64,000 nt of DNA from a virus. Its lineage: Duplodnaviria; Caudoviricetes. Below are positions 1 to 64,000 of the stretch, piece by piece. Position numbers and translations under genes: made by a program. The notes below the pieces were generated by a model. It had not been told where the DNA came from and ran no database searches. It worked only from the letters and a program-made list of their open reading frames with translations. The stretch spans positions 1-64,000 of IMG/VR virus record IMGVR_UViG_3300011989_000009, one strand, 5' to 3'. How positions within the stretch are numbered: the first letter of the stretch is position 1; the number at the start of each line of letters is the position of its first letter.

Positions 1-800
1 ATCTGACGGCTAACCTTCTGAAAGGCATCCTCGAAATAGCGGTCTCGCTTGTCGTACATACGAGTGATTCTTCTTGTCATTCGCTTTATGCCTTGCAGAC
101 TCTTAATAGACTGCAAGTGAGAGAGTGTTTTGTTAAAGTGATTATTGTAAGACTTGAGATATTTTCCGCTATAAATCGTGCAGCCTTCAGAAGTAACCAT
201 CGTAGCGAGATTGTCAAGTCCAAGATCAATAGCAGCGTATTTTGTCTTATCTACGTCAGCTTGTTCTATCTCCTTCTCATAGACAATTTCGACCTTGATG
301 TTGAGTCTGTTTGGTATTAAGCGAACTTGATGGAATGGAATTAGTCTCCCGCCATATTTCTCCCATTGAGGGATAGAGATATACAAATCCTTAGCAAGCC
401 GGATGCTTCCATTCTTAATACTGCACACATTTTTTGTATAATACAAATTAAACATACCGCCACGCTTTCGGTAATTAGGCAGCTTAGGCATCCCATTGTA
501 TTTTTCGGGATGTTTCTTCCAGTCCTTAATACTTTTACAGTAAGCCTTAATATTCTTATCGAGAATAAGCAGCACCTGCTGAGAGCAATGCGATTTTAAT
601 AATCTGTAGTTGCACTGTCCTTCAAGGTTGAAGGTCTTCTTCATGAGCTTATTCATGTCGTTATACCAAGTCCACGTACCATCGGCATCCAGTCGCTGAC
701 GGAACAGATACAGCGCCTGATTGTACAGATTGTTTGAAATTCTAAACAACCTGTCAAGTTCTTCCGTGTGGTGTATGTAAAACTTATAGACTAATATCAT
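1..800 (-). CDS. tnpB: TnpB family RNA-guided nuclease, copy 1 (3' part runs off the window)
   Basis: ATG at 800 (MILVYKFYIHHTEEL). Colinear without indels with 24473-25272 of the complete copy. Contains RuvC-I YAAIDLGLDNL. Confidence 0.9.
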   Translation of the reverse strand, partial: MILVYKFYIHHTEELDRLFRISNNLYNQALYLFRQRLDADGTWTWYNDMNKLMKKTFNLEGQCNYRLLKSHCSQQVLLILDKNIKAYCKSIKDWKKHPEKYNGMPKLPNYRKRGGMFNLYYTKNVCSIKNGSIRLAKDLYISIPQWEKYGGRLIPFHQVRLIPNRLNIKVEIVYEKEIEQADVDKTKYAAIDLGLDNLATMVTSEGCTIYSGKYLKSYNNHFNKTLSHLQSIKSLQGIKRMTRRITRMYDKRDRYFEDAFQKVSRQ

Positions 801-823
801 TTTTCAAATCCTCTTCCATTATT

Positions 824-1180
824 TCAAATTGTACGATTGTACAACTTTTCCTCTACCAACTCACCTAAGCAAATAGGACGCAAAGAGCCATCTTCGTAAG
901 GAACAAATACCTCCAGATCTTCATCCAATAGCTCCTGCATGATACTCAAACGTGCCGAATTAGAATAGATACGATGAATTTCGCTGATGTTTAGCGTAGG
1001 GAATTGTTGCTCCAGCTCACGTCTCACAACACGTACTGGCTTAAAGTCCTGATAGCTGATAATAGCATCAGCCATTCTCCCAATCATCTGCACATTCACA
1101 CTGCATAATGATTCTCCAAAATAAGCAGCAATCTTCTGTTGTATAGCTGCCGACGGATTGGTAATGCTTCTTGTTTCCAT
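824..1180 (-). CDS. Small hypothetical protein between C4-like RNA and tnpB (copy 1)
   Basis: 118-aa ORF, near-identical to 25301-25663. No HUH/Y1 or serine-recombinase motifs. Confidence 0.8.
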   Translation of the reverse strand: METRSITNPSAAIQQKIAAYFGESLCSVNVQMIGRMADAIISYQDFKPVRVVRRELEQQFPTLNISEIHRIYSNSARLSIMQELLDEDLEVFVPYEDGSLRPICLGELVEEKLYNRTI

Positions 1181-1202
1181 CTCTTTGATTTTAGCGCAAA
1201 AA

Positions 1203-1274
1203 ACTGCACTACGTGTTGCTAAGGCTCAAAAAGTAATGCCTCCGGGGTGTTTCCACTACCCGACACGGTGCAGT
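1203..1274 (-). ncRNA. C4-like antisense RNA (copy 1)
   Basis: Outer stem ACTGCAC/GTGCAGT, inner CGTGT/ACACG, a GAAA-tetraloop hairpin and an AGGC..GCCT hairpin. Single-stranded TTAGCAA is complementary to TTGCTAA (1358-1364) and GCGCTAA (1191-1197). Confidence 0.7.
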
Positions 1275-1305
1275 CATGAATATTTTCTGACTAATGGTGA
1301 AGATA

Positions 1306-1333
1306 CAAAAAAATGCCGCTTATGTGGCAGCGG
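1306..1333 (-). terminator. Intrinsic terminator/attenuator between the promoter and the C4-like RNA
   Basis: CCGCT-loop-AGCGG followed by a T-run on the minus strand. Conserved in copy 2 at about 25788-25815. Confidence 0.6.
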
Positions 1334-1367
1334 ATTTTTCATACCTTCTTTTTGATTTTAGCAATGG

Positions 1368-1399
1368 CAAAATTATAAAGTTTTCGCCACACCTGCAAA
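1368..1399 (-). promoter_or_regulatory. Bacteroidota sigma-A promoter of the C4-ORF-tnpB cassette
   Basis: TTTG (1396-1399), N20, TAATTTTG (1368-1375). Conserved in copy 2. Confidence 0.7.
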
Positions 1400-1540
1400 T
1401 TTTTCAGCCTGTATTTTTCACAAATTAAAGTTTTTCTTGTTATTTTTCATTGAATAAGGCGAACTTTGTACCGCAAAGCGGCATCCTACCGAACGGAGCA
1501 AGCGCTGCGTTACGGTTCTTTTGTTTCCTCGCTGTAAGGG

Positions 1541-2398
1541 CTATTTCTTCTTCCGGTCGTCACCCCCATAGTTACCTGGAGCGATACCGCGGCGTGCCAT
1601 GATGATCTGCGCCTGTCGCTTGGCTTTGATACGCTCATAGTCCTCTTTGTCGATGTCTGAGGAGTGAAGATGCAGGTAGTCGTCCTCACGCCGGGAAGGG
1701 TCGATGAAGGTGAAGCCCAAACCGCGACGATAAGGCATCCATGGACGGAGATGGCTGTTATAGTTGTCGTGCCACTCAGGAAGCGGCTGATAGTCGTGCG
1801 CGTCGGAAGCATAAGCACGGCGGTCCTGCATGGTGTAGATGTTCAAGCTCCACCGGCACATTTTCTGCAACTCAGCAAGGACGGCTGCAAAATCGGTGTG
1901 TGCCTCGTCCACGTTATCAAGACAGCCCAAAAGCTCCAGATAGACGTTCAACCCCGGCACCTTGATGATGATACGTGGCTCGTCGAGTTCCTCGTCATAG
2001 ACCATACCCAAGCCCGTGACGTACTGGCGCACGGTGATCCCGCGCTTGCGTGCCTCCTGTCCGTTGCGGAACGCCTCACGACGCTGTTGCAGCCAGTTGA
2101 AACGCTTCTCCTCGTTCTCGCCATACCTCTTCTGCTTGGGCGGCATCTGTCCGGGTGTGAAGGCTTTTACGGGATGAGTCTTGAACGCATGAATCTTGCA
2201 GACGATATGCGGAGCCTCTAAGGAAATGACACAATCGCCAAGGTCACTACGACCTTGTGAGCGTGTCACGATGAAAGGTGCATGACTGGCCATGTCACCT
2301 ACAAACTTAAACACATCCTCATTCCATGCGGGCAGGGAACTAACGTATTCTTTACGGTTCTTATCGTTGTAACGGTTGTTGTTATAATACTTTTCCAT
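1541..2398 (-). CDS. Hypothetical phage protein
   Basis: 285-aa ORF with AT-rich leader. Confidence 0.75.
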   Translation of the reverse strand: MEKYYNNNRYNDKNRKEYVSSLPAWNEDVFKFVGDMASHAPFIVTRSQGRSDLGDCVISLEAPHIVCKIHAFKTHPVKAFTPGQMPPKQKRYGENEEKRFNWLQQRREAFRNGQEARKRGITVRQYVTGLGMVYDEELDEPRIIIKVPGLNVYLELLGCLDNVDEAHTDFAAVLAELQKMCRWSLNIYTMQDRRAYASDAHDYQPLPEWHDNYNSHLRPWMPYRRGLGFTFIDPSRREDDYLHLHSSDIDKEDYERIKAKRQAQIIMARRGIAPGNYGGDDRKKK

Positions 2399-2466
2399 AG
2401 TTGATGATTTAATGAATGAATGAATTGATGAATGAATGAAACAATGAGTTGATGAATTGATGAAGA

Positions 2467-3246
2467 TTACTCCCCGCCACCGGCTGACGCTGCCACCGGT
2501 GCCCCTTGTGCCACGGCCTGCACAGCGGTAAAGGCACCGCCCATGAGCGGGAAGAAGAAGGTGATGGCACCGGCAATAGAGAAGAAACCTATAACGACGC
2601 TCAGAACGACGATCAAGGAAACGACGGTAGCCAACACCTTGGCGAAGTGCGAGGGCTGCTCAGCGGCTATTCTGGCCTCGTAGCGGGCACGTTCCTCGGC
2701 TTCATACTCGGCGGTGATCTTCGCGCGGGCGTCATAAACCTGCTGCATCAGTTCAAGCGGTAAGTCTACGTCGCTCTTCTCCCCGTCGATATACGGCTGC
2801 AAGGAAAACAGCTCAGGCTCCGGCATGATGTCGGCAAGCGTCCGGCGCGGCTGCTTCTCGTCATACGCCAACGGCTCGCTCGCTTCCTCGTCCTCGTCGG
2901 TGTCGGCATAACGGTCGTTGGCCAGTTCTTCTTCCACGTCGACGGGCTCCGGCAACGGTTCAATGACGGGGCGACGCTCAGGCGCTGCGGACTGTACGAG
3001 CTCATTCTTTTCAGTCGCTATAACGTCATCAGATTTCACGTTTTTGTCGTCGGTGGAATCGTCTATCGGCGTACAGAACTGCAAGAGTCCGTGCATAAAA
3101 TGAATGTCCTTGTCGCCGTCGATCTGAAACATCGTCCAGTCAGCAAGATTTTTATCCTGCCATTTCTGGTAGAAGTCATCCTGCGGATCAAAGACGGTGC
3201 AGTTGAACTCGGTGCCGAAGGTGTCGTGAAAATGAAAACGTTTCAT
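2467..3246 (-). CDS. Hypothetical acidic protein with C-terminal transmembrane segment
   Basis: 259 aa, hydrophobic VLATVVSLIVVLSVVIGFFSIAGAITFFF, own promoter at 3300-3307. Confidence 0.75.
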   Translation of the reverse strand: MKRFHFHDTFGTEFNCTVFDPQDDFYQKWQDKNLADWTMFQIDGDKDIHFMHGLLQFCTPIDDSTDDKNVKSDDVIATEKNELVQSAAPERRPVIEPLPEPVDVEEELANDRYADTDEDEEASEPLAYDEKQPRRTLADIMPEPELFSLQPYIDGEKSDVDLPLELMQQVYDARAKITAEYEAEERARYEARIAAEQPSHFAKVLATVVSLIVVLSVVIGFFSIAGAITFFFPLMGGAFTAVQAVAQGAPVAASAGGGE

Positions 3247-3364
3247 AGCGAATGAATTTTGTGAGTCCGAAGGCTCGGTTGAACTTATTTGTGATACTGC
3301 AAAGTTACGAAACTTTTTGGGAATATCATATCAAAGGAAGAAAAACTTTTTAGAAAGAGCGAAA

Positions 3365-3781
3365 TTATTTCTTCTGCTCCTTTTTCGGATAATAGATGCT
3401 CCGCGGATCATCCGGTCCGAATATTTTCAGACGATGCACCTGGGGCAAGATGTCCTCCGGCTTGTCAGGCGACGCCCACCACGCGGCGGCATAGCTCAGA
3501 CAGTCCATGAGAGCTGCCATCACCTCTTTGTGGTTCTGCTGGTTGATGTCGATCGGCTTCTTACCGCCTCCGGCCTGTATCGCCACAAAGTCCTTACGTC
3601 CGTCTACGACGACCACGGTATGATCCCTACGCAACGTCTCAATGATCTTCTCCCGGATGTCGGCCGGTGTGCTGACAATCTGGATGTTCATATACGGGTA
3701 GTCCTCACCCTCTAATATCGTGCAGGCAGGATTCTTCTCGTCTATCCCTGCCACCTTTACCGTAAAATTGTATTTAGCCAT
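3365..3781 (-). CDS. Hypothetical protein
   Basis: Start moved to MAKY at 3781, because the upstream extension is octamer repeat. Confidence 0.7.
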   Translation of the reverse strand: MAKYNFTVKVAGIDEKNPACTILEGEDYPYMNIQIVSTPADIREKIIETLRRDHTVVVVDGRKDFVAIQAGGGKKPIDINQQNHKEVMAALMDCLSYAAAWWASPDKPEDILPQVHRLKIFGPDDPRSIYYPKKEQKK

Positions 3782-3868
3782 AACTGATGAATTGATGAAT
3801 TGATGATTTGATGATTTGATGATTTGATGATTGCTCACAGAGGCTATAAAGCCTCCGTGAGAGAGCTA

Positions 3869-5599
3869 TTAAGCAAGTGTGATACCGAGGAAGTCAGCGA
3901 GCTGTTGCACCTTCTTCTTGCTGACAAACCAACACTGGTGAGCTCTGTTCCAGATGCCGTACGCGCGTAGCTGCTCCCGGATGTCGTAAGTGTCACCCGT
4001 CAGCTTATAGCATTTCTCGCTATAAGGTTCTAACTGGTAGCTACCGTCCTTGACATCCTTGCCGGAAGTCTGTGCGGGAACCGCTTTACCCTTCGCTTTC
4101 TTCTCAGGCTTCACCGGGGCGACGTAAAGATTCGTCATCTCCCAGATACGACGGGCGAAAAGCTCGGCACTGTCAAGCGAGTGGACAAAATCGAACTTCT
4201 CAGTGTCTACACCGAAGTCCTTGCAAAGCTGCTGTGCCTGCTCCATGGTCAGCGGTGTGATCACATTCTGCGAACGCCAGTTGCCCTCAGCATCAAAAGT
4301 GCTGGAATTGGGAGCCACGGCAAGAATTTTCTTCACGGCCTCGGCCTGCCATTCATTGGACATATTACGATGAACTTCTACGCCGTTGTAATCGATGTCC
4401 ATGTACTTCTGGGCGAAGTCTGTGAACTCCATTTGCTCAGCGCCTGCGCAGTCTGTCATGCCATCGAAGGTTTCATAACCCTGCATGAAAAGTTCAAGGT
4501 CTGTCTTCTCGCTGAACTCATCCGCTGTGGGACCGTCGGTATAGTTGACATCCCAAGCACTTCCCCAACTTGCGTTACGACGGATGGAAACTTTCAGTCC
4601 AGGGAACGCCTCGTGGATCATGGCAGAGATGTTAGCACGACGCATCGTAGAGAGTTTGCGGTCGAGGTCTCTATATTCTTTCGTGCCGTAATTCTGCTTT
4701 TTCATAGCCTCTATAACGGGGCGTACATCCTGCATGAGCGGTGCCCATTTCTCGCACCGTGCTTGATAGTCTGCCAACCGCTCGGCCTTTTCCTTGGCCT
4801 CCTGTCGTGCCTCGGCATCCTCTCTCTCCTGACGGGCTTTGCGCTGCGCTGCGAGCTCAGCGGAAAAGGTATTTTCAAAGTCATGTGGGAAGAGAATATA
4901 ACGGGCGTAGCCGAAGCCCTCAGCGTCTACCAGATACCACCTGCCGGACTCATCGATGATGGCGGCTACCTTCGTGTAGAAGGTGTTCCGCTCTTCGTCG
5001 CAAAGGTCCTCATAGGCTTTTCCGTCCTCGACATCCTGAGACTCCACACCGCCAGGGAAGTTCTGCGGATCAGCAGCTACGATGCTGTCCGGGTTTGTCC
5101 ATTCCACGGTGTCAGAAGCGTAGTGGAAGACCTGCTCGACGTGCGCAAACTCACGCATATCGGACATCGTGGCCTCGTGCTTGTCAATGTTACGGGCCAT
5201 ATCGTCGATAGCACCAAGCAGTCCACCGTCGGCCTTTAGATGGCTGTTGTAACCCCAGACGTAATCGCCGACCTGGGGAATATAACCTGCTGTCTGCTCA
5301 TGGGCGGTGGCCTCGTCCTGTCCGACTTTAGCGTGACTTGCTGCCCAGAAATTGCGACGACCGGCAATGACAAGCTCGGCCATGGCCTCGGCTTTTGCCG
5401 TGACGGGCTCGCCGAACTTCTTTACGCAAGCCAGACGCGTCTCAGGTGACATCACACCGGCCCAACCGCAAATGCCTGTATAAGACATTGACGGGTCATC
5501 CCATGTGCCTTCCTTCTTGGCATCGATAATGTGATTGACGAACTTCTTCATCATGTCCGGCATCATTGTGCTTACTGTTGCTGTTGCTGTTGCTTCCAT
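3869..5599 (-). CDS. Polyvalent-type early protein with LPD29-like domain
   Basis: FPGLKVSIRR..VNYTDGPT..FDGMTD resembles LPD29. The C-terminal KLTGDTYDIREQLRAYGIWN domain is typical of phage/ICE leading-region proteins. Confidence 0.65.
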   Translation of the reverse strand: MEATATATVSTMMPDMMKKFVNHIIDAKKEGTWDDPSMSYTGICGWAGVMSPETRLACVKKFGEPVTAKAEAMAELVIAGRRNFWAASHAKVGQDEATAHEQTAGYIPQVGDYVWGYNSHLKADGGLLGAIDDMARNIDKHEATMSDMREFAHVEQVFHYASDTVEWTNPDSIVAADPQNFPGGVESQDVEDGKAYEDLCDEERNTFYTKVAAIIDESGRWYLVDAEGFGYARYILFPHDFENTFSAELAAQRKARQEREDAEARQEAKEKAERLADYQARCEKWAPLMQDVRPVIEAMKKQNYGTKEYRDLDRKLSTMRRANISAMIHEAFPGLKVSIRRNASWGSAWDVNYTDGPTADEFSEKTDLELFMQGYETFDGMTDCAGAEQMEFTDFAQKYMDIDYNGVEVHRNMSNEWQAEAVKKILAVAPNSSTFDAEGNWRSQNVITPLTMEQAQQLCKDFGVDTEKFDFVHSLDSAELFARRIWEMTNLYVAPVKPEKKAKGKAVPAQTSGKDVKDGSYQLEPYSEKCYKLTGDTYDIREQLRAYGIWNRAHQCWFVSKKKVQQLADFLGITLA

Positions 5600-5615
5600 A
5601 ATTGCTAATAATTTG

Positions 5616-5725
5616 TGAGTCTTGCGACTCGGTTCAACTTGTTATTTTTGATATTGCAAAGGTACGAAGAATATCCGAAACCTGCAAGAAAAACGCTAAA
5701 AATCTTTTGGAAAAAGCGAATTTTA
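5616..5725 (-). promoter_or_regulatory. Repeated early promoter plus 5' leader hairpin
   Basis: TACCTTTG at 5657-5664 and AACCGAGTC-GCAA-GACTCA. Near-identical to 7481-7588. Confidence 0.8.
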
Positions 5726-5727
5726 TT

Positions 5728-6003
5728 CTATTGATGATTATCTGAAGAATGAAACGTCCATTTACCGTTCTCGCACTGCATCTGATGGCAATAATCTGCG
5801 GCATGATAGATACCCATGAGATACTGCTCCAGTTGCGGGAGTGGCAAATAAGGCGTAACGGGGTTATACCCTCCAACGTTACCAAAAGGCAGTGCCACCG
5901 TATAGGTATGACAGACGCCTGCACTGATAAACGCCTTGGGGTTGTCCATCTTTACCCAGTTTTCCAATCGCTCCATGAGCTTCTTTTCTTCCTGCTTGTT
6001 CAT
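5728..6003 (-). CDS. Hypothetical protein
   Basis: 91-aa ORF in the early operon. Confidence 0.7.
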   Translation of the reverse strand: MNKQEEKKLMERLENWVKMDNPKAFISAGVCHTYTVALPFGNVGGYNPVTPYLPLPQLEQYLMGIYHAADYCHQMQCENGKWTFHSSDNHQ

Positions 6004-6022
6004 AGTTTTTCCTCCTTCTGTC

Positions 6023-6406
6023 TTAGGCTGACATCTTCACGAACTGTTGATACTCCATCGGCGATACATCATCCAGACTGACAACGGCCTCCGGATAGCC
6101 CATAGAAAGGATGCCTGCAACATGATTGTTGGTCTGATGGCCTGTATTAATGATATGCGCACCATCGAACTGACGGGCACCGTATTGATACACGCGTTCT
6201 ACAGTGTAAACAGCGCCTTCCACCTCCTGAGCACCGAAACGCTCATTACTGATGATGGCTTTGCGAATTTCTTCCTCGGTGGGGTAATGGTCGGCACTGA
6301 GGACGCCTGAGTTGACGGGATAGGTGCCCTCGGAAAAATCCCATGTAAGGATAGCTGCTACAGCGTAAATGCGATAACCTACGAGTTGGCAAATAATCTT
6401 TTCCAT
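6023..6406 (-). CDS. Hypothetical protein
   Basis: 127-aa ORF preceded by a leader hairpin at 6424-6442. Confidence 0.7.
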   Translation of the reverse strand: MEKIICQLVGYRIYAVAAILTWDFSEGTYPVNSGVLSADHYPTEEEIRKAIISNERFGAQEVEGAVYTVERVYQYGARQFDGAHIINTGHQTNNHVAGILSMGYPEAVVSLDDVSPMEYQQFVKMSA

Positions 6407-6517
6407 AGTCCTAAAATTTTTAGTGTGCTATAATGCACGGTTGCTGAATTGATGAATTGATTAATTGATGATTTGATGATTTCCCACAGAGGCTCGCGCC
6501 TCCGTGAGGGAAAAAAA

Positions 6518-7465
6518 TTAAGCCTTGCGGACTTTCATTGTATCAATGCCTAAATTGAGAAGTCCAAGCTCATAGATAGCATTAGACGTAAGAATGCGCT
6601 GCCAAGTGCCGGACGCTGGCGACCAACGGAAACCGTGGCTCTTTAACGTACTACGCACCTCTGCTTCTGGTTTACCGTCGAAGCGTATCTGGAGGCGGTT
6701 ATAAGTGTAGTTCTTGATGACCTCGCAAGTGTCGAAAGCGACGCTTACGCTGCCGGTTTCCTCTTCCTGCTCATTCTTATCGGCAAATCTTTTTGCCAGC
6801 TCAGGCAATCGATACCACTTGTGACGCTTCGTAAAGACCGGCTTCTTGTGTTTACCGTTATATTCCTCTATAAAGGCCATAGCCTTCTCCACGAGTGCCA
6901 TCTTGCCCGCCTGTGCCTTGCGCTCTACCTTGCCATAAATAGACGTAGTAAAGGCCGAACGAACCCACATGTCGCCATCCTCGTCAATACCCTTGATGAT
7001 AGCCAAGCTCTCGGCGATGCCACGGCGCAGCACCGGCCATTCCTCATAATCTTTCTGCTCCTGTGGCTTCGCTGCCTCTACCTTGCGGGCAATAGACCTC
7101 TTGGCACGAGCGCGCCACGTGTCAAAATCATCGATGGCATTTTGATAAGAGGCGTTAGCCTTCTCATTACGACGATAATTAAATTTGGCCGGACCCGTCA
7201 CCATGGGAGAGGCGATACGGCTACTACGTGCGAAAATTGTACGCAGATGCGCTTTAAAATTATCGACATACTCCTGTTGCTCCTCTACCGGGATAGTGGT
7301 CAGATCCTCGGCTAACGTAGCCTCGTAGCCGTTGATTTCAGTGCGTGCAGCACGATCAGGATCAAAGCTGCTCCAGTAGTTGGCCTGACGTGCGGACTCA
7401 TAGAGATCGCTAAGACGGTTTGCACTCATGTTTGCATTCTCAACTGTTTTAACTGTTGCTTCCAT
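6518..7465 (-). CDS. DUF3560-like / leading-region protein
   Basis: SPMVTGPAKF and C-terminal NRLQIRFDGKP..LKSHGFRWSP..GTWQR motifs. Confidence 0.65.
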   Translation of the reverse strand: MEATVKTVENANMSANRLSDLYESARQANYWSSFDPDRAARTEINGYEATLAEDLTTIPVEEQQEYVDNFKAHLRTIFARSSRIASPMVTGPAKFNYRRNEKANASYQNAIDDFDTWRARAKRSIARKVEAAKPQEQKDYEEWPVLRRGIAESLAIIKGIDEDGDMWVRSAFTTSIYGKVERKAQAGKMALVEKAMAFIEEYNGKHKKPVFTKRHKWYRLPELAKRFADKNEQEEETGSVSVAFDTCEVIKNYTYNRLQIRFDGKPEAEVRSTLKSHGFRWSPASGTWQRILTSNAIYELGLLNLGIDTMKVRKA

Positions 7466-7480
7466 AATTACTAATTTTAA

Positions 7481-7588
7481 TGAGTCTTGCGACTCGGTTG
7501 AACTTTATTTTTGATACTGCAAAGGTACGAAGAATATCCGAAACCTGCAAGAAAAACGCTAAAAATCTTTTGGAAAAAGCGAATTATT
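7481..7588 (-). promoter_or_regulatory. Repeated early promoter plus leader hairpin
   Basis: TACCTTTG at 7520-7527; direct repeat of 5616-5725. Confidence 0.8.
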
Positions 7589-8551
7589 TTATGCTGCCAC
7601 CTCAAAAAGATTGCCGTTGCTGTAGAGATGCTTTCGGCCTGCTGCTATCTCCCGGACATCCTCGACGGACAGATGATTATCGGCCGCCCAGCACAGGAAG
7701 CAATCGGCATCATTCTGAGGAGTAAAGCGTACTCCCTCGTCGTTGCTCATCTCCTCTCCGTTCTCATCGAAGAAGTAATCCGGGCAATAGCCACGTCCGT
7801 AATCTCTCCACAGCCAGCCCGCGCGCTGATAGGTGTCGTGAATCAGCACGTCGATGGCTAAATCATCGTCATACAACTTGATCCACTCGTCCGTAAAAAA
7901 GTAGGTTGTCTTAGCACCGTCGTTACCGTTAAGCCAGGAGTCCAGGTCGTCGGCGATACCATATTCCCCAAAAGCCCAATCGTCGCCAAGTAAGATACCC
8001 TCTTTCAGGCAAGCAATGGTGAGATAGACGGCCAGGTCACGTTCGTCACATACTGACAAATTACCGACGTTATAACGGGGATCGAACCATGCGGCGAGCT
8101 CAGCGACAGACTCCGGCATGTAAGAGTTAAAACCGTCGTAAGACTTCCAATTATTAGCAATGAAATTAATGACAGCTTCGTCCTGTTGTACGTCTTCACG
8201 GGTGAGGAAGGCGAGTGCTTTCTTGCGCCAGTCACGTGTCATCACGACATCGAAGAGCAAGGCGTCGTGCCGAAAATTGTACTCACGCGGCTTGTTAATC
8301 ACAGAGTGCACGCGGACGCAGCGCACGCCATACGCTTTCAGGGCGTCGCAAAACGTAAGGTAGAAGTAGTCCTTTGCCTTATGGACGATAAACTCATCGA
8401 TGGAGTCCTGACTGACATAAGTGTAGCAAAAGTCCTCGTGCCAATTGTCGCGGTTATATTCCTCCTCTTTGGTAACGGACGACAGACGGCTGTCATAAGT
8501 CGTAAAATCGATGCAAGGGCACAGACTGGTGTTAATCGTAATTGCTTTCAT
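7589..8551 (-). CDS. Hypothetical protein
   Basis: 320-aa ORF with own promoter. Confidence 0.75.
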   Translation of the reverse strand: MKAITINTSLCPCIDFTTYDSRLSSVTKEEEYNRDNWHEDFCYTYVSQDSIDEFIVHKAKDYFYLTFCDALKAYGVRCVRVHSVINKPREYNFRHDALLFDVVMTRDWRKKALAFLTREDVQQDEAVINFIANNWKSYDGFNSYMPESVAELAAWFDPRYNVGNLSVCDERDLAVYLTIACLKEGILLGDDWAFGEYGIADDLDSWLNGNDGAKTTYFFTDEWIKLYDDDLAIDVLIHDTYQRAGWLWRDYGRGYCPDYFFDENGEEMSNDEGVRFTPQNDADCFLCWAADNHLSVEDVREIAAGRKHLYSNGNLFEVAA

Positions 8552-8566
8552 AACTGAAAATTTTAA

Positions 8567-8672
8567 TGAGTCTTACGACTCGGTTGAACTTTATTTTTGA
8601 TACTGCAAAGGTACGAAGAATATTTGAAACTCGTGTCAATATTTCAGAAAATCTTTCGGAAAAAGCGAATTT
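8567..8672 (-). promoter_or_regulatory. Repeated early promoter plus leader hairpin
   Basis: TACCTTTG at 8606-8613; about 67 bp identical to 10934-11000. Confidence 0.8.
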
Positions 8673-8677
8673 TCTTT

Positions 8678-9010
8678 TTAGAAATCATCTTCATTGTACC
8701 CATCATTTTCTTCATAGAGGCGGTCTTCTTCCTCCTCGGTGAGTGCCCAGAAGTTCCAAGCCTCCGTGAGAATTTCGTCCATATCGGCATCCTGGCGGTC
8801 ACGTGGATTAAAGAAATTAACCTCGGCGACACGCGTCTTGAAAGCCTCGAAGTCGCAAAAATAATCCTCATCGACGTGGCGCAAGAGAATGAAGACTTGC
8901 GGGAAGTCCATCCTGAGGAAGCCCACCTGGTCGGGATGGTCCACGATATTCTCACAATACCACCACGACCGGGTCTGCTCCTTGATACGCTGTAGCTCGT
9001 CTTGCTGCAT
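8678..9010 (-). CDS. Hypothetical acidic protein
   Basis: Start MQQDEL at 9010 abuts the stop of the upstream gene. Confidence 0.7.
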   Translation of the reverse strand: MQQDELQRIKEQTRSWWYCENIVDHPDQVGFLRMDFPQVFILLRHVDEDYFCDFEAFKTRVAEVNFFNPRDRQDADMDEILTEAWNFWALTEEEEDRLYEENDGYNEDDF

Positions 9011-9456
9011 CAGAACGCCCCCCACTTTAGAATATCCGTGTGGGTGCTGCTGCGTGCCCAGAAGTCCTCGACACGGCGGTACAGGGCATCCATCTGTGCG
9101 GCTGTCAACTGCTTGCACTTAGCAATCAGCGCGTCTTTGTCGATGTCCCACTTCTGGCAGGCACCGTCATAGAGTTCTCCATCCTCGATGTTGGCTATAA
9201 TAGACACTGTAGCGTAGCGGAAAGGACCATCCGCGCGCGTACCGTTGAGGATGTCGGCCATACACGCCCATTCCTGAGGCGTAAACCGACCCTTCAACTC
9301 AGCAATACTCGCCTGCTCTATAACGGATAACTTGCAAAGTCCTTCAACGATCTGCTGATTGATGCTTCCGGCATCCAGTGCCGGATTCTCTGACTTCTGT
9401 TGCATCTCCTGATACATGTCGGCAGGGATGCGGACGGTGATATTTTTTGTTTCCAT
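9010..9456 (-). CDS. Putative ribbon-helix-helix DNA-binding protein
   Basis: N-terminal KNITVRIPADMYQEM beta-helix pattern; promoter TATCTTTG at 9481-9488. Confidence 0.55.
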   Translation of the reverse strand: METKNITVRIPADMYQEMQQKSENPALDAGSINQQIVEGLCKLSVIEQASIAELKGRFTPQEWACMADILNGTRADGPFRYATVSIIANIEDGELYDGACQKWDIDKDALIAKCKQLTAAQMDALYRRVEDFWARSSTHTDILKWGAF

Positions 9457-9539
9457 AATGAGATAGTTTTTGATTCGCTGCAAAGATAAGCATATTTTTT
9501 GAATGTGCAAACATTTTTGTTTGCACATTCAAAAAAATT

Positions 9540-10877
9540 TTATTTGTAATCGCAAACAGTCACTTTATAGCCCTTATGATTGAAGATGCGCTGCACATAG
9601 CTCTCTTGATGGAAGCGGATTGCCAGCGGAATGATGTCCCGGACGGTGAGCTGGTCTACCTCCTTGCCCAGCGCGTTCTCTACATTGTCTTTGAACTGCT
9701 GTGTACCCGGTCGGCAGTTGCCGGACGCCAGAGAGTCCTCAAAGGTAATCACGTTGTCCATGTAGGCCTCGGCGTTGGCTTTGCGCGCTGCAACCTCCTT
9801 TGCATACTCTTCTTTGAGTTTCTGAGCTCTCAGACGGATCTCTCGTGTCTGTTGCAACTTGTACAGCGCGTCACGCAACATGGCGCGCCGGTGCTCCTGA
9901 TTGATGGCGATAGCCTCATTTAAGGACTTCGCTATAATATGCTCGCCACGGACGAGATAACCGCGTGCCGTCGTATAATCCCATCCCTTCTGCTCGAACC
10001 ACATACAGGGCATACCAAGGCGGTTGAACTTACCACGATAGAGCGTCAACAGACCACCGACACTGACGAAGTGCCAGCCCTTTTTAAGATGGAGCTCATA
10101 AGAGTAAACGTGCTTGGTAAATCGGCAGCTATTACTATAACGGTCATTGCGCTCGTAGATCTTGAGTGAGTTTTCAGCCGCATTGGGGACAACTTTAAAA
10201 TCGTCTATATTCGCATAAAGTCTATAACTTGTCATGGCGGCACAAAAACGATCATCACCGCGACGGATGGCGGCCTTGCGCTCCTTCGCCTGTTGCTTCT
10301 TCCATGCCTTTTCTTCCTGAGCCTCTTTCTTAGCCTTGGCTTTGCGCTTAGCCTCCTTCTGGGCCTCGACTTTACGAGCTTTAGCCTTGGCTGCTAAAAC
10401 GTAAGCATGAAGACCACTATAACGGCCACCACGACGAGCGGCTGCATCCATCTGATCTTTAATATAACGCTGGTCAGCGGAAGTCAGAGACATCTTGGTA
10501 ATGTCAGCAACGGTAGCCAGTTTGAAGTTGTCGATGGAATCCTTGGAAAAGCGAGAATCACGACGAAAATAGAGATCCTTAATACTACGCTGATAAGCCT
10601 TTGGCGTTAGCATAATCTGAGCATCTACATCAAGATAGACGACATCCCCAATCTTAACAGGAGAGAAATAGCCGTACTCAGTCTCTACATAAGTACCACG
10701 CATCTTGGTACCGTCAAGAAATACGATGAGCTCATTATTTCTTGAAAACTCTGCATCAATCTCAAACAGGTTATTATAAAGCGCGTAAACGACATCTTTG
10801 GAAGCCGCACAACCTCTCAAAACCTCAGTAAAGGAATAGCCTTTAGCAGCGATGACGGATAAATCTAAAGTTCTCAT
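9540..10877 (-). CDS. Hypothetical basic protein
   Basis: Start MRTLD at 10877 after the leader hairpin; K/A-rich coiled segment. Confidence 0.75.
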   Translation of the reverse strand: MRTLDLSVIAAKGYSFTEVLRGCAASKDVVYALYNNLFEIDAEFSRNNELIVFLDGTKMRGTYVETEYGYFSPVKIGDVVYLDVDAQIMLTPKAYQRSIKDLYFRRDSRFSKDSIDNFKLATVADITKMSLTSADQRYIKDQMDAAARRGGRYSGLHAYVLAAKAKARKVEAQKEAKRKAKAKKEAQEEKAWKKQQAKERKAAIRRGDDRFCAAMTSYRLYANIDDFKVVPNAAENSLKIYERNDRYSNSCRFTKHVYSYELHLKKGWHFVSVGGLLTLYRGKFNRLGMPCMWFEQKGWDYTTARGYLVRGEHIIAKSLNEAIAINQEHRRAMLRDALYKLQQTREIRLRAQKLKEEYAKEVAARKANAEAYMDNVITFEDSLASGNCRPGTQQFKDNVENALGKEVDQLTVRDIIPLAIRFHQESYVQRIFNHKGYKVTVCDYK

Positions 10878-10892
10878 AATCGTAATTTTTAA

Positions 10893-11000
10893 TGAGCTAT
10901 AAAAGCTCGGTTCAACATGTTTTGATTTCTGATGCAAAGGTACGAAGAATATTTGAAACTCGTGTCAATATTTCAGAAAATCTTTCGGAAAAAGCGAATT
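10893..11000 (-). promoter_or_regulatory. Repeated early promoter plus leader hairpin
   Basis: TACCTTTG at 10935-10942; AACCGAGCT-TTTAT-AGCTCA. Confidence 0.8.
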
Positions 11001-11059
11001 ATTTTTAGCGACTATAATAGCGTTTATGATAGGGACAGGCCGAAGCCTGCCCGGATAGA

Positions 11060-11899
11060 TCAGAGGTGCCAGGCCAGCGCCATATAGGTCGTATCGTCGT
11101 CGGATAGCGAGCTGTTAAGCTCCTGGCTGTCGTGGGGGTTGATTTTGAAGGCCTCCGGGAGTTCATCAGGGATGGGGACATCGGCAAACATGCCAAAGCC
11201 GATCTGGGAGCCCAGAATATAGCTATAATCAACCCCAGAACCTGATACCGTGGGGCACGATACCATGACGTAGGTCTGGACCAAAAGCTGGCGATGATTT
11301 TGATGCTCGGCCATTTCGAGACCGTGGGCAAAGCCGGTAGCCTCCGGCTGGGTCATGCAGTAACCGTGCACTAAATAGCGATAATAGGCTTTACCGCCAT
11401 TTTTAACGATGACTATAAAGGCGTACCGGTTACGCTTCAAATAGGGCACGGCATCGCTGCCATCTTCCACGACACGGACTCCGCGGAGGTACTGACTAAA
11501 TGGATAGTGCACCAGTTCACGCCCTGATTCTGCATCGTGCGTATAAATGACGTTGGCACCGTTATAACTCAACTTATAGCCAGATTCTAATTTGCAGGCG
11601 GGATAAAAGTCTGTAATATCGTCATCGTTCTCTCCCACGACCGCAATATTGAAACCTTTGGCCATGATCCGGCTGCAGATGTTGACGGTCGTGCCCTCCT
11701 GGCTGTTGAGGTGCTCAACCGCAAAAGACGCGATAAATACACCGTCTTTTACTTCCATGCACACACCACCAAAGGGGGCTATAATAAACGCGTCGTCGTC
11801 GCGTGCCTGAAAATCGTCGTCGACTCTATAAAGGGCCACCGTCTTTTTGCGCTCGTCGGCTGTCAGGCCGCTAACTGTCTTTTTTGTATCTGGAGTCAT
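11060..11899 (-). CDS. Hypothetical protein
   Basis: Start MTPDT at 11899, downstream of octamer repeats. Confidence 0.7.
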   Translation of the reverse strand: MTPDTKKTVSGLTADERKKTVALYRVDDDFQARDDDAFIIAPFGGVCMEVKDGVFIASFAVEHLNSQEGTTVNICSRIMAKGFNIAVVGENDDDITDFYPACKLESGYKLSYNGANVIYTHDAESGRELVHYPFSQYLRGVRVVEDGSDAVPYLKRNRYAFIVIVKNGGKAYYRYLVHGYCMTQPEATGFAHGLEMAEHQNHRQLLVQTYVMVSCPTVSGSGVDYSYILGSQIGFGMFADVPIPDELPEAFKINPHDSQELNSSLSDDDTTYMALAWHL

Positions 11900-11991
11900 A
11901 ATAATTTGAGTTGATGAGTTGATGAGTTGATGAGTTGATGAAATTTGCCACCATCTGGAGGAGCTATAATAAGCTCCTCCGGATAAAAGCA

Positions 11992-12135
11992 TTAAGCGTT
12001 CATAAACACAAAATACGCGGAATAAGCCGTAGCCAGGACACCGACCACATCGACGGCGGCCGGGTGACGGTTAATAAACTCAGCGACACGACGGGCCGCG
12101 CGCTGCTGCTGCATGTAGATGGTGTTAATCTTCAT
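11992..12135 (-). CDS. Small protein (47 aa) with hydrophobic C-terminus, not in the ORF track
   Basis: MKINTIYMQQQRAARRVAEFINRHPAAVDVVGVLATAYSAYFVFMNA*, followed by a hairpin at 11957-11980. Confidence 0.55.
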   Translation of the reverse strand: MKINTIYMQQQRAARRVAEFINRHPAAVDVVGVLATAYSAYFVFMNA

Positions 12136-12217
12136 AATTGATACCTCCTATAATTATTTGATGGTGTATAATAGAGTAGGGAAGAGTAGGGCCGGGATCC
12201 CGGCCCAGGTTGAGAGT

Positions 12218-12613
12218 TTAAGCGGCAACCACCTTATTATATCTAATAATTGTTTCGCGCGCCGCGTCGTACATTTCCCGGCGTTTTTCGTCGTCGCTAA
12301 TGTCTTCTGGGACAAAAGACATGATCCAGTTGTTAGCCATTTCTTTTGCATAAAGACGTACGTCTTTATCTGTGAATGACTCCGGGCGCTTACCGGTTTC
12401 TTCATCTGCCAGCCATTCTAAAACGTCCTCATTATCAAACCAGACTATAAAGCGAGCCCGATAATACGTTGTATCGGTTTTATAAGCGCGCGCTGTTGCG
12501 AGAAAATACCAGTTGCAGCACATAACATTACTAACATGATATTGTAGCTTTAGCGACGTCAAAAACGTGCTACCTTTTTTATTTTCGATAGCTGCTAACT
12601 TTTTCTTTGCCAT
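12218..12613 (-). CDS. Hypothetical protein
   Basis: 131 aa, leader hairpin at 12629-12649. Confidence 0.7.
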   Translation of the reverse strand: MAKKKLAAIENKKGSTFLTSLKLQYHVSNVMCCNWYFLATARAYKTDTTYYRARFIVWFDNEDVLEWLADEETGKRPESFTDKDVRLYAKEMANNWIMSFVPEDISDDEKRREMYDAARETIIRYNKVVAA

Positions 12614-12692
12614 AACACAAAAAATTTATGTATCTATAAAGATACGGTGAAACGATATGAATATATAAAGGAGCTTTGCAGCTCCTTTGCTG

Positions 12693-12953
12693 TTACTTAT
12701 TATAAGTTTTCATAATCTGATTAAGATCCCAGCGCCAATCTTTATATGAGTAATACACCATTATTACAAAGGTGCCAAAAAGGAAGAAAGCGGGGAGAGA
12801 CGCCATCACGACATTTGCGACGGGGAGGCTCTTTGTACAGTAAGCAAAAAAGACCTGGGAAACGATAGCTAAAGCCGGGAGGAATGAAAAGGTAGCGAGC
12901 AGGAGGAGAGTGCTAACAAATTCGCTATTGGCTTTTTTAATGGACTCTTTCAT
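12693..12953 (-). CDS. Small two-TM membrane protein
   Basis: Two hydrophobic segments. Confidence 0.65.
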   Translation of the reverse strand: MKESIKKANSEFVSTLLLLATFSFLPALAIVSQVFFAYCTKSLPVANVVMASLPAFFLFGTFVIMVYYSYKDWRWDLNQIMKTYNK

Positions 12954-13024
12954 AACTCAAAAATTTTTAGATGTTATAACGATGTTTGAAATAGCCGCCG
13001 GGCCGGGACCCGGCGACGTTGTTA

Positions 13025-13288
13025 TTAATATTGAGTTCCCCAGGACTGCCCGTAAAAAATACCGCTTACCTCTTTGCAGATCCATGGGCCACAGACGCGG
13101 CGGAACTCGGTCTGCTGCTTGCTCGTCGTACGGCTGTACTTGGTGACGTTGGCAACGATGCCAGCCGCGGACCACTCCGCAATTTTTGTGGCATAGCTAT
13201 AAAGCGCTTTGCCGGTTGAACGCATGGAGCCGCTTTTTGCAGCACGACCGTTGAAAAACTCTACGATAACATTGTGATTAGATAACAT
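13025..13288 (-). CDS. Hypothetical protein
   Basis: 87 aa, LYSYATKIA..KYSRTTSKQQ motif typical of phage early proteins. Confidence 0.65.
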   Translation of the reverse strand: MLSNHNVIVEFFNGRAAKSGSMRSTGKALYSYATKIAEWSAAGIVANVTKYSRTTSKQQTEFRRVCGPWICKEVSGIFYGQSWGTQY

Positions 13289-13349
13289 GACTTTTGAATT
13301 TGTGGCCCCCAGGCGGGGACCGGTTAAACGTATGAATTATAAAGACTGA

Positions 13350-13697
13350 TTAAAGACGAATTTCTTTGCAATTGGTAATGTCAAAGATAGCGATTTGATG
13401 ATTACGGCGGCCCAGCTCCAAGGCCTCGTTAAGATCATTAACGACGACCGTTGCATCAAAATAAAATTGGCCGTTGTCGCTGTTATACCAGCCGCCTATA
13501 GCGTTAACGCGTGCGTCTGTATTGGCATAAGCCAGGACATTTGCGAGTCCATCATGGCCAAAGCTGTTTTGTGTGGCCTCTAAAGCGACGGCGTAACCTT
13601 TGCAAACCGGCTGGAGTGTATCTTTTGCGACGGTGAAGCCGTCGGCGTTGTTGGCTGCAATAGCCAGGAGAGCGGAGAAAATAATTTCTTTTTTCAT
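13350..13697 (-). CDS. Hypothetical phage early protein
   Basis: 115 aa, DGFT..IGGWY..YFDA..GRRNHQIAIFD. Confidence 0.7.
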   Translation of the reverse strand: MKKEIIFSALLAIAANNADGFTVAKDTLQPVCKGYAVALEATQNSFGHDGLANVLAYANTDARVNAIGGWYNSDNGQFYFDATVVVNDLNEALELGRRNHQIAIFDITNCKEIRL

Positions 13698-13942
13698 ATT
13701 AAAAAATAATTTTATGAGCCTTGCGACTCGGTTAAACTTTTCAATTTTACGAGCTTTTCAACTCGGATTAATATCTTTCTTATTTCTGATGCAAAGTTAA
13801 GCAAAATATTAATACCATCCAAATTTTTAGCTAACTTTTTTCACTTTTATCTTAATATTTTCTGCTTTTATTACAAAATAGTCGGTTTATAGGTTATTTT
13901 TGTTTGTGTACACCTTATTATATATAGGCCGCAAAAAATCTC

Positions 13943-14290
13943 ATGCTCTCACCATCTCATACCCTGATGATCAGCACGCCCAGCCCCCACCATCTCACGC
14001 CCTCACCATCTCATACCCTGATGAGCAGCACGCCCAGCCCCCCACCATCTCATGCCCTCACCATCTCATACCCTGATGAGCAGCACGCCCAGCCCCCCAC
14101 CATCTCATGCCCTCACCATCTCATGCCCTGATGAGCAGCACGCCCAGCCCTCACCGGTGCACCCTCACGCCCTCACCATCTCATGCCCTGATGAGCAGCA
14201 CGCCCCAGCCCTCACCGGTGCACCCTCACGCCCTCACGCCCTCATGCCCTGATGAGCAGCACGCCCAGCCCTCACCCGGTGCACCCCCGG
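13943..14290. repeat. C-rich tandem repeat array (~55-65 bp units built from CCCTCAC/CATCTCA sub-repeats)
   Basis: CCCTGATGAGCAGCACGCCCAGCC recurs about six times. Confidence 0.9.
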
Positions 14291-14574
14291 CGGCATATCT
14301 GGACCCCCGCCCAGGGATCGGAGGCGGCCAGGCCGCCATAGTGTGGCGGCGCTGTCCGCTGAGAATGTCGGCTTTTTCGGCTCGTTTTCAAGTCAAAATC
14401 GTCTTATTTTCAGTTACTTACAGACATAAAAAGGTTGCGCGTTCACACGACTTTGAGTTGTATGAACGCGCATTTCAGCAAAAAAATTACAAAAGGAGTG
14501 GTGAAAAAGAATAATCCAGTTCCGAAAAAGACCATCTTACACTGATGCAAACGGCTGTCAACGTGGCTAAATTC

Positions 14575-15015
14575 TTAGTCCAAAACCATGAATTTTGTAC
14601 CGCAATGCGGACAGATGAGCACGTCGGTCTTCATCGTCTTGCCAACAGGCAGCGACGCGGATTCACCATCCGATGGCGATTCTTCATCATTTGATGATTT
14701 CATGTGTTCATCATTTGATGATTTCATGTTTTCATCAGTTGATGAATTGATGAATGACGGAATGGGCACATACAGGTGGAGATAGGGGTCGTCGGTATGG
14801 GATATTTCATTACCATCATCGTCAACGGCATAGAAAAACTCACGGACATCAATGCCGATGGCGGTAGCGACCTCAATGAGCTTCGTCATCGTGGGGTTGT
14901 TGGAAGAGAGCATCTGTGAAACGCTCGACGGTGAAATGCCGAGAATATCACTCAAACGTTTATTGGAAATGCCTTTCTCGTTGAGTGTACGGCGCATATT
15001 TAAGACAAACTTCAT
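14575..15015 (-). CDS. XRE-family HTH transcriptional regulator with C-terminal CPHCG tail
   Basis: ISNKRLSDILGISPSSVSQML..NPTMTKLIEVATAIGID; promoter TAACTTTG at 15047-15054. Confidence 0.85.
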   Translation of the reverse strand: MKFVLNMRRTLNEKGISNKRLSDILGISPSSVSQMLSSNNPTMTKLIEVATAIGIDVREFFYAVDDDGNEISHTDDPYLHLYVPIPSFINSSTDENMKSSNDEHMKSSNDEESPSDGESASLPVGKTMKTDVLICPHCGTKFMVLD

Positions 15016-15194
15016 AGTGTTTAGCTTTATTTTATGTTTTCTGCGGCAAAGTTAAGGTTTTTCTTATTATTCTCCAAATATTTTTCGTTAAATCTTCGCT
15101 TTTTCTTGAAAATCATCTTTTGTCCCCTACTTTTCCTCATCATCGCCTATCTTTGCGGTGTTACTAAATGTTTCACCCTTAAAACTATTTACTT

Positions 15195-16175
15195 ATGGCA
15201 ACAATCATCAATTCCCAACTGACGACAGGCTTCATGTCTGGGCTCACCAACTCTGCCCATGACGAGTTTGTCAATGCCGTGTACAACTATCTCACGGCCA
15301 CGGACTCCCCTGCTGCCGCATTGCCGGAGAGCGAGCCTTACTCCAAAGCACTGGGGGATTTTAAGGCTACCAAAGAGAGCGAGCACAAAGCCTTTATGCT
15401 CACCAAAAAGGACTATGCGTCCGAGGACATGAAAAAGGCGAGCAGAGTAGTGTCATCGCTAATGACCTCGTTGCGCTATGCGTTGAAAGGGTTCTCTACC
15501 ATGCCAAAGAATGACGCTAACAAACGCAAAGCGCAAGAGCTCTACCAAACCATCGTCACGGTAAAATATAAAGGTGGCGATTCCTACAAGCAAAAAAATG
15601 CTAAGGTAGCTGGCGTGCTCTCTGAACTTGCTAAGGATAAAGAATCCTTGAAAACCTTCGGCATGGACGTGATCACCACACAACTCGAAACGGCCAACAA
15701 CGACCTCTCCACTTGTATCAGTCGTCGTAGAACGTGGAAGACGAATTATCGGGCGTCGGAGAAGATGGGAGAGGCACGCAAGAAGACCCAGGCTGCTTTG
15801 CAGGCTCTCTTTGACGTTATCGTCAGCCGCTCCACTATCGAGCCACAGATAGAGCTCACTACGATCGTCAACTGGCTGGAATCTTCCATTGCTGACATGA
15901 GAAAGACACAGAAGCAAAAGGAAGATGGTAACGCCAAAACGAACAACGCGACATCCGGCACAGGAAAGCCTGTCACAAAGACCGAGAGTGGCGACGACAA
16001 AAAGGGAACCTCTGACACAAGCAAGACGGCTTCGCAAGAGGACAATTCTGACGAGAAAAATGGTAGCGGAACAAAAACCGTTGAATCTGCTGCCACTACA
16101 GACGAAAGTGGTACAAAATCCAATGAAAATTCACCCACTACAGACTGTAGTGGTACAAAATCCAATGAAAATTGA
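15195..16175 (+). CDS. DUF6261-like helical protein with low-complexity C-terminus
   Basis: Only long credible plus-strand gene; promoter TATCTTTG at 15148-15155; C-terminus runs into a repeat array. Confidence 0.65.
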   Translation: MATIINSQLTTGFMSGLTNSAHDEFVNAVYNYLTATDSPAAALPESEPYSKALGDFKATKESEHKAFMLTKKDYASEDMKKASRVVSSLMTSLRYALKGFSTMPKNDANKRKAQELYQTIVTVKYKGGDSYKQKNAKVAGVLSELAKDKESLKTFGMDVITTQLETANNDLSTCISRRRTWKTNYRASEKMGEARKKTQAALQALFDVIVSRSTIEPQIELTTIVNWLESSIADMRKTQKQKEDGNAKTNNATSGTGKPVTKTESGDDKKGTSDTSKTASQEDNSDEKNGSGTKTVESAATTDESGTKSNENSPTTDCSGTKSNEN

Positions 16176-16350
16176 CCCACTACAGACGGTAGTGGTACAA
16201 AATTCAATGAAAATTGACCCACTACAAAAAAATCAGAGAATTTTCAACGAAAATTGACCCACTACAAAAAAATCAGAGAATTTTCAACGAAAATTGACCC
16301 ACTACAAAAAAGTCAGAGGATTTTCAACGAAAATTGACCCACTACAAAAC
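16095..16350 (+). repeat. Tandem repeat array (42-bp and 39-bp units; core GAAAATTGACCCACTACA)
   Basis: Six copies of the core with two linker types. Confidence 0.9.
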
Positions 16351-16355
16351 ATCAC

Positions 16356-16386
16356 GGCGGCAGGTGCATCACGCATTTGCCGCCGC
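16356..16386 (+). terminator. Intrinsic terminator
   Basis: GGCGGCAGGTGC..GCATTTGCCGCC stem followed by a T-rich tail. Confidence 0.6.
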
Positions 16387-16819
16387 TTGCTTTCTTTGTG
16401 CAATAAATTGAAACCTTTACTTATCTAATGTAATTCCTAAACGTTATCCTTAAATCAATCTTCTACCTCAAAAAAAACTAACACTCATCGAACGTGATTA
16501 ATCAATCCTAAAATCAAAAAAGAGTTCTTTTATCATATAAAAAAATATAGTTCCTTAGAAAATCCTGCACGTCTCTCGACGGACAGGAAAAGTATATGAG
16601 ATTAATTCTTCGAAAGTGTTATAAACTGCTTTGCACTCAAAGTAGTCTCAAATTGATACAAAAACATTATTAAGCGATAACTATGTTTCCTATCTCCTTG
16701 ACTAATCCACAATTTTGTTGTAAATCAAAAACATCTATTCATGTAAAAAACTTCTTTTGTAAGAAATCATAAAAAACTAACTCAAACTTCTATTAAATCT
16801 AAATCATCATGAAATACTA

Positions 16820-17416
16820 CTAATCTTTTATATTTTCCTTGCCATCGCTCTTCGCCTCCGGCACCAGATATTTCTCTTTGTTGATGCAGCGCGAAATGGG
16901 CACGTTCTGATCGATTTTCAATCCGAGCAAGTGCCATTCGCCATAACGCACCACACCGGGGTTGGAAGCCCACGAACACTTCTCTATCTGCAATCCCTGC
17001 AAGGCGAGCTGTGTCGGCTTGTCATAGATACGTCCCGTGACGGGATTCTTGCCGGTGCGTTTCAGCTCAGTGAGGTAAGCGAGGAGATCCTGCGCAAAGC
17101 CATCCATGAGCTGCTGCTGGTCGATGCCGAGGTCTTCGTCACTCTTGGCGTTCTTAGCAAGACTGCGCTGCGTGGCACGCGACATGAAGTAGACGATGTG
17201 CTGATAGTTCACCACATGATTCTGCACCTCTGCGTCGATGATGATGCTGTAGGCCATACACGGCGTCTTGGCCGTGTTCTGCGCCCGCATAAAGGCATTG
17301 TCCATGTTGATGGCCTTGATGAGATAGAAGGCCCGTTGCTTACTGCCCTTATCGGGGTTGTGGGAGATGGGCTTGTAAAGCTCTGCCCACTCTTCGAGTA
17401 TCTCTGCGAATGTCAT
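16820..17416 (-). CDS. Hypothetical virion/tail-completion-like protein
   Basis: 198 aa at the end of the structural module. Confidence 0.55.
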   Translation of the reverse strand: MTFAEILEEWAELYKPISHNPDKGSKQRAFYLIKAINMDNAFMRAQNTAKTPCMAYSIIIDAEVQNHVVNYQHIVYFMSRATQRSLAKNAKSDEDLGIDQQQLMDGFAQDLLAYLTELKRTGKNPVTGRIYDKPTQLALQGLQIEKCSWASNPGVVRYGEWHLLGLKIDQNVPISRCINKEKYLVPEAKSDGKENIKD

Positions 17417-17484
17417 ATCAGTAATCTGCTTGCAAAGTTAAACATAATATTTGAAATATTCGTCTTTTCTTGAAGATTTTTTTT

Positions 17485-20109
17485 CTAAATCACGAAAAAT
17501 TCCACTTGCACCTCTCCGATACCGTCGGCCACGGTGACGCTGTAGGACAGTTTGTTGATCCATCCCGTCATGCCGTTGATGCGGTAACGGCGCGTCCAGT
17601 GGTTGGGTACATCGGCAATCTGAGCCGAACTGCAACGAAGCGTGACGATATACTTGCGACACTTCAAATAGAAGTTGGCCAGCTCTGACATGAAGGTGTC
17701 GAAGAGTCCGCGCGAGAGGATTTTCTTCGTCACATTGCCCTTGCTGTCTACCTCGTCGGGGTTGCAGATGGGTTTGGTGGACCATGACGGCTGCTTCCAG
17801 GAACGGATCTTCAACGAGAAACGCTCGCCGTCGCCGATACCCTCCTTGACACCATTGTAGTCATACTCACTGCCGAAGAGGTCGAGACTGTCAGCGGAGA
17901 GCGCATACTGACCGGAGACAGTGCGCCACTTCGAGTTGCCGAAACCGTCATAGTCGAAGTCATACTGCTGCGTGGTGGAGTCAGTACCGCCACCCCGCAT
18001 GATGGCAATGCTCAGTCCCCAGTCAATCTTCTGCAAGGGGGAATTGCCATTGTCGTCACCATTCTGAGGGTTGTAGTTTTCCATCAGTGAGTCGAGCACC
18101 TCGTCAAAGGTGATCTTTGCCACCGTCGACGACATCGCCTGCGAGATGCGCTGCTCCAGAAACTCATGCTCCATCTTCTCGTTGGTATAGGCTACCATGA
18201 GCGGCTGGGCACTCGACGACAGACGTACGGAATAGCCGTTTGACGACACGCTGCCCTCGGCGGTGCCCACCTCCTGACGGTAGTTGACATCGTTGAACTC
18301 CACCGGTACGAAGTCGGATGAGAACTCCTTCACATAGTCCTCGTTGATGGTGGAACAGTCGCCAATCTCCACACCTTTCCACTGGCCTACCTCGAAGAGC
18401 GACGGCTTGTAGTCGGCCACCGACTCCGCTGAGGAGTTGATCTTGATACGGTAGGCATTACCCGTCTGTTTGTCGATATAAGTACAGCGGTTGCCGTTGG
18501 CATCGGTCTGCAACGGCTTGCGCATGATGTCCTTATAGGTGAGGTTGGTAACGGTAGACGCCTGCGGATAGTCGATATAGTCATACGACGTATCGTAGTC
18601 TTTCTTGCCGGTACGCACGTTGTCCTGCTGTTCCTTGGACGTACTCTCCTTGCTGTAGCACATGCGCACGCCCGTAATCTTCTCGGCTACCTTGTGCATG
18701 GAGATGACCTCACCGGGGAAGTCTATCGGCGCTTCTGTGTTGCGGAACACGTCACGGATGAAATAAGCCCGCACATGCTTCTTCTCATAGTCATACTCGA
18801 AGCGGATGCCGAAGGAGTTTTGCAGCGCGTCGAGGACGGTCTGCACGCTCTCATCAGGGAAGTTCTCTGACGTGGCATACATGCGCATGATATTGGCCTG
18901 TACGCTGTAGGTAGGCTTGGAGTGCTTGGCTACGATACTCGTCACGCCATCATTGCCGACAACGGCGGTCTTCGTCACGCCGTTCTCGGTATATTCGATT
19001 TTGTCTATCGACATATCGCCCTCGTCCTTGAACTCGAAATGGGCACCACAACCACGGCTGTTGAGCCAGTTGTTGATGTCATCAATATTGTCGAAGTCGG
19101 GCGATGTGCGGTAGGCATACTTGCGTTCCTCGGTGTATTTACAATGGGTGGTGAAGAAGCACAGATGCTTCATATCCTCGACTTTCAACAACTCACTGTT
19201 GTCGAACGACACACCGAGATAGTTGAAAAGGCAGTCGAGGAAGTAGAGCACGTAGAAACAGATGCCGGACTGCGGACGGTTGGCATCAAGCACCCAGTAA
19301 GGGAAATGAAGCTCAGGACCGGAGGTAATCTCCTTCTCATCGACCTTCGTTCCCGTCTCCTTGCCATCGTTCTGCAAACCGTAGTGGGTGTAACAGATGC
19401 GGGCGTTGCAATACTTCGCCTTGGGGTAGGGGTCGCTGACATTGATGTAGCTTGTCTTCACCTTCGGCACCACGCGCTTATGGCCGTTGGCATAGCTCAG
19501 CGTCTCTTTCAGTACGGCTACATCCTTGGTGCCCGTCGTCTCACATTCGGCAGGGTAGGAGAAGCCGAGGGCCTGCGGGGAATATTCCACGTTGCTGGTC
19601 TCATTATTCGTACCGCTCTCCTCATGGTCCGGCTTCTTACCGTCAAAGGTGATCTTCACATGGTAGTCGTATGTCGCTTTGGCGGTTACGGCACCAATCT
19701 TCTCACCAATGAGAATCTTGTCTTTCAACGGTACTTTCTGACAATCCAGGTCGCCTATTAAATCATCGATGCTATGCTCACTGGCACTGATGTTCATCGT
19801 CAGCGCACCATCAATCTCCTCATCCTCGGCGGTGACGAGTGTACCGCTGCGGAAAGGCTGGTTGTCGACGAGGATGCGCATCTTACGGTGCTCCAGCGAT
19901 ACCGGACGGTCCACATTGAGCGGGTCGTCGATATTGCCCAAGAGGAAGCGGTTGCCTTCCAAGGGCATCCGGCAGGGATAAGAGAACATCTCGTTGTCGT
20001 TGAACAACGGGTTCTGGTCGTCGATGTCGAGACTGAAATCAGCGGGCAATACGAGCGGTCGCTGCTTACCCGTCCCGTCATCGGCGGTAATGGCTATATG
20101 ACTATTCAT
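17485..20109 (-). CDS. Putative minor tail/baseplate protein
   Basis: 874 aa; LSLDIDDQNPLF..FSYP-type N-terminus typical of Bacteroidota phage tail proteins. Confidence 0.6.
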   Translation of the reverse strand: MNSHIAITADDGTGKQRPLVLPADFSLDIDDQNPLFNDNEMFSYPCRMPLEGNRFLLGNIDDPLNVDRPVSLEHRKMRILVDNQPFRSGTLVTAEDEEIDGALTMNISASEHSIDDLIGDLDCQKVPLKDKILIGEKIGAVTAKATYDYHVKITFDGKKPDHEESGTNNETSNVEYSPQALGFSYPAECETTGTKDVAVLKETLSYANGHKRVVPKVKTSYINVSDPYPKAKYCNARICYTHYGLQNDGKETGTKVDEKEITSGPELHFPYWVLDANRPQSGICFYVLYFLDCLFNYLGVSFDNSELLKVEDMKHLCFFTTHCKYTEERKYAYRTSPDFDNIDDINNWLNSRGCGAHFEFKDEGDMSIDKIEYTENGVTKTAVVGNDGVTSIVAKHSKPTYSVQANIMRMYATSENFPDESVQTVLDALQNSFGIRFEYDYEKKHVRAYFIRDVFRNTEAPIDFPGEVISMHKVAEKITGVRMCYSKESTSKEQQDNVRTGKKDYDTSYDYIDYPQASTVTNLTYKDIMRKPLQTDANGNRCTYIDKQTGNAYRIKINSSAESVADYKPSLFEVGQWKGVEIGDCSTINEDYVKEFSSDFVPVEFNDVNYRQEVGTAEGSVSSNGYSVRLSSSAQPLMVAYTNEKMEHEFLEQRISQAMSSTVAKITFDEVLDSLMENYNPQNGDDNGNSPLQKIDWGLSIAIMRGGGTDSTTQQYDFDYDGFGNSKWRTVSGQYALSADSLDLFGSEYDYNGVKEGIGDGERFSLKIRSWKQPSWSTKPICNPDEVDSKGNVTKKILSRGLFDTFMSELANFYLKCRKYIVTLRCSSAQIADVPNHWTRRYRINGMTGWINKLSYSVTVADGIGEVQVEFFVI

Positions 20110-20133
20110 TGTAGTTGGAATAAATAGGAAAGA

Positions 20134-20799
20134 TTATTTCTCACGCGGACGAAGCTGTAAGGTCGCCTTATCGTAAAGCATGACACGGCGCTTGGTGAAG
20201 CTATCCACAAGAGAATCGTTGTAGGCTAAGATTTGCAGATGGCCATGGTCGTGAACGACACCTCCGTCGATGCTCACCACCGTAGAGTCGTGGCAGGTGA
20301 TGTCACCATGGCCGCTGACCTGAGCACGCCCCCATGCCTCGATAGATCCTTTTTCGATGGCGGCAACAGCATGATCCGTTACCGTCACACAAGCATCATC
20401 GGCAGAGACGGTGACGTGACAACTGTCGCCTATCGTCACCTTCTGGTTGCCGATGACGTAAACATGATGGTTGCCATTAATCTGCAAAACTTCATCTTCC
20501 ATCCCTGCGGATGCGTCACCAATCAGCACCATGCAACGGTGGTCCTGCTGTGGGTCCTCGTTATAGTATAGGTCACTGGCATTAATCTCGGCCTTATACG
20601 TATCATAGAGCCTCGCAAAGGCATCCTTCACCTGCAACGGCACCTCGTGAATGACACCGGAGAGGAACGTGCGCCATGCCTGCACAAGGGCAGGAATGGT
20701 CTTTGCCTCCTTAAAAGCCTTCTGTGATGCCTCGCAGTTGTCACTCTCGGCCAAAATATCTATACACAACTTCTGAAAAACTTGAAACTGCTTGTCCAT
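20134..20799 (-). CDS. Hypothetical protein with beta-solenoid-like repeats
   Basis: Repeated V-x-A-x-D/G pattern in the C-terminal half. Confidence 0.6.
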   Translation of the reverse strand: MDKQFQVFQKLCIDILAESDNCEASQKAFKEAKTIPALVQAWRTFLSGVIHEVPLQVKDAFARLYDTYKAEINASDLYYNEDPQQDHRCMVLIGDASAGMEDEVLQINGNHHVYVIGNQKVTIGDSCHVTVSADDACVTVTDHAVAAIEKGSIEAWGRAQVSGHGDITCHDSTVVSIDGGVVHDHGHLQILAYNDSLVDSFTKRRVMLYDKATLQLRPREK

Positions 20800-20885
20800 A
20801 TCTTTTTCCTTTCTTTGTTTATTCTGTTCCGTTATAAGGCGTGGCTCCCGTTCTGTGCCTCGCCTTTTTTAAGGCGAGGTCCCGC

Positions 20886-21908
20886 TTAGATGGCCAGCGT
20901 CGGCGAACCGTTGATGTCAAGCCTTACGGAGAAGCTGACGCTCATCAGATTGCTCCCCGTGCGGTCAATGCCGTTCACCTCCTCGTCGGGAAGGATATGG
21001 CAGCCTATCCAGTGCCCGCCGATATTGACCCATGCCTGCTTGGTCATTAAGAACTCGTGAAGATACCATTGCAGCCATGCCGCGTCGAGGGGACCGGATG
21101 ACAGTGCCCATGTCTCGTAGTCATTGCTCTTGCGCACGATGCTGCGTGAGAACTTGCCGAAGGTCTCCGGCACCGAGCGGAGCGTGTCTTCCTCCGTGAC
21201 ATTCATCTTTGTCGAGCGAAGACTCCTCACGCTGATGCTCTCCAGGACACCCAAGCCGTTGACGAAACGGAACTGATAGCGGTCGGGGGTGGCGGCAACG
21301 GCATAGAAACTGCGGCCGCCAAGGACCTGCGCCCCCTCCTGCGTGACGTTGTAGACCTTGCTGGAAGGTGTCGTCGTGACATTGCCGGACGAAACCGCGC
21401 TGATAGTGGTCGGCACAACAACGGTCTCGCCCACGGCCACCACTTCGGCCATCGTCGAGGGCTTGCGTGTAAAGACGCTGGCCTGCTTGCCGGAAGGCGA
21501 AAGCAGACGCTCCAAGTCGCTGTAGGCTCCCATCAGGCAGTATTGCTTTTTACTGACCTCCACGACACCTACGTTGTCATGCACCTCGCCATTCTGCATA
21601 TATTCATCACAGGCACTGAGCGTGTAGCCCACGCGCGGATAGCTGGCAGGAGGCTCAGCACTGTACTCATATTTATCGGCAACGGCACGCAACGCGCTGC
21701 TGATGTCTATCTCGACGGTCTCGGCACTCTCAACGGGCGAGGATAACGTCAGCGAAAGACTGCTGCTGCCATCATCAAGAAAACCGTTGACCGTGAGCTT
21801 GACACGATGGAAAGCACACGCACCCGACACCGTGGCCGCCGTCACCTGATAGGTGATAGGTGAGCCGATGAGGGGAGAGCCGGAAAGTAAGGTTAAATTT
21901 GATGCCAT
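20886..21908 (-). CDS. Putative tail/baseplate structural protein
   Basis: FRFVNGLGVLES..LSSGPL motif; structural context. Confidence 0.55.
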   Translation of the reverse strand: MASNLTLLSGSPLIGSPITYQVTAATVSGACAFHRVKLTVNGFLDDGSSSLSLTLSSPVESAETVEIDISSALRAVADKYEYSAEPPASYPRVGYTLSACDEYMQNGEVHDNVGVVEVSKKQYCLMGAYSDLERLLSPSGKQASVFTRKPSTMAEVVAVGETVVVPTTISAVSSGNVTTTPSSKVYNVTQEGAQVLGGRSFYAVAATPDRYQFRFVNGLGVLESISVRSLRSTKMNVTEEDTLRSVPETFGKFSRSIVRKSNDYETWALSSGPLDAAWLQWYLHEFLMTKQAWVNIGGHWIGCHILPDEEVNGIDRTGSNLMSVSFSVRLDINGSPTLAI

Positions 21909-21920
21909 AGTTGTCTTTGG

Positions 21921-23858
21921 TTACTGATTGCTATTTCCTGCGTTGGCCTGCGTGCTGTCTGCACTCTGAGCGACGATACCAGTCTTGCTGCGGTCGAGGG
22001 TCGTCATCACCTCACGCTGCACCTGCCAAACGAGGTTCTCGTCCCAGCCATTGAAGCGGGAGATGACTTCCAAAGGTTTCAGCATGATATTGATCTGAGG
22101 GGATTTGAGAATCAGGCGCAACAGAAAACGCTCACGGATGTCGGTACCACTATTGCCGCCAACGAGCGACATAGGTGTGGAGCCCATCAGTCTTGCATCG
22201 AGCCCCATGGCCATGAAGACAACAGAAGAGATCTCGGCCGTCTCTTTTTCATTGGCGGCGGCGGCAGAACTGTTGTTGTTGGCAACTTCAAGAATCTCAA
22301 AGCTATGGTGTTCCTTGCCGTCCTGTCCCGTGAAAGTAAAGGCCAGCAACGACTGACCGGCATTGTCACGGTTGGCAAGCCATTCGTTGATTTGCGTGTA
22401 TATCTTATCTCTCAGCTCAGCCTGCTTCTTCGGGTTATTCTGCGCCTTGTTAGCAATGAACACCTGCTGCATATACTCATTGTTGATGTAGATGATGCGT
22501 CCGATGATATTGCTGTTGCGCTTGCGGGTCAGGCGGTCACTGATGATGGTAGAAAGATACTCATAGATGTCACCGCCGAAAATGCTGTACCATGCCGGGG
22601 TGGGGTAGTAGGGACGGCCTGCCGACGGATATTTGCAGGGAAGTACAAAGTGTGTGGGACGCTCGGCGACGCTGACGTTATGTTCCCTGGCGTCGCGGAC
22701 ATCGCTCTCCAGCGTCTGCAAGGGATTGTCGGTGCTCAGCGCGCGGATGGCGTGGATGTCGTCGTCGGGCACTGCGCTCTGATCAATGAAGGGATGGTCG
22801 AGCCAGCGGTTGCTGCAATAAACGTAGTTCACGTTGCCCAAGTCGTCCATACGTTCCAGGCGGGTGGTGTGGCAGGAACGGTGACGGATGCCGACAACCT
22901 TCGGCTGCCAGCGTTTCGTCTCTTTCACCACATTGCCGTCCTTATCCGTGGCGAGCTGGTTCAAAAGAATCTCAGGGAAGGACATACCGAAGAGCTCTGT
23001 ATCGAGAACCATCGACAGCCATGTCTGAGGAATGTTGTTGCGGTCAAGGAATTTCTGTACTTCCGGTGCCGTCTGTTCCCAACGTTCCAGTCCGGCTTTA
23101 AGCTTTTTGATGAGCGCTTCATATTGCGCGATCATGTCATCATAGAGCGACGTAATCTTCTGCTCGTATGGGTCATCATTCAAGGCTGTCTGCGCCAGGT
23201 CGTCAACGATATTCTGCTCGTCACCATCATCAGCGGGATCCTCGTCCTGCTGTGTACCGAAGACCTCACCACGGATGCGGTAAAGGTTCAGCAACTCACG
23301 CTGAGCGTCGAGAATACGACCACGCAACCACTGACCGGCATCCTTGTAACGAATATACTTCTGTGTGATAGCACCACCGACATACTGCGTGCAGTCATAC
23401 ATCGGTTGTGGACCTAACCCGGCACACAAGTCGCTGTTGAACTTCACGCCTGACGCCGTGTAGGGCAACAGATGGGTCAGCAAAGCGACGACATTCGGCA
23501 ATACATTACCATATCCCCATTCTATCCAACCCAAGCCGGGCGTACCGATGTTGTCGGTGCCCCAACGCTGTTCAGAACCGGAAGAGAAATACAGCGTGGG
23601 GATGCTCCCGCGCTTGCGGATGCGCATTCCGTTGGCGGTATTCTGCGCACCACCGCCACCACTGCCGATACGTATCTGGGAAGCGATGAAGTCATCCCAC
23701 GTGCGTGCCGCCATGTGCTCCGGACGGAAGTTCATGTCGCCCGGCATCAGCATCGAATAACCCTGCTGATGCAACTCCATACTCTTCTGCAAGAAATCTT
23801 CCGCCTTGATACGTTGCGTATTAGGCGTCTTGCGCTTATTCGTGCCTTTTGTTGCCAT
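21921..23858 (-). CDS. Portal protein
   Basis: WGYGNVLP, YYPTPAWYSIF, NAGQSL and SGTDIRE motifs of Bacteroidota phage portals; start at MATKG. Confidence 0.8.
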   Translation of the reverse strand: MATKGTNKRKTPNTQRIKAEDFLQKSMELHQQGYSMLMPGDMNFRPEHMAARTWDDFIASQIRIGSGGGGAQNTANGMRIRKRGSIPTLYFSSGSEQRWGTDNIGTPGLGWIEWGYGNVLPNVVALLTHLLPYTASGVKFNSDLCAGLGPQPMYDCTQYVGGAITQKYIRYKDAGQWLRGRILDAQRELLNLYRIRGEVFGTQQDEDPADDGDEQNIVDDLAQTALNDDPYEQKITSLYDDMIAQYEALIKKLKAGLERWEQTAPEVQKFLDRNNIPQTWLSMVLDTELFGMSFPEILLNQLATDKDGNVVKETKRWQPKVVGIRHRSCHTTRLERMDDLGNVNYVYCSNRWLDHPFIDQSAVPDDDIHAIRALSTDNPLQTLESDVRDAREHNVSVAERPTHFVLPCKYPSAGRPYYPTPAWYSIFGGDIYEYLSTIISDRLTRKRNSNIIGRIIYINNEYMQQVFIANKAQNNPKKQAELRDKIYTQINEWLANRDNAGQSLLAFTFTGQDGKEHHSFEILEVANNNSSAAAANEKETAEISSVVFMAMGLDARLMGSTPMSLVGGNSGTDIRERFLLRLILKSPQINIMLKPLEVISRFNGWDENLVWQVQREVMTTLDRSKTGIVAQSADSTQANAGNSNQ

Positions 23859-23969
23859 TTCCAATATGATCTTTGATTTTCCTACAACAAAGATACAAAA
23901 CCAAAGCCGCCAAATGGGGACAAAAGAAAACCCTGCCCGCAAGATGAGAGAAAACTCCTATCCGTCTCA

Positions 23970-24130
23970 CGACACGCAGGAGCTCTGACGTTATTAAAAG
24001 TATTAAATGCGTTAAAAATCATTCTACTTTTTACATACTTCCTGCAACCGTTTAAAACGGATTGCGGTATCGTATCGGACATAACGAGTGCCCGCTACCG
24101 ACTATCCGAGAAAACTCGGAATCGCCGACT
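23970..24130 (-). ncRNA. Putative TnpB omegaRNA (right end plus guide)
   Basis: Hairpin GCAATCCGT-TTTAA-ACGGTTGC overlaps the tnpB stop. Inferred right end ..TTTTAATAAC at 23990, guide GTCAGAGCTCCTGCGTGTCG. Boundaries are inferred. Confidence 0.5.
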
Positions 24131-25272
24131 ACTTTTCTAAGGATGTTCAAAGCTCCGTTTTGATCAGCATTAATCATCTTCCTGGTCGAGGAACGGAACA
24201 GTCCGCGCTTTACCCTGCGTCCAAGATATGTTTCATGCTTCCCAATCGGTTCAAGAGCAAGAGCATCACACTTGCTTGTGTAACTTTCCTCGTGCACAAT
24301 GAACTTAATTCCAATCATCTCGCACTTATAGCGGAGATAGCCTGCCAGTCTCGCAAAAGGCATCTGAACAAACTTTTGATTGTTCTTTTTGCCCATGTCG
24401 GAGTTTTGTTTCCATCCGACATTGTAGCCTACAACCAGCGTTCCTATATGTTTCCGCACAAGTGTATCGACAATCTGACGGCTAACCTTATGAAAGGCAT
24501 CCTCAAAATAGCGGTCTCGTTTGTCATACATACGAGTGATTCTTCTTGTCGTTCGCTTTATGCCTTGCAGATTCTTGATAGACTGCAAGTGAGAGAGTGT
24601 TTTGTTAAAGTGATTATTGTAAGATTTGAGATATTTGCCGCTATAAATCGTGCAGCCTTCAGAAGTAACCATTGTGGCGAGATTATCAAGCCCAAGGTCG
24701 ATAGCAGCGTATTTTGTCTTATCCACATCAGCTTGCTCTATCTCCTTTTCATAGACAATTTCGACCTTGATGTTACGGCTGTTGGGTATTAAGCGCACCT
24801 GGTGGAATGGAATTAGTCTCCCGCCATATTTCTCCCATTGAGGGATAGATATATGCAAATCTTTAGCAAGCCGAATGTTCCCATTCTTAATACTGCACGC
24901 AACATAGGTATAATACAAGTTAAACATACCACCACGCTTCCGGTAATTAGGCATCTTGGGCATCCCCTTGTATTTTTCGGGATGTTTCTTCCAATCCTTA
25001 ATACTTTTGCAGTAAGCCTTAATATTCTTGTCGAGAACACGCAGCACCTGCTGGGAGCATTGTGATTTCAATAATCTGTAGTTACACTGGCCTTCAAGAT
25101 TGAGGGTCTTTTTCATGAGCTTATCCATGTCGTTATACCATATCCACGTACCGTCAGCATCCAGTTGCTGACGGAACAGATACAGTGCCTGATTGTACAG
25201 ATTGTTTGAAATTCTAAACAACCTGTCAAGTTCTTCTGTATGGTGTATGTAAAACTTATAGACTAATCTCAT
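24052..25272 (-). CDS. tnpB: TnpB family RNA-guided nuclease, copy 2 (complete, rearranged RuvC-II type)
   Basis: RuvC-I AIDLGLDN; VVGYN in place of the canonical VxEDL; EESYTSK; RuvC-III NADQNGALNI. Confidence 0.92.
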   Translation of the reverse strand: MRLVYKFYIHHTEELDRLFRISNNLYNQALYLFRQQLDADGTWIWYNDMDKLMKKTLNLEGQCNYRLLKSQCSQQVLRVLDKNIKAYCKSIKDWKKHPEKYKGMPKMPNYRKRGGMFNLYYTYVACSIKNGNIRLAKDLHISIPQWEKYGGRLIPFHQVRLIPNSRNIKVEIVYEKEIEQADVDKTKYAAIDLGLDNLATMVTSEGCTIYSGKYLKSYNNHFNKTLSHLQSIKNLQGIKRTTRRITRMYDKRDRYFEDAFHKVSRQIVDTLVRKHIGTLVVGYNVGWKQNSDMGKKNNQKFVQMPFARLAGYLRYKCEMIGIKFIVHEESYTSKCDALALEPIGKHETYLGRRVKRGLFRSSTRKMINADQNGALNILRKVVGDSEFSRIVGSGHSLCPIRYRNPF

Positions 25273-25300
25273 TTTTCAAACCCTCTTCCATTATTTCGAA

Positions 25301-25663
25301 CTACTTTGCTATAGTCCGATTGTACAACTTTTCCTCTACCAACTCACCTAAGCAAATAGGACGCAATGAGCCATCTTCGTAAGGAACAAACACTTCCAGG
25401 TCTTCATCCAACAACTCCTGCATGATGCTCAACCGTGCCGAATCAGAATAGATACGATGAATTTCGCTGATGTTTAGCGTAGGAAATTGTTGCTCCAGCT
25501 CACGTCTCACAACACGTACTGGTTTAAAGTCCTGATAACTGATAATGGCATCAGCCATTCTCCCAATCATCTGCACATTCACACTGCATAATGATTCTCT
25601 AAAATAAGCAGCAATCTTCTGTTCTATAGCTGCCGACGGATTGGTGATGCTTCTTGTTTCCAT
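25301..25663 (-). CDS. Small hypothetical protein between C4-like RNA and tnpB (copy 2)
   Basis: METRSITNPS start; paralog of 824-1180. Confidence 0.8.
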   Translation of the reverse strand: METRSITNPSAAIEQKIAAYFRESLCSVNVQMIGRMADAIISYQDFKPVRVVRRELEQQFPTLNISEIHRIYSDSARLSIMQELLDEDLEVFVPYEDGSLRPICLGELVEEKLYNRTIAK

Positions 25664-25686
25664 CTCTTTGATTTTAACATAAAAAA

Positions 25687-25758
25687 ACTGCACTACGTGC
25701 TGTTAAGGCTCAAAAAGCGATGCCTCCGGGGTGTTTCCACTACCCGACACGGTGCAGT
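25687..25758 (-). ncRNA. C4-like antisense RNA (copy 2)
   Basis: Same three-stem fold. TTAACAG is complementary to TTGTTAA (25839-25845) and ATGTTAA (25674-25680). Confidence 0.7.
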
Positions 25759-25978
25759 CATGAATATTTTCAGACTAAGGTGAAGATACAAAAAATGCCG
25801 CTGATGTGGCAGCGGCCTCTTCGTACCGCTTTCTGATTTTAACAAGGGCAAAATTATAAGTTTTTCGCCACACCTGCAAATTTTTCAGCCTATATTTTTC
25901 ACAAATTAAAGTTTTTCTTGTTATTTTTCATCGAATATGGCGAATTTTGTGCCGCAATGCGGACAGACATAAGCCCTG

Positions 25979-26554
25979 CTAAGCAGAAGCTCCCCCGCCT
26001 TCGCCCGTTTCCTTCTCTGTCACCTCGTCCAGAGAGCTTTCCAGTGCCTCGCCAACAGCCTCGTTCTTCTGTTTGGCCAGTGCTACAACGAGCGCCTTGA
26101 AAAATCCTTTTAATGTCCGTTTCTCTACCGTCACCCCTCTGATAAAAAAGAAATGTCCGAAGATGGAAAAAACCTCGCACACGGCCACAATACACGCACC
26201 GCCCCAACAGCCCCAGATATGATCCAAACCGACGGGCTCCAACAACGCCATGCCGATGGCACCACCGACGAGCATCATAATAAGATAGTCTATACATTTG
26301 TTGGTCGTCCGGCGTATGGCGCGCGACGTATGCCACCGGTATTTCTCTATCCCTACGTTGTCCTTCTCCTGTTTCGCTACCGCATACCGCATCTGACTCT
26401 CACGCCAGCCAAAGCGGAAGTCAGCAATGACAAGCAACAACAGGAGCACGAGCCCCCACCGCATGTCTGTCACCATTGCCACCAGCTCGTTATATAACAA
26501 CCATGTCGCTGTTGCCCGTGTCCCCGTCGCTAAATTGTTCGTGTCTGATACCAT
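25979..26554 (-). CDS. Holin (phage holin 4-like)
   Basis: TM segments, ADFRFG..SRAIRRTTNKCIDY..CEVFSIFGH; adjacent to the lysin. Confidence 0.8.
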   Translation of the reverse strand: MVSDTNNLATGTRATATWLLYNELVAMVTDMRWGLVLLLLLVIADFRFGWRESQMRYAVAKQEKDNVGIEKYRWHTSRAIRRTTNKCIDYLIMMLVGGAIGMALLEPVGLDHIWGCWGGACIVAVCEVFSIFGHFFFIRGVTVEKRTLKGFFKALVVALAKQKNEAVGEALESSLDEVTEKETGEGGGASA

Positions 26555-26795
26555 CTACGTGTTTCCTTTGTGTTTGTGTTGTGTATTTATGTATTGCAAA
26601 TGTACAAAAAACCACAAAGAAAGAGCGGACGCGCTGCCTCCCCTGTCATTTGCCTTTTACGAAAAACGCACCAAAAAAAGGCTGTTCCCAAAGAGGAAAC
26701 AGCCTAAATTATGTGCGTTGTTGTACTTTGTTCCGTAGGCAGCTGCTGCACAATGGCTACTTAATAGTCATCATCACTTTTTCCTTTCTGTTTTC

Positions 26796-27317
26796 TTACT
26801 CCTTGATGACTTTCTCCACGCTCGCAATCATCGCGCACATGGTCTTGTAATAGTCGGGCGCCGTGGCGTACTTGCACCCTTTGTTGTCCGCTATACGCCT
26901 TGCAAACTCACGCGCGTCCTTCCTGTAAGGCCACGCGTCGGCGTAGCCCGGTTTCTTGAAAATCCGCAGGTGCTCCCTCAGGCAGTCCTCGTAGCTGTCG
27001 AAGTCCTTGAACAGCCGATAAACCTTGTATTCATACCGTCCGACGGCCTTGCGTTTGATGCTCTTGACCTTCTCAGGCGGCGTGAACCGCACATTTGCCC
27101 GGTTGAAATACTCTGTCGTCAGCACAAGCGAGCATTTCTCCGCAGGCCAGTTGCTCCCGCGCGTGATGCCGAAGAAGTTGTTTATCCCAGACTCCCGCAC
27201 GCCCCAGCTGCTCTCGAGGCACGCCTGAGCCGCCACGAACACCGGGCTGATTTCACCAATCCTTTGTGCCGCCGCATACATGTCGCGGCAAAAACTCTGT
27301 TGTCTTTCTGTTGCCAT
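26796..27317 (-). CDS. Endolysin, GH73 glucosaminidase (FlgJ-like)
   Basis: AAQACLESSWG, NNFFGI, YATAPDY. Confidence 0.9.
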   Translation of the reverse strand: MATERQQSFCRDMYAAAQRIGEISPVFVAAQACLESSWGVRESGINNFFGITRGSNWPAEKCSLVLTTEYFNRANVRFTPPEKVKSIKRKAVGRYEYKVYRLFKDFDSYEDCLREHLRIFKKPGYADAWPYRKDAREFARRIADNKGCKYATAPDYYKTMCAMIASVEKVIKE

Positions 27318-27392
27318 AATTATCTATTTTTAGTTGTCATTATTTCCGTTCCGTGCCGCTCCATTTTATGTCGTGTACTTATTCTCCAACTA

Positions 27393-30035
27393 TCAGCTCC
27401 AGTCCCATGCGGGTATCACCTGGAACGTAAAGCCTCCGTTGTATGGCGCGCCTTTGTATGCTGTCACAACCTTGAATGAACCAGTATTTTTGGATATAAC
27501 GCACGCATAACCTTTTGTGCTGTTACTGAGGTTGCGCGCGGATACAATCACCTCGTAGTCGTTTACACTCGCGAACGGCTTTCCGAAGGAAATCGTGAAA
27601 TATCCGTCAGCGTCTTTCTTCGCAGAGAGTGACGCGCCGTTGAAAGCCTTATAACGCAAATTTCCGTCATATACACCTTGATAAATAATGCGCTGATGTT
27701 CGCCTCTCATCAGACTTTCACCTATAGGCTCACGACTGAGGACCACCCAACCGTAAAATTCTTTATAGGTCGTTCCATTATAATCAATTGAGCTGCCATA
27801 GCCCATAATACGTACTATCTCCCTGCCGACAGTTATCGAGCCCTTTGCTATTCCGTCCTCGAAGAAAAATTTACCTGACGGTGCGACTATCCTTGCACTG
27901 TAATCAATCGGGTAGTGTGACGAGTTGTTGTATGCTATCTTATAGTTCACCAATGTAATCACCCGCCCGTTGCATTCGTATTCCCACGGGATGGGGAAAG
28001 TGAATATGGACTGCGTTTTTTCTACTGGAAGTATAAGGCTATCACTTATATTTGTATCGTTATTCCATCCGTCCCAATAAGCAAACGGCTGCCGGTTTGT
28101 ACCATAGTTGACGCTGCCAGCACCGATGGTAACGTTTTCCATCTCGGCGCCTTTGGTCGTGAGCTTGCCACCCTCTATAGTCGTCCTTGTGCCGTCACCA
28201 GCATTCTCTGACACTATCTTCGCGCCGGTTATCGTGCCGCCCGTCACTGACGACCCCTCAATGGCCGAGGCCGTCACCTTCCCCTTGAACGTCGCGTTGC
28301 CATTGTCGTCCATGTACAGCACCCTCACCCCGCGCGTGTTCTGCCACTGGAAATTCTGGCCCGTCATCTTCACGGTGCCGTTCTCTATGTCAATCCCCGT
28401 GGCCAGCAGGCCACCCTCCACGTCGTCCGCGCAACGCGTCCACTCCGTCGCCTCTCCGCCGTATTCCAGCTGCGGCTGCCGGAAATACACCGTGCCGCAC
28501 CTGAATGCCGCCAGCGCGACCTCGATGTACGTATAGGCGGTGTCCTGCGGCATGATCAGACTGCATGTATCTCTTTTCCACTCACCCGACGACAGGCCTT
28601 TGAAATATGCGAAGGCTTTGCTGTCATTGCTTCTCGACAAATCGTCCTTGCAGGCGAACAGCTGAAGACAATAACGGCTGTCGCCGGTGAGCACCAACAC
28701 GTCCGGCACCATGCACCACGCAGATGCGGTGTACACCTGTCCTGACTTCGCGGGTACATACCACCTCGTCACCGTCCAGTCACCGTCCGACACCGCCGAT
28801 ATTGCCTTCACCGCGTTCACGCCCTCAGCGCTGATTCCGTTGGCCGTGTCGGTGACGGTTACGCTTGTGCCGTTGTTCCAAGCCTCCCTGTACCTCTTCC
28901 CGTTCCGCGTGATGGCTCTCTCCACGGGGCAGCGGAACTCCGAGTCCATCAGCAGGTTCCTCAGGCCGAGACCCGCCACCTTCGCGCTTATCCGCCCCGC
29001 CGTTTGCACCAGCGTCGAGATGTCCGCCTTGTCCGCAACCGTCGTCGTCAGCTTTCCTATCTTGTTGTTAATATCTACCGCAACGCCCGGCTGTATGGTC
29101 ACGGGAATGGAGTCGTTGAGCACGGTGCCGTCGGCCAACGTCACGGTCAGCGGGATGGCCGACTGAGGGGTGTTCGTGGCCGTGTAGGCAGTGGTGCCGG
29201 TGTATTCCAAATAATAGCCTTTATTGGTTTTGGTGTCGTAAAGAACGGTGCGGTCCTTGCCCTCGATGGTAGCCACAAACTTAGCATCCGTCACCTCGGT
29301 ATCTGAGCCGCCTGTATTTTTTATGACAAGGTAATAGATGATAGCTGACAGCGTGAACTTGACATCATCACCTGAGCCGTTTGTCACGACCTTGGCCTCT
29401 GTTCCCGATTTTAGCTGCAAGCGATATGATGTTGCGGGCTTTCCCTGTTCACCTTGCTTACCCGGATCTCCTTTATCTCCCTTGCGGCTCTCTTGCAGGC
29501 TTGGCTTGGCGATATACGCGCTCTGGCCGTTGGTACCTATCCAATAATTGACCTCAATTAGCTCATAGGCGCCGCTGTTTACGGTCATCTCGTGGTACTC
29601 CCATTCATTGTCCTTTTCTATCGTTACATAATTGATGGACTGTGCATCGGATGCCCGCCCAGTCCCAGGCCTACTCTCGACGGCTGACTGGCGGCACACC
29701 TCTAAAACCACGACGTTGCCTTTTCTCCCATTCAACCAAACGCCAACCACATAGTCGGTGTTCTTTTTAACGTGTACATTAAGGAAATAGACACCCGGAT
29801 AGACGGTGGCAGTGGAAGCGTTGGCGATATACGCTGAGTTGAACCCATCATACACCTCACTACAAGGCATGGTGACGGTGGTGTTGTCAAGCCGTTGGAG
29901 GTATGGTGTCGTCATGCCATTTCCATCCTTCCGCCCGGCTATCAGCTCGAAGTTGGGCAGGAGGTTGAGCAAGGACCATGCGTCCGTGCGCGGCATGGCC
30001 TGTATAGTTCCTGATGTTGCTATCATCTTTCTCAT
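27393..30035 (-). CDS. Tail fibre / receptor-binding protein
   Basis: Collagen-like KGDKGDPGKQGEQG; carbohydrate-binding-like domains (RNLL..PQLEYG..TEW); GIDIENG motif. Confidence 0.75.
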   Translation of the reverse strand: MRKMIATSGTIQAMPRTDAWSLLNLLPNFELIAGRKDGNGMTTPYLQRLDNTTVTMPCSEVYDGFNSAYIANASTATVYPGVYFLNVHVKKNTDYVVGVWLNGRKGNVVVLEVCRQSAVESRPGTGRASDAQSINYVTIEKDNEWEYHEMTVNSGAYELIEVNYWIGTNGQSAYIAKPSLQESRKGDKGDPGKQGEQGKPATSYRLQLKSGTEAKVVTNGSGDDVKFTLSAIIYYLVIKNTGGSDTEVTDAKFVATIEGKDRTVLYDTKTNKGYYLEYTGTTAYTATNTPQSAIPLTVTLADGTVLNDSIPVTIQPGVAVDINNKIGKLTTTVADKADISTLVQTAGRISAKVAGLGLRNLLMDSEFRCPVERAITRNGKRYREAWNNGTSVTVTDTANGISAEGVNAVKAISAVSDGDWTVTRWYVPAKSGQVYTASAWCMVPDVLVLTGDSRYCLQLFACKDDLSRSNDSKAFAYFKGLSSGEWKRDTCSLIMPQDTAYTYIEVALAAFRCGTVYFRQPQLEYGGEATEWTRCADDVEGGLLATGIDIENGTVKMTGQNFQWQNTRGVRVLYMDDNGNATFKGKVTASAIEGSSVTGGTITGAKIVSENAGDGTRTTIEGGKLTTKGAEMENVTIGAGSVNYGTNRQPFAYWDGWNNDTNISDSLILPVEKTQSIFTFPIPWEYECNGRVITLVNYKIAYNNSSHYPIDYSARIVAPSGKFFFEDGIAKGSITVGREIVRIMGYGSSIDYNGTTYKEFYGWVVLSREPIGESLMRGEHQRIIYQGVYDGNLRYKAFNGASLSAKKDADGYFTISFGKPFASVNDYEVIVSARNLSNSTKGYACVISKNTGSFKVVTAYKGAPYNGGFTFQVIPAWDWS

Positions 30036-30041
30036 ATCGTT

Positions 30042-31508
30042 TTACTTTATGGCTTTCGGTATAATCAACTGCTCGCGGGTAGGAATAAAGATGTTTTCCT
30101 GTTTAGGCAAGAGAACTTTATGATTTACAGCGTCCCACATGGATGGAAGAATATATTGAATCATCTCAAGGCTTCCCCTATAAGCATAGCCGCCAGACAC
30201 ATTTTCAATCACAGCTTCCTCAATAGGAAGGAAACGTCTGTCTGGGAAAACTATTTCAAGAGCGGCGAACCATGGTGCTATCATTGACAAGCTTCCGTGA
30301 TATTCCTTCGCAAGGATCTTACCTGTAGCAATACCGTCTTTATTCAACTCTGGCAATCCTATGAGAGCCTGACACCAGTTGGGGAAACCTGTTTTATCAC
30401 GCAGAACACGATAATCATATACAGTATGCTCCACTCCCACAAGTTCCTTTATGTCTTCTGGCGGTGCAGAAAACTGCCGTTGTATTCTTACAGTCAATGT
30501 GAGTTCTTTTAAAAGCATCTTCTTCTCTATTTTTACCATTTCGCGGAATGCGTCGGCGTGTCGCATGATGCCGAAGTAACACGGCCAGTTACGGTTGGTG
30601 GCATGATGGGCCGAGCGCACGGTGGAGCGCCTGACGGTGACGTAACCTTTATCGAAATCGGTTACGGCCTTGCCTGGGTTGCGATGGAACACGTAGCCGC
30701 AGAAGTCCATACCGTCCTTGTCGATGTCGATAATCTTCACGCCCTTGCGCTTCGCCCTCATGTGATATTCATACCACCATAGGTTGTATATGCGCCATTT
30801 CATTGCGTTCAATTCTTCCTTTGTCTCGAAGGCCATGAAGTTGTCGTCAGCGTAGCGCAATGCCCATGGAGTGTTGTCATGGATGAGAACGTCTGACATG
30901 AGCATCACTATCTGATGAATGTACGGCGAGGACGGAGTGCCGATAGGCAGATAGTTGCCCGCAAAACACACCTTCTCGCCAAAGTCTATCACAGCTTTGT
31001 CGAGCTTCATTCCAAGCAAGCGGTATAGATACTTCATAGCCTTTCTATACAGCGCAATGGTAACATGGGCATAGCACTGCCGCTGGTCGAGCACAAGAAC
31101 ATAATGAAGATTACGCATGTCGTAGAACAGATGCTTCAAAGCATGGCACACGGAATATTCCTCGTTCTTGGCGGTCAAGCCGTGATCGGGAAGACAGTTC
31201 CTTGCCATGCCAATGTTCTTATTAGCCTTTTCGTACAAGGGCGTTACGACTGACAGCCACAACAGTTCGAGCTGTCTGCAACGCAGCATCGGCGCATCAA
31301 TGGCGCGACGCTTTCCGTTTTTGTTGGTTTTGTTTAATTTTCTAAATTTTACGTATTGGGTCCATGTGCCATCTTGCAGGCTATGGCAGAGCTTATCCAC
31401 CTCGACATCGAAGTCTTCCCTGAAGGCAATAACCTCCGGGTTCTTGGCGTGGTGTACAAAGCTCTTCTTTGCCACCGTCTCGACTTGAAATCTTGTGAAT
31501 GTAAGCAT
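30042..31508 (-). CDS. DGR reverse transcriptase with ~150-aa C-terminal extension
   Basis: GKRRAID, LPIGTPSS, LRYADD, DFCGY; directly downstream of the TR. Confidence 0.93.
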   Translation of the reverse strand: MLTFTRFQVETVAKKSFVHHAKNPEVIAFREDFDVEVDKLCHSLQDGTWTQYVKFRKLNKTNKNGKRRAIDAPMLRCRQLELLWLSVVTPLYEKANKNIGMARNCLPDHGLTAKNEEYSVCHALKHLFYDMRNLHYVLVLDQRQCYAHVTIALYRKAMKYLYRLLGMKLDKAVIDFGEKVCFAGNYLPIGTPSSPYIHQIVMLMSDVLIHDNTPWALRYADDNFMAFETKEELNAMKWRIYNLWWYEYHMRAKRKGVKIIDIDKDGMDFCGYVFHRNPGKAVTDFDKGYVTVRRSTVRSAHHATNRNWPCYFGIMRHADAFREMVKIEKKMLLKELTLTVRIQRQFSAPPEDIKELVGVEHTVYDYRVLRDKTGFPNWCQALIGLPELNKDGIATGKILAKEYHGSLSMIAPWFAALEIVFPDRRFLPIEEAVIENVSGGYAYRGSLEMIQYILPSMWDAVNHKVLLPKQENIFIPTREQLIIPKAIK

Positions 31509-31671
31509 CTGTCAGTTGTCTTTATGATGACGGCCCTGGGCCGAAAAGCGGTGCTACCTGTCACATCCTTGCGGATGCCGCTGCCGCGTGGTCTTGAATT
31601 TCGGGACTGCTGCCCACGATGTGCTAAGCCTGTATCTTTATTCCATGAGGACAAGTCCTCAATCCCAGTTT

Positions 31672-31786
31672 CTGGGCACGACCCGCATTGTTGCGGTTGG
31701 CATTGCTGACAGCGTTGTTGCAATTCAACGAACGCGGGGCACAATTGCCGTTGTTGGCATTGATGCCGAAACGCAAAGCGAGCCTT
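31672..31786 (-). ncRNA. DGR template repeat (TR)
   Basis: 115 bp, AAC/AAT-rich; differs from 32091-32205 at 11 positions, all TR adenines on the coding strand. Confidence 0.95.
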
Positions 31787-31994
31787 CTCGCACACCGTTC
31801 TTTCAACCCCGCCTTTCCGGGTTCGGAGCCTCAGTCCCAATGCAGAGGTTGCCCGATGACGGCGGGGGTTTGCTGTATCTTTTAATTTAAGAGGTGTCAA
31901 ACTTCATATCTTTCTTTGTTATATGTATTCAAGTGTTAAAATGCGTTTATGCACGCCTTACGGCGTGGAAGTTACCGAGATAAACACGGAAAGG

Positions 31995-32067
31995 AAAGCG
32001 GCTTGCAGCCGCTTTTATCCCGCTTGCAGCGGGGTTGCACCCCGGCTGCGCCTTGCGCCTGCGGCGC
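31995..32067 (-). promoter_or_regulatory. Cluster of four GCA-loop hairpins downstream of the VR (DGR target-recognition element)
   Basis: Stems at 31995-32015, 32019-32033, 32031-32043 and 32055-32067, each with loop GCA on the minus strand. Confidence 0.7.
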
Positions 32068-35000
32068 TACTGCGTTATGCTCACGCGGGCCTGGGCACGA
32101 CCCGCATTGTAGCGGAGGGCAGAGCTGACAGCGCTGTGGCAATTCAACGAACGCGGGGCACAATTGCCGTGGGTGGCACTGAGGCCGAAACGCAAAGCGA
32201 GCCTTGTTCTCTGGCCGACACCCGTGGTGTTGTACCAGTTATCGTTCCAGATATACATGCTGTCACCTTTCGATGAGCCAGTGGAACTATCAACCGCAAA
32301 CGGAGAGTAAGGGAAGCGGTTCTTACGCCATCCGTTGCTCACGGTCACGATGCCTGCACTGTCACCGTCAATAAGCTTGATGTAGCTGTCCTCAAAGCCA
32401 AATTTGGTGCTTGTGTTCGCTACGGTTACGGTTGTAATCTTCTTCCACTTGCTTTGGTCTGGTTGCAGCCAAAAGTTGATAGTGTTGCCGTATTGATTGA
32501 CGTCTTGTTTGGCAAGAATGGTAGCCACTAATTCGGCACCTCCACCGCAATAGCGGAAGACATCGCCTGACAACTCAGCTCCGGCAAAGAGACTCATGCG
32601 CAAACGGAACTCACAGGTCATAGCACCCTCGGTGGCATCAGTGTAGCTGTAAGAGGTAATCTTATACACACGGACGTTCATGTAGCCCTTGCTCAGACCG
32701 TCCACACCATTCACGTCCATGTAATAGTATTTGTTGCCGTACATGTAGAACGTGTGCTCTTTGCCGCTCTCTGTGGTGGCAGCAATGCCAAGCTCTACGG
32801 CCATGGATGCGGCCAACTGCGCTTCCATGCACGCTGCCTTCGGAGCATAACCGTTTACGAAGTTTGACCAATAAGTTGTAGCGGACACACCGTCCACGTT
32901 GAACGCATGGGTCGCACCCCATGAGGCATAGGTATAGTCAGTAGCGGATGACTTCTTAAACTTTACACCACCCACCTTGAAGAAGTTGGAGGCGCTTGGG
33001 CCATCGTTGGATGAGATGCCACTGCCATAGCGGTCAACATCAACGAGGTTCTGCGAGCTCATGGTGAGCTCAACGAAACTGATGAAGGCATCCAGCGTAA
33101 AGTAACCACCCTCGGCCATCGGCACGGGTGAGTCGGCATCTTTATTGTTGGCCCGGCAATAGGTCATGCTGGTAATCTGACTGACATCCATACACCGAGG
33201 ATAGGCGCGGCCTTCCTTGTACGGCGTGATAGAGGGAAGATTGGCACCCTGCCAATCGGCTACCGTCGCGCCGCAACTACCCTGCGAGTTGGCGTCGTCG
33301 GAGGCAAAGAGGTAGAAGAAGTCGCGGGCCTTGCCGCCGATGGTAGTGAAGGCACCGGGTGAGAGTACCGTCGTGGGCAGAGCGTACTTGGTAAGGTCGA
33401 TGCCGTCCCACTCGGTAACGTCTGTAAAGATACCCTTCCACTTCTTGCCTGAGTCACCCTTCACATTGTCGAGGAAATAAACCGTACCATCAAGATAACC
33501 CACGCCGATACTGTACTTTGTCTCGGTTGTCTCCCATGGGCGCAACTTATGGCTGACGGCTGAGATGAAGCCGTCTGAGGCTTTCTTATATAGCGTGCGA
33601 GGCTTGCTGCCTGTCTTCATAAGAGGCTTGTCGTAGGTCTCCCACTCCGTGATGGCGTTGTACTTTCCCTGAGCATAGGCAACAGTCTTAGCCGCAGAGT
33701 CGGAATAAAGGATATTGTCGGTACATTCCTTCTTCATATCCTCGGTTATGCCCACCACGGGAGCGTAGCTGCCATCGGCGTAGCGGAGAATGTTATTGCG
33801 CATGAGCTTGGCGGCCGGGTACTCGGTGCGGGCGTTGCCGTCTGCATCGGTGTTGTCGGTGACATCGAAGAGGGCGAAGTCGAGGTTTTTCAAGAATGCC
33901 TTGTTGCCATGATGACCTATTGCGTCGCAATTGTCGCCAAAAAAATCGTATTCGTCGCAGTAGTTGTCACCCCAGAGGTCAGGATAATTGGGCTCATAAT
34001 CTACTACCAATTTAGGCAGCTTGTCGGCTGACGTAGCGCCAAGCTCCTTGAGGTTGGTGACGAGCGTCTCGCCGGTCTTGGTGTCAGCTTCGGAACCAAT
34101 CTTCACGTAGTTGCCATCCTTATCCTCCATGTACCACTTGATAGTGTATAGTACGTCGCAGAGGTTGCGGGTGTCGCCTTCCGTCGCTTTCAGCGGATTC
34201 GTGGCCAGGTTGAGCACTACGCCGCCGCTCTCGATGAAGAACCGGCGGATGACGGGCACCTTGGACAGGTCGGAGGCATTGAAGTCCTTTTGCTGGATCA
34301 TGTCGTTGGCCACGGTGACAAAGCGCTTGCCGGTGATAGGTGGCAGGGCCACGCCGAGTTTGAAGGATGTCTCCAAGAAGCCGAGGGTCTTGCTGGGTAG
34401 GATCTGACCGGCTGCATCGGCATAATCGACTAATTCGCCGTAGGGGATAAAGCCTGCCTTGCAGATGAGCTCTACGTTACGCATCTTGGCCATGTTGACC
34501 ACGCACTCCTTGTTCCACGTACCGTCAGCGTACTTCGTGCCAGTGAACCAGTCGTTGTTATCAGTGATGCGGGTCAACTGATTCTGACGATTTTTATAGT
34601 ACCAGAAATAGAAGGCGTTGCCCGTGCGCTTTGTGCCCGTGTAGGCGTCGGCCACGGTGAGATTGCCGTCATATTCCTGGCAGCGGCAATGCACCATCCA
34701 GTTCGTGCCTTTGGAGTTGAGCGGGCGGAGGATGGGGTTGAGGATGAAGTTCTCGCTGCCGTAAGGTGCGTCGGCCGCGCCTTTTTCAATACGCAGCTCC
34801 AGACGGGTGACGGTGTTGATGTTCGTGGTGAGCTTCACGTTGTCGATGGTGGTGACCGACGTACCCTTCACGGGGTCGGTGAAGGTGATCACGGCGAAGA
34901 TGCGGGCGCCGGTCTGCGTGTCGGGGAGGTTGCCCTTATAGGTAAGCTCATGGGCTGTGCCGTCAACAGTGAAGGCATTGCCCATGTCGGCTATCTTCAC

Positions 35001-35276
35001 CATCTTGCTGATGTCGTCCGATGAACCTTTCTTGGCATAATACCAAGCCACGCTGGTCACTGTGCCAACTGACCGTTGCGAGCCGTCGGCCTTGTTAGGG
35101 TCGTTGATGACCACGTGAGTGCCAAGTACGAGGGCATTGGACGTGGCGGTGCGGTCGGGCGAATACTCACCGGTGGCGTTGTGGTATATCTGTGACAGGG
35201 AGCCGCTCTTGACGTAGAGCTGAGCCGAATAGTTAATCGGCTTGGAGACAGCCCCTAATTGTAATTTCTCTATCAT
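32067..35276 (-). CDS. DGR target protein (tail adhesin with C-terminal CLec-like domain)
   Basis: C-terminal RLALRFGLSATHGNCAPRSLNCHSAVSSALRYNAGRAQ is the VR. Confidence 0.88.
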   Translation of the reverse strand: MIEKLQLGAVSKPINYSAQLYVKSGSLSQIYHNATGEYSPDRTATSNALVLGTHVVINDPNKADGSQRSVGTVTSVAWYYAKKGSSDDISKMVKIADMGNAFTVDGTAHELTYKGNLPDTQTGARIFAVITFTDPVKGTSVTTIDNVKLTTNINTVTRLELRIEKGAADAPYGSENFILNPILRPLNSKGTNWMVHCRCQEYDGNLTVADAYTGTKRTGNAFYFWYYKNRQNQLTRITDNNDWFTGTKYADGTWNKECVVNMAKMRNVELICKAGFIPYGELVDYADAAGQILPSKTLGFLETSFKLGVALPPITGKRFVTVANDMIQQKDFNASDLSKVPVIRRFFIESGGVVLNLATNPLKATEGDTRNLCDVLYTIKWYMEDKDGNYVKIGSEADTKTGETLVTNLKELGATSADKLPKLVVDYEPNYPDLWGDNYCDEYDFFGDNCDAIGHHGNKAFLKNLDFALFDVTDNTDADGNARTEYPAAKLMRNNILRYADGSYAPVVGITEDMKKECTDNILYSDSAAKTVAYAQGKYNAITEWETYDKPLMKTGSKPRTLYKKASDGFISAVSHKLRPWETTETKYSIGVGYLDGTVYFLDNVKGDSGKKWKGIFTDVTEWDGIDLTKYALPTTVLSPGAFTTIGGKARDFFYLFASDDANSQGSCGATVADWQGANLPSITPYKEGRAYPRCMDVSQITSMTYCRANNKDADSPVPMAEGGYFTLDAFISFVELTMSSQNLVDVDRYGSGISSNDGPSASNFFKVGGVKFKKSSATDYTYASWGATHAFNVDGVSATTYWSNFVNGYAPKAACMEAQLAASMAVELGIAATTESGKEHTFYMYGNKYYYMDVNGVDGLSKGYMNVRVYKITSYSYTDATEGAMTCEFRLRMSLFAGAELSGDVFRYCGGGAELVATILAKQDVNQYGNTINFWLQPDQSKWKKITTVTVANTSTKFGFEDSYIKLIDGDSAGIVTVSNGWRKNRFPYSPFAVDSSTGSSKGDSMYIWNDNWYNTTGVGQRTRLALRFGLSATHGNCAPRSLNCHSAVSSALRYNAGRAQARVSITQ
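32091..32205 (-). repeat. DGR variable repeat (VR)
   Basis: At the 3' end of the 1069-aa gene; A-specific mismatches against the TR. Confidence 0.95.
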
Positions 35277-35294
35277 GATTATTCACTTTAATGG

Positions 35295-36434
35295 TTATGA
35301 ATTGGCGGGTTCGGCTGATAAGTACCAGTTGACGGAGCCTCCGGCGGCAATGATGCCTGCATAGGTATATTTCCACGCTGCGCCAGAAACAGAACCGTTC
35401 TCGATTGTTGGGTCAAAGGTCGTACCATCAGCCTTTTTCAATACCCATGTGAAGTCGTATTTAGTGCCAGTGACCTCCGTGCCATCACTCTTTACTACAT
35501 GCGCCGTTCGGGTGACGGTTTCGCCTGCCTGAATCTTTTGGTCGATATGCGTGCCGCTGCCGGATGCGAACGTACTGATCTCGGTAACCTCGATGTGGTA
35601 GGGGTCGGAATAGTCCTTCACGCGGTAGTAGCCGCGATAGGTCTTGCCGCCGATGGTGGCGATACAGACAAACAGGCCATCACCATTCACCATGTCGGCT
35701 GAAACGGTGAGCTTGGATGTCGTTGCGCTCGAAATGTTGCTCTCGGTACCTGCGCTTGCGTCAGCCCACTGAAGCGAAGCATCACTGGTGACCTCGGTGG
35801 TGGCTCCATACTTATACACCTTTGCTACAAGCTCGGCTGCGTTACCCTCGCTGTCGATGTCGCCCTTGCCTGCCTCACTGCTGATACGGACTACATAGGT
35901 GTTGCCGCCATTGACAGTCTGCACACACTGGACGGTTTCAGTATTGGAACGCACGTCCTGCGTGTTGGCGCCTTCGAGGGTGACCTGGCCGGTGACGTAG
36001 AAATCGTCGGAGTCGGCATTGGCGGAGCCAAAGACATCCTTGATAATCTCGAAGACTGGCACGTTCTGATAGGTGTTGCCATCGCTGTACTTCACGCTGG
36101 CCAGTAAGCGGCGGATGGTTCCTGCTGGCAGGATGTTCGTATTGAGATTGTTGCTGTCGAAGGTCATAAGGGCTGAGTTGCCGCTGCCGCCGTTCCAGTA
36201 AAGGTTGACGTTGGCCAGACTGTCGCTGCCAAGCACGTAGCTCTTGCCCTCGGAGTCGGTGACCTCAGCATAGAACTTAGGGCCGGCATTCTTCCATGAC
36301 GGACTGACGGTTGACGTTGAGTTGTCCCAGAACTGGAAGAAGTCAACGTCGTTGATACGGCGGATTTTACAGGTAAGTGACTTACCATTGATGACGGCAT
36401 TGATGGTACCGCTGTTGGATATAATTTTCTTCAT
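35295..36434 (-). CDS. Ig-like tail protein
   Basis: Beta-rich, LQW..SKLTVS..FVCIAT pattern. Confidence 0.6.
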   Translation of the reverse strand: MKKIISNSGTINAVINGKSLTCKIRRINDVDFFQFWDNSTSTVSPSWKNAGPKFYAEVTDSEGKSYVLGSDSLANVNLYWNGGSGNSALMTFDSNNLNTNILPAGTIRRLLASVKYSDGNTYQNVPVFEIIKDVFGSANADSDDFYVTGQVTLEGANTQDVRSNTETVQCVQTVNGGNTYVVRISSEAGKGDIDSEGNAAELVAKVYKYGATTEVTSDASLQWADASAGTESNISSATTSKLTVSADMVNGDGLFVCIATIGGKTYRGYYRVKDYSDPYHIEVTEISTFASGSGTHIDQKIQAGETVTRTAHVVKSDGTEVTGTKYDFTWVLKKADGTTFDPTIENGSVSGAAWKYTYAGIIAAGGSVNWYLSAEPANS

Positions 36435-36436
36435 GG

Positions 36437-36667
36437 TTAATCAGCGTTTGAAGTTGATGAGTCGGATTCGGAGGCCGTTGATGTACGAAGGTTGGTAAGG
36501 TCGGCCTCATTGATGATCTCTACCTTGCCATACGAGAAACGGGTGAAGCGTACCACGTCGTTGATGGGCACGACTGAGCGGCCATCGGGCAATACCTCGT
36601 AGCCGTCGGAAGCGAGGAACACGCCCCGCCTCTCTGTAATTTCTTTTGGAACTAAAACAAAATACAT
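36437..36667 (-). CDS. Small hypothetical tail-associated protein
   Basis: 76-aa ORF in operon. Confidence 0.6.
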   Translation of the reverse strand: MYFVLVPKEITERRGVFLASDGYEVLPDGRSVVPINDVVRFTRFSYGKVEIINEADLTNLRTSTASESDSSTSNAD

Positions 36668-36686
36668 AGCTATTTATTTTTGATGA

Positions 36687-39323
36687 TTAAACTGATGCGA
36701 TGCCTGTTGGCTCGGCCAACGTCACGGTCTTGGCATTATAGGTCGTGTCGGTATAGATGGTAGCCGTGAGGGTGTATTTCACCTGCAAGCGCTTCTCCCA
36801 TTGTGAGCCGCAGTCCTTACGTCCGGTGGGCTCGTTGGCGTACTGATGGACGCAGAGGATGTTGGGGTGCTGCGTGCCGTCCTTATCGGTGAGGATGGTG
36901 GGCACCCAAGATTTGTCCTCACTCTCGATGCCGCTGTCACGGGTCCATACAAAGGTGTTGCGGGAGTCGGCCAATACGGTGGCCGTGATGTCTTCGTCGC
37001 CGAACATGATGCGCCCGGTGAATTGCAGATCGACGCGGCTGACGGAGACGAACGGGCCAACGTTGGAGCTGAACTTGATGCGCAGGTCATTCTTACCCGT
37101 GAGGCGCTTGACGAAAGGCATGGTCAGGATGGAGTCGCCTTTCTTGGCGGTGACGGTGAAGGTCACGGCCTGCGTCATGGCGGCAAGGGTGAGGTCGTCG
37201 GCGGTGAGCTCGAAGGTGTTGGTGGCGATGGAAGCATGGGCGGTGTTCCATACGGTGTCAGCGTCGGTGTTGCCGCTGTTGCGGGTGACGGAGAAGCCGT
37301 AGCCGGAGGTGATGTCGGCATCGGCATTGGCCGCAAGGGCATCCTGCACCTTGAGGGTCACGATGTCGGTATCTGAGACGTACATGCTCTCGCCAGTCGA
37401 TTCGGCAATGGTGAGCACCGGCTTGCCCGCTGAGGGGATGCCCTTGACGTAAATCTTCCAGATTGGCGATGTTAGCTTTGGCTCACGGTAGGCTTCATCG
37501 TAGTCGTTGGTGGTCTCGCCTACATTCACGATACATTGCCAAAGTTTATCCGAGTGGCGCACTACGTCGTTGTGGCCGCAGACCATCTTGTCGTTCCAGT
37601 CGTCGCGGAAACAGATAACGGTATCGGCGGCGTCCCTTTGGGCGTAGGGGGCAATGATGAAATGGTCGCTCGAAAAGCGTACCATGGTGGGAAGGATGCA
37701 GTCGGTCATGTACTGCTCCATGGCCGACCCATCGACGGGATGGTCGATCTGGGTGTAGGTGAGCAGGCCGCCCTCACTGACTGACATGAGCAGTACATTG
37801 CCGCGGATCTTGTAGGCACCCTTGGTATAGGTAGTCTCATTGGTAAAAGCGTTACCCCACTGCACTATATCATCCTGCGCCTGCGGTACGTCCTCACCAT
37901 CGATGGAGTCGGTGCAGACGAGCTTGGCTGTCTGACTGTTGCCATCGGAGTCGGTGTAGGGGTATTCGATGGTGTTGCTATCGTCTATGGCGAGGTCGAT
38001 GTAGCCGTATTTTTTCGTGGCGTCGAGTCCATCGACGGTGACTGGTTCTGAGCTGGCAGCTATTACTAACCGATTGTAGTAGCGGGTGGCGGTGTAGCCG
38101 CTTTTGCCTGTCTTGATGTTCGACGTCTTGCACTTGGCGAAGTCACCAACCTGCCAGTTGTTGATGGTCTGAGTGGTGCCGTCGTCTTGTGTGTAATAAC
38201 AGCGGTAGCGGTCGGCCTTGACCTCGACATAGACGATATGGGAACCGGCCTTCGTAAAGGCGTAGTCACCAGCCACTCGACTGAGGACGCGCACCTCCAG
38301 TTGCTCGGCGGTCATCTTTGTGCGGACGGTGAGGTAGTCGATGTAGCCGTAGCTCACGCCGTCCTTCATGAGCATACCGAGGCCGGAGCCGAAGCGTGGG
38401 TTGTCTGTGTTGAAGTCCTTGCTCTTAAGGTACTCAGCCACCTCTCCTGCAAGCGTGGCGATACCGTCCTTGTCAATGCCATAAGTGCCGTCTCCTACGG
38501 TGGCACCGCCGACCATGCTTGTCTTCCCGCCCACCTTTGCCTTGCCCGTCACCTCGGCCTCGCCCATGGTGAGCTTGTGAGCCGTGATGTCATCGTGCGT
38601 CTTGCTCAACCATTTTGTCTCGCCATATTTCGGCGTCACAAGGGTGTCGTCGGAAGTGACAGGGGTAGAAGAAGAAGACACACCGTTGATGAGATGACCA
38701 TTGAGGACGAGCTGCTTGATAGATGCCCATGCAGAGGTCAGCTTATTGATGATGGCCTCAGAAATGGCTTTGAGGAACTTGACGGTATCGGCAGAGGAAT
38801 TGTAATCCCACCATTTACCTTCGCCACCGGAAGCCAGCGCTTCATCGGACGCGAGGGTACCGGTGTCGATCTCCTGCGTCCATGTACGGGCATGAGAACC
38901 ACCATCGGAATAAGAATCCGAGATGATGCCCTGCGTGAAGATATAGTAGTAGTCCGTTGAGCCGATCTGCTCGCCTTTGGCATTCTTTCCGTAGATGTCG
39001 ATTTTTTCCGACGGGAAGACGACGACGGCCATGGCGTCGGCGGCTGCTGACTTCGGTATGGCGATATAGACGTAGCGCGCCACGTTGTCGTGGAAGACGG
39101 TAGGAGAGGCCGTCAACTGCCAACGGCGGTAGTTGTGACCGCTGTCATAACCCAACTCATTGATGCCGTCGACATGGCACATGATGACAGAACCCGACGA
39201 GCAATTGGCATGGATATAGTTGTAATCGCCTGCCGCGTTGAGCTGGATATAGATTGCATACGACGACATCCAGTAGTTGGCCGGACGCGCCTCTGTCATC
39301 TTATAAGTAGGTGTTTCTGCCAT
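36687..39323 (-). CDS. Tail protein
   Basis: YIDYLTVR..LEVR, YYNRLV and DVPQAQDDIVQWGN motifs common in Bacteroidota phage tail proteins. Confidence 0.7.
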   Translation of the reverse strand: MAETPTYKMTEARPANYWMSSYAIYIQLNAAGDYNYIHANCSSGSVIMCHVDGINELGYDSGHNYRRWQLTASPTVFHDNVARYVYIAIPKSAAADAMAVVVFPSEKIDIYGKNAKGEQIGSTDYYYIFTQGIISDSYSDGGSHARTWTQEIDTGTLASDEALASGGEGKWWDYNSSADTVKFLKAISEAIINKLTSAWASIKQLVLNGHLINGVSSSSTPVTSDDTLVTPKYGETKWLSKTHDDITAHKLTMGEAEVTGKAKVGGKTSMVGGATVGDGTYGIDKDGIATLAGEVAEYLKSKDFNTDNPRFGSGLGMLMKDGVSYGYIDYLTVRTKMTAEQLEVRVLSRVAGDYAFTKAGSHIVYVEVKADRYRCYYTQDDGTTQTINNWQVGDFAKCKTSNIKTGKSGYTATRYYNRLVIAASSEPVTVDGLDATKKYGYIDLAIDDSNTIEYPYTDSDGNSQTAKLVCTDSIDGEDVPQAQDDIVQWGNAFTNETTYTKGAYKIRGNVLLMSVSEGGLLTYTQIDHPVDGSAMEQYMTDCILPTMVRFSSDHFIIAPYAQRDAADTVICFRDDWNDKMVCGHNDVVRHSDKLWQCIVNVGETTNDYDEAYREPKLTSPIWKIYVKGIPSAGKPVLTIAESTGESMYVSDTDIVTLKVQDALAANADADITSGYGFSVTRNSGNTDADTVWNTAHASIATNTFELTADDLTLAAMTQAVTFTVTAKKGDSILTMPFVKRLTGKNDLRIKFSSNVGPFVSVSRVDLQFTGRIMFGDEDITATVLADSRNTFVWTRDSGIESEDKSWVPTILTDKDGTQHPNILCVHQYANEPTGRKDCGSQWEKRLQVKYTLTATIYTDTTYNAKTVTLAEPTGIASV

Positions 39324-39335
39324 GGTACAAACGGA

Positions 39336-40484
39336 TTAGATAGCGGGGGTGATAAACATGGCGTTACCCTCCTGGTTGTTCTGGAACTGAGGAGTGTAAT
39401 CATTCGTCTCATCATCGTCTACAGTGGCATAGAGCGGTGACTTCTTGAAGGCGTCGAGAGCGGCATCAGGAAGCTCTTTGTAATGGACGGTGATAAACTC
39501 GCCCAAGTCCTGCACGAGGCGGTTGCCCTCGGTGCGTGCCGTCTCACGCCGCTGATCCGTCGTGCGGAACTGCATCGTGCGGCTCTCCAGCAACCGCGCC
39601 ATGGCCTTACGTGCCTTGTGGATGATGCGCAACAACAGACGCTGCTGACTCTCCGTCAACGTCTTGCTATCCTCACTAACAGTCTCCCCCAATTGTTGTG
39701 ACATCGTGACGATATATTCCGTCAGATCATCGCCGATGGCCGGTGCAAGCACATCTTCTTGCAGATAACGCAGGTCTGGCAACATCTGAATGAACTTTTC
39801 ACGACTGTCATAGATATTGAGATATTCCTGCAAGACGGATGCGGAAGGAATGATGAGCGAGGCAGCAAGGAAGAAATAACGGCTCTTACGCCACAGTGCC
39901 ACAATCTCTTTTTCCTCCGTCAACGTATCTTCGGAAGACGTTTCATCAGTTGATGAATTAATAGTTTCATCAGTTGATGAATTGATGTTCTCATCAGTTG
40001 ATGATTTATCAGATAACTGGGCAATGTCTTTTGTCCAGTCCTCCAACACGACGAGGATGCGGTTGACGGCTGCGTGTGCCTCTTTTACACACGTAGCTTT
40101 GTAGTTCCTCACTGCGTCGTTGTCGGCCTTGGCATAGTCAGTGGCGGTGGCAACATTCACACCCGCACCATTGACGGAGATAGCCTGCATATCCACAGCC
40201 CGGCCCAGGGCATCGAAGGTGACACAACGCTGACAGAGGTTGAGCAAACGGGCATAGGGCGTAAGTGCGTCGCCGTTGACAATACTGCTAACAAACGTCT
40301 CTACCTTGCCGTTGTCACGCAACTGACGATAATAGGCTGTGAGAGAATCATAGAGCTTCTGGCCCAACTTCTCAGAGAGGAAATCCTGCTCTGAGGAGTC
40401 GAGAAAACCCTGTATCGTGTCGATATTATCTATTGCGTTGGCAGGCGAATAAAGCCGCAATTCTTCGAGTGTTGAAACAATCAT
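39336..40484 (-). CDS. DUF6712-like putative head-tail adaptor
   Basis: MIVSTLEELRLY.. N-terminus; carries an in-frame SSTDE repeat insertion. Confidence 0.55.
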   Translation of the reverse strand: MIVSTLEELRLYSPANAIDNIDTIQGFLDSSEQDFLSEKLGQKLYDSLTAYYRQLRDNGKVETFVSSIVNGDALTPYARLLNLCQRCVTFDALGRAVDMQAISVNGAGVNVATATDYAKADNDAVRNYKATCVKEAHAAVNRILVVLEDWTKDIAQLSDKSSTDENINSSTDETINSSTDETSSEDTLTEEKEIVALWRKSRYFFLAASLIIPSASVLQEYLNIYDSREKFIQMLPDLRYLQEDVLAPAIGDDLTEYIVTMSQQLGETVSEDSKTLTESQQRLLLRIIHKARKAMARLLESRTMQFRTTDQRRETARTEGNRLVQDLGEFITVHYKELPDAALDAFKKSPLYATVDDDETNDYTPQFQNNQEGNAMFITPAI

Positions 40485-40549
40485 CTTCCAATTCTTTTTG
40501 TTACCACAAATTTACAAAAATGAAAAGTGAAGATGCGGACACATACGAG

Positions 40550-42541
40550 CTATCCCAACGGCAGAGCGCCCATTCCAGCGTAGTTGTTCAAGAAGAATTT
40601 CACGCCGATAAACAACGAGTCGAAAGCGTCGGTACCGTCGGTACGATACTCCAGACGCACCGCATTATCAGCGTCCTCGGATAGTTTCTCGCCCGCCTTA
40701 CACTTATGCCATCCCCGATAGCCGACCTCGACCTCTGCCATCTGCAAGGCGATACAAAGGGCTTCGTTGTTCTCGGTATTGATACGAATAGCAGGCCACG
40801 AAGCACCGACCAACGCCTCATTGATATACTTATATTTCTCACGATGTTCCATCGGCGTACCCATGTCAATGGCACGTACCGACCATCCAAATTCTGTCAA
40901 CATAGAGACAACGGTCGTGCGGAAATCCTCAGCGCCTTCGACAGCGTAACTACGAAACTTGGCCGTAGCATCGAAGAAATACGTCACCTCATTGCAGACT
41001 TTCCGCTTAGGCGCATAATAGTGGTTCCAGTCCGTCATCAACTCACGCAACTTGCGCTCATTCTTGACATACATAGAAGAAATGACGTTAAGACATTCTT
41101 TCCCGTCACGCTTGTAGACCTGTCCCGTCACCACCCAGTTGATGTTGGCGTTATAGTCCATGGCGATATAAAGCGGAAGGGAATCCACCACGTCACCGTC
41201 CAACGTACAGTCGTGCTTATCCTGCAAGAGACCGAAGTCGGGTGCCTCGAACTCTTCCTTACTACCGTCACGCGTATCAAGCGCTTCTTTCTTGACGTAA
41301 CTCTTGTCAATGGCCGGACAGTCATCCGGGACATAGCCGTGAATGTTTTCCAAATCGAGGTTAGAATAGAAGCCGTCATTGGTCTTCGTCACCTTCTTGT
41401 TCAAGATACTCACGGCAAAAACGACGGGCGGAAGGTCACGCGCCATGCGAGCGATATAGTTCTCTGAGACAATATCAAGATTGTCAAGCGTATTGGCCCG
41501 CCAGAAAGCAAAAGCGTTACACTGCAACAGACGGATATGCTCATTGTATTTCTTGCTCTCCTTGATCATCCCGATGTCGAAATACTGCTCCGATGTAATG
41601 AGGTATTTATGGCAATAAAGTCCTTCCGCCTCGTCAGCATTGATGAGATGGTAGTTGATGCACATATTGAGCATGGCCTTGTTGATACGCTTCCCATAAT
41701 TGGGCAGGATTTTGAAAGGTCCCTCGTGATTCATCATCATCTCAGCCTTGGTGCGGATCGCATCAATCTGCTCTTTCGGTTTGACAAGTACCGCGCAGCC
41801 GTCACGCTGAGCATTGCGCAGCAGCTCATTATAGAAGATGACACGCTCAGCATGATTTTCAAGCTCCTGCTGTATCTCACGATACGTTTTATCTTTCAAT
41901 GGCCCCGTGTCAGGATGAAGATCGAGTTTCTTTTCCTCCTGCTCCAGCCAATTACCCTTTGCCGACAATGCTGCATCGGAGGCAAAGAACGTAGAGCGGA
42001 ACAGTGGATTGCTGTCGGAAAATCCGGCATTGCCGAGGGGGTCCACCTGTCCGGACAGAGCGGGCATTACCTGGTCGTCAATCTTAGCCTTTGACATGAA
42101 CTTACACTCATCGGCAATAATCGAATTGGCTGTCAAGGAATTGGCAGAACCTACTACGGCCATGGAGATCAACGACCAATAGGCACCGTTGGCAAACCAC
42201 AAAACGTTATCCCACGACTTCGGTTTCAGAATAGGCAGAGAGGCAATACGCTTCGGCGGCTTGCCAAAACCAAAATCGATATTTGGCCTAAGATGGAACA
42301 TACGCTCCATGGCCGACAAAGTACCCGGCACGGTACGTGTATAGAGCTGTTTTCGGCTGTTACCAAGCCAGATGAAAGTACCTCGCGGCATAGAGGCTGT
42401 CACGCGAAAGACACGTGGCGCAATCGTACCATCCGTCTTGCCAAAACGACGTGCACCCAGCAAACGACCATCCCGTACATTGCAGTTATAGATGACCCAT
42501 TGCTTGTGGTTCATATAGACATCCCGTAATTCCTTGCTCAT
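40550..42541 (-). CDS. Terminase large subunit
   Basis: ARRFGKT Walker A, IIADE Walker B, AMDYN and TDGTDAFD nuclease motifs. Confidence 0.85.
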   Translation of the reverse strand: MSKELRDVYMNHKQWVIYNCNVRDGRLLGARRFGKTDGTIAPRVFRVTASMPRGTFIWLGNSRKQLYTRTVPGTLSAMERMFHLRPNIDFGFGKPPKRIASLPILKPKSWDNVLWFANGAYWSLISMAVVGSANSLTANSIIADECKFMSKAKIDDQVMPALSGQVDPLGNAGFSDSNPLFRSTFFASDAALSAKGNWLEQEEKKLDLHPDTGPLKDKTYREIQQELENHAERVIFYNELLRNAQRDGCAVLVKPKEQIDAIRTKAEMMMNHEGPFKILPNYGKRINKAMLNMCINYHLINADEAEGLYCHKYLITSEQYFDIGMIKESKKYNEHIRLLQCNAFAFWRANTLDNLDIVSENYIARMARDLPPVVFAVSILNKKVTKTNDGFYSNLDLENIHGYVPDDCPAIDKSYVKKEALDTRDGSKEEFEAPDFGLLQDKHDCTLDGDVVDSLPLYIAMDYNANINWVVTGQVYKRDGKECLNVISSMYVKNERKLRELMTDWNHYYAPKRKVCNEVTYFFDATAKFRSYAVEGAEDFRTTVVSMLTEFGWSVRAIDMGTPMEHREKYKYINEALVGASWPAIRINTENNEALCIALQMAEVEVGYRGWHKCKAGEKLSEDADNAVRLEYRTDGTDAFDSLFIGVKFFLNNYAGMGALPLG

Positions 42542-43281
42542 TGTCCGTCTCCTTTCTCCGGCTGGAAGTCGAATACATCCGGCTGCTGATCTTCTTCGGG
42601 CTGCTCCTCCGGAATCTGCCATGTACCGTCATTGTTCTGCATGAGGTCAATCACCTGCTTATCCGTCAAACCATAACGGCGTGCGATACGACGGCGCTCT
42701 TCCGGTGTGTAGTTCTGTTTATCGGGCTTGATGACCGACACGTCCATGGTGATATTGATGTCGCTCTTCGGCTGGTTGGCCGTCGGGTCATCCTTCTCCT
42801 CAAAGTTACCATAGAGCTGCATCTTCAAGTCGGCACCCGACTTCACGCTCCGGCTGTCACCCATCTTCATGCCCTCACGGATGAGCCAGTCGGACGCGTC
42901 GACAACCTTTGCCTTCTCGATAGCGTCGATAGGGGTCTGAAACTTATCAACGATATGATTGAAGAGCGCCACGTCGTTGCTCAATTCAGTGAGACTACGG
43001 CCAATGCCAGGGCGGATGCGCATGTCGTCGACGAGTGCCTGGGCTTTTGCGTCGCCATTGTCAGCACGCATCAACAGCACGGGATATTCCCGCGCCGAGA
43101 GTTTGCGCATCAGGTCGAGAGGCCGTATCTGCTTGTCCTGCAACCAGCGCTGATAGGCTTCGTAGACCACCATTGCTCGGTATTTTTGCGATGGGGTCAT
43201 AGCCATGCTCTGAATGTTCACACCGCCATACAGCCAGCGCTCGACCAAATCCACATATTTGTCACTGAGTTTACTCATCAA
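42538..43281 (-). CDS. Probable terminase small subunit
   Basis: Overlaps the terL start; helical; positional call only. Confidence 0.45.
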   Translation of the reverse strand: MMSKLSDKYVDLVERWLYGGVNIQSMAMTPSQKYRAMVVYEAYQRWLQDKQIRPLDLMRKLSAREYPVLLMRADNGDAKAQALVDDMRIRPGIGRSLTELSNDVALFNHIVDKFQTPIDAIEKAKVVDASDWLIREGMKMGDSRSVKSGADLKMQLYGNFEEKDDPTANQPKSDINITMDVSVIKPDKQNYTPEERRRIARRYGLTDKQVIDLMQNNDGTWQIPEEQPEEDQQPDVFDFQPEKGDGQ

Positions 43282-44477
43282 TCCTTGTTATCGTCAGAAT
43301 CAGTAGTTTGTTTTTCAGTATCTTTTTCCGGCTGCTCAGAAGATTTTTCTTCCGGCTGCTCAGAAGCATCCTTCGCCTTTTGATTACGCTGATAATCTTC
43401 TTCGGCTGCCTTGATAAGCGGGAGATAGTCGTCGGCATAATCCTTACCTTTCAACTCAGCGAGACGCTCATAGCGTGCCTTCATCTCCTGCACACGATGC
43501 TGTGTATTGGGCTTATCCTTGCGAAGAAGATATTTGATGATACCGCGTGCCTCGGCTTCTATCTTCTCCTGTTTCTCACGCTCTGCGGCCTGCTTGGGAT
43601 CATGGGCTTTTATGTCTTCGATGATACGGGCTTTGAAAACCTCTTTGTCCTCCTGCTTATCAAAATAGGGCCGGAGCTGAGTGCGCAAAGCGGCTATATC
43701 CACACCCTGCTTCTCTTTTTCCTCGCGATAAGCAGTATCTTCTTTCAAGCGCACATAGACAGTAGCCATCTCAGTGTCTACACGCTCATAGATACGCTCA
43801 TAAGCCTCGGTATTCTGTACGGCCTCTTGTGCGTAGACTTTCACCTTCTCTGCATCAATACCATCCTCCACCATCTGCTTAGCCTTTGTCGAGGCTTCTG
43901 CGGCTTTCGCACGAAGGTCACGTATCGTTCCGACAGCCTCCTGCAAGGTATCGGACATGAGCCATTTGAGCTGGTCGAGATGTAATAAGGAACCACCTTG
44001 CACACTGCCCGACACGGTACCCGGCACAACGGGTGTGACGGTGGGTATTTCACTCATCGGACCAAAGACGGTCTGTGTCTTGGCCTCGGCTTCTTTTCTG
44101 TCCTGCTCGGCTTTGAGCTTTCTGGCCAACGCCTGTTCTTTCGTAGGACGACCCACATGCTTTTTTAATAAATCAGGATTGGTGAGATCTACTACAGCGT
44201 CCGTACCAATCATCTTCTGTGCGTCCTGGGCCACCTTATCAGCAAAACGACGCAACAGACGCTTACGGCTACGATAGTCCTTGAAGCGCAAGGACTCTTT
44301 GACGAATGAATGGCAATAGCCAAAGACATTGATGAAATTCAGCCCCTGCTCGAATTTCTCCCGGTCGATGTTGCTTTCTTTCTCAATTTCCGGCAACGTC
44401 GTTGCATACCATGGCTGGAAGTCAACGAGCCAGTCCTTCCTCTCCTGCTCGTTCATCTGTGAAAATTGCTTCTGCAT
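43278..44477 (-). CDS. Hypothetical coiled-coil protein
   Basis: 399-aa ORF with late-type promoter. Confidence 0.7.
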   Translation of the reverse strand: MQKQFSQMNEQERKDWLVDFQPWYATTLPEIEKESNIDREKFEQGLNFINVFGYCHSFVKESLRFKDYRSRKRLLRRFADKVAQDAQKMIGTDAVVDLTNPDLLKKHVGRPTKEQALARKLKAEQDRKEAEAKTQTVFGPMSEIPTVTPVVPGTVSGSVQGGSLLHLDQLKWLMSDTLQEAVGTIRDLRAKAAEASTKAKQMVEDGIDAEKVKVYAQEAVQNTEAYERIYERVDTEMATVYVRLKEDTAYREEKEKQGVDIAALRTQLRPYFDKQEDKEVFKARIIEDIKAHDPKQAAEREKQEKIEAEARGIIKYLLRKDKPNTQHRVQEMKARYERLAELKGKDYADDYLPLIKAAEEDYQRNQKAKDASEQPEEKSSEQPEKDTEKQTTDSDDNKD

Positions 44478-44641
44478 AAAATCCTTTATTTTAGTGTTTT
44501 AACACTACAAAGATACCAAAACAGCCTGTCGGAAAAGGGACAGAAAAACCCCGCCACCAGGATGGTGACGGGGCCGGGGGCGAGGGTTCCATGCAAACGC
44601 ATGGAGAGGAAGTTACACCATTTTATCAATTCATACGTGCA

Positions 44642-45214
44642 TTAAGCGCCGGGTGCCGATTTGGAAGCCGAAGCCAACAGACTGTCCCAACCGCCGGTCT
44701 CAGGCTCCTTGACGTAGAGTGTGTCGTACTTCACGCCGTTGAGCTTGAACTGGAGCGTTGTAGCGCGGTCATCAGAGCTCTGCTTACCGGTATCGGCCTT
44801 GATACCACCGTCGTCGCAGGTGACACGCTTGTTGGGGTCATAGAGGATGAGAGAATCACCCGTACCGGCATCCATGACAATCAGGAAGAGGTCGAGGTTG
44901 TTGAACGCGCGGCTCAGCTTCGAGATGGTCTTATTGACAGCATCAATCGTGCCGTCATACGTCAGGTTAAAGCCCTTGTTCTGACCTGCCGACTGACCCT
45001 GCACCTGCTGGGTGTCATTCTTCAAGTCAAAGCGGTAGAGACCCTTACCGGTGTTGAACTCCGGCGTAGAATACTCGTTATCCGTCAGCACCATCGGAGA
45101 CTTCAAGTCGGCCTTGTTACCGACATAGAGGACGGAAGATGTGCCGCCGATATTCTCCAAACACTTCTCTGAGTTAAGATAGTCCTGGAGAGTGGGGCAT
45201 GTTACTGTATCCAT
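44642..45214 (-). CDS. Putative major tail tube protein
   Basis: 190 aa directly after the capsid; ENIGGT..TGKQSSDDR..TLQF pattern. Confidence 0.55.
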   Translation of the reverse strand: MDTVTCPTLQDYLNSEKCLENIGGTSSVLYVGNKADLKSPMVLTDNEYSTPEFNTGKGLYRFDLKNDTQQVQGQSAGQNKGFNLTYDGTIDAVNKTISKLSRAFNNLDLFLIVMDAGTGDSLILYDPNKRVTCDDGGIKADTGKQSSDDRATTLQFKLNGVKYDTLYVKEPETGGWDSLLASASKSAPGA

Positions 45215-45321
45215 AATTGTGTTTGTGTTAAGTTTAGAAAAGAAATGAAACTGAAAGAAGGAATAGGGGCGGGACAGGGCGCGGCTAAGCCGCCACCCTT
45301 GCAACCCCTATAAATCCAACG

Positions 45322-46641
45322 TTAGGCGTTGGCCTTGAAGAGAGCCGTGATCGCCATCGGCATACCATTGGCCGTGATAGTGATCTTGGCATCAGTCTTG
45401 CCGTTGCTCCAGTTGGTGAAGGTATAGCCTGATGCAGGCTTAGCCTCCAGTGTGATGATGTCGTTAGCAGCGAACTCCTTCGGCGTGGTGTAAGGCTCGC
45501 CATTGACGGTGACGCTACCCATCTTGCTGTCGGCAGTGACAGTGAGGAAGGAGTTGTCGTAGTCGCCGTTGATGTTGTTAGGCTGGATGCCGCCGTTGGA
45601 CATGACGAAAGCGGAAGGCAGCGGGTTCATCAGACGGGTGCCCTGGATAGACTGAATCTGGAAGATGACATCCTGAGCATCGTTGTCAGAGCCGAACTGT
45701 GTCTTGACGAACGTCTGGTTGTTCAGTGAGTCAACACCGTACTGCAAGTTGTTGACAACAGATGCCATCAGACGGGTACCGGTGCCATAGACATCAGAAG
45801 GAACAAACTGCACGTGTGGCATCTCAGGAACAGTGAAGTTGCCGTTGGGCAGGTAGTTCACCTTAGAGTTGCCGTGGTACTTGTTCAGATAACCGGCAGC
45901 GATGTAGATACCGCGGAGCACGTCGCAATAGAGACGGACATCGCGCTGCTGACGCAGACGAGCGTCCCACTTAGCGTACCATTCCAGCACGGTGTCGAAA
46001 GGTTCTGAGTCCTTATCGTCGACAGGAGCGGCGATAGCCTCGCAAGGGATGATGTTGTGATTAGCCTCACTGATGATGCCGTCGGCAATGTCGAGGTTGA
46101 TGTTGGTGTGGAAACCGTTGTAGAGAGAGAGCTTGGCCTTTTCCTTCTCCTCAGGAGTCAGTGTCTCACCTTTCCGTTCCTTCTCGGCATAGACATCGTT
46201 GTCGCCGTCGCCGAAGAAGAGGTTGGCGGTCAGATCCTCGGCATAGGTGCGCATGATGGCCTCTGCTGCCGTGGTAGAGAAGGGATAGTCGCCACCGGGC
46301 TTGCCGTCAGTACCGAAGACGGTCTCAACATAGCGGTCGATATTGTCGGTGAAGCGGTTCCAAGAGAGCTTGGCCTCCAGCGTGCGCTCCTTCAAGATAC
46401 CGATCTTGTTAGATACGGGCTTACCGACGACCTTGCGGCGGGTAGTACCACCCTGGCGCACGAGAAGAGTATCAACCTTCTTGAACTGAACACCGGAAAT
46501 AACCTGAATACCCATGCGGTCGATGAGCTCAGGATCATAGTAAGCAGGACCCATGATAACCTGCTTGCCTACCTGCTCTGCTACGTGCTTGATCTCATCG
46601 GTAGAGAGTGCGTAGGTCTGCTTTGTGCTTGTGTCTGCCAT
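45322..46641 (-). CDS. Major capsid protein with C-terminal Ig-like / bacterial repeat domain
   Basis: Follows the protease/scaffold; C-terminal ITLEAKPASGYTFTNWSNG. Confidence 0.7.
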   Translation of the reverse strand: MADTSTKQTYALSTDEIKHVAEQVGKQVIMGPAYYDPELIDRMGIQVISGVQFKKVDTLLVRQGGTTRRKVVGKPVSNKIGILKERTLEAKLSWNRFTDNIDRYVETVFGTDGKPGGDYPFSTTAAEAIMRTYAEDLTANLFFGDGDNDVYAEKERKGETLTPEEKEKAKLSLYNGFHTNINLDIADGIISEANHNIIPCEAIAAPVDDKDSEPFDTVLEWYAKWDARLRQQRDVRLYCDVLRGIYIAAGYLNKYHGNSKVNYLPNGNFTVPEMPHVQFVPSDVYGTGTRLMASVVNNLQYGVDSLNNQTFVKTQFGSDNDAQDVIFQIQSIQGTRLMNPLPSAFVMSNGGIQPNNINGDYDNSFLTVTADSKMGSVTVNGEPYTTPKEFAANDIITLEAKPASGYTFTNWSNGKTDAKITITANGMPMAITALFKANA

Positions 46642-46696
46642 AACTTTATAATTTTAATGGTTAAAATTTTGTGTTTATGTTGTTGTGAGAAAGTGA

Positions 46697-48310
46697 TTAG
46701 AGCTGCTTGCGAAGGTTGGCGAAATACTCGTCACGGATCTTCTTGTTCTCCAGAGGTGTCTTGAACTCGTCGTACTCCGGCATACCGCAGGTACGCTCTT
46801 TCTGCTCAGCGTTGGCGCCGTTGGTGGCAGGACTCTGCTGGGGTGCGGAAGCAGCCTGGGCGGTGAGCTCGGCGACTTTGTTCTGGAGATCCTTGACATT
46901 CTGCTCAGCGTCGGAAGCCTTCTTCTCAGCGTCGGCAATCTTCTTGTCAGCGTCGGCCTTTGCGTCAGCCATCGCTTTGTCGTTGGCCTCCTTAGCGTCA
47001 GCAAGAGCTTTGTCGTTAGCCTCCTTAGCGTCAGCAAGGGCTTTGTCGTTGGCCTCCTTAGCGTCAGCAAGGGCTTTGTCATTGGCAGTCTTCAAAGCGG
47101 CATTCTCTTCGTTGGCCTTCGTGAGCTGTGCGGTGAGCTCAGCAATCTTCTTGTCAGCATCGGCCTTCTCAGTGGCCTGCTTCTCTAAGGTCTCGTTGAG
47201 CTTGTCAAGCATGGCAGGAACGAAATGCGTACCCTCCTCGTTGCAGACAAACTCAGACACGCCACAAGCAGTGGCAATTTTCTGATATTTTTCCATGTTT
47301 ATCTTGTTTTGAGAGTTGTTGTTCGATTTGGAAGCGGCATTGGTGTCGTCATCATCGTCGGGTTCTTCGGGGTTCTCAGGATAAGAGGGTACCTCACGTG
47401 TCAATGGCTGTACGGTACCGTCACTGACCTCGAAGATATGGCGAAGCAAATCGCCGAAAGTCATCTGACCGTCGCAAAGGATTCCGTCAACATCCTCGGC
47501 ATTGAAAGTTTTGCCATGAAGGTGCTCTTTCTTAGCCTTCGGGAAAGACTTGCGAATCTGTGCACGGAACTCTTTGCCGTCAGCCTTCAACTCGTTGATG
47601 AGCTCGGTATCGTCGCCTTTGTTGACAATATCGCGATACCATTTGTTCTTATCGAAGGACTGCGGATCATAGAGCTCGTGGTAGGTCTCATCGGTGAACT
47701 GATTCTTGTCGCCGTCTTTCTCTGAATAGAAAGCAGCGAGAATGCCGATGCAACCGATCCGATCCTTCGGGTGCATGTAGTACACCTCGTCACAGAGTGA
47801 GGCGAGCCACATGGCAGCGCTGGCACACGTACCGTCGATGAAGGCGTAGACACGCTTGCCCATCTTGTGGGAGTAGTCGATGCCCTGCTGGAAGTCGTTC
47901 TTAGCCCATGCCGAACCACCGGGAGAATCGATGTAGAACACCTGCGCCACACAATACTCGTTGTTGGCGGCCTCGATGAGCCAGTCACGCAAGTCAACAG
48001 AACCATAGGAACAGGCACCGCCACTACGTGTGATAGGACCCTGCACCGGCATGACATTGATAAAAGGCTCGTCCATATCCTCCATGTACCATCTGGATGA
48101 CTGCTTGCCCTTCTCGGTCACTTGATAGCTCTTTATCTCAGGCGTCTCACCCTTGGCCTTACGCTGCACGGCATAGGGGAGCTTCTTCCCGTCGAAACCG
48201 ACGGCGATATGTCCATTGAGATTGTGCTCCAGCGTCTTGCGGATGCCGTGCGCAAAGTCAGGACTCACCATCCATTTCTTTGTCGTCAAGATTTCTAATA
48301 GTCCATTCAT
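46697..48310 (-). CDS. S49 (SppA/ClpP-like) prohead protease fused to scaffold
   Basis: IDSPGG, CASAAMWLAS, IGCIG; C-terminal ANDKALADAKE repeats. Confidence 0.88.
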   Translation of the reverse strand: MNGLLEILTTKKWMVSPDFAHGIRKTLEHNLNGHIAVGFDGKKLPYAVQRKAKGETPEIKSYQVTEKGKQSSRWYMEDMDEPFINVMPVQGPITRSGGACSYGSVDLRDWLIEAANNEYCVAQVFYIDSPGGSAWAKNDFQQGIDYSHKMGKRVYAFIDGTCASAAMWLASLCDEVYYMHPKDRIGCIGILAAFYSEKDGDKNQFTDETYHELYDPQSFDKNKWYRDIVNKGDDTELINELKADGKEFRAQIRKSFPKAKKEHLHGKTFNAEDVDGILCDGQMTFGDLLRHIFEVSDGTVQPLTREVPSYPENPEEPDDDDDTNAASKSNNNSQNKINMEKYQKIATACGVSEFVCNEEGTHFVPAMLDKLNETLEKQATEKADADKKIAELTAQLTKANEENAALKTANDKALADAKEANDKALADAKEANDKALADAKEANDKAMADAKADADKKIADAEKKASDAEQNVKDLQNKVAELTAQAASAPQQSPATNGANAEQKERTCGMPEYDEFKTPLENKKIRDEYFANLRKQL

Positions 48311-48586
48311 ATTTTGATGAATTGATGAATTACTGAGTTGATGAATTGATGAAATCAATCATTGATGACGCAAAGATATAAAAGGCAAAAAGGGAAGAGG
48401 GTAGGGGAGAAAACGCAAAAAAGCCGTTTCAGGGCAAATCACTGCTCCGAAACGGCTTCATCTTCTCGCTGTCATCACGACAGACGGGAGAAGGTCATAC
48501 AATCAACGTAATACATTCACGTCAACTAAAAACATTTACATTTATATTGTTTAATTTGGCAAATGAAAAAAAGCTACTGTCGTTAT

Positions 48587-49072
48587 TTAAGCTATCGTCA
48601 GGTCAACGAGGGCGCTCATGCTCTGCGCCTTCACCTTCACGATGACGGTGGGTGTCCCGGCAACGGTCGTCTCTACGTCAAAGGTGAAAGTGTTGGGCAG
48701 AACGTAGCTCATCGAGTGACTTCCGTCGGCATGTGTATATATAAGGTGGCAATCGTAGCCCTGGATGGCATTGCAGACGGCTTGAATGTCACGGCGCGAG
48801 AGGTTGCAAGTGGCCTGCAAGTCATGGGTGTAGACAACGCCGTTGCCGGAACGGGCACCCGAAATCTTCAAGGAGGCGTTGCCCTGCATCTGATAACCGT
48901 CGGGATTTGTCGTCAGTGAGACAACGGGATTGCCCGTATAAGGTAGCGTCGTAACGACGGATTCAAGGGGAATGGTAACAGGGGTCCCCACCGTGCTCTG
49001 TGCGCTCTTGATGATGTCGATACGCACAATATCATCAGAAATCAGCTCTGTACAAGATTTATCTTTCGTCAT
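48587..49072 (-). CDS. Hypothetical structural protein
   Basis: 161-aa ORF. Confidence 0.65.
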   Translation of the reverse strand: MTKDKSCTELISDDIVRIDIIKSAQSTVGTPVTIPLESVVTTLPYTGNPVVSLTTNPDGYQMQGNASLKISGARSGNGVVYTHDLQATCNLSRRDIQAVCNAIQGYDCHLIYTHADGSHSMSYVLPNTFTFDVETTVAGTPTVIVKVKAQSMSALVDLTIA

Positions 49073-49202
49073 TTCTATAAGATTTTTATCGTTTATATAG
49101 GGGCGGACAACGGGCGGACAAAAATAAATTGCTTAAAAGCCGTATTTTAACACTCCTTTAAGAACATTTTTGTTTTCGTTTTGACCTAAATCAATTCTTC
49201 TG

Positions 49203-49940
49203 TCACGCTTTCTGTTCTTTTCTTTCTGCTCTTCTTATCTCCTTCTCATCGATACGGGCAATGTTGATGTCCGTCTCAAAGCGGGGATTGTTGGCCAGCC
49301 GGTGGGCTTCCTCACGCCAACGTCGTGCCAGACGTTTCATGGTGTCTGTCTCGCGATCGTCATAGCTGACCGGTATGTCGTGCTCCATCATAAACCGCTC
49401 CAATATCTCGATAGCGGTACGCTCGATACCCTGTCCTCTTGCAAAGGTAATACTATCCTGCTCGAAGCGAAGGTATTCACGAATAAATGCCTCACGCATC
49501 AGTCGGCGCAGCTCCTGGGCCGGACGGGTGTCGATGGTGAACGACTTATTGACCTTCACGATGCGGTCGCCCATGCGCACCTCTTTGGGCAGTGCGATAC
49601 AGAGAAAATCAAAAGACTCTGAGCGGTTCTTATTCTTTAGCTTATCCAGTGCACAGACTTCGGGAAACGTGAGATAGTCTTTCGCGTCGCGATTGAGCAC
49701 CTGTGTGCCTCCTTGCGGTGGACACCCTCGCAACATGTTCTGCCATGCCGACTGAGAATAACAGGAGGCGGAATGTTGATGCGCTTCCGGCACGATACGA
49801 AGTCCTTTTACCAAGACAGGGTATTCCTGGGTGTAAGGAGAGAAGGTGATAGGCTGGTCCTTGGCCAGTGACTGCCCGTCACCCGTTGACCGCATGAAAG
49901 CGGCGACATAAGATGATATGCGAAGATAGATGTTTGCCAT
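49203..49940 (-). CDS. Hypothetical protein (candidate late regulator)
   Basis: 245 aa at the boundary of the late module; function not evident. Confidence 0.6.
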   Translation of the reverse strand: MANIYLRISSYVAAFMRSTGDGQSLAKDQPITFSPYTQEYPVLVKGLRIVPEAHQHSASCYSQSAWQNMLRGCPPQGGTQVLNRDAKDYLTFPEVCALDKLKNKNRSESFDFLCIALPKEVRMGDRIVKVNKSFTIDTRPAQELRRLMREAFIREYLRFEQDSITFARGQGIERTAIEILERFMMEHDIPVSYDDRETDTMKRLARRWREEAHRLANNPRFETDINIARIDEKEIRRAERKEQKA

Positions 49941-49963
49941 AATGATAAGGATTTGTAAATGTG

Positions 49964-50503
49964 TTATTCGTCGGGAAAGAGCAAATCGATGTGACTACCA
50001 AAGCGTGAGATGATCTTCAACCGCGATTGTTCCGTCAAAGGAGTGTCGTTGTTCAGAATGACATCAATCTCATCCGGGGAGAGCTCTTCACGGCCGTAGT
50101 CGCGGATTCTACGTGATATATCAATGTCGTCAGCAGGGATATGCCGACGGACATAGGCAACCTTGATGTCATACTCATCAGAGTAGTAACGTTTCAGATA
50201 ATGGTAGCCTTCGACATCAATCACATAAGTGTTAATGACATCATCCTTCACATCGCGCTTGTCGGCCCAATACTCGTAATTGCCGTACTTAGTATAAGCC
50301 AGCATATTCTTGCCGTCGGGTTTCTGTTCCGGCTTGACGAAATGATGTTCCACGCCATCCGTCTCACCCGGACGCATGGGACGAGTCGTGTAACTGACAA
50401 TGGGATGATAGTGAAAAGGCGTGAACAAATCCAAAAGCCGTTCAATGGTTGTCTTACCGCTACCGCTACGCCCAATGATACATAAGATCTTTTTCTTGCT
50501 CAT
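49964..50503 (-). CDS. gmk: Guanylate kinase-like protein
   Basis: GRSGSGKT; SYTTRPMRPGETDGVEHHF. Confidence 0.85.
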   Translation of the reverse strand: MSKKKILCIIGRSGSGKTTIERLLDLFTPFHYHPIVSYTTRPMRPGETDGVEHHFVKPEQKPDGKNMLAYTKYGNYEYWADKRDVKDDVINTYVIDVEGYHYLKRYYSDEYDIKVAYVRRHIPADDIDISRRIRDYGREELSPDEIDVILNNDTPLTEQSRLKIISRFGSHIDLLFPDE

Positions 50504-50507
50504 CGTC

Positions 50508-50723
50508 TCAGTCTTTTTCAAACTCCTTGATAGCGTCATCGACGGTCTGAATCTCGTCGGACTCGTCCTTATAACCCACGGCACGTAGACAGCTCCGAAG
50601 ATTCATCAAAGCCAGCACGAGAGAAGAGGAATTGGTCTTGCCCTCCACCGTCGTACCATCAGAAGTTTTCAACCTGGCCACGCGCTGGCCATCATGGAAT
50701 AATGAGATTTTCAATTCTAACAT
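50508..50723 (-). CDS. Hypothetical protein
   Basis: 71-aa ORF in operon. Confidence 0.6.
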   Translation of the reverse strand: MLELKISLFHDGQRVARLKTSDGTTVEGKTNSSSLVLALMNLRSCLRAVGYKDESDEIQTVDDAIKEFEKD

Positions 50724-50734
50724 GGTTATAATGA

Positions 50735-51616
50735 TTAAAGTGTATACTCTGGTAATGTGATATGGAAATAATCTTCTAAAAACTTTTTGTAATCAACAGA
50801 TTCTCCAAAGATACCCCCCCTAAATTCCTTTTGGGTCATCAACCATTGCTGATACTGATCGTATCTGTCGAAGAAAACGTTGGCATAGAAATATTGATAT
50901 ACATTTCCATGATAGTTCTTGACGACATCAGAATCCTTATGTGACGACATAAACTTCCATGCCGCACGAAGATAAGCCTTCACCATACCTGGATAGACTT
51001 TGAACTCAGCAAGACGACCTTTGTAATACTTCAACGGACAGCATATACAGCCCAAACGCCGGGAAATATCAACAGAACCATCCTCTCGATAATACAAAGG
51101 ATGGAGCTTTATCTTGCGCTCATTGATGAAGTCAAGCTCGTCTTTATCCGTCCAGTCAAGAATGGGATATATAGCATTGGCATGCACAGCCTTACTGCCA
51201 TAGATACGGCATTCCGTTGGCTCTGAGTAGCGCTTATAGCGCTTGGTACTCTCACATCTACGAATCCCCATCACGACATTATCCATCACCTTGTACTCTT
51301 TCAGCACTTCGCAACAGAAACGATGCCTACGATTAGGAAAGCCTTTGGCAGCAACTAAATGGAAGAAGGTCTCATTCTTGCGAATGATCTTTGCTCCCTG
51401 TTCCTGTACATGCTTGATAGTGCCCGGCGGGTCTATAGTAGTGTTCTTGTATATGGCACGGTACTCTATCCCGCTCATTTTGGCAAGCTCCAATATAACA
51501 TCAGAATCCTTGCCACCACTATAAGCTATCTCCAACGGCTCACCAGCAGCCTTGTAGCAAACTTGCAAGAGCTTAACAGCTTGCGAAACTTTCTTCTGTA
51601 AGTGTATATTCATCAT
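50735..51616 (-). CDS. PAPS reductase family (CysH/DndC-like) protein
   Basis: AYSGGKDS PP-loop; FCCEVLK; RLGCICCP. Confidence 0.88.
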   Translation of the reverse strand: MMNIHLQKKVSQAVKLLQVCYKAAGEPLEIAYSGGKDSDVILELAKMSGIEYRAIYKNTTIDPPGTIKHVQEQGAKIIRKNETFFHLVAAKGFPNRRHRFCCEVLKEYKVMDNVVMGIRRCESTKRYKRYSEPTECRIYGSKAVHANAIYPILDWTDKDELDFINERKIKLHPLYYREDGSVDISRRLGCICCPLKYYKGRLAEFKVYPGMVKAYLRAAWKFMSSHKDSDVVKNYHGNVYQYFYANVFFDRYDQYQQWLMTQKEFRGGIFGESVDYKKFLEDYFHITLPEYTL

Positions 51617-51671
51617 TCTATTAATAGAATCATTTTATCTTTTAAAAAGCGGATCGCCGTCATTCATTTTA

Positions 51672-51950
51672 TACCGACTTTTTGAGTGTGGGCAAATTTT
51701 CAATGAATATTCACCGATTTTTTGAGTGTGGGCAAATCTTCAATGAATTTTGAGCCACTTTTCTTTGTAGTGGGCAAATTTTCAATGAATATTCACCGAT
51801 TTTTTTGTAGTGGGCAAATTTTCAATGAATTTTGAGCCACTTTTCTTTGTAGTGGGCAAATTTTCAATGAATTTTGAGCCACTTTTCTTTGTAGTGGGCA
51901 AATTTTCAATGAATATGTAATGCTTTTTCTAAAGTGGGTCAATTTTCAAC
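51672..51950 (-). repeat. Tandem repeat array, same family as 16095-16350 but inverted
   Basis: About seven copies of (TA)GTGGGCAAATTTTCAATGAAT on the plus strand. Confidence 0.9.
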
Positions 51951-51994
51951 TTCCGAAGCACTGATTTAGACTGAGACAGACAATTTTCAAAGTC

Positions 51995-52375
51995 GGAAGT
52001 AGCCTCGGAGTACTACGAGGCATGATTTTCACTTTCAAATTTGCCCTCGGAGTATCGCGAGGCATGAATTTCACTTTCAAATTTGCCCTCGGAGTACTAC
52101 GAGGCACGATTTGAACTTCAAAATGTACCATCGTTATACAACGATGCACCATCTGAACTTTCAAATATACTGTTATCATTCAATATCGCACTTCGGAAAC
52201 TTCAAATTTGTCCTCGGAGTACTACGAGGCACAATCTTGACTTTCAGATTTGCCCTCGGAGTACTACGAGGCATGATTTTCACTTTCAGATTTACCCTCG
52301 GAGGACGACGAGGTACTTTCTGAACTTTCAGATTTGCCATCATCGTTCAATGTCGCCACTTTGAAATTTCAAATA
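51995..52375. repeat. 39-bp hairpin-containing tandem repeats
   Basis: CCTCG-GAGTACTA-CGAGG recurs six times with TTTCAAAT linkers. Confidence 0.9.
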
Positions 52376-52822
52376 GTTCTTTTTTACTCGCTCTGCTACT
52401 GCCAAGGCTTCCTCTTTTGTTTTGAAGTAATTTCCAGCCTGGAAGCGTTGGAGGTCGGAATCCGAGCCGGTAGAGATAACAGCCTGCACAGACAGCAAGT
52501 CCGTGACATAGAAATAGAGAGCATCAATCGCAGGTACATTTACGGCAAAGTGCCCAATATTGTCTTCATTTACAAAAATATCGTCATCTTTACGAGGTTC
52601 CGGCAGATGAATCTCACGGTAATAATCCTTCACCATCTTTGATAGTTCTGAATCTTCCATAACATAGCTTATTTCTATGTCATGCCGAATAAAATAGATT
52701 AACATAACATCTTCGCCATTTAAAAGGCAAGAATTTTCTCCTCCTAAATCCGTGAGCATCTTAATCACCTCATTACCGCGACCTTCTACACCACGGATGT
52801 ACACTTTCTGTTCGTCTGTCAT
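52340..52822 (-). CDS. Hypothetical protein, paralog of 54682-55371
   Basis: MTDEQKVYIRG..AGNYFKTKEEA; C-terminus runs into a repeat. Confidence 0.7.
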   Translation of the reverse strand: MTDEQKVYIRGVEGRGNEVIKMLTDLGGENSCLLNGEDVMLIYFIRHDIEISYVMEDSELSKMVKDYYREIHLPEPRKDDDIFVNEDNIGHFAVNVPAIDALYFYVTDLLSVQAVISTGSDSDLQRFQAGNYFKTKEEALAVAERVKKNYLKFQSGDIER

Positions 52823-52843
52823 AAGTCTGCCTATGTTATATTA

Positions 52844-53785
52844 TTATTTAAAATATTGTTCACATTTGAAATCCTTTCGTGGAATATATTGTTTGAAATC
52901 TGTGGATGCAAATAACTCTCTCCTGTTGCTCCACCTTGCCATATCGCGTTCCCATTGCGGTATATCCTGATGCACTTTTGTAAAATTAAGCATCGGCTGC
53001 GATTGACAACGGACGTAACTAACGTATTTCGGTTGCCTCCAATAGCTTATACGTTCATAACATTCGAGGATATTTCCATAAATCATTGTATATAGAAGAT
53101 ACTGGCGATGCCGTCCTGAATAGCGGTCTATTCTCTCAATAGCAGTAACGCAAGCCTCTATTTGTGAATGCGTATCACAGCCAAAACGAATAAAAGGATG
53201 CCAACGAACACGAGCAATTAAACGAGCAACTTCGTCCGTAACAAGACGTGCGTCCATAGCCTGATTAAAATCCACCATATAGCCACGATATGCAATCTTG
53301 TCAATTTGTTCCAATCCATAATCACAAGCCAACACATTATTATCCATCAATATCAATTTGTTTCGGCCTTCAATAGCTATATCGTCAACATCCATATAAG
53401 GTTTTATGGTTCCTTCTTTCTTTGGAACAACACACCACGGACATTTATTTATACAACCACGAGTCAAGAAGCCATAGGCTGTATGCTTGTCTATCATCTT
53501 TCCATACAATGAATAATCCGGCTGTGTGTGGTCAATCTCGTAAGGAAGGCAAGAGTAGACATCATATCCGGTACCTCCCCGAACAATTTCTTTAGCATTA
53601 GCAATTGAAAAAACATAATCTGGAGTATGAGTAAACACTTTTGACATGTAAAGTTTGTCATAGCAACCAAACATAGAGTCATAGAACTCTACATGATCGC
53701 CATGAGACTTATGCCATCTGGAAATCTTCATCAGGGCCAAATTAGGATAGTGATGTCCATCGACATCAAGCAAAGCTATATTCAT
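52844..53785 (-). CDS. Radical SAM protein
   Basis: TRGCINKCPWC CxxxCxxC motif. Confidence 0.85.
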   Translation of the reverse strand: MNIALLDVDGHHYPNLALMKISRWHKSHGDHVEFYDSMFGCYDKLYMSKVFTHTPDYVFSIANAKEIVRGGTGYDVYSCLPYEIDHTQPDYSLYGKMIDKHTAYGFLTRGCINKCPWCVVPKKEGTIKPYMDVDDIAIEGRNKLILMDNNVLACDYGLEQIDKIAYRGYMVDFNQAMDARLVTDEVARLIARVRWHPFIRFGCDTHSQIEACVTAIERIDRYSGRHRQYLLYTMIYGNILECYERISYWRQPKYVSYVRCQSQPMLNFTKVHQDIPQWERDMARWSNRRELFASTDFKQYIPRKDFKCEQYFK

Positions 53786-53868
53786 ACTTCTTCTTTGTCT
53801 TTCTCATAATCGTTTATGATTTTAACAGCTTGCGGCTTTGAAACAGCCGCAAGCATTAAGGGAGAAAA

Positions 53869-54570
53869 TTAAAGTTCAAACGCCGTGCAAGGACGAACGT
53901 AGTAGCCGTTGCACTTGCTGACCCAGTAGCAGACGTCGCCCGAACCGAAGTTCACGCCCCAGCTGTTCCACGCACTGTACTCGCTTGATGACCAATATGT
54001 ATCCTCTTTCATCGGAGTTCCACCTACCATTACAAGAGCCTTGTTCAGCTCTTTGCGAAAGAGGAACATGGCTGCGAGCTGCCCGGCAGTAGGAATGTAC
54101 AAGTCAGCATCCAACTCGAATATAATACCAGCAGTCCGAAGATGCTCTGTACAAGACTTCATATCGAAGTCATTAAGAGCCTCGATTTCGCACTTGTAGA
54201 ATGAGGAGGTATCTTCTGGGTGCGAATCATCTGAAAACAGAGGTAATTTATCACCCTTCAAATCTTCTTTCGCAACAACCCACTTGTGTCCATGGTAGCT
54301 GACCATAATATTGCACTCCCTTGAATTTTGTATCCCGGAAATAGCTCCGAAAGGAACTGGCGGATACCCCTTTTCAACAATATATACGCCATCTTCGATT
54401 GGCTCGATGTATTCATGCTTACAACCGTCTTCTTCGTCATCTGACGGAGTACGTGTTACGAACGGCTCCTTGAAGCCAAAGATTAACAAAGCGTAAGCCT
54501 TTGCTTCGTCAAAGTTGCTTGCGTTGTCAACAGACAATCGCAATAATTTTAATTTCTGTTCGTCTTCCAT
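53869..54570 (-). CDS. DUF1566-like CLec-fold protein with DGR-type variable C-terminus
   Basis: YIPTAGQL..YWSSSEYSAWNSWGVNF..VRPCTAF. Confidence 0.8.
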   Translation of the reverse strand: MEDEQKLKLLRLSVDNASNFDEAKAYALLIFGFKEPFVTRTPSDDEEDGCKHEYIEPIEDGVYIVEKGYPPVPFGAISGIQNSRECNIMVSYHGHKWVVAKEDLKGDKLPLFSDDSHPEDTSSFYKCEIEALNDFDMKSCTEHLRTAGIIFELDADLYIPTAGQLAAMFLFRKELNKALVMVGGTPMKEDTYWSSSEYSAWNSWGVNFGSGDVCYWVSKCNGYYVRPCTAFEL

Positions 54571-54681
54571 AATTCACTGTTTCTTGCATTTAACGATTTT
54601 CATTATCGCCCTCGGTTTGTCGCAGAACTCTTGATTAACCCTAATAGCGTTATCTTCGTACAAATCGTTATCTCGTCATAG

Positions 54682-55371
54682 TCATTCTCCTTTCAATGCT
54701 TTTCTCACACGTTCCGCGGCTGCCTCGGCTTCTTCTTTGGTAAGGAAACAGTTCCCAGCACGAAGAAGCGCTTCGTCAACAGAGCCATCACACCATGTTG
54801 TGTCAACCACCGAACCATAGGCGGAGACAGCATAATACTTCTGTCCGCAATTAGGGTGGCGTCCCAAACCCACCAGCACCTTGTTCACTGCGTCCCACCA
54901 TACATGATGATCGTTATTGATGAGCGAATAGAACGTTGATTTCTCAGCGTCTGTAGCCTTGCGATAATTATCAGCAGGGTCTGTGGGAATGGTTACTCCA
55001 GTGAAGCACGTGTCTTTACTCACATACACATGACACAAAAAACCTTTTCCATTATCGACTGGCTCCTGATAAACACAGAAGATGCCATTATTGTCTTTTC
55101 TGATGAGTATATCCCCGTCACTCCACTTCTCCTGTAGCTTTATTTCACGGTAGTTGTCTTTGATGATTTCAAAGGCTTCTCCCTTTGAATCCGTATAAGC
55201 GATTTGACCGTCGTGCCCGATAATGAACACAAAGTAGGGGATATTACCAAACGCATAGAGACGCATAGACCCTACCTGGTCAGTTTTTCCTCCCAGCCTT
55301 TCTAAAGCTGCAATTACATCAATTCCCCGGCCCATAGCGCCACGGATGTACACTTTCTGTTCGTCTGTCAT
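54682..55371 (-). CDS. Hypothetical protein
   Basis: MTDEQKVYIRG paralog. Confidence 0.7.
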   Translation of the reverse strand: MTDEQKVYIRGAMGRGIDVIAALERLGGKTDQVGSMRLYAFGNIPYFVFIIGHDGQIAYTDSKGEAFEIIKDNYREIKLQEKWSDGDILIRKDNNGIFCVYQEPVDNGKGFLCHVYVSKDTCFTGVTIPTDPADNYRKATDAEKSTFYSLINNDHHVWWDAVNKVLVGLGRHPNCGQKYYAVSAYGSVVDTTWCDGSVDEALLRAGNCFLTKEEAEAAAERVRKALKGE

Positions 55372-55431
55372 AGTTATTCTTCTTTTTGTTTTCTGAACCC
55401 CCGTCATGCCGATAGGACAGCAACTGGTTGA

Positions 55432-55956
55432 TTACTGAATATCCGAGAGGTCAATATCCTCCAGTTTGGCTCTGCGCTCCAGCACACGGAGATACTGTTC
55501 CATGTAGGTCACCTGCTCTCCATAGAAGGAACGAGGACAAGGTGGAATGAAGTCGAGCTTCATGTCATCCCATGCATCGAGCATCTTTTTCAGACCGTCG
55601 AAGCGGTTTTTGAGTTGGATGTACTCGGCTTTGAAACGCTCCTTGTAGTCAGGCGAAATCATCATATCGCGGGTACTGGCGAGGACGCGATTCTTAGCCG
55701 ACAACTCCGTCTGGAGGGAATATCCAAGAAGATACCAGACCTTGTTCTCGATACGTTTCAGACATACTTGTTTACCGATTTCCTCATTGTAGTTCTTCGG
55801 ATCCACGCATGTTGTGGACTCACGGAGCGTGAAGCCATTCTTCATGCGCACCGTCACATAGGTGCACGGTTTACCGAACTCTACAACTGTCCGAACGAGA
55901 ACGTTCTTCATGTTCTCTGCCACCTCTTCGGGTGTTACTGTAATGTTTGTTTCCAT
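55432..55956 (-). CDS. N4 gp49-like domain fused to crAss001_48-like helical domain (possible anti-defence sponge)
   Basis: MKNGFTL..CVDPKNYNEEIGK..VWYLLGY plus DYKERFKAEYIQL..MEQYLRVLERR. Confidence 0.65.
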   Translation of the reverse strand: METNITVTPEEVAENMKNVLVRTVVEFGKPCTYVTVRMKNGFTLRESTTCVDPKNYNEEIGKQVCLKRIENKVWYLLGYSLQTELSAKNRVLASTRDMMISPDYKERFKAEYIQLKNRFDGLKKMLDAWDDMKLDFIPPCPRSFYGEQVTYMEQYLRVLERRAKLEDIDLSDIQ

Positions 55957-56056
55957 AATTTACTATTTTACTTGGTTATCTATTTTCTCTTTTTTTATAC
56001 CCAGTCGATGTGATTTTCCGTGATAAAGAAATGACTTTTGCAAGGAGAGTCGAATT

Positions 56057-56530
56057 TCATAAATTTCCATTGTCGTTATTCTTAGTTACTTTAATATTTC
56101 TTTCGCTCCCGAATGGGCTTGTATGCTCGAAGGCGTCGTTGGTTATGTTGGACCTCTCTTCGGGTTTTTTCTCCAACCACATGCTATGTTCGATTACCTT
56201 CTGCATATCGAATAATACATCTGCGGTATCGTCGTAACCGATGCCGTGGTTCTCGCCATATTCCACACCCCAACACAGTTTACGGAGCTTATGTATCGAT
56301 TCCTCAACCTCGAACCGCATGACATACCATTCATCGCTGCCAATCTTTCCTGCTTCCTTGCCTTTGTAGAGCTTCTCAAACGCATTTTCGCAGCACTCTT
56401 GGAGCGAGAAGTTCAGTTGACCGAGAATCAGTCTGTCTGTCACCCGGCAAGCGTAGGCAAGAAGCTTTAGCTGCCGCTCATTGAGCGTGATGATGAATTG
56501 TTTATCGTTTTTCTTTTCCATTGTCGCCAC
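56057..56530 (-). CDS. Hypothetical protein (tandem duplicate B)
   Basis: Paralog of 56502-56972. Confidence 0.75.
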   Translation of the reverse strand: MATMEKKNDKQFIITLNERQLKLLAYACRVTDRLILGQLNFSLQECCENAFEKLYKGKEAGKIGSDEWYVMRFEVEESIHKLRKLCWGVEYGENHGIGYDDTADVLFDMQKVIEHSMWLEKKPEERSNITNDAFEHTSPFGSERNIKVTKNNDNGNL

Positions 56531-56972
56531 ACTTAGTTACTTTAATATTTCTTTCGCTCCCGATTTGGTTTGTGTGCTCGAAAGCGTCACTGGTTATGTC
56601 GCACCGCTCTTCTGGGTCTTTCTCCAGCCACAAGGCATGTTCCATAACCTTCCGCATATCCAAGAGAATGTCAGCGGTATCGTTGAACCCTATACCGTGG
56701 TTCTCTCCATATTCCACGCCCCAGCACACCCTGCGAAGTGTGTGTATAGACAGATCGACAAGAGACCGCATGATATTCCACGGCTGGCTGCCAATCTCTC
56801 CAAGGCCATCCTTCTTGTGGATTTTCTCAAACGCATTCTCGCAGCACTCTCGAAGCGAGCAGTCAAGCTGACCAGTAATCAGTCTATCTGTCATCCGGCA
56901 AGCATAAGCAAGGGATTTTAGCTGCCGCTCGTTGAGAGTGATGGTGAATTGTTTGTTGTTATTCTTTGACAT
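56502..56972 (-). CDS. Hypothetical protein (tandem duplicate A)
   Basis: Start MSKNN; KQFTITLNERQLK. Confidence 0.75.
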   Translation of the reverse strand: MSKNNNKQFTITLNERQLKSLAYACRMTDRLITGQLDCSLRECCENAFEKIHKKDGLGEIGSQPWNIMRSLVDLSIHTLRRVCWGVEYGENHGIGFNDTADILLDMRKVMEHALWLEKDPEERCDITSDAFEHTNQIGSERNIKVTKCGDNGKEKR

Positions 56973-56976
56973 GACC

Positions 56977-57216
56977 TTAGTATTCAGGAAATTGATTGAT
57001 ATAGTCCACAGCCTCGCCAAAAGTATGTATCTTATTAGCTTCGGCATCGGGTATGCTGATACCAAACTCTTTCTCTGCATCCATCACAAGAAAGGCGACA
57101 TCAAGGCTATCAGCGTCGAGGTCTTCGGTGAAGTTGGCATCACGCGACACTTCGCTTTCCTCTACGCCTAACCGGTCTATCACAATATCTTTCAGTCGTT
57201 GTTCTGTTGCTCTCAT
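56977..57216 (-). CDS. acpP: Acyl carrier protein
   Basis: [34 protein letters not shown]. Confidence 0.92.
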
Positions 57217-57528
57217 TGTCTCTTATGTTTATTATGTCTTTACTTGTTTTTCGTCTTGATTGATGACTACACCCCAAACTCAAATTCGGCCATAGTTGGC
57301 CACTTGCTTTTGCGTTTCCGTTTTGGTTTGTTTTGCCCCCCCATTTACGTTGCGAGAGGTAACAAGGGCATCCTTCCCAAGGAATGGCTGACAAACTCAT
57401 ACCATTGTAAATGCTTTTAGCGCAATGACATTCATCGTGGTAGTAATCCACGCAACCGATGCACTTCGGCTCGTAACCTGTTATTATGCTTATTTTCTAT
57501 CTCCTTATAATTTTGCCTGTATTCAGGA

Positions 57529-57879
57529 TTACATGATTTTCTTTCCCAACTTAATAACGAGTACATCTTTGTCTACCGGTGCGCCCCATTCCGTCTTACC
57601 ACGTCCGACGGTCACGCTGTCAATCTCATACAGCGCACACACCGAACTATACCCACGATGGAACATGACGTATTTAATATTCTTACCGAACCGACGCTGC
57701 CATGTATTGATGGCACGATATTCTTCCGTCTTCTCGCCACTGGCAATCATATCATACCATTTGTATTTCAGTACGAGATGCACCGTATTCGACACCGGCT
57801 TCTTCTTGGGCGTATAGATGATTTCCACAATCGACATTTTGTTTACGCTATTACTATGTCTCACTTCCAACACATCCAC
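57529..57879 (-). CDS. ASCH domain protein
   Basis: HLVLKYKWYDMIASGEKTEEYR. Confidence 0.8.
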   Translation of the reverse strand: MDVLEVRHSNSVNKMSIVEIIYTPKKKPVSNTVHLVLKYKWYDMIASGEKTEEYRAINTWQRRFGKNIKYVMFHRGYSSVCALYEIDSVTVGRGKTEWGAPVDKDVLVIKLGKKIM

Positions 57880-58256
57880 GCATACATCTTCTTCACCGTC
57901 TCTATTGCCTCAGAGAGCGTGGGACGCAACCGTGAGCCATTGAAGCACCGCATCGTGTCGGCCAACAACCGACAACGGTCATCATTCTCCAGTTCTTCCG
58001 GATCGTTGGAATACTCATCTTCGTCTGGATCCTTGTCTGTACGAGGATCATAGATATTACTATAAGCCTCCTTAATGTCATCATCATCAGCCGAACCGAT
58101 ATTCTCTCCGATGAACTCACTCTGCTTATGGCTCGACAGTTCATCAAAAATCTCGTTACACGCCTTGTATAATTCCTCATCCGAAGAGATGTTGATCAGC
58201 TCCTTCAAAAGCTTCTCCTTTGATTTTGTCTCATTCGTTTTCTTTTCCATGCTCAT
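57861..58256 (-). CDS. Hypothetical acidic protein
   Basis: 131-aa ORF. Confidence 0.65.
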   Translation of the reverse strand: MSMEKKTNETKSKEKLLKELINISSDEELYKACNEIFDELSSHKQSEFIGENIGSADDDDIKEAYSNIYDPRTDKDPDEDEYSNDPEELENDDRCRLLADTMRCFNGSRLRPTLSEAIETVKKMYAWMCWK

Positions 58257-58273
58257 GCCCTTATGTTATTATG

Positions 58274-58948
58274 TTACTTTGTCTTTTTCTTATTACTCTG
58301 TCTCTTACGCAGGAGCCGACGTTTCGCCTGGTATGTATTCATCCGCTTATCATAATAGTTTTCCATGCTCTCGGCATAGTCAGCGAAGAGCTGCTGCTCC
58401 TCTTCACTACCTTGTGAACGTGTCAGACTAAACGCCGACGCGAGCTGTTGCAGGGCGACACGCACCCCGTCGAACTGCTCGAAATGATAGTTCTCGTCGG
58501 GGAAGAGCACTTGCAGATCCTCCTGTATCGTTGCCAGCTTCGACTCGATGATGTCACTAAAGAACACCACCATATCCAGCATTCTGCCCACCCGCTTACC
58601 GAGCTCACGGCGCTTGATGTCGCTGACAGGGATGGTGTTGAGCAAGTCGCCAAACGGCACATTCTTATGCTCTACCTGTACCATCGTGCGCCGGATGAAC
58701 GCCAGTAGGAGCATGTCAGCCGCACGGCGGTCGTCCTGCTCGATACCCTTCGTGATAGCGGGCACGTTGGCACCGGGACGGTTGGCTACGTCAAACATCC
58801 GTTGCCGGTGCGCCACAATCTTCATAAACTTCTCATCGTGGACCAGCATCTCTATCACCGGCACATAGTCTTTCGGCTCACAGGCTGTGAGGTCCAACGG
58901 CATACACGAAGCAGGCAACTTCATGGGGTCTATCGTTCTCTTCTTCAT
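58274..58948 (-). CDS. Hypothetical protein
   Basis: 224-aa ORF. Confidence 0.7.
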   Translation of the reverse strand: MKKRTIDPMKLPASCMPLDLTACEPKDYVPVIEMLVHDEKFMKIVAHRQRMFDVANRPGANVPAITKGIEQDDRRAADMLLLAFIRRTMVQVEHKNVPFGDLLNTIPVSDIKRRELGKRVGRMLDMVVFFSDIIESKLATIQEDLQVLFPDENYHFEQFDGVRVALQQLASAFSLTRSQGSEEEQQLFADYAESMENYYDKRMNTYQAKRRLLRKRQSNKKKTK

Positions 58949-58990
58949 GGCTCCTAATTACTTATTTATCATAATTACTAATATAGTCAG

Positions 58991-59371
58991 TTATCGCATA
59001 TCGCCGCTGCCATCGATGACACCACGCTGCTGACGACTGGCCAACTTAGCAAGGTTCTGTTCTGCCACTTCGTCGAGGGACCAGCCCATGACGGTACAGA
59101 CACCGGCTAACTGCCACAGCACGTCACCGGCTTCTTTCTTAATCAGCTCTGCTTCTTCATCCGATACAGAGATGGTCTGCGTCATCGGACGCGTGCCCTG
59201 CTCGGTCAATGGCAGCGTGGCGATATGAAGTTGGTCGTGACGCACGGCCTTACCCAACTTACTCAACAGCTCACCGACCTCTCCGGCGAGATTGAAACCC
59301 ATATACACGATGTTGTTACACGTCGGCAAACAGGTGCTGAACGCTTTTTTCTGATATTCGTTTAAATCCAT
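58991..59371 (-). CDS. MazG-like nucleotide pyrophosphohydrolase
   Basis: LAGEVGE..KEAGDVLW..NLAKLASRQQRGVIDGSGD. Confidence 0.88.
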   Translation of the reverse strand: MDLNEYQKKAFSTCLPTCNNIVYMGFNLAGEVGELLSKLGKAVRHDQLHIATLPLTEQGTRPMTQTISVSDEEAELIKKEAGDVLWQLAGVCTVMGWSLDEVAEQNLAKLASRQQRGVIDGSGDMR

Positions 59372-59477
59372 ATTTTAATTGTTTTTGGTTCAAAAAAAAG
59401 ACCGAGGCAGAAGCGATGTATGGCTATCGCCCCACACGGGACGCCCCTTACCTCAGTCCAAGTTTTTCGTCAAGTCC

Positions 59478-60494
59478 TTAGTAAGGGTTGTGATACAGCG
59501 TAAATCCGTTCTGCTTACAGATATAGAAGAAGGTGCGGATGCTGACGCGCCCCGAAAGCTGCGCGAAGGAACTCCATTTGGCTTGCAACTCCTGCATAGA
59601 GTGTCCTTGTGCGTGTTCCTGAGCACGGAACACTGATAATCGCCACCAATAATGCAGGCCGACGTTGCCGAGATTGTACAGCGACATGCCGATATGCAGC
59701 CACTGATCATAGCTGCCGGTGATGTCAGCCCCACGCTGCTCTATCTTCTCCACCAACCGCTCCACATCAGCCTCCAGTGCGTCTTTCGTCTCGATGCGCT
59801 CACGGTAGACAGGACGCGGCACGAGTACCTGCCCGCCCATGTCGATACCGCTGTAGGCGATAGCGTTCTCATTGATATAGGGGTTATCATCATACGATGC
59901 GAAGCGGATGCGGGTAATATCGCTGCAATGAACATCGAGAACGATGCCCAATGCCGCATAGTCACGACGGATAGCCTTGAACTGCTCTTTATGATGCTCC
60001 GGATAAGCCAAAGGTATCAAGGCAAAATAGCCGGTACCACTACATGACTTCATGCACAAAGCTACCTCAGGACGATGGCGCAGGACACGCAGGATCGTTG
60101 TCATATCCTCTACGCTCTGATTGTCCTGACGGTCGATGTCGATACAGAGAAACCCAGTGTGCTGTTTCAGATTCTCCGTGATACGGCTTTTCATCACCAT
60201 CCGGCCATAACGCTTGTCAAAGGTATCACGAAGCTCAAAGAGGCCGGAGAGCGTAGCCCCAGGCAATAAGGTCTTGATCTTCTTGTACTGCGGCATCGCC
60301 TTCGCCTCTTTCGCTCCGTATTCGGCAATCATGCCCCTCAGTCGGTCCACCGTCGGCTTCCATCTGTCCGTAAGACAGAAGTCACGGATGGTCATCTGCT
60401 GGATGATCTCACCCGTCTCACGGTCAACGTACTTGCCATAGTTGTCGTGAGCGTCAACATAGACCGAACATAATTTGCCGAATATATCTTTCAT
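59478..60494 (-). CDS. BT4734/VirE-N family primase-like protein with PriCT-2 domain
   Basis: TGFLCIDID, SCSGTG, DITRIRFASYD, YDQWLHIGMSL. Confidence 0.82.
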   Translation of the reverse strand: MKDIFGKLCSVYVDAHDNYGKYVDRETGEIIQQMTIRDFCLTDRWKPTVDRLRGMIAEYGAKEAKAMPQYKKIKTLLPGATLSGLFELRDTFDKRYGRMVMKSRITENLKQHTGFLCIDIDRQDNQSVEDMTTILRVLRHRPEVALCMKSCSGTGYFALIPLAYPEHHKEQFKAIRRDYAALGIVLDVHCSDITRIRFASYDDNPYINENAIAYSGIDMGGQVLVPRPVYRERIETKDALEADVERLVEKIEQRGADITGSYDQWLHIGMSLYNLGNVGLHYWWRLSVFRAQEHAQGHSMQELQAKWSSFAQLSGRVSIRTFFYICKQNGFTLYHNPY

Positions 60495-60502
60495 AACGCT
60501 TA

Positions 60503-60913
60503 CTACTCTATATCATCTTTCTTCGTATGGCCGTAGCCAAAGAAATGATGTACAGTACCATAACCATACTCCACACCCAATGCTACCGTCCACATCAGGA
60601 AGAAACCCATGAGGAAAAAATGGAAGCCCTTCCAGTAGAGCTGTGACAACACACCGAAGAGCACCATCATCGTCAGGCGTGCGATTGCCTCGACACCGTA
60701 GTCCTTCGAGAAGATACGTTGCAACCATGCCTGCTCATCATGCGGTACTGTACCATGGTCATACTCCCAGGACAAAAGTCCGGCTGAGAAGATAGCCCCA
60801 GCGAAGCAACCGATCGTCAACGGCCATCCGCCGACATAAGGACGGACGAAAACGGCTTCTATAATAAGGAGACCGAGCATCACGGCGTTGAGTATAGTGA
60901 GATATTTGTTCAT
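60503..60913 (-). CDS. Membrane protein
   Basis: Multiple hydrophobic segments. Confidence 0.7.
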   Translation of the reverse strand: MNKYLTILNAVMLGLLIIEAVFVRPYVGGWPLTIGCFAGAIFSAGLLSWEYDHGTVPHDEQAWLQRIFSKDYGVEAIARLTMMVLFGVLSQLYWKGFHFFLMGFFLMWTVALGVEYGYGTVHHFFGYGHTKKDDIE

Positions 60914-61069
60914 CTACCAAAGTTTATCTTTGTTTCATCGGCAAAATTAAAGATAAACTTTGAATTGACAAAATAAAATTGCCGTTATTTCTAAGTTGAA
61001 CTTCATTTTTCTTTCATCTGACCATTTTTCGCTCTTTCTTATAAGTTTTCCTCATCCTCCACCCAAAAA

Positions 61070-61570
61070 TCACCCTCGAAATCCCTTCAAGGAGATTTCA
61101 GGGAGATTTTAGGGAAATCAAGGAGATTTTGACCTTTAACAAATGTGAAATCTCCCTGACTTGGGTCGATTAACATTTGTTAGTAAGGACGTTTTTGCCT
61201 TGTAAGGACGCTCAAAGATGCAAAAAGACGTTCTAAAGAAAAACGTCTTTGATGTTTTTTCGCTGAAAATCAACACATTACGGATGTCAAGGACGTTTTA
61301 ACACTTTTTTCTTATAAACTTTCTCGCACGTAAGAAAAAAAAATTAAGGAGAAAAAATAATATATATATACAGATTTGCCGCTCATTCGCTTACTATATT
61401 AGTCCATAATCTATTGAAAATGATAAGGATAAAGGCGGTAGCCGTATATAGATACCATTAAGAAAAAAGGGAACGGGGAAACGAAAAAAGTAACTTTTCT
61501 GAACAACGAAAAATTTTCTATGGGGGAGAGGTTTAGAAAAATCTCCCTAAAATCTCCTTGAAACGTCCTT
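61070..61570. other. Putative replication origin
   Basis: Non-coding and AT-rich, with direct/inverted GGAGATTT and AAGGACG repeats; near the primase. Confidence 0.45.
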
Positions 61571-61870
61571 GACCGGCGCGAATGTCAGTGTTTATGGGCA
61601 TCCGCGATAAGGATGTAAAGAAACAAGAATCTCCTTACCAAAGTTGAAACGTCTCTGAGAGATGACCGAAAAGTGGTTTTGAGGACGGAAATAAGGAGGC
61701 ATAGGGCGAAAATGAGGAAAAATGGCAGAAGCCCGAAAATTTTTCGCGGTAGGGACTTGGAGAATGAAAAACCGCTTGAACTTGTCGAGGAATTCGATAA
61801 GTTCAAGCGGCTGTAACGTGTTGTTTTGGGATATGAGTGATAAACTATACCCTTATTGCGAGAGAGGGCA

Positions 61871-63205
61871 TCAGAGGGCTCTTTCTATCACGAGAGAGGC
61901 ATTGGTGCCACCGAAGCCAAAGTTGTTGAGCAACGCTGTTGTTATCTTTGCCGACTGAGGGGTGTGGGGTATGTTAAGATGACGAGCGGCGGGGATGGGA
62001 TTCTCTAAGTTGATGTTTGGTGAGACGAACTCGCCCCTCATCTGCATGATGGTATAGACGACTTGTGAGACGCCAGACATCCAACACTCGTGACCCGTCA
62101 GACACTTCGTGGCAACGACGTAAGGGCGTGCATATACTTCTTTTTCCGTATGCTTGCTGCCAATAAAGGTATCACACATACATGTGATTGCTTTTGCCTC
62201 GGCTTCGTCACCCTCAACAGTGCCAGTGGCATGTGCCATCACCATATCAATATCAGAGAAGAGCATATCAGCGTCATTACAGGCTGCGCACATCGTATGA
62301 ACATAGCTGGCGTCATCAGGCTTGATGATAGAGTCGGATGTGGAATAACCATACCCGGAAACAACGGCGAGGGCAGGAATAGCCTCGGCAATCTTCGGGC
62401 GGTAGGTGTACAAAGCCATACGGTCGTGAAGAAACATCGGTGGCGAACAACGCTCCATGACGATGGCAGCAGCACCGCCGGAGGGCACAAGACCATCGTG
62501 CTTCTCGTCGAAGGGACGGGAGGCATGGACAGGATCATCAGACTGAGAGAAGATACCCAGTGAGTCGAAAGCCCACGAGCTGACGACATCATCTTCCTGG
62601 GCACCGACGACGATGCAGCGGTTCACTGCCCCACTCTCGATGAGCGTCTTGGCCAGTCCTACAGCATGACCGCCACCGGCACAGGCGGCAGAGACGGAAA
62701 GCGTAAGGCCACGGATATGAAAGAACTGCGATAGGGTCATACTCACGTTGCTGTTGAGCGTCTTGAAAACGCTGTAACCGCCTAAAGCCCGCGTGTCGTT
62801 GACCTCACTCATAATATCACCGATCTGCACGGTCTCTGCGATGGCACTGTCTGACGACACGATAAGGGCGGAACTGGACAAATCTACGTCCGTGAGTTTT
62901 GCTTGCTCCACAGCCTCGCCAACGGCCATTGCTGCCCATATTGCCTGCTCGGTCATAGCCTTACGGACGGCTTGGGAAACGTGATACTTCTTTATCAGTT
63001 CCTTCCATCTCGCTGCGTCTTCCGAGGTTCTGTTAGCAACAACGCCCATCAGACTGCTCTGATAGCCGTTTGCCTCACGCAAATCTGAACGGGAGAGACC
63101 GCTCTGACCATTCGCGAGATGCTGAGCTACCTTGTTCAAGCCGATACCAATACACGAACAGATACCCATGCCCGTGATCCCTGCTATTCTTTTGTCTTGT
63201 CGCAT
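61871..63205 (-). CDS. Beta-ketoacyl-ACP synthase (FabB/FabF-like)
   Basis: SAACAGG catalytic Cys, AHATGT, GHECWMSG, NNFGFGGTNASL. Confidence 0.92.
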   Translation of the reverse strand: MRQDKRIAGITGMGICSCIGIGLNKVAQHLANGQSGLSRSDLREANGYQSSLMGVVANRTSEDAARWKELIKKYHVSQAVRKAMTEQAIWAAMAVGEAVEQAKLTDVDLSSSALIVSSDSAIAETVQIGDIMSEVNDTRALGGYSVFKTLNSNVSMTLSQFFHIRGLTLSVSAACAGGGHAVGLAKTLIESGAVNRCIVVGAQEDDVVSSWAFDSLGIFSQSDDPVHASRPFDEKHDGLVPSGGAAAIVMERCSPPMFLHDRMALYTYRPKIAEAIPALAVVSGYGYSTSDSIIKPDDASYVHTMCAACNDADMLFSDIDMVMAHATGTVEGDEAEAKAITCMCDTFIGSKHTEKEVYARPYVVATKCLTGHECWMSGVSQVVYTIMQMRGEFVSPNINLENPIPAARHLNIPHTPQSAKITTALLNNFGFGGTNASLVIERAL

Positions 63206-63462
63206 ATACTTGGTTTTAAAGTTAATAACACGTCGGCAATATCGCCGACCGTCTTAATGTTTCCCAGTTGCTCTCTCGACACCTTTACTTTGAAGTGCGT
63301 CTCGACAACCAACACAATATCGATTTTGGCGAGAGAGTCAAAACCTAATTCCTCCAAGGTGGTGCTTTCTGTATGTTCCACCTTCTCTTCCGGCGCAAAC
63401 TCCGGCTCCAGCCGTTGCAGAATGAGCTGGAAAAGATCATCTATCAATTCTGGACGTGTCAT
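63184..63462 (-). CDS. Acyl carrier protein (second, divergent)
   Basis: TLEELGFDSLAKIDIV; overlaps the ketosynthase start. Confidence 0.85.
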   Translation of the reverse strand: MTRPELIDDLFQLILQRLEPEFAPEEKVEHTESTTLEELGFDSLAKIDIVLVVETHFKVKVSREQLGNIKTVGDIADVLLTLKPSICDKTKE

Positions 63463-63602
63463 AATGTATATTCTATTAAAATACAATGTGGGCACTTGAA
63501 GTCAGTACTCCGAAGCGAGGGAGAGATTGTTTTCCACCCCCCCCCAGATGATTGCCACTCAAAAGAATGACTGACTATGTTCACACCCACTTTAAAGTTC
63601 AT
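63459..63602 (-). CDS. Poly-G mini-ORF (47 aa, G9, in frame)
   Basis: MNFKVGVNIVSHSFEWQSSGGGWKTISPSLRSTDFKCPHCILIEYTL*. Confidence 0.6.
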   Translation of the reverse strand: MNFKVGVNIVSHSFEWQSSGGGWKTISPSLRSTDFKCPHCILIEYTL

Positions 63603-63771
63603 ACTCTATAATGATTTTACCTACATGCGCAATCGTCAATGTTGCCATTGGATTACGCACGTTTATTAACTGCATCTCGCTTACCCCCCCCTGACGCTCA
63701 TCACCCGTAAAAAAGCGAATATTGCCATTCGGAAGCCAATGAGCGAAGATGCCACATTTCCTTGCTTTCAT
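63592..63771 (-). CDS. Poly-G mini-ORF (59 aa, G8, in frame)
   Basis: MKARKCGIFAHWLPNGNIRFFTGDERQGGVSEMQLINVRNPMATLTIAHVGKIIIEYEL*. Confidence 0.6.
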   Translation of the reverse strand: MKARKCGIFAHWLPNGNIRFFTGDERQGGVSEMQLINVRNPMATLTIAHVGKIIIEYEL

Positions 63772-63909
63772 AATTCGTACTCTATAAAAAGCATTGCATT
63801 TTTCTGACTGCTTGTAAGCGCATTCGAGAACGACACACTGCCAAGTTCAAGTTGCTGATACGTTTTACCACCCCCCCCTACCACGCAAAGCGCAACACAT
63901 ATATATCAT
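63768..63909 (-). pseudogene. Poly-G mini-ORF frameshifted at G8 (phase OFF)
   Basis: MIYMCCALRGRGG then stop. G7 restores ..GKTYQQLELGSVSFSNALTSSQKNAMLFIEYEL*. Confidence 0.6.
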
Positions 63910-64000
63910 AGTTCATAATTTATTAATATTTTAGGTTTGTCAATATCATGGCCTTGCCCCCCCAATTACGGCAGGAGATATACCAAAACGAGAGACAACT
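63906..64000 (-). pseudogene. Poly-G mini-ORF frameshifted at G7 (partial, phase OFF)
   Basis: ..VVSRFGISPAVIGG then premature stop. G6 or G9 restores ..QGHDIDKPKILINYEL*. Confidence 0.55.

Follow-up and report, generated by a model that had tools for sequence, protein, structure and literature searches.

A c4-2 antisense RNA precedes a small conserved gene and a transposase-less tnpB in two cassettes of one phage genome

What does a TnpB nuclease do behind an antisense RNA of the c4 kind in a virus that encodes no transposase? A cassette that occurs twice in IMG/VR record IMGVR_UViG_3300011989_000009 raises this question. We analyzed positions 1 to 64,000 of this record (the window, 64,000 nucleotides) together with the remainder of the record. 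A first-pass annotation had described two diverged copies that share the order promoter, terminator, RNA, short open reading frame (ORF), and tnpB, with no tnpA. This description proved correct for the whole 92.8-kb record. Both copies lie on the minus strand, are 94% identical to each other, and carry in the same order a single Bacteroidota-type promoter, a leader terminator, a c4-2 RNA, an ORF of ~120 amino acids, and tnpB. No resolvase, tnpA, or any other transposase was found in the 92.8-kb record. The two copies and the parts of copy 1 are located as follows.

Window 23988-25971, minus strand: copy 2, the whole cassette.
Window about 1-1484, minus strand: copy 1, whose tnpB runs off the record start.
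Record (G000) 92686-92785, at the other record end: last 99 nt of the copy 1 tnpB and the right end.
Window 1440-1484, minus strand: copy 1 repressor-gene relic.
Window 1375-1368, minus strand: copy 1 -7 box.
Window 1364-1348, minus strand: copy 1 target b1a1.
Window 1333-1307, minus strand: copy 1 leader terminator.
Window 1275-1200, minus strand: copy 1 c4-2 RNA.
Window 1197-1181, minus strand: copy 1 target b2a2.
Window 1180-824, minus strand: copy 1 ORF118.
Window 800-1, minus strand: 5' part of the copy 1 tnpB.

Because the copy 1 cassette is split over both ends of the record, the record is a circular or permuted genome broken within the repeat. It encodes ParA and lacks an integrase, as would suit a phage that lives like P1 and to which an immunity RNA would be useful. 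The two copies are direct repeats. Candidate target-site duplications (AGAACC at copy 1; GAGCTyCTGC at copy 2) were not accepted, since the copies disagree, and searching IMG/VR with the flanking genes (encoding proteins of 191 and 285 amino acids) returned no cassette-free allele of either insertion site. Our best explanation, which taken as a whole we somewhat favor, is that each of the two cassettes forms one operon in a P1-like gut phage-plasmid of Prevotella-type Bacteroidota. The presence of the whole cassette at two sites in a record without a transposase counts against it.

The RNA and its candidate targets in copy 2 are the following.

25759-25684, minus strand: c4-2 antisense RNA (Rfam RF02944; 57.2 bits, E 5.6e-10).
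25845-25826, minus strand: target b1a1 (TTGTTAA..TCAGAAAGCGG), at the transcript 5' end.
25680-25664, minus strand: target b2a2 (ATGTTAA..TCAAAGAG; -12.6 kcal/mol), abutting the ORF120 ATG at 25663.

A covariance-model search with the Rfam c4 models, proposed earlier as a check, assigned both RNAs to c4-2 of the c4 clan (CL00128) over the full model length (58.7 bits for copy 1 and 57.2 bits for copy 2; gathering score, 41). The record holds only these two c4-2 matches. The RNA is 76 nt long rather than the 72 nt first assigned. The main text of Weinberg et al. (2017; PMC5737381) describes c4-2 only as probably a distant relative of an RNA already known; its target sites, their co-variation, and its downstream gene repertoire are worked out here. 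Two seeds are exposed in the RNA, a' in a loop and b' in a linker, and both pair with both targets, as in P1 c4. In copy 2, seed b' is the linker UUAACAG and seed a' is AUCGCUUUUUGA, the 12-nt loop of the third hairpin, which was absent from the earlier description. Target element a2 ends on the base that immediately precedes the ATG in each copy (25663 in copy 2 and 1180 in copy 1). The P1 c4 architecture recognized in the first-pass annotation is thus present, with the order target, RNA, target, ORF and an RNA that matches the c4 clan model. The annotated heptamers were likewise confirmed in the sequence (TTAGCAA in copy 1 and TTAACAG in copy 2), as was the matched change, in which a G-to-A substitution in the RNA is accompanied by C-to-T in both targets. 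The heptamer targets (TTGCTAA and GCGCTAA in copy 1; TTGTTAA and ATGTTAA in copy 2) are as reported, except that GCGCTAA pairs at only five of seven positions.

Seed and target co-vary across homologues, in 18 distinct loci that are themselves mutually related. Cognate seed/target duplexes averaged -20.8 kcal/mol at the upstream target and -16.5 kcal/mol at the downstream target, about twice as strong as non-cognate duplexes (-9.7 and -8.3 kcal/mol, respectively). The cognate target ranked first at 15 of 18 loci upstream and at 11 of 18 downstream; p-values of this pairing test overstate independence, given the relatedness of the loci. The copy 2 duplex of b1a1 with c4-2 (-20.6 kcal/mol) ranked first of 18 targets. 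Between the two copies, which had been proposed to be orthogonal, predicted discrimination was uneven. The copy 2 RNA distinguished its own targets (-20.6 and -12.6 kcal/mol) from those of copy 1 (-9.9 and -10.1 kcal/mol). In contrast, the copy 1 RNA (-15.4 and -13.8 kcal/mol on its own targets) still paired with the copy 2 targets through a G-U pair (-12.9 and -12.3 kcal/mol). Orthogonality is therefore predicted to be one-directional at best.

Whether this RNA could govern tnpB depends on how the cassette is transcribed. Two elements of the copy 2 leader bear on this point.

25849-25880, minus strand: promoter, with -7 box TAATTTTG at 25856-25849 and TTTG 24 nt upstream; a sigma-70-like match is also present.
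25790-25816, minus strand: leader intrinsic terminator, a 7-bp GC-rich stem plus U6 (25816-25797 plus U-run).

A single -7 box was found on the coding strand of each cassette, and that of cassette 2 marks its sole Bacteroidota-type promoter. In homologous loci, equivalent -7 boxes lie 2 to 6 nt before b1 wherever one was located. Fourteen distinct long leaders retain the terminator. When the truncated leader was folded, the 3' end of b1a1 was predicted to pair with the terminator 5' arm as a putative antiterminator, a pairing predicted in 13 of the 14. This helix is short (5 to 6 bp) and is weak in copy 1, which counts against attenuation. A terminator scan of the cassette found no terminator between c4-2 and the end of tnpB. 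Two features count against reading the cassette as one operon, namely the strong terminator between promoter and c4-2 and a U-run after the closing stem of c4-2. Transcription of tnpB from its own promoter had been named as grounds for abandoning the idea of an RNA-controlled nuclease. No Bacteroidota-type promoter was found between c4-2 and tnpB, and tnpB starts 28 nt after ORF120, so control by the switch is plausible on the sequence. A sigma-70-like match lies just inside tnpB.

The gene directly behind the switch is ORF120.

25663-25301, minus strand: ORF120, a conserved alpha/beta protein and the first gene behind the switch.

We found 16 homologues at 57 to 94% identity (70% mean column identity in the alignment), and dN/dS between the two copies was 0.05, indicating purifying selection. 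An alignment-based search recovered one locus in IMG/VR and two in genomes, and a pattern for the ORF120 3' end matched a single metagenome contig. The AlphaFold2 model (pLDDT, 88.8) returned only generic alpha/beta domains in fold searches (Z of 7.5 or less; Foldseek E of at least 4e-3); Pfam and PHROG gave no match and the Atlas no usable one.

The position behind ORF120 revealed what kind of gene is expected there. TnpB had been placed in the slot that an antirepressor occupies in P1. Elsewhere in Bacteroidota phages, KilA-N, Bro-N, ANT/KilAC, or Rha genes directly follow c4-2, and an antirepressor-type gene is present in the operon at five c4-2 loci (L025, L021, L033, L036, and L029). The present record gave no match to ANT, Bro-N, or Rha. 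In all 12 related c4-2/ORF120 loci, the distal slot behind ORF120 is occupied by a nuclease. Some of these are DUF723-type, some GIY-YIG, and the rest belong to three unrelated TnpB lineages with just 23 to 27% identity to one another. The second gene of the related loci starts between -4 and +28 nt relative to the ORF120 stop. Since this slot holds nucleases in relatives and antirepressors directly follow c4-2 elsewhere, TnpB fills a nuclease slot, and its assignment to the antirepressor slot was not upheld. The closest comparison is L063, whose ORF120 is 94% nucleotide-identical to that of the window and is followed by a 507-amino-acid DUF723-type nuclease. Homology between the two stops at the ORF120 stop codon, beyond which L063 has its DUF723-type nuclease and the window has tnpB. 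The nuclease has therefore been replaced between close relatives at a fixed boundary, as in free-standing homing genes.

The occurrence of a nuclease in all 12 ORF120 loci would fit an obligatory two-gene system as well as selfish invasion. In the former case, which corresponds to the exaptation reading of the first-pass annotation, ORF120 and TnpB together would be an immunity effector. TnpB, directed by its RNA, would be a weapon or regulator against the host, a resident prophage, or a competitor instead of a selfish homing gene, and ORF120 would work with it, perhaps activating or inhibiting it or serving as an antirepressor. Tight or overlapping spacing of the nuclease right behind ORF120 at 12 of 12 loci is consistent with such a pair, as are the persistence of the chimera to a dS of 0.2 to 0.4 with both genes under purifying selection and the presence in the record of no recognizable antirepressor and of no c4-2-controlled genes other than those of the cassettes. 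Nevertheless, the slot nucleases are non-homologous and are swapped exactly at the ORF120 stop between near-identical alleles, the pattern of free-standing homing genes. In addition, the guides represent local flank only, with no other match in the genome, and the closest relatives of tnpB are ordinary mobile IS607 copies. We therefore regard a two-gene effector as rather unlikely, while taking it seriously.

We next consider how tnpB came to lie in this slot, which involves the following features.

25300-25310, minus strand: joint between the c4-2/ORF120 module and an IS607 fragment, defined by homology breakpoints.
25921-25971, minus strand: left end of copy 2, a relic of the last ~17 codons (..YVCPHCGTKFAIFDEK-stop) of an HTH + CxxC repressor-like gene.
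14575-15015, minus strand: resident HTH + CxxC repressor-like gene, matching PHROG repressor families.

The cassette is chimeric, with an abrupt junction between a c4-2/ORF120 module, which carries a repressor-gene relic, and an IS607 fragment. Homology to L013 and L063 stops at 25309 and 25301, respectively, and homology to IS607 elements L049 and L051 begins at 25307 and 25299, 35 nt before the tnpB ATG. The IS607 fragment retains tnpB, the guide-RNA scaffold, and an authentic right end identical to those of L049, L051, and L056; the serine-recombinase TnpA and the left end are lost. The relic at the other end of the cassette matches, over 26 to 35 nt, the 3' ends of the resident gene at 14575-15015 and of L013:996-1493. 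In L060, L062, and L013, the c4-2 operon is immediately preceded by an HTH + CxxC gene of this kind, and in L063 the DNA that follows the c4-2/ORF120/nuclease operon is 92% identical to window 14476-14363. These matches place the native c4-2 operon site just downstream of the 14575-15015 gene; in this phage the site is empty. A CCGCATTGCGG palindrome at the left end was considered as an IS605-type hairpin and rejected: it encodes the CPHCG motif of the neighboring repressor gene and recurs at the 3' end of that gene, here and in other phages.

The IS607 fragment of copy 2 contains the following features.

25272-24052, minus strand: tnpB, encoding 406 amino acids of the IS607 (serine-recombinase-associated) clade.
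23988-24137, minus strand: guide-RNA (omega RNA) scaffold, ending at the authentic IS607 right end (..TAATAACGT).
23968-23987, minus strand: predicted 20-nt guide, from flank CAGAGCTCCTGCGTGTCGTG.

TnpB matched Pfam OrfB_IS605 (1e-24) and the Cas12f1-like TNB domain; no solved structure was matched by sequence. Its RuvC-II region is rearranged, with the zinc finger absent and the canonical RuvC-II glutamate missing. Among 31 TnpB sequences (33 to 53% identity), D192 and D370 were invariant and E329, an alternative position adjoining a former zinc-finger cysteine, was kept in at least 90%. A rearranged but active RuvC with an alternative glutamate has been described (PMC10711439, PMC10691335). 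By analogy with PMC10711439, the catalytic triad appears complete in rearranged form, with E329 in a presumed catalytic role. The missing glutamate and zinc finger, and the location of the copy 2 guide upstream of the portal gene, could instead indicate a nuclease-dead, TldR-type TnpB that represses the gene beside its right end (the portal gene at copy 2 and a 105-amino-acid gene at copy 1). However, the residue loss is common to the whole mobile IS607 clade rather than specific to this lineage, the alternative glutamate (E328/E329) is kept together with D192 and D370 in an arrangement that matches the active one (PMC10711439, PMC10691335), and TnpB is full length. We consider repression of this type very improbable.

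The scaffold is nearly invariant relative to IS607 relatives (three compensatory pairs from L055; fold z-score, -2.9), and its 3' end coincides with the ends of L049, L051, and L056. The tnpB 3' region gave no match to RAGATH-18 or any other Rfam family. Homology to all relatives stops at 23988, and the predicted copy 2 guide beyond it has no second match in the record. A natural match to the copy 1 guide (24 of 24 nt) occurs in L065, a 95%-identical phage, at a site without a right end; at the boundary this allele has TTGT instead of ACGT. The IS607 left end normally sets the context of the target-adjacent motif (TAM). Loss of the left end means that cutting of an empty allele is not assured, and no TAM for this TnpB clade could be derived from three left-end flanks.

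The cassette tnpB genes have ~90% nucleotide identity to those of tnpA-bearing IS607 copies. They are sister sequences (support, 97/99) under purifying selection (dS, 0.37; dN/dS, 0.096). The adjacency may also be incidental: an IS607 copy inserted after ORF120 may have had its tnpA and left end deleted, and ordinary recombination may have produced the two copies. In that case a promoter that is internal or reads through would drive tnpB and its guide RNA independently of c4-2, and only the usual selfish maintenance of TnpB would keep them. Many sites in related phages do carry IS607 copies of this clade, and L056, tnpA-deleted and otherwise complete, is the closest relative of the cassette tnpB genes. 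The sigma-70-like match inside tnpB could provide a promoter, and a search for the chimeric joint matched no other IMG/VR record. However, three unrelated TnpB lineages occupy the same position behind ORF120 homologues, and no Bacteroidota-type promoter lies between c4-2 and tnpB. Moreover, the repeated unit is the whole chimera, not tnpB alone: L065 carries all of it, inverted and no more than ~80 nt from the same site. Recombination between the two cassettes that inverts the region does not explain the L065 arrangement, since the copies are direct repeats and the 80 nt adjoining the L065 left end are absent from the record. We regard an incidental insertion as unlikely.

We lean toward a c4-2-gated operon of ORF120 and tnpB in which TnpB is the RNA-guided equivalent of homing-type nucleases. 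According to this model, the IS607 fragment was joined to the ORF120 stop after loss of tnpA and the left end. One promoter would yield a co-transcript that opens with b1a1, a stretch of 20 nt complementary to both seeds of the c4-2 RNA, which is encoded ~90 nt downstream. The c4-2 RNA would most likely be processed from this co-transcript, in the manner of P1 c4, unless a resident copy already provides it. Once accumulated, c4-2 would pair with b2a2 abutting the ORF120 start and block its translation. It would probably also pair with b1a1, freeing the terminator 5' arm and causing an early stop to transcription; downstream genes would then be silenced by lack of transcription or by polarity. 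TnpB synthesis may thus be confined to the first minutes of infection of a cell that has no matching c4-2 RNA. There, the nuclease would cut the allele of a co-infecting or resident relative to which the flank-derived guide corresponds, and repair templated by the cassette-bearing genome would bias inheritance toward the cassette.

A broader proposal is possible, and we hold it as tentative and on balance doubtful. TnpB with its guide RNA may have entered the c4-2-gated nuclease slot of Bacteroidota phage-plasmids on at least three independent occasions, standing in there for protein-only homing nucleases. This would make the RNA-guided nuclease a time-limited, immunity-regulated gene drive or competition weapon, and the switch plus nuclease a mobile unit that moves and inverts without a transposase of its own.

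The two seeds, two targets, and their co-variation provide sequence-level support that Bacteroidota c4-2 works like the P1 c4 immunity RNA, with a likely additional attenuation step proposed for its leader. The comparison also shows TnpB trading places in nature with GIY-YIG and DUF723-type nucleases at a single gene position, which gives direct comparative support to the idea that TnpB works as a homing nuclease when phages compete. For experiments the locus is small and tractable: the guide is known, a relative carries a naturally matching allele, the off-switch is an RNA that acts in trans, and two specificity variants are at hand. A switch of this kind could be used as a naturally occurring means of placing an RNA-guided nuclease under the control of an RNA. 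The parts of the cassette are all already known; in the literature, we found no paper describing the combination of a c4-type RNA switch with TnpB.

The closest known system is the P1/P7 immI operon, which has the order P51, a1b1, c4, a2b2, icd, ant1/2. The cassette RNA belongs to the same Rfam clan and has two exposed seeds, each with an upstream and a downstream site. The downstream site lies at the translation start of a small first ORF on which the distal gene would depend, seeds vary among related elements, and the host element is likewise a phage-plasmid, with ParA and no integrase. Unlike immI, the cassette has a Bacteroidota host and another promoter type, as well as an intrinsic terminator and putative antiterminator between b1a1 and the RNA. 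Its first ORF is unrelated to icd, its distal gene encodes a nuclease (TnpB) rather than Ant, and the module occurs twice, at ectopic late-region sites. Relative to the c4-2 motif (RF02944), both RNAs fit the full model at 57 to 59 bits. Relative to IS607 copies L049, L051, and L057, tnpB has ~90% nucleotide identity and the scaffold and right end are identical, whereas tnpA and the left end are missing and the c4-2/ORF120 module stands where IS607 has its 5' 620 bp. Free-standing phage homing endonuclease genes are exemplified by seg and mob of T4. TnpB itself has been described as a programmable homing nuclease (PMC10055086, PMC10690162; reviewed in PMC13565253). Like free-standing homing genes, the cassette nuclease sits tightly behind a conserved gene, shows non-homologous replacement between close relatives, and is probably restricted in expression by an RNA element, here at the operon start. 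In contrast to those genes, the nuclease here is RNA guided, its homing is putative, and its control would come from a trans-acting immunity RNA rather than from a local hairpin.

Two copies of a cassette carrying a small RNA, a short reading frame, and tnpB were found in the IMG/VR virus record, which is 92,785 bp long, includes the window as its first 64 kb, and is 95% complete (CheckV); the minus strand carries every feature of the finding. The first-pass annotation had described this duplication, had noted the lack of tnpA, and had likened the RNA to C4. The layout was recovered in both copies, no serine recombinase is encoded in the whole record, and both RNAs match the Rfam c4-2 family (RF02944; gathering score of 41; clan CL00128, which includes P1 c4). 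Rfam gave no further match, either within the window or elsewhere in the record. Each cassette has one Bacteroidota-type promoter on the coding strand, upstream of the c4-2 RNA.

Features of the two cassettes and their context (window coordinates unless marked G000, which denotes the whole record)
25856, minus: promoter of copy 2, TTTG then TAnnTTTG box, Bacteroidota type
25845-25826, minus: upstream target site of copy 2 (b1a1), beginning 3 nt past the -7 box
25816-25797, minus: intrinsic terminator of copy 2, after the promoter
25759-25684, minus: c4-2 RNA of copy 2 (RF02944, 57.2 bits)
25680-25664, minus: downstream target site of copy 2 (b2a2), last base directly preceding the ORF120 ATG
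25663-25301, minus: ORF120 of copy 2, 120 aa, 3' of c4-2
25272-24052, minus: tnpB of copy 2, 406 aa, Pfam OrfB_IS605 plus Cas12f1-like TNB domain
1375, minus: promoter of copy 1, same boxes and type
1275-1200, minus: c4-2 RNA of copy 1 (RF02944, 58.7 bits)
1180-824, minus: ORF118 of copy 1, 118 aa, 3' of c4-2
14575-15015, minus: HTH+CxxC repressor-like protein, 146 aa, N-terminal HTH (PHROG repressor families), single C-terminal CPHCG motif
G000 82085-82699 (outside the window), minus: ParA-type ATPase (AAA_31, 123 bits)

In copy 2, the gap between ORF120 and tnpB is 28 nt. The copies are 94% identical across ~1.5 kb. Copy 1 overruns the record start, and its final 99 nt and right end were found at the opposite record end; this implies a circular or permuted genome whose assembly broke in the repeat.

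In the Rfam structure, a 12-nt loop caps the third c4-2 hairpin, and a single-stranded linker of 6 nt comes after this hairpin. The heptamer of the first-pass annotation corresponds to the linker (b'), and a second seed is provided by the loop (a'). Each seed is complementary to two sites, in the order b then a. As had been observed, a G-to-A change in b' between the copies is accompanied by C-to-T in both targets. This co-variation extends to 18 distinct c4-2 loci drawn from metagenomes and IMG/VR, in which seeds vary widely and targets change along with them: mean duplex energies were -20.8 kcal/mol upstream and -16.5 downstream for cognate pairs versus -9.7 and -8.3 for noncognate pairs (Mann-Whitney P values are optimistic, since the 18 loci are related; the effect is still large). 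The cognate site ranked first of 18 in 15/18 loci upstream and 11/18 downstream. Together with the Rfam match and the two-seed, two-target layout, the reading of the RNA as a c4-type switch is well supported. The proposed orthogonality of the copies is at most partial. Copy-2 RNA discriminates (-20.6/-12.6 kcal/mol on its own sites versus -9.9/-10.1 on copy-1 sites), whereas copy-1 RNA still pairs with copy-2 sites through G-U (-12.9/-12.3, versus -15.4/-13.8 on its own); orthogonality is therefore one-directional at best.

Binding of c4-2 to b1a1 is proposed to promote termination within the leader as well: in folds that omit the terminator 3' arm, its 5' arm base-pairs with the a1 3' end in all but 1 of the 14 distinct long leaders (13/14). 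This putative antiterminator helix is short, and weak in copy 1. A conserved GCGGTACGA..CCGC arrangement was seen at 25826-25790 and in homologous leaders of the comparison loci L010, L005, L017, L021, L025, L028, L032, L033, and L036, the last with changes matched on all three strands (TCGG/CCGA/TCGG). The arrangement suggests that antisense RNA may drive transcription attenuation, which to our knowledge is not known from P1 c4.

In other phages, c4-2 is directly followed by genes for KilA-N (L029), Bro-N (L036), ANT/KilAC (L025), or Rha (L021), and in L033 a small ORF separates it from Bro-N+ANT; the c4-2 family therefore controls antirepressor-type genes, like P1 c4. ORF120 homologues (57 to 94% identity) form a class separate from these loci. 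TnpB had been assigned to the antirepressor slot; instead, it lies behind ORF120, the position of a nuclease-family gene in 12/12 related loci (spacing, -4 to +28 nt). The occupants are DUF723/treble-clef proteins with matches to PHROG families of homing or HNH endonucleases (L016, L018, and L060-L063), GIY-YIG proteins (L010 and L005/L006), and TnpBs of three lineages with mutual identity of only 23 to 27% (window; L017, 413 aa; L013, 631 aa). An Rfam scan of the loci other than L060-L063 placed c4-2 above the gathering score in 9 of the 12. The other loci read (L016, L018, and L060-L062) have a variant form, with the RNA and matching targets visible in the sequence. L016 and L018 score below the gathering score with both targets and seeds present, and the model thus under-detects this subgroup. 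The second hairpin of the variant reads GGTCAGCGGATAACGCCCC in L016 and L018 (~100 nt upstream of the ORF start), L060, and L062. In an unrelated c4-2-bearing phage contig, a Pistol ribozyme match (L037:9954-10018; 63.8 bits) lies between small ORFs and a tRNA.

The decisive sequence comparison is with L063, whose c4-2 and ORF120 are 94% identical to the window in nucleotide sequence. Homology breaks off precisely at the ORF120 stop codon, and the next gene encodes a 507-aa DUF723-type protein. Beyond it, the DNA is 92% identical to window 14476-14363, adjoining the HTH+CxxC gene. The operon's native position is thus beside that gene; in this phage the position is empty. The operon also lies beside such a gene in L060, L062, and L013. 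In other phages, its homologues immediately precede c4-2 operons, which makes the HTH+CxxC protein a candidate for the primary repressor, whose action ORF120 might oppose. Just downstream of this gene and of the empty site is a tandem array of ~60-nt G-rich repeats (13940-14330; units such as GGGCTGGGCGTGCTGCTCATCAGGGCATGAGATGGTGAGG), which could be operator or iteron-like sites. L013 (1682-2140) and L016 (168-602) have lipoprotein-like genes (signal peptide with Cys lipobox) inserted after the repressor-like gene and ahead of the c4-2 promoter; these are probably morons.

The cassette is chimeric. Positions 25958-25309 align to the c4-2/ORF120 module of L013, and 25307-23988 align at ~90% identity to IS607 elements that occupy various sites in other Prevotella-type phages and whose serine-recombinase tnpA overlaps tnpB. 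The latter alignment begins 35 nt upstream of the tnpB ATG and stops at the IS607 right end (..TAATAACGT), where both copies terminate; tnpA and the IS607 left end are absent. At the left edge, the last ~17 codons of an HTH+CxxC gene survive as a relic. The tnpBs of the two cassettes group as sisters (support, 97/99), indicating a single fusion event and later divergence; their nearest relative is L056, an IS607 copy without tnpA but with the left end. Between the copies, tnpB has a dS of 0.37 and ORF120 a dS of 0.22 (dN/dS, 0.096 and 0.05, respectively); judged at the sequence level, both genes have been kept functional while in the chimeric state.

A 95%-identical phage (L065-L067) carries a copy-1-type cassette no more than 80 nt from the corresponding position, in the opposite orientation; the whole chimera, including the RNA switch, therefore behaves as a movable unit. 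Comparison of L065:4560-4710 with G000 92600-92700 shows that a 105-aa gene intact in this relative, whose cassette lies 80 nt further on, is truncated in the present phage by the right end of cassette 1, which provides its last two codons and stop. Guides are the cassette flanks, and the intact gene matches the copy-1 guide at 24/24 positions; the record holds no second match to either guide. Almost no variation is seen in the final ~150 nt ahead of the right end, which show three compensatory pairs, consistent with an intact guide-RNA scaffold. No transposase was found in the record and no clean target duplication at the cassettes, which have an ill-defined left boundary. Other IMG/VR records yielded no instance of the chimera; the exact ORF120 proteins occur on seven contigs each, from other samples.

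TnpB has lost the zinc finger and also the canonical glutamate of RuvC-II, which is replaced (VVGYNV). Among 31 family members (33 to 53% identity), D192 and D370 are invariant and E329, which adjoins E328 and lies 5 to 6 residues before the remaining cysteine, is kept in at least 90%. The same alternative-glutamate arrangement has been described for IS607-related TnpBs and Fanzors (PMC10711439), and TnpB also matches the zinc-finger-less, RuvC-II-rearranged, partly virus-specific branches of PMC10691335.

The ParA-type ATPase and the absence of an integrase from the record suggest a phage-plasmid lifestyle, which is that of P1. No recognizable ANT, Bro-N, or Rha gene was found in the record, leaving ORF120 as the sole candidate for an antirepressor or icd role; its structure model is confident (pLDDT 88.8), with generic fold matches. 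TnpB is best seen as an RNA-guided occupant of the nuclease slot behind ORF120, probably cotranscribed with it and thereby gated by c4-2; its most likely role is in selfish or competitive homing, not in antirepression. Each component has precedents, namely the c4-2 motif (PMC5737381), IS607 TnpB, and the use of TnpB as a homing nuclease (PMC10055086, PMC10690162, and PMC13565253). Their combination appears in no paper that we found. The seed and target arrangement of both cassettes is that of P1 c4, whose a1b1/a2b2 layout was reportedly described by Citron and Schuster in 1990 and in later work.

Follow-up and report, generated by a model that had tools for sequence, protein, structure and literature searches.

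A phage C5 methyltransferase flanked by minigenes with hypervariable G tracts: candidate switchable target-recognition domains

We describe a gut Bacteroidales phage in which a C5 methyltransferase gene is flanked by 11 mini-ORFs, nearly all of which contain a hypervariable G tract. Our analysis documents the anatomy of these genes, their homology to target-recognition domains (TRDs), the permutation of the enzyme and the wide conservation of the arrangement. We propose that the locus is a multispecific C5 methylase that has been split into individually phase-variable specificity subunits, a reading that we regard as probable, though far from assured. About a fuller version of the proposal we are evenly divided. 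It holds that the methyltransferase uses detachable recognition mini-subunits of ~50 aa, forming a library of about a dozen members, each with its own hypermutable switch; that 3 kb of DNA could thereby specify up to ~2^11 heritable methylome states; and that such systems are widespread in the phages and phage-plasmids of gut and rumen Bacteroidales. The original prediction, made from the end of the array, was that of a split methyltransferase with switchable specificity subunits. It is supported, in that the TRD genes are separate and their tracts vary, with the qualification that the core shows a permutation and not just a split; we infer that the free TRDs would act on it in trans.

Organization of the locus

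The window, i.e., the whole stretch of DNA that was analysed (64,000 nt), comprises bases 1-64000 of a 92,785-bp IMG/VR virus record with a completeness rating of 95%, and the numbering of the record carries on from that of the window. The array spans 63459-66646 on the minus strand and crosses the window end. Its upstream neighbour is dnaN, encoding the DNA polymerase III beta-clamp (66648-67793, minus strand), and on the other side lies an acyl carrier protein (ACP) gene. Reading the minus strand in three frames between 66800 and 63400 revealed an uninterrupted chain of small genes, from the stop of dnaN to the start of the ACP gene: 11 head-to-tail mini-ORFs of 38-67 codons that flank the methyltransferase (unit E).

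All units are on the minus strand. Four of them precede the enzyme: units A (66455-66646, 63 aa, G8), C (66146-66319, 57 aa, G8) and D (65992-66156, 54 aa, G9) are in frame, a state that we call ON, and unit B (66312-66465, G6) is broken, or OFF. Seven units follow. Unit F (64419-64601, 60 aa, G8 at 64486-64493) overlaps the last 68 nt of the enzyme gene and is ON, as is unit G (64232-64429, 65 aa, G8 at 64373-64380); unit H (64049-64228, 59 aa) has no tract and is open. Then come unit I (63906-64059), which has its ATG at 64059, 59 nt beyond the window end, and is OFF, being broken at its G7 (63957-63963); unit J (63768-63909), also OFF and broken at its G8 (63871-63878); unit K (63592-63771, 59 aa, G8 at 63684-63691), which is ON; and unit L (63459-63602, 47 aa, G9 at 63537-63545), also ON.

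These last four are the consecutive ORFs that the original prediction had placed at 63459-64000, and its description of them was accurate. They end in I-[EN]-Y-[ET]-L (INYEL in I, IEYEL in J and K, IEYTL in L) directly before the stop codon, each stop overlaps or abuts the next start, and all of the peptide motifs that had been quoted are present. Two units are in frame and two are broken at the tract, and the one-base change that repairs I or J is the loss of one G (a gain of two has the same effect). The methyltransferase and further units that had been expected beyond 64000 are there as well, with the enzyme lying 534 nt past the end of the window. The two halves of unit J occupy separate frames, the N-terminal piece containing CALRGRGG and the C-terminal piece ending in IEYEL. 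Where does this unit start? An ATG inside the tail of unit I opens a frame that dead-ends at a TAG made with the first G of the J tract. Hence, the true start of unit J is the ATG at 63909, in an ATGA overlap.

All mini-ORFs have similar C termini, in which a hydrophobic strand (two or three residues) comes before a tail of the E-Y-x-L kind, e.g., E-Y-E-L. At the DNA level this tail approximates GAATATGAAyTATAA and either holds the ATG of the next unit or ends in a stop that overlaps the next ATG as ATGA; such overlapping or abutting junctions run throughout the array. The tail may have a docking role or may be kept merely as the holder of the next start codon, and the embedded start codon together with an AT-rich initiation region could alone explain its conservation. 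Two other readings of the junctions and stops were rejected. Frameshifting at unit junctions was dismissed because the overlaps lack a slippery site and are ATGA or embedded-ATG couplings of the ordinary kind, and an alternative genetic code because TAA, TGA and TAG all terminate units and the neighbouring genes read normally.

At its downstream end, the array runs into the ACP gene (63184..63462, minus strand; PF00550, E 7e-8), whose ATG overlaps the stop of unit L in the sequence TTATGA and whose end is overlapped by a beta-ketoacyl synthase gene (61871..63205, minus strand; PF00109 and PF02801). The suggestion that the array is coupled to this ACP-ketosynthase pair holds for this lineage, where the coupling is real, and an ACP gene also follows the array in the close relative L003. 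It does not extend to L005, L006 and L007, in which other genes are found at this place. Since the array in more distant relatives lacks that neighbour, we consider the pair to be a local neighbour outside the conserved system and rejected it as a part of the latter. A terminator scan of the operon found terminator-like sites at background level only. Promoter-like sites numbered 17, against 9.6 in shuffled sequences (sd 3.6), i.e., ~2 sd above, using a sigma-70 consensus that is uninformative for Bacteroidales.

The C5 methyltransferase

Unit E (64534-66002, minus strand) is the sole gene of the record matching PF00145 (E 4.5e-48; 164.8 bits against a Pfam cut-off of 22). It has motifs I, IV (PCQ), VI (ENV), VIII, IX and X of the C5 methyltransferases. 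The Pfam match is made of two blocks (scores of 128.6 and 38.2 bits), in which positions 270-322 come before positions 31-252. Likewise, residues 86-140 of the enzyme align to residues 271-318 of M.HhaI, which include motifs IX-X, and residues 225-383 align to M.HhaI residues 49-198. By these alignments the enzyme is circularly permuted, with the order TRD-IX-X-I..VIII (type H). A weak tblastn match links it to phage rho11s.

The beginning of the gene raises the question of which part of it is translated. From the coupled ATG at 66002, the frame reads M-I-R-G-G and meets a TAA right after a G8 (65949-65956), which leaves the cis TRD in the OFF state here; a second ATG lies at 65963. The in-frame form is seen in P0001, a protein of 489 aa from a wolf-gut metagenome that is 98% identical to unit E, and in which a TRD-like segment with a G-T-L-T-T motif runs into the core. 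The conserved start of the core, MIAKF, is at 65793. The core ORFs of L006 and L008 have MIAKF as their first residues, directly after the stop of a free TRD, and approximately half of 60 permuted homologs are called from this Met, which is near-invariant even in the fused forms. The AlphaFold model of unit E is confident for the core from about residue 70, where MIAKF starts, and has a pLDDT below 50 for the N-terminal cis TRD. We infer that the core is probably translated from this conserved internal Met. Cores without a TRD have no recognition domain unless the neighbouring minigenes supply one.

Homology of the minigenes to recognition domains

A profile of the A/G type was searched against 1.84 billion representative proteins and revealed a family of 83 cluster representatives, almost all of 43-106 aa, mostly free-standing and matching up to their own C terminus. 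A different arrangement is found in P0199, a metagenomic protein of 588 aa with about nine TRD-sized segments in tandem directly before motifs IX-X. The gene encoding P0199 follows one for a 222-aa protein that carries motifs I-VIII, such that the two resemble an M.AquI-like split enzyme with a multi-TRD subunit. The chain of segments consists of homologs of units D, E-cis, A/G, F/J, B, L and K. In BLAST comparisons with P0199, unit A matched with an E value of 1.3e-8, the TRD of unit E with 1.3e-5, unit J with 0.005, unit L with 4.7e-5 (residues 374-387 of P0199) and unit K with 4.5e-8 (residues 407-449, 51% identity over 45 aa). Units K, A, L, J and the TRD of unit E correspond to successive segments of P0199. 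The correspondence of unit B was drawn by eye alone, its in-frame piece having no BLAST match. In another protein, P0016, a TRD of the unit B type is fused directly ahead of the core MIAK. Finally, a D-type profile searched against PDB had the recognition domain of M.HhaI (residues 236-259) as its sole match, a weak one (E 0.36).

Taken one by one, the mini-ORFs matched no Pfam family of their own, with a single chance-level match to a zinc finger (E 0.11), and had no significant match in PDB, because the peptides are too short. The AlphaFold model of a free A-type TRD built with 47 homologs was of low confidence (mean pLDDT 60), and a word-based search for longer homologs of unit L retrieved only an L-ACP read-through product.

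These comparisons, above all the decisive one with P0199, support the view that each mini-ORF encodes one target-recognition domain. The original prediction of TRD-like modules thus gains homologs among the tandem TRDs of P0199 and the fused TRD of P0016. Conservative clustering of the TRD bodies gave at least 13 families present in three or more loci. Like a multispecific C5 methyltransferase, the locus has several distinct modules homologous to those of a multi-TRD enzyme. It differs from such an enzyme in that the modules are not joined in one polypeptide: the frame shifts from one TRD to the next, every TRD has a start and a stop codon to itself, and at most one of them (the E type) can be fused to the core in this record.

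Variation of the G tracts

Ten of the minigenes and the enzyme gene contain a tract of G6-G9, giving 11 tracts that are all within coding sequence. The whole record has 12 C-runs and one G-run of 7 nt or more, and 10 of these 13 are located within 63537-66600; all ten read as G on the coding strand, i.e., on a single strand over 3.1 kb. The rate elsewhere (3 runs in ~90 kb) predicts, by our own estimate, ~0.1 runs per 3.1 kb. The codon GGG is the rarest glycine codon of the record (8% of Gly codons), and GGG-GGG encodes none of the 78 Gly-Gly pairs in 32 long ORFs; every tract of the array is written GGG-GGG. With ~0.1 runs expected, ten found and GGG being rare, the clustering of the tracts is not due to chance.

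The tracts are hypervariable. A 4.1-kb alignment with L003 (97% identical) and L004 has six indel events, all of them in G tracts, namely those of units A (8 G in the record and 9 in the relative), B, E (8 and 9), F (8 and 6), G (8 and 7) and L (9 and 8). As a consequence of these indels, units A, F, G and L are ON in the record and OFF in L003, and the reverse applies to B and E. The two sequences agree in having units C, D, H and K ON and units I and J OFF. In a second pair of relatives, L026 and L027 (96.6% identical), the length differs at 6 of 12 tracts. The variation in length that had been predicted is thus found between close relatives, and it flips frames. Across more relatives, the orthologs of units L, A/G and D have the tract at the same position. 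Hence, the locus has the traits of a contingency locus: a frame-shifting homopolymer, length polymorphism with stable flanks and retention of the tract at orthologous positions.

How does this variation affect expression? Among 155 classifiable tracts in 19 loci, 53 were ON and 102 were OFF, according to a classifier that matched the manual calls for the record and L003. One third of tracts in frame is approximately the neutral expectation, and it fits with switching that is fast relative to divergence. It also fits with another explanation, in which all modules are expressed whatever the length of the tract, since RNA polymerase or the ribosome would slip on G runs and the tracts would set the dose. 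Such an explanation would agree with the apparent lack of selection for frame continuity at the DNA level and with the conservation, at the protein level, of both halves of broken units. Nevertheless, we think that it is unlikely. The differences in tract length between close relatives are heritable, as in a contingency locus, and neither a slippery heptamer nor a stimulatory structure is evident at the tracts. Furthermore, it is for long runs of A/T that transcriptional slippage has been documented best. We favor the switching of individual modules between ON and OFF states.

Coding constraint and spread among relatives

Between the record and L003, the 11 mini-ORFs differ by 17 synonymous and 14 non-synonymous substitutions in the annotated frames, whereas the ratios for the two alternative frames are 6:25 and 4:27. 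Relatives with an enzyme that is 55-80% identical have these families, tails and overlaps as well, largely in the same order. In broken units, the pieces on either side of the tract are both conserved, each in its own frame, which marks such units as genes in the OFF phase. The two units that are OFF in both the record and L003 have open orthologs elsewhere: unit J has intact orthologs without a tract in L006 and L008, and unit I has in-frame orthologs in L008 and L010. Judging from these substitutions and orthologs, the minigenes are under coding constraint.

Alignment-based scans of IMG/VR and of bacterial assemblies identified 44 and 69 related loci, respectively; a scan that used a single enzyme sequence as query had no match. 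On the coding strand of 53 related loci, runs of at least 7 nt number 219 for G and 29 for C, and in twenty of these loci the enzyme is surrounded by 5-14 tracts. Dozens of Bacteroidales phage contigs share this architecture, and in several of them the enzyme core is TRD-less. The closest genome matches and most of the carriers of G-tract arrays belong to Prevotellaceae, Muribaculaceae and other Bacteroidales, with more distant matches including Firmicutes and other phyla. The cultured isolate Prevotella sp. MGM1 has a contig of 90,283 bp with an array of 8 tracts. Searching units L, A and K by tblastn in 50,697 GenBank phage records gave no match at E up to 1.

The fused gene of P0199 lacks a G tract; the tracts go with the split form. 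The existence of this fused version could also suggest that a multi-TRD gene, once fused, has left the minigenes as silent cassettes or as fragments in decay, in which case only the cis TRD of the enzyme would be used and the rest would be a recombination reservoir or functionless. The units do have short conserved flanks in common (the G tract and the tail DNA), and many of them are out of frame. We find this scenario improbable for several reasons. Substitutions in the annotated frames have a synonymous bias, and the start/stop overlaps and the order of units have been kept in the relatives with enzymes 55-80% identical. Free-standing homologs make 83 clusters for the A/G family alone, and there are intact cores without any cis TRD. 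The shared flanks span 8-15 nt and are thus too short for homologous recombination, and exchange between units that are all in direct orientation would delete genes. A set of genes that are each expressed when their tract is in frame is the reading that we retain.

Discussion

The organization of the locus suggests a way of producing many specificities with one enzyme. The core is a single permuted chain, with motifs IX-X followed by motifs I-VIII, and its modules would come from 11 separately translated minigenes of ~45-65 codons, plus a further module whose fusion to the core depends on the frame of its own tract. Slippage on the G runs during replication would turn each module ON or OFF, independently and heritably. 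Modules that are ON would be translated by coupling to their upstream neighbour and could then dock on the core, at the gap separating the end of motif VIII from the beginning of motif IX, the terminal strand of the module sitting where M.HhaI has the strand that precedes motif IX. Each docked module would add one methylated target sequence. A population of phages would in this way include many combinations of methylation, in which the marks would protect from the Type II restriction of the host where they are needed and their absence would allow escape from methyl-dependent restriction where they are harmful. The pay-off is likely to be bet-hedging between restriction systems that need the mark to be present and those that need it to be absent.

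The small proteins might instead act elsewhere. They could be TRD mimics, serving as decoys or inhibitors of the methylases or restriction enzymes of the host, or they could be DNA-binding regulators, as might befit peptides that are small and have no confident fold alone. We give very little credit to this possibility, since the minigenes always flank the permuted core, their families are elsewhere fused to motifs IX-X or to the core, and the TRD-less cores would then be without a recognition domain. We give just as little to the idea that the frame breaks and the differences between tracts are homopolymer errors of sequencing or assembly in minigenes that are constitutively in frame: homopolymers are error-prone on some platforms and there is an aberrant G11 at one contig end, but two wolf-gut relative assemblies concur on 7 of 7 fully assembled shared tracts (the sole discrepancy, in tract D, is at the end of the L004 contig), another strain gave, in two separate runs, sequences that are 100% identical across 2.6 kb with 6 tracts, differences are seen only between diverged strains, and the use of the rarest Gly codon in the tracts, together with their conservation at orthologous positions, would itself call for an explanation. 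Assemblies and runs concur, which shows that the calls of tract length are reproducible. As far as can be judged, then, the frameshifts are not the sequencing noise that the original prediction had allowed for.

Should the free modules work in trans, this would be the first C5 methyltransferase with exchangeable specificity subunits and the C5 counterpart of the Type I HsdS. It would provide a natural plug-in scaffold for programmable cytosine methylation. No phage seen so far would have a denser set of contingency loci, and the set would serve counter-defence rather than the recognition of host receptors, as combinatorial methylation would hedge between hosts cutting unmethylated DNA and hosts cutting methylated DNA. 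The system is common in uncultured phages of Prevotella, Muribaculaceae and other Bacteroidales, and could shape their host range; plasmid-like residents with an array could shape the epigenomes of their hosts in gut communities. The 90-kb element of the cultured Prevotella sp. MGM1 carries the array and opens the system to testing.

How does this locus compare with known systems? The ingredients are known, i.e., multispecific phage methylases, split and permuted C5 enzymes, polyG phase variation and phage contingency loci. Their combination and the detachable TRD are not known, and a full-text search of the published literature found no description of free-standing or individually phase-variable TRD arrays. 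The multispecific C5 methyltransferases of Bacillus phages (M.SPRI, M.Phi3TI and M.Rho11sI) have one core and tandem TRDs of ~45-60 aa, each with its own target, and serve in anti-restriction. They resemble our system in being phage-borne and in having one core served by several TRDs. Those enzymes lack repeat tracts and have all of their TRDs on the same polypeptide, between motifs VIII and IX, whereas here the TRDs would be encoded by their own genes with G tracts (except unit H), around a permuted core and with 12 modules. The two-subunit enzyme of the P0199/L011 type has the TRD families A/G, B, E-type, J, K and L in common with the array and has motifs I-VIII on the separate 222-aa protein. 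Unlike in the array, one chain joins its TRDs with each other and with motifs IX-X, there is no G tract and the core is not permuted.

Separation and permutation of the chain both have precedents. C5 methyltransferases tolerate natural and artificial splitting (PMC3404938; PMC5944983), and M.AquI and M.EcoHK31I are assembled non-covalently from two polypeptides, the second one being small in M.EcoHK31I (PMC3404938). This small subunit of M.EcoHK31I carries motif IX rather than a TRD. M.AquI is split inside the variable region, and both enzymes have one fixed partner, in contrast to the exchangeable set proposed here. In the naturally permuted type H enzymes, such as M.BssHII, M.Alw26I, M.Esp3I and others, the chain starts in the variable region and motifs IX-X come before motifs I-VIII (PMC5944983). 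Unit E has a permutation of the M.BssHII type. Unlike the array, those enzymes have a single cis TRD, with no additional TRD genes or tracts described.

Hypermutable repeats have been described in the contingency loci of phages, where they allow bet-hedging, including polyG tracts in the receptor-binding proteins of Campylobacter phages, and in T2/T4 (bioRxiv 10.1101/2025.10.21.683753). Those loci concern tail or host-range genes and one tract at a time, a methylase tract being mentioned in passing only. In phasevarions, the slippage of homopolymers switches methylation, and in Type I systems the specificity resides on a separate and exchangeable HsdS subunit. Phasevarions and HsdS systems are bacterial, involve mostly adenine methylases and have one switch per enzyme or operate by inversion, whereas in the phage described here up to 11 independent switches would feed one C5 core.

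Additional methylase-type genes and candidate contingency loci

The C5 methyltransferase of the array has company elsewhere in the phage. Beyond the window, a 257-aa methyltransferase-like ORF (record 76015-76788, plus strand; L056:1016-1789 in the piece of the record that lies there) is followed by a ThyX-type thymidylate synthase (record 76815-77726, plus strand; PF02511) and then by a D12-class (Dam-like) adenine methyltransferase (record 77527-78816, plus strand; PF02086). The 257-aa ORF has no match in Pfam; it carries an EPCCGEGH block resembling motif I, together with an NPPY motif. Counting the array enzyme, this ORF, and the D12-class gene, the phage therefore has at least three DNA methylase-type genes. 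The ORF also contains, at 76397, the sole G8 tract of the record outside the array, which is in frame here (read W-G-G-Y) and immediately preceded by approximately 45 residues of odd composition. This putative second phage methylase may be switched in the manner of the array.

Within the window, coding-strand runs of seven G outside the array are found at only two places, both on the minus strand: at 50814-50820, in a 293-aa ORF (50735-51616) where the run reads ..FRGGIFG.., and at 57336-57342, where it reads ..RKWGGKT... In both cases, the frame that reads G-G across the run is open for approximately 50 codons upstream. These runs are possible candidates for further contingency loci.

Variation of the array and its surroundings

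In L005, a 91-kb relative, the downstream target-recognition domain (TRD) array is interrupted in its middle by a DUF772 transposase gene (L005:6963-8657), and G-tract units resume beyond the insertion. In the related locus L006, a free TRD and the catalytic core are read in one frame, with nothing between them but a TAG stop and a single codon for Lys (4985-5005; ..EYDL-stop-K-MIAKF..); read-through of the stop would yield a fusion of the two. A read-through fusion between the last minigene (unit L) and the acyl carrier protein (ACP) is represented by one metagenomic protein of 138 aa (P0121). In the window, the genes for the ACP and a ketoacyl synthase (61871-63462, minus strand) are translationally chained to the array; the relatives do not keep them beside it.

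Host and a cultured representative

The window encodes a BT4734-like/PriCT_2 primase-type protein (59478-60494, minus strand), of a kind typical for Bacteroidales mobile elements, which fits the assignment to a Bacteroidales host. A locus with the enzyme and eight G tracts, identical to IMG/VR locus L048, is Contig204 (90,283 bp; L084) of Prevotella sp. MGM1. Since this entire phage-sized contig belongs to the assembly of a cultured isolate, we suggest that it is a resident element, possibly plasmid-like, and that it could be a tractable model.
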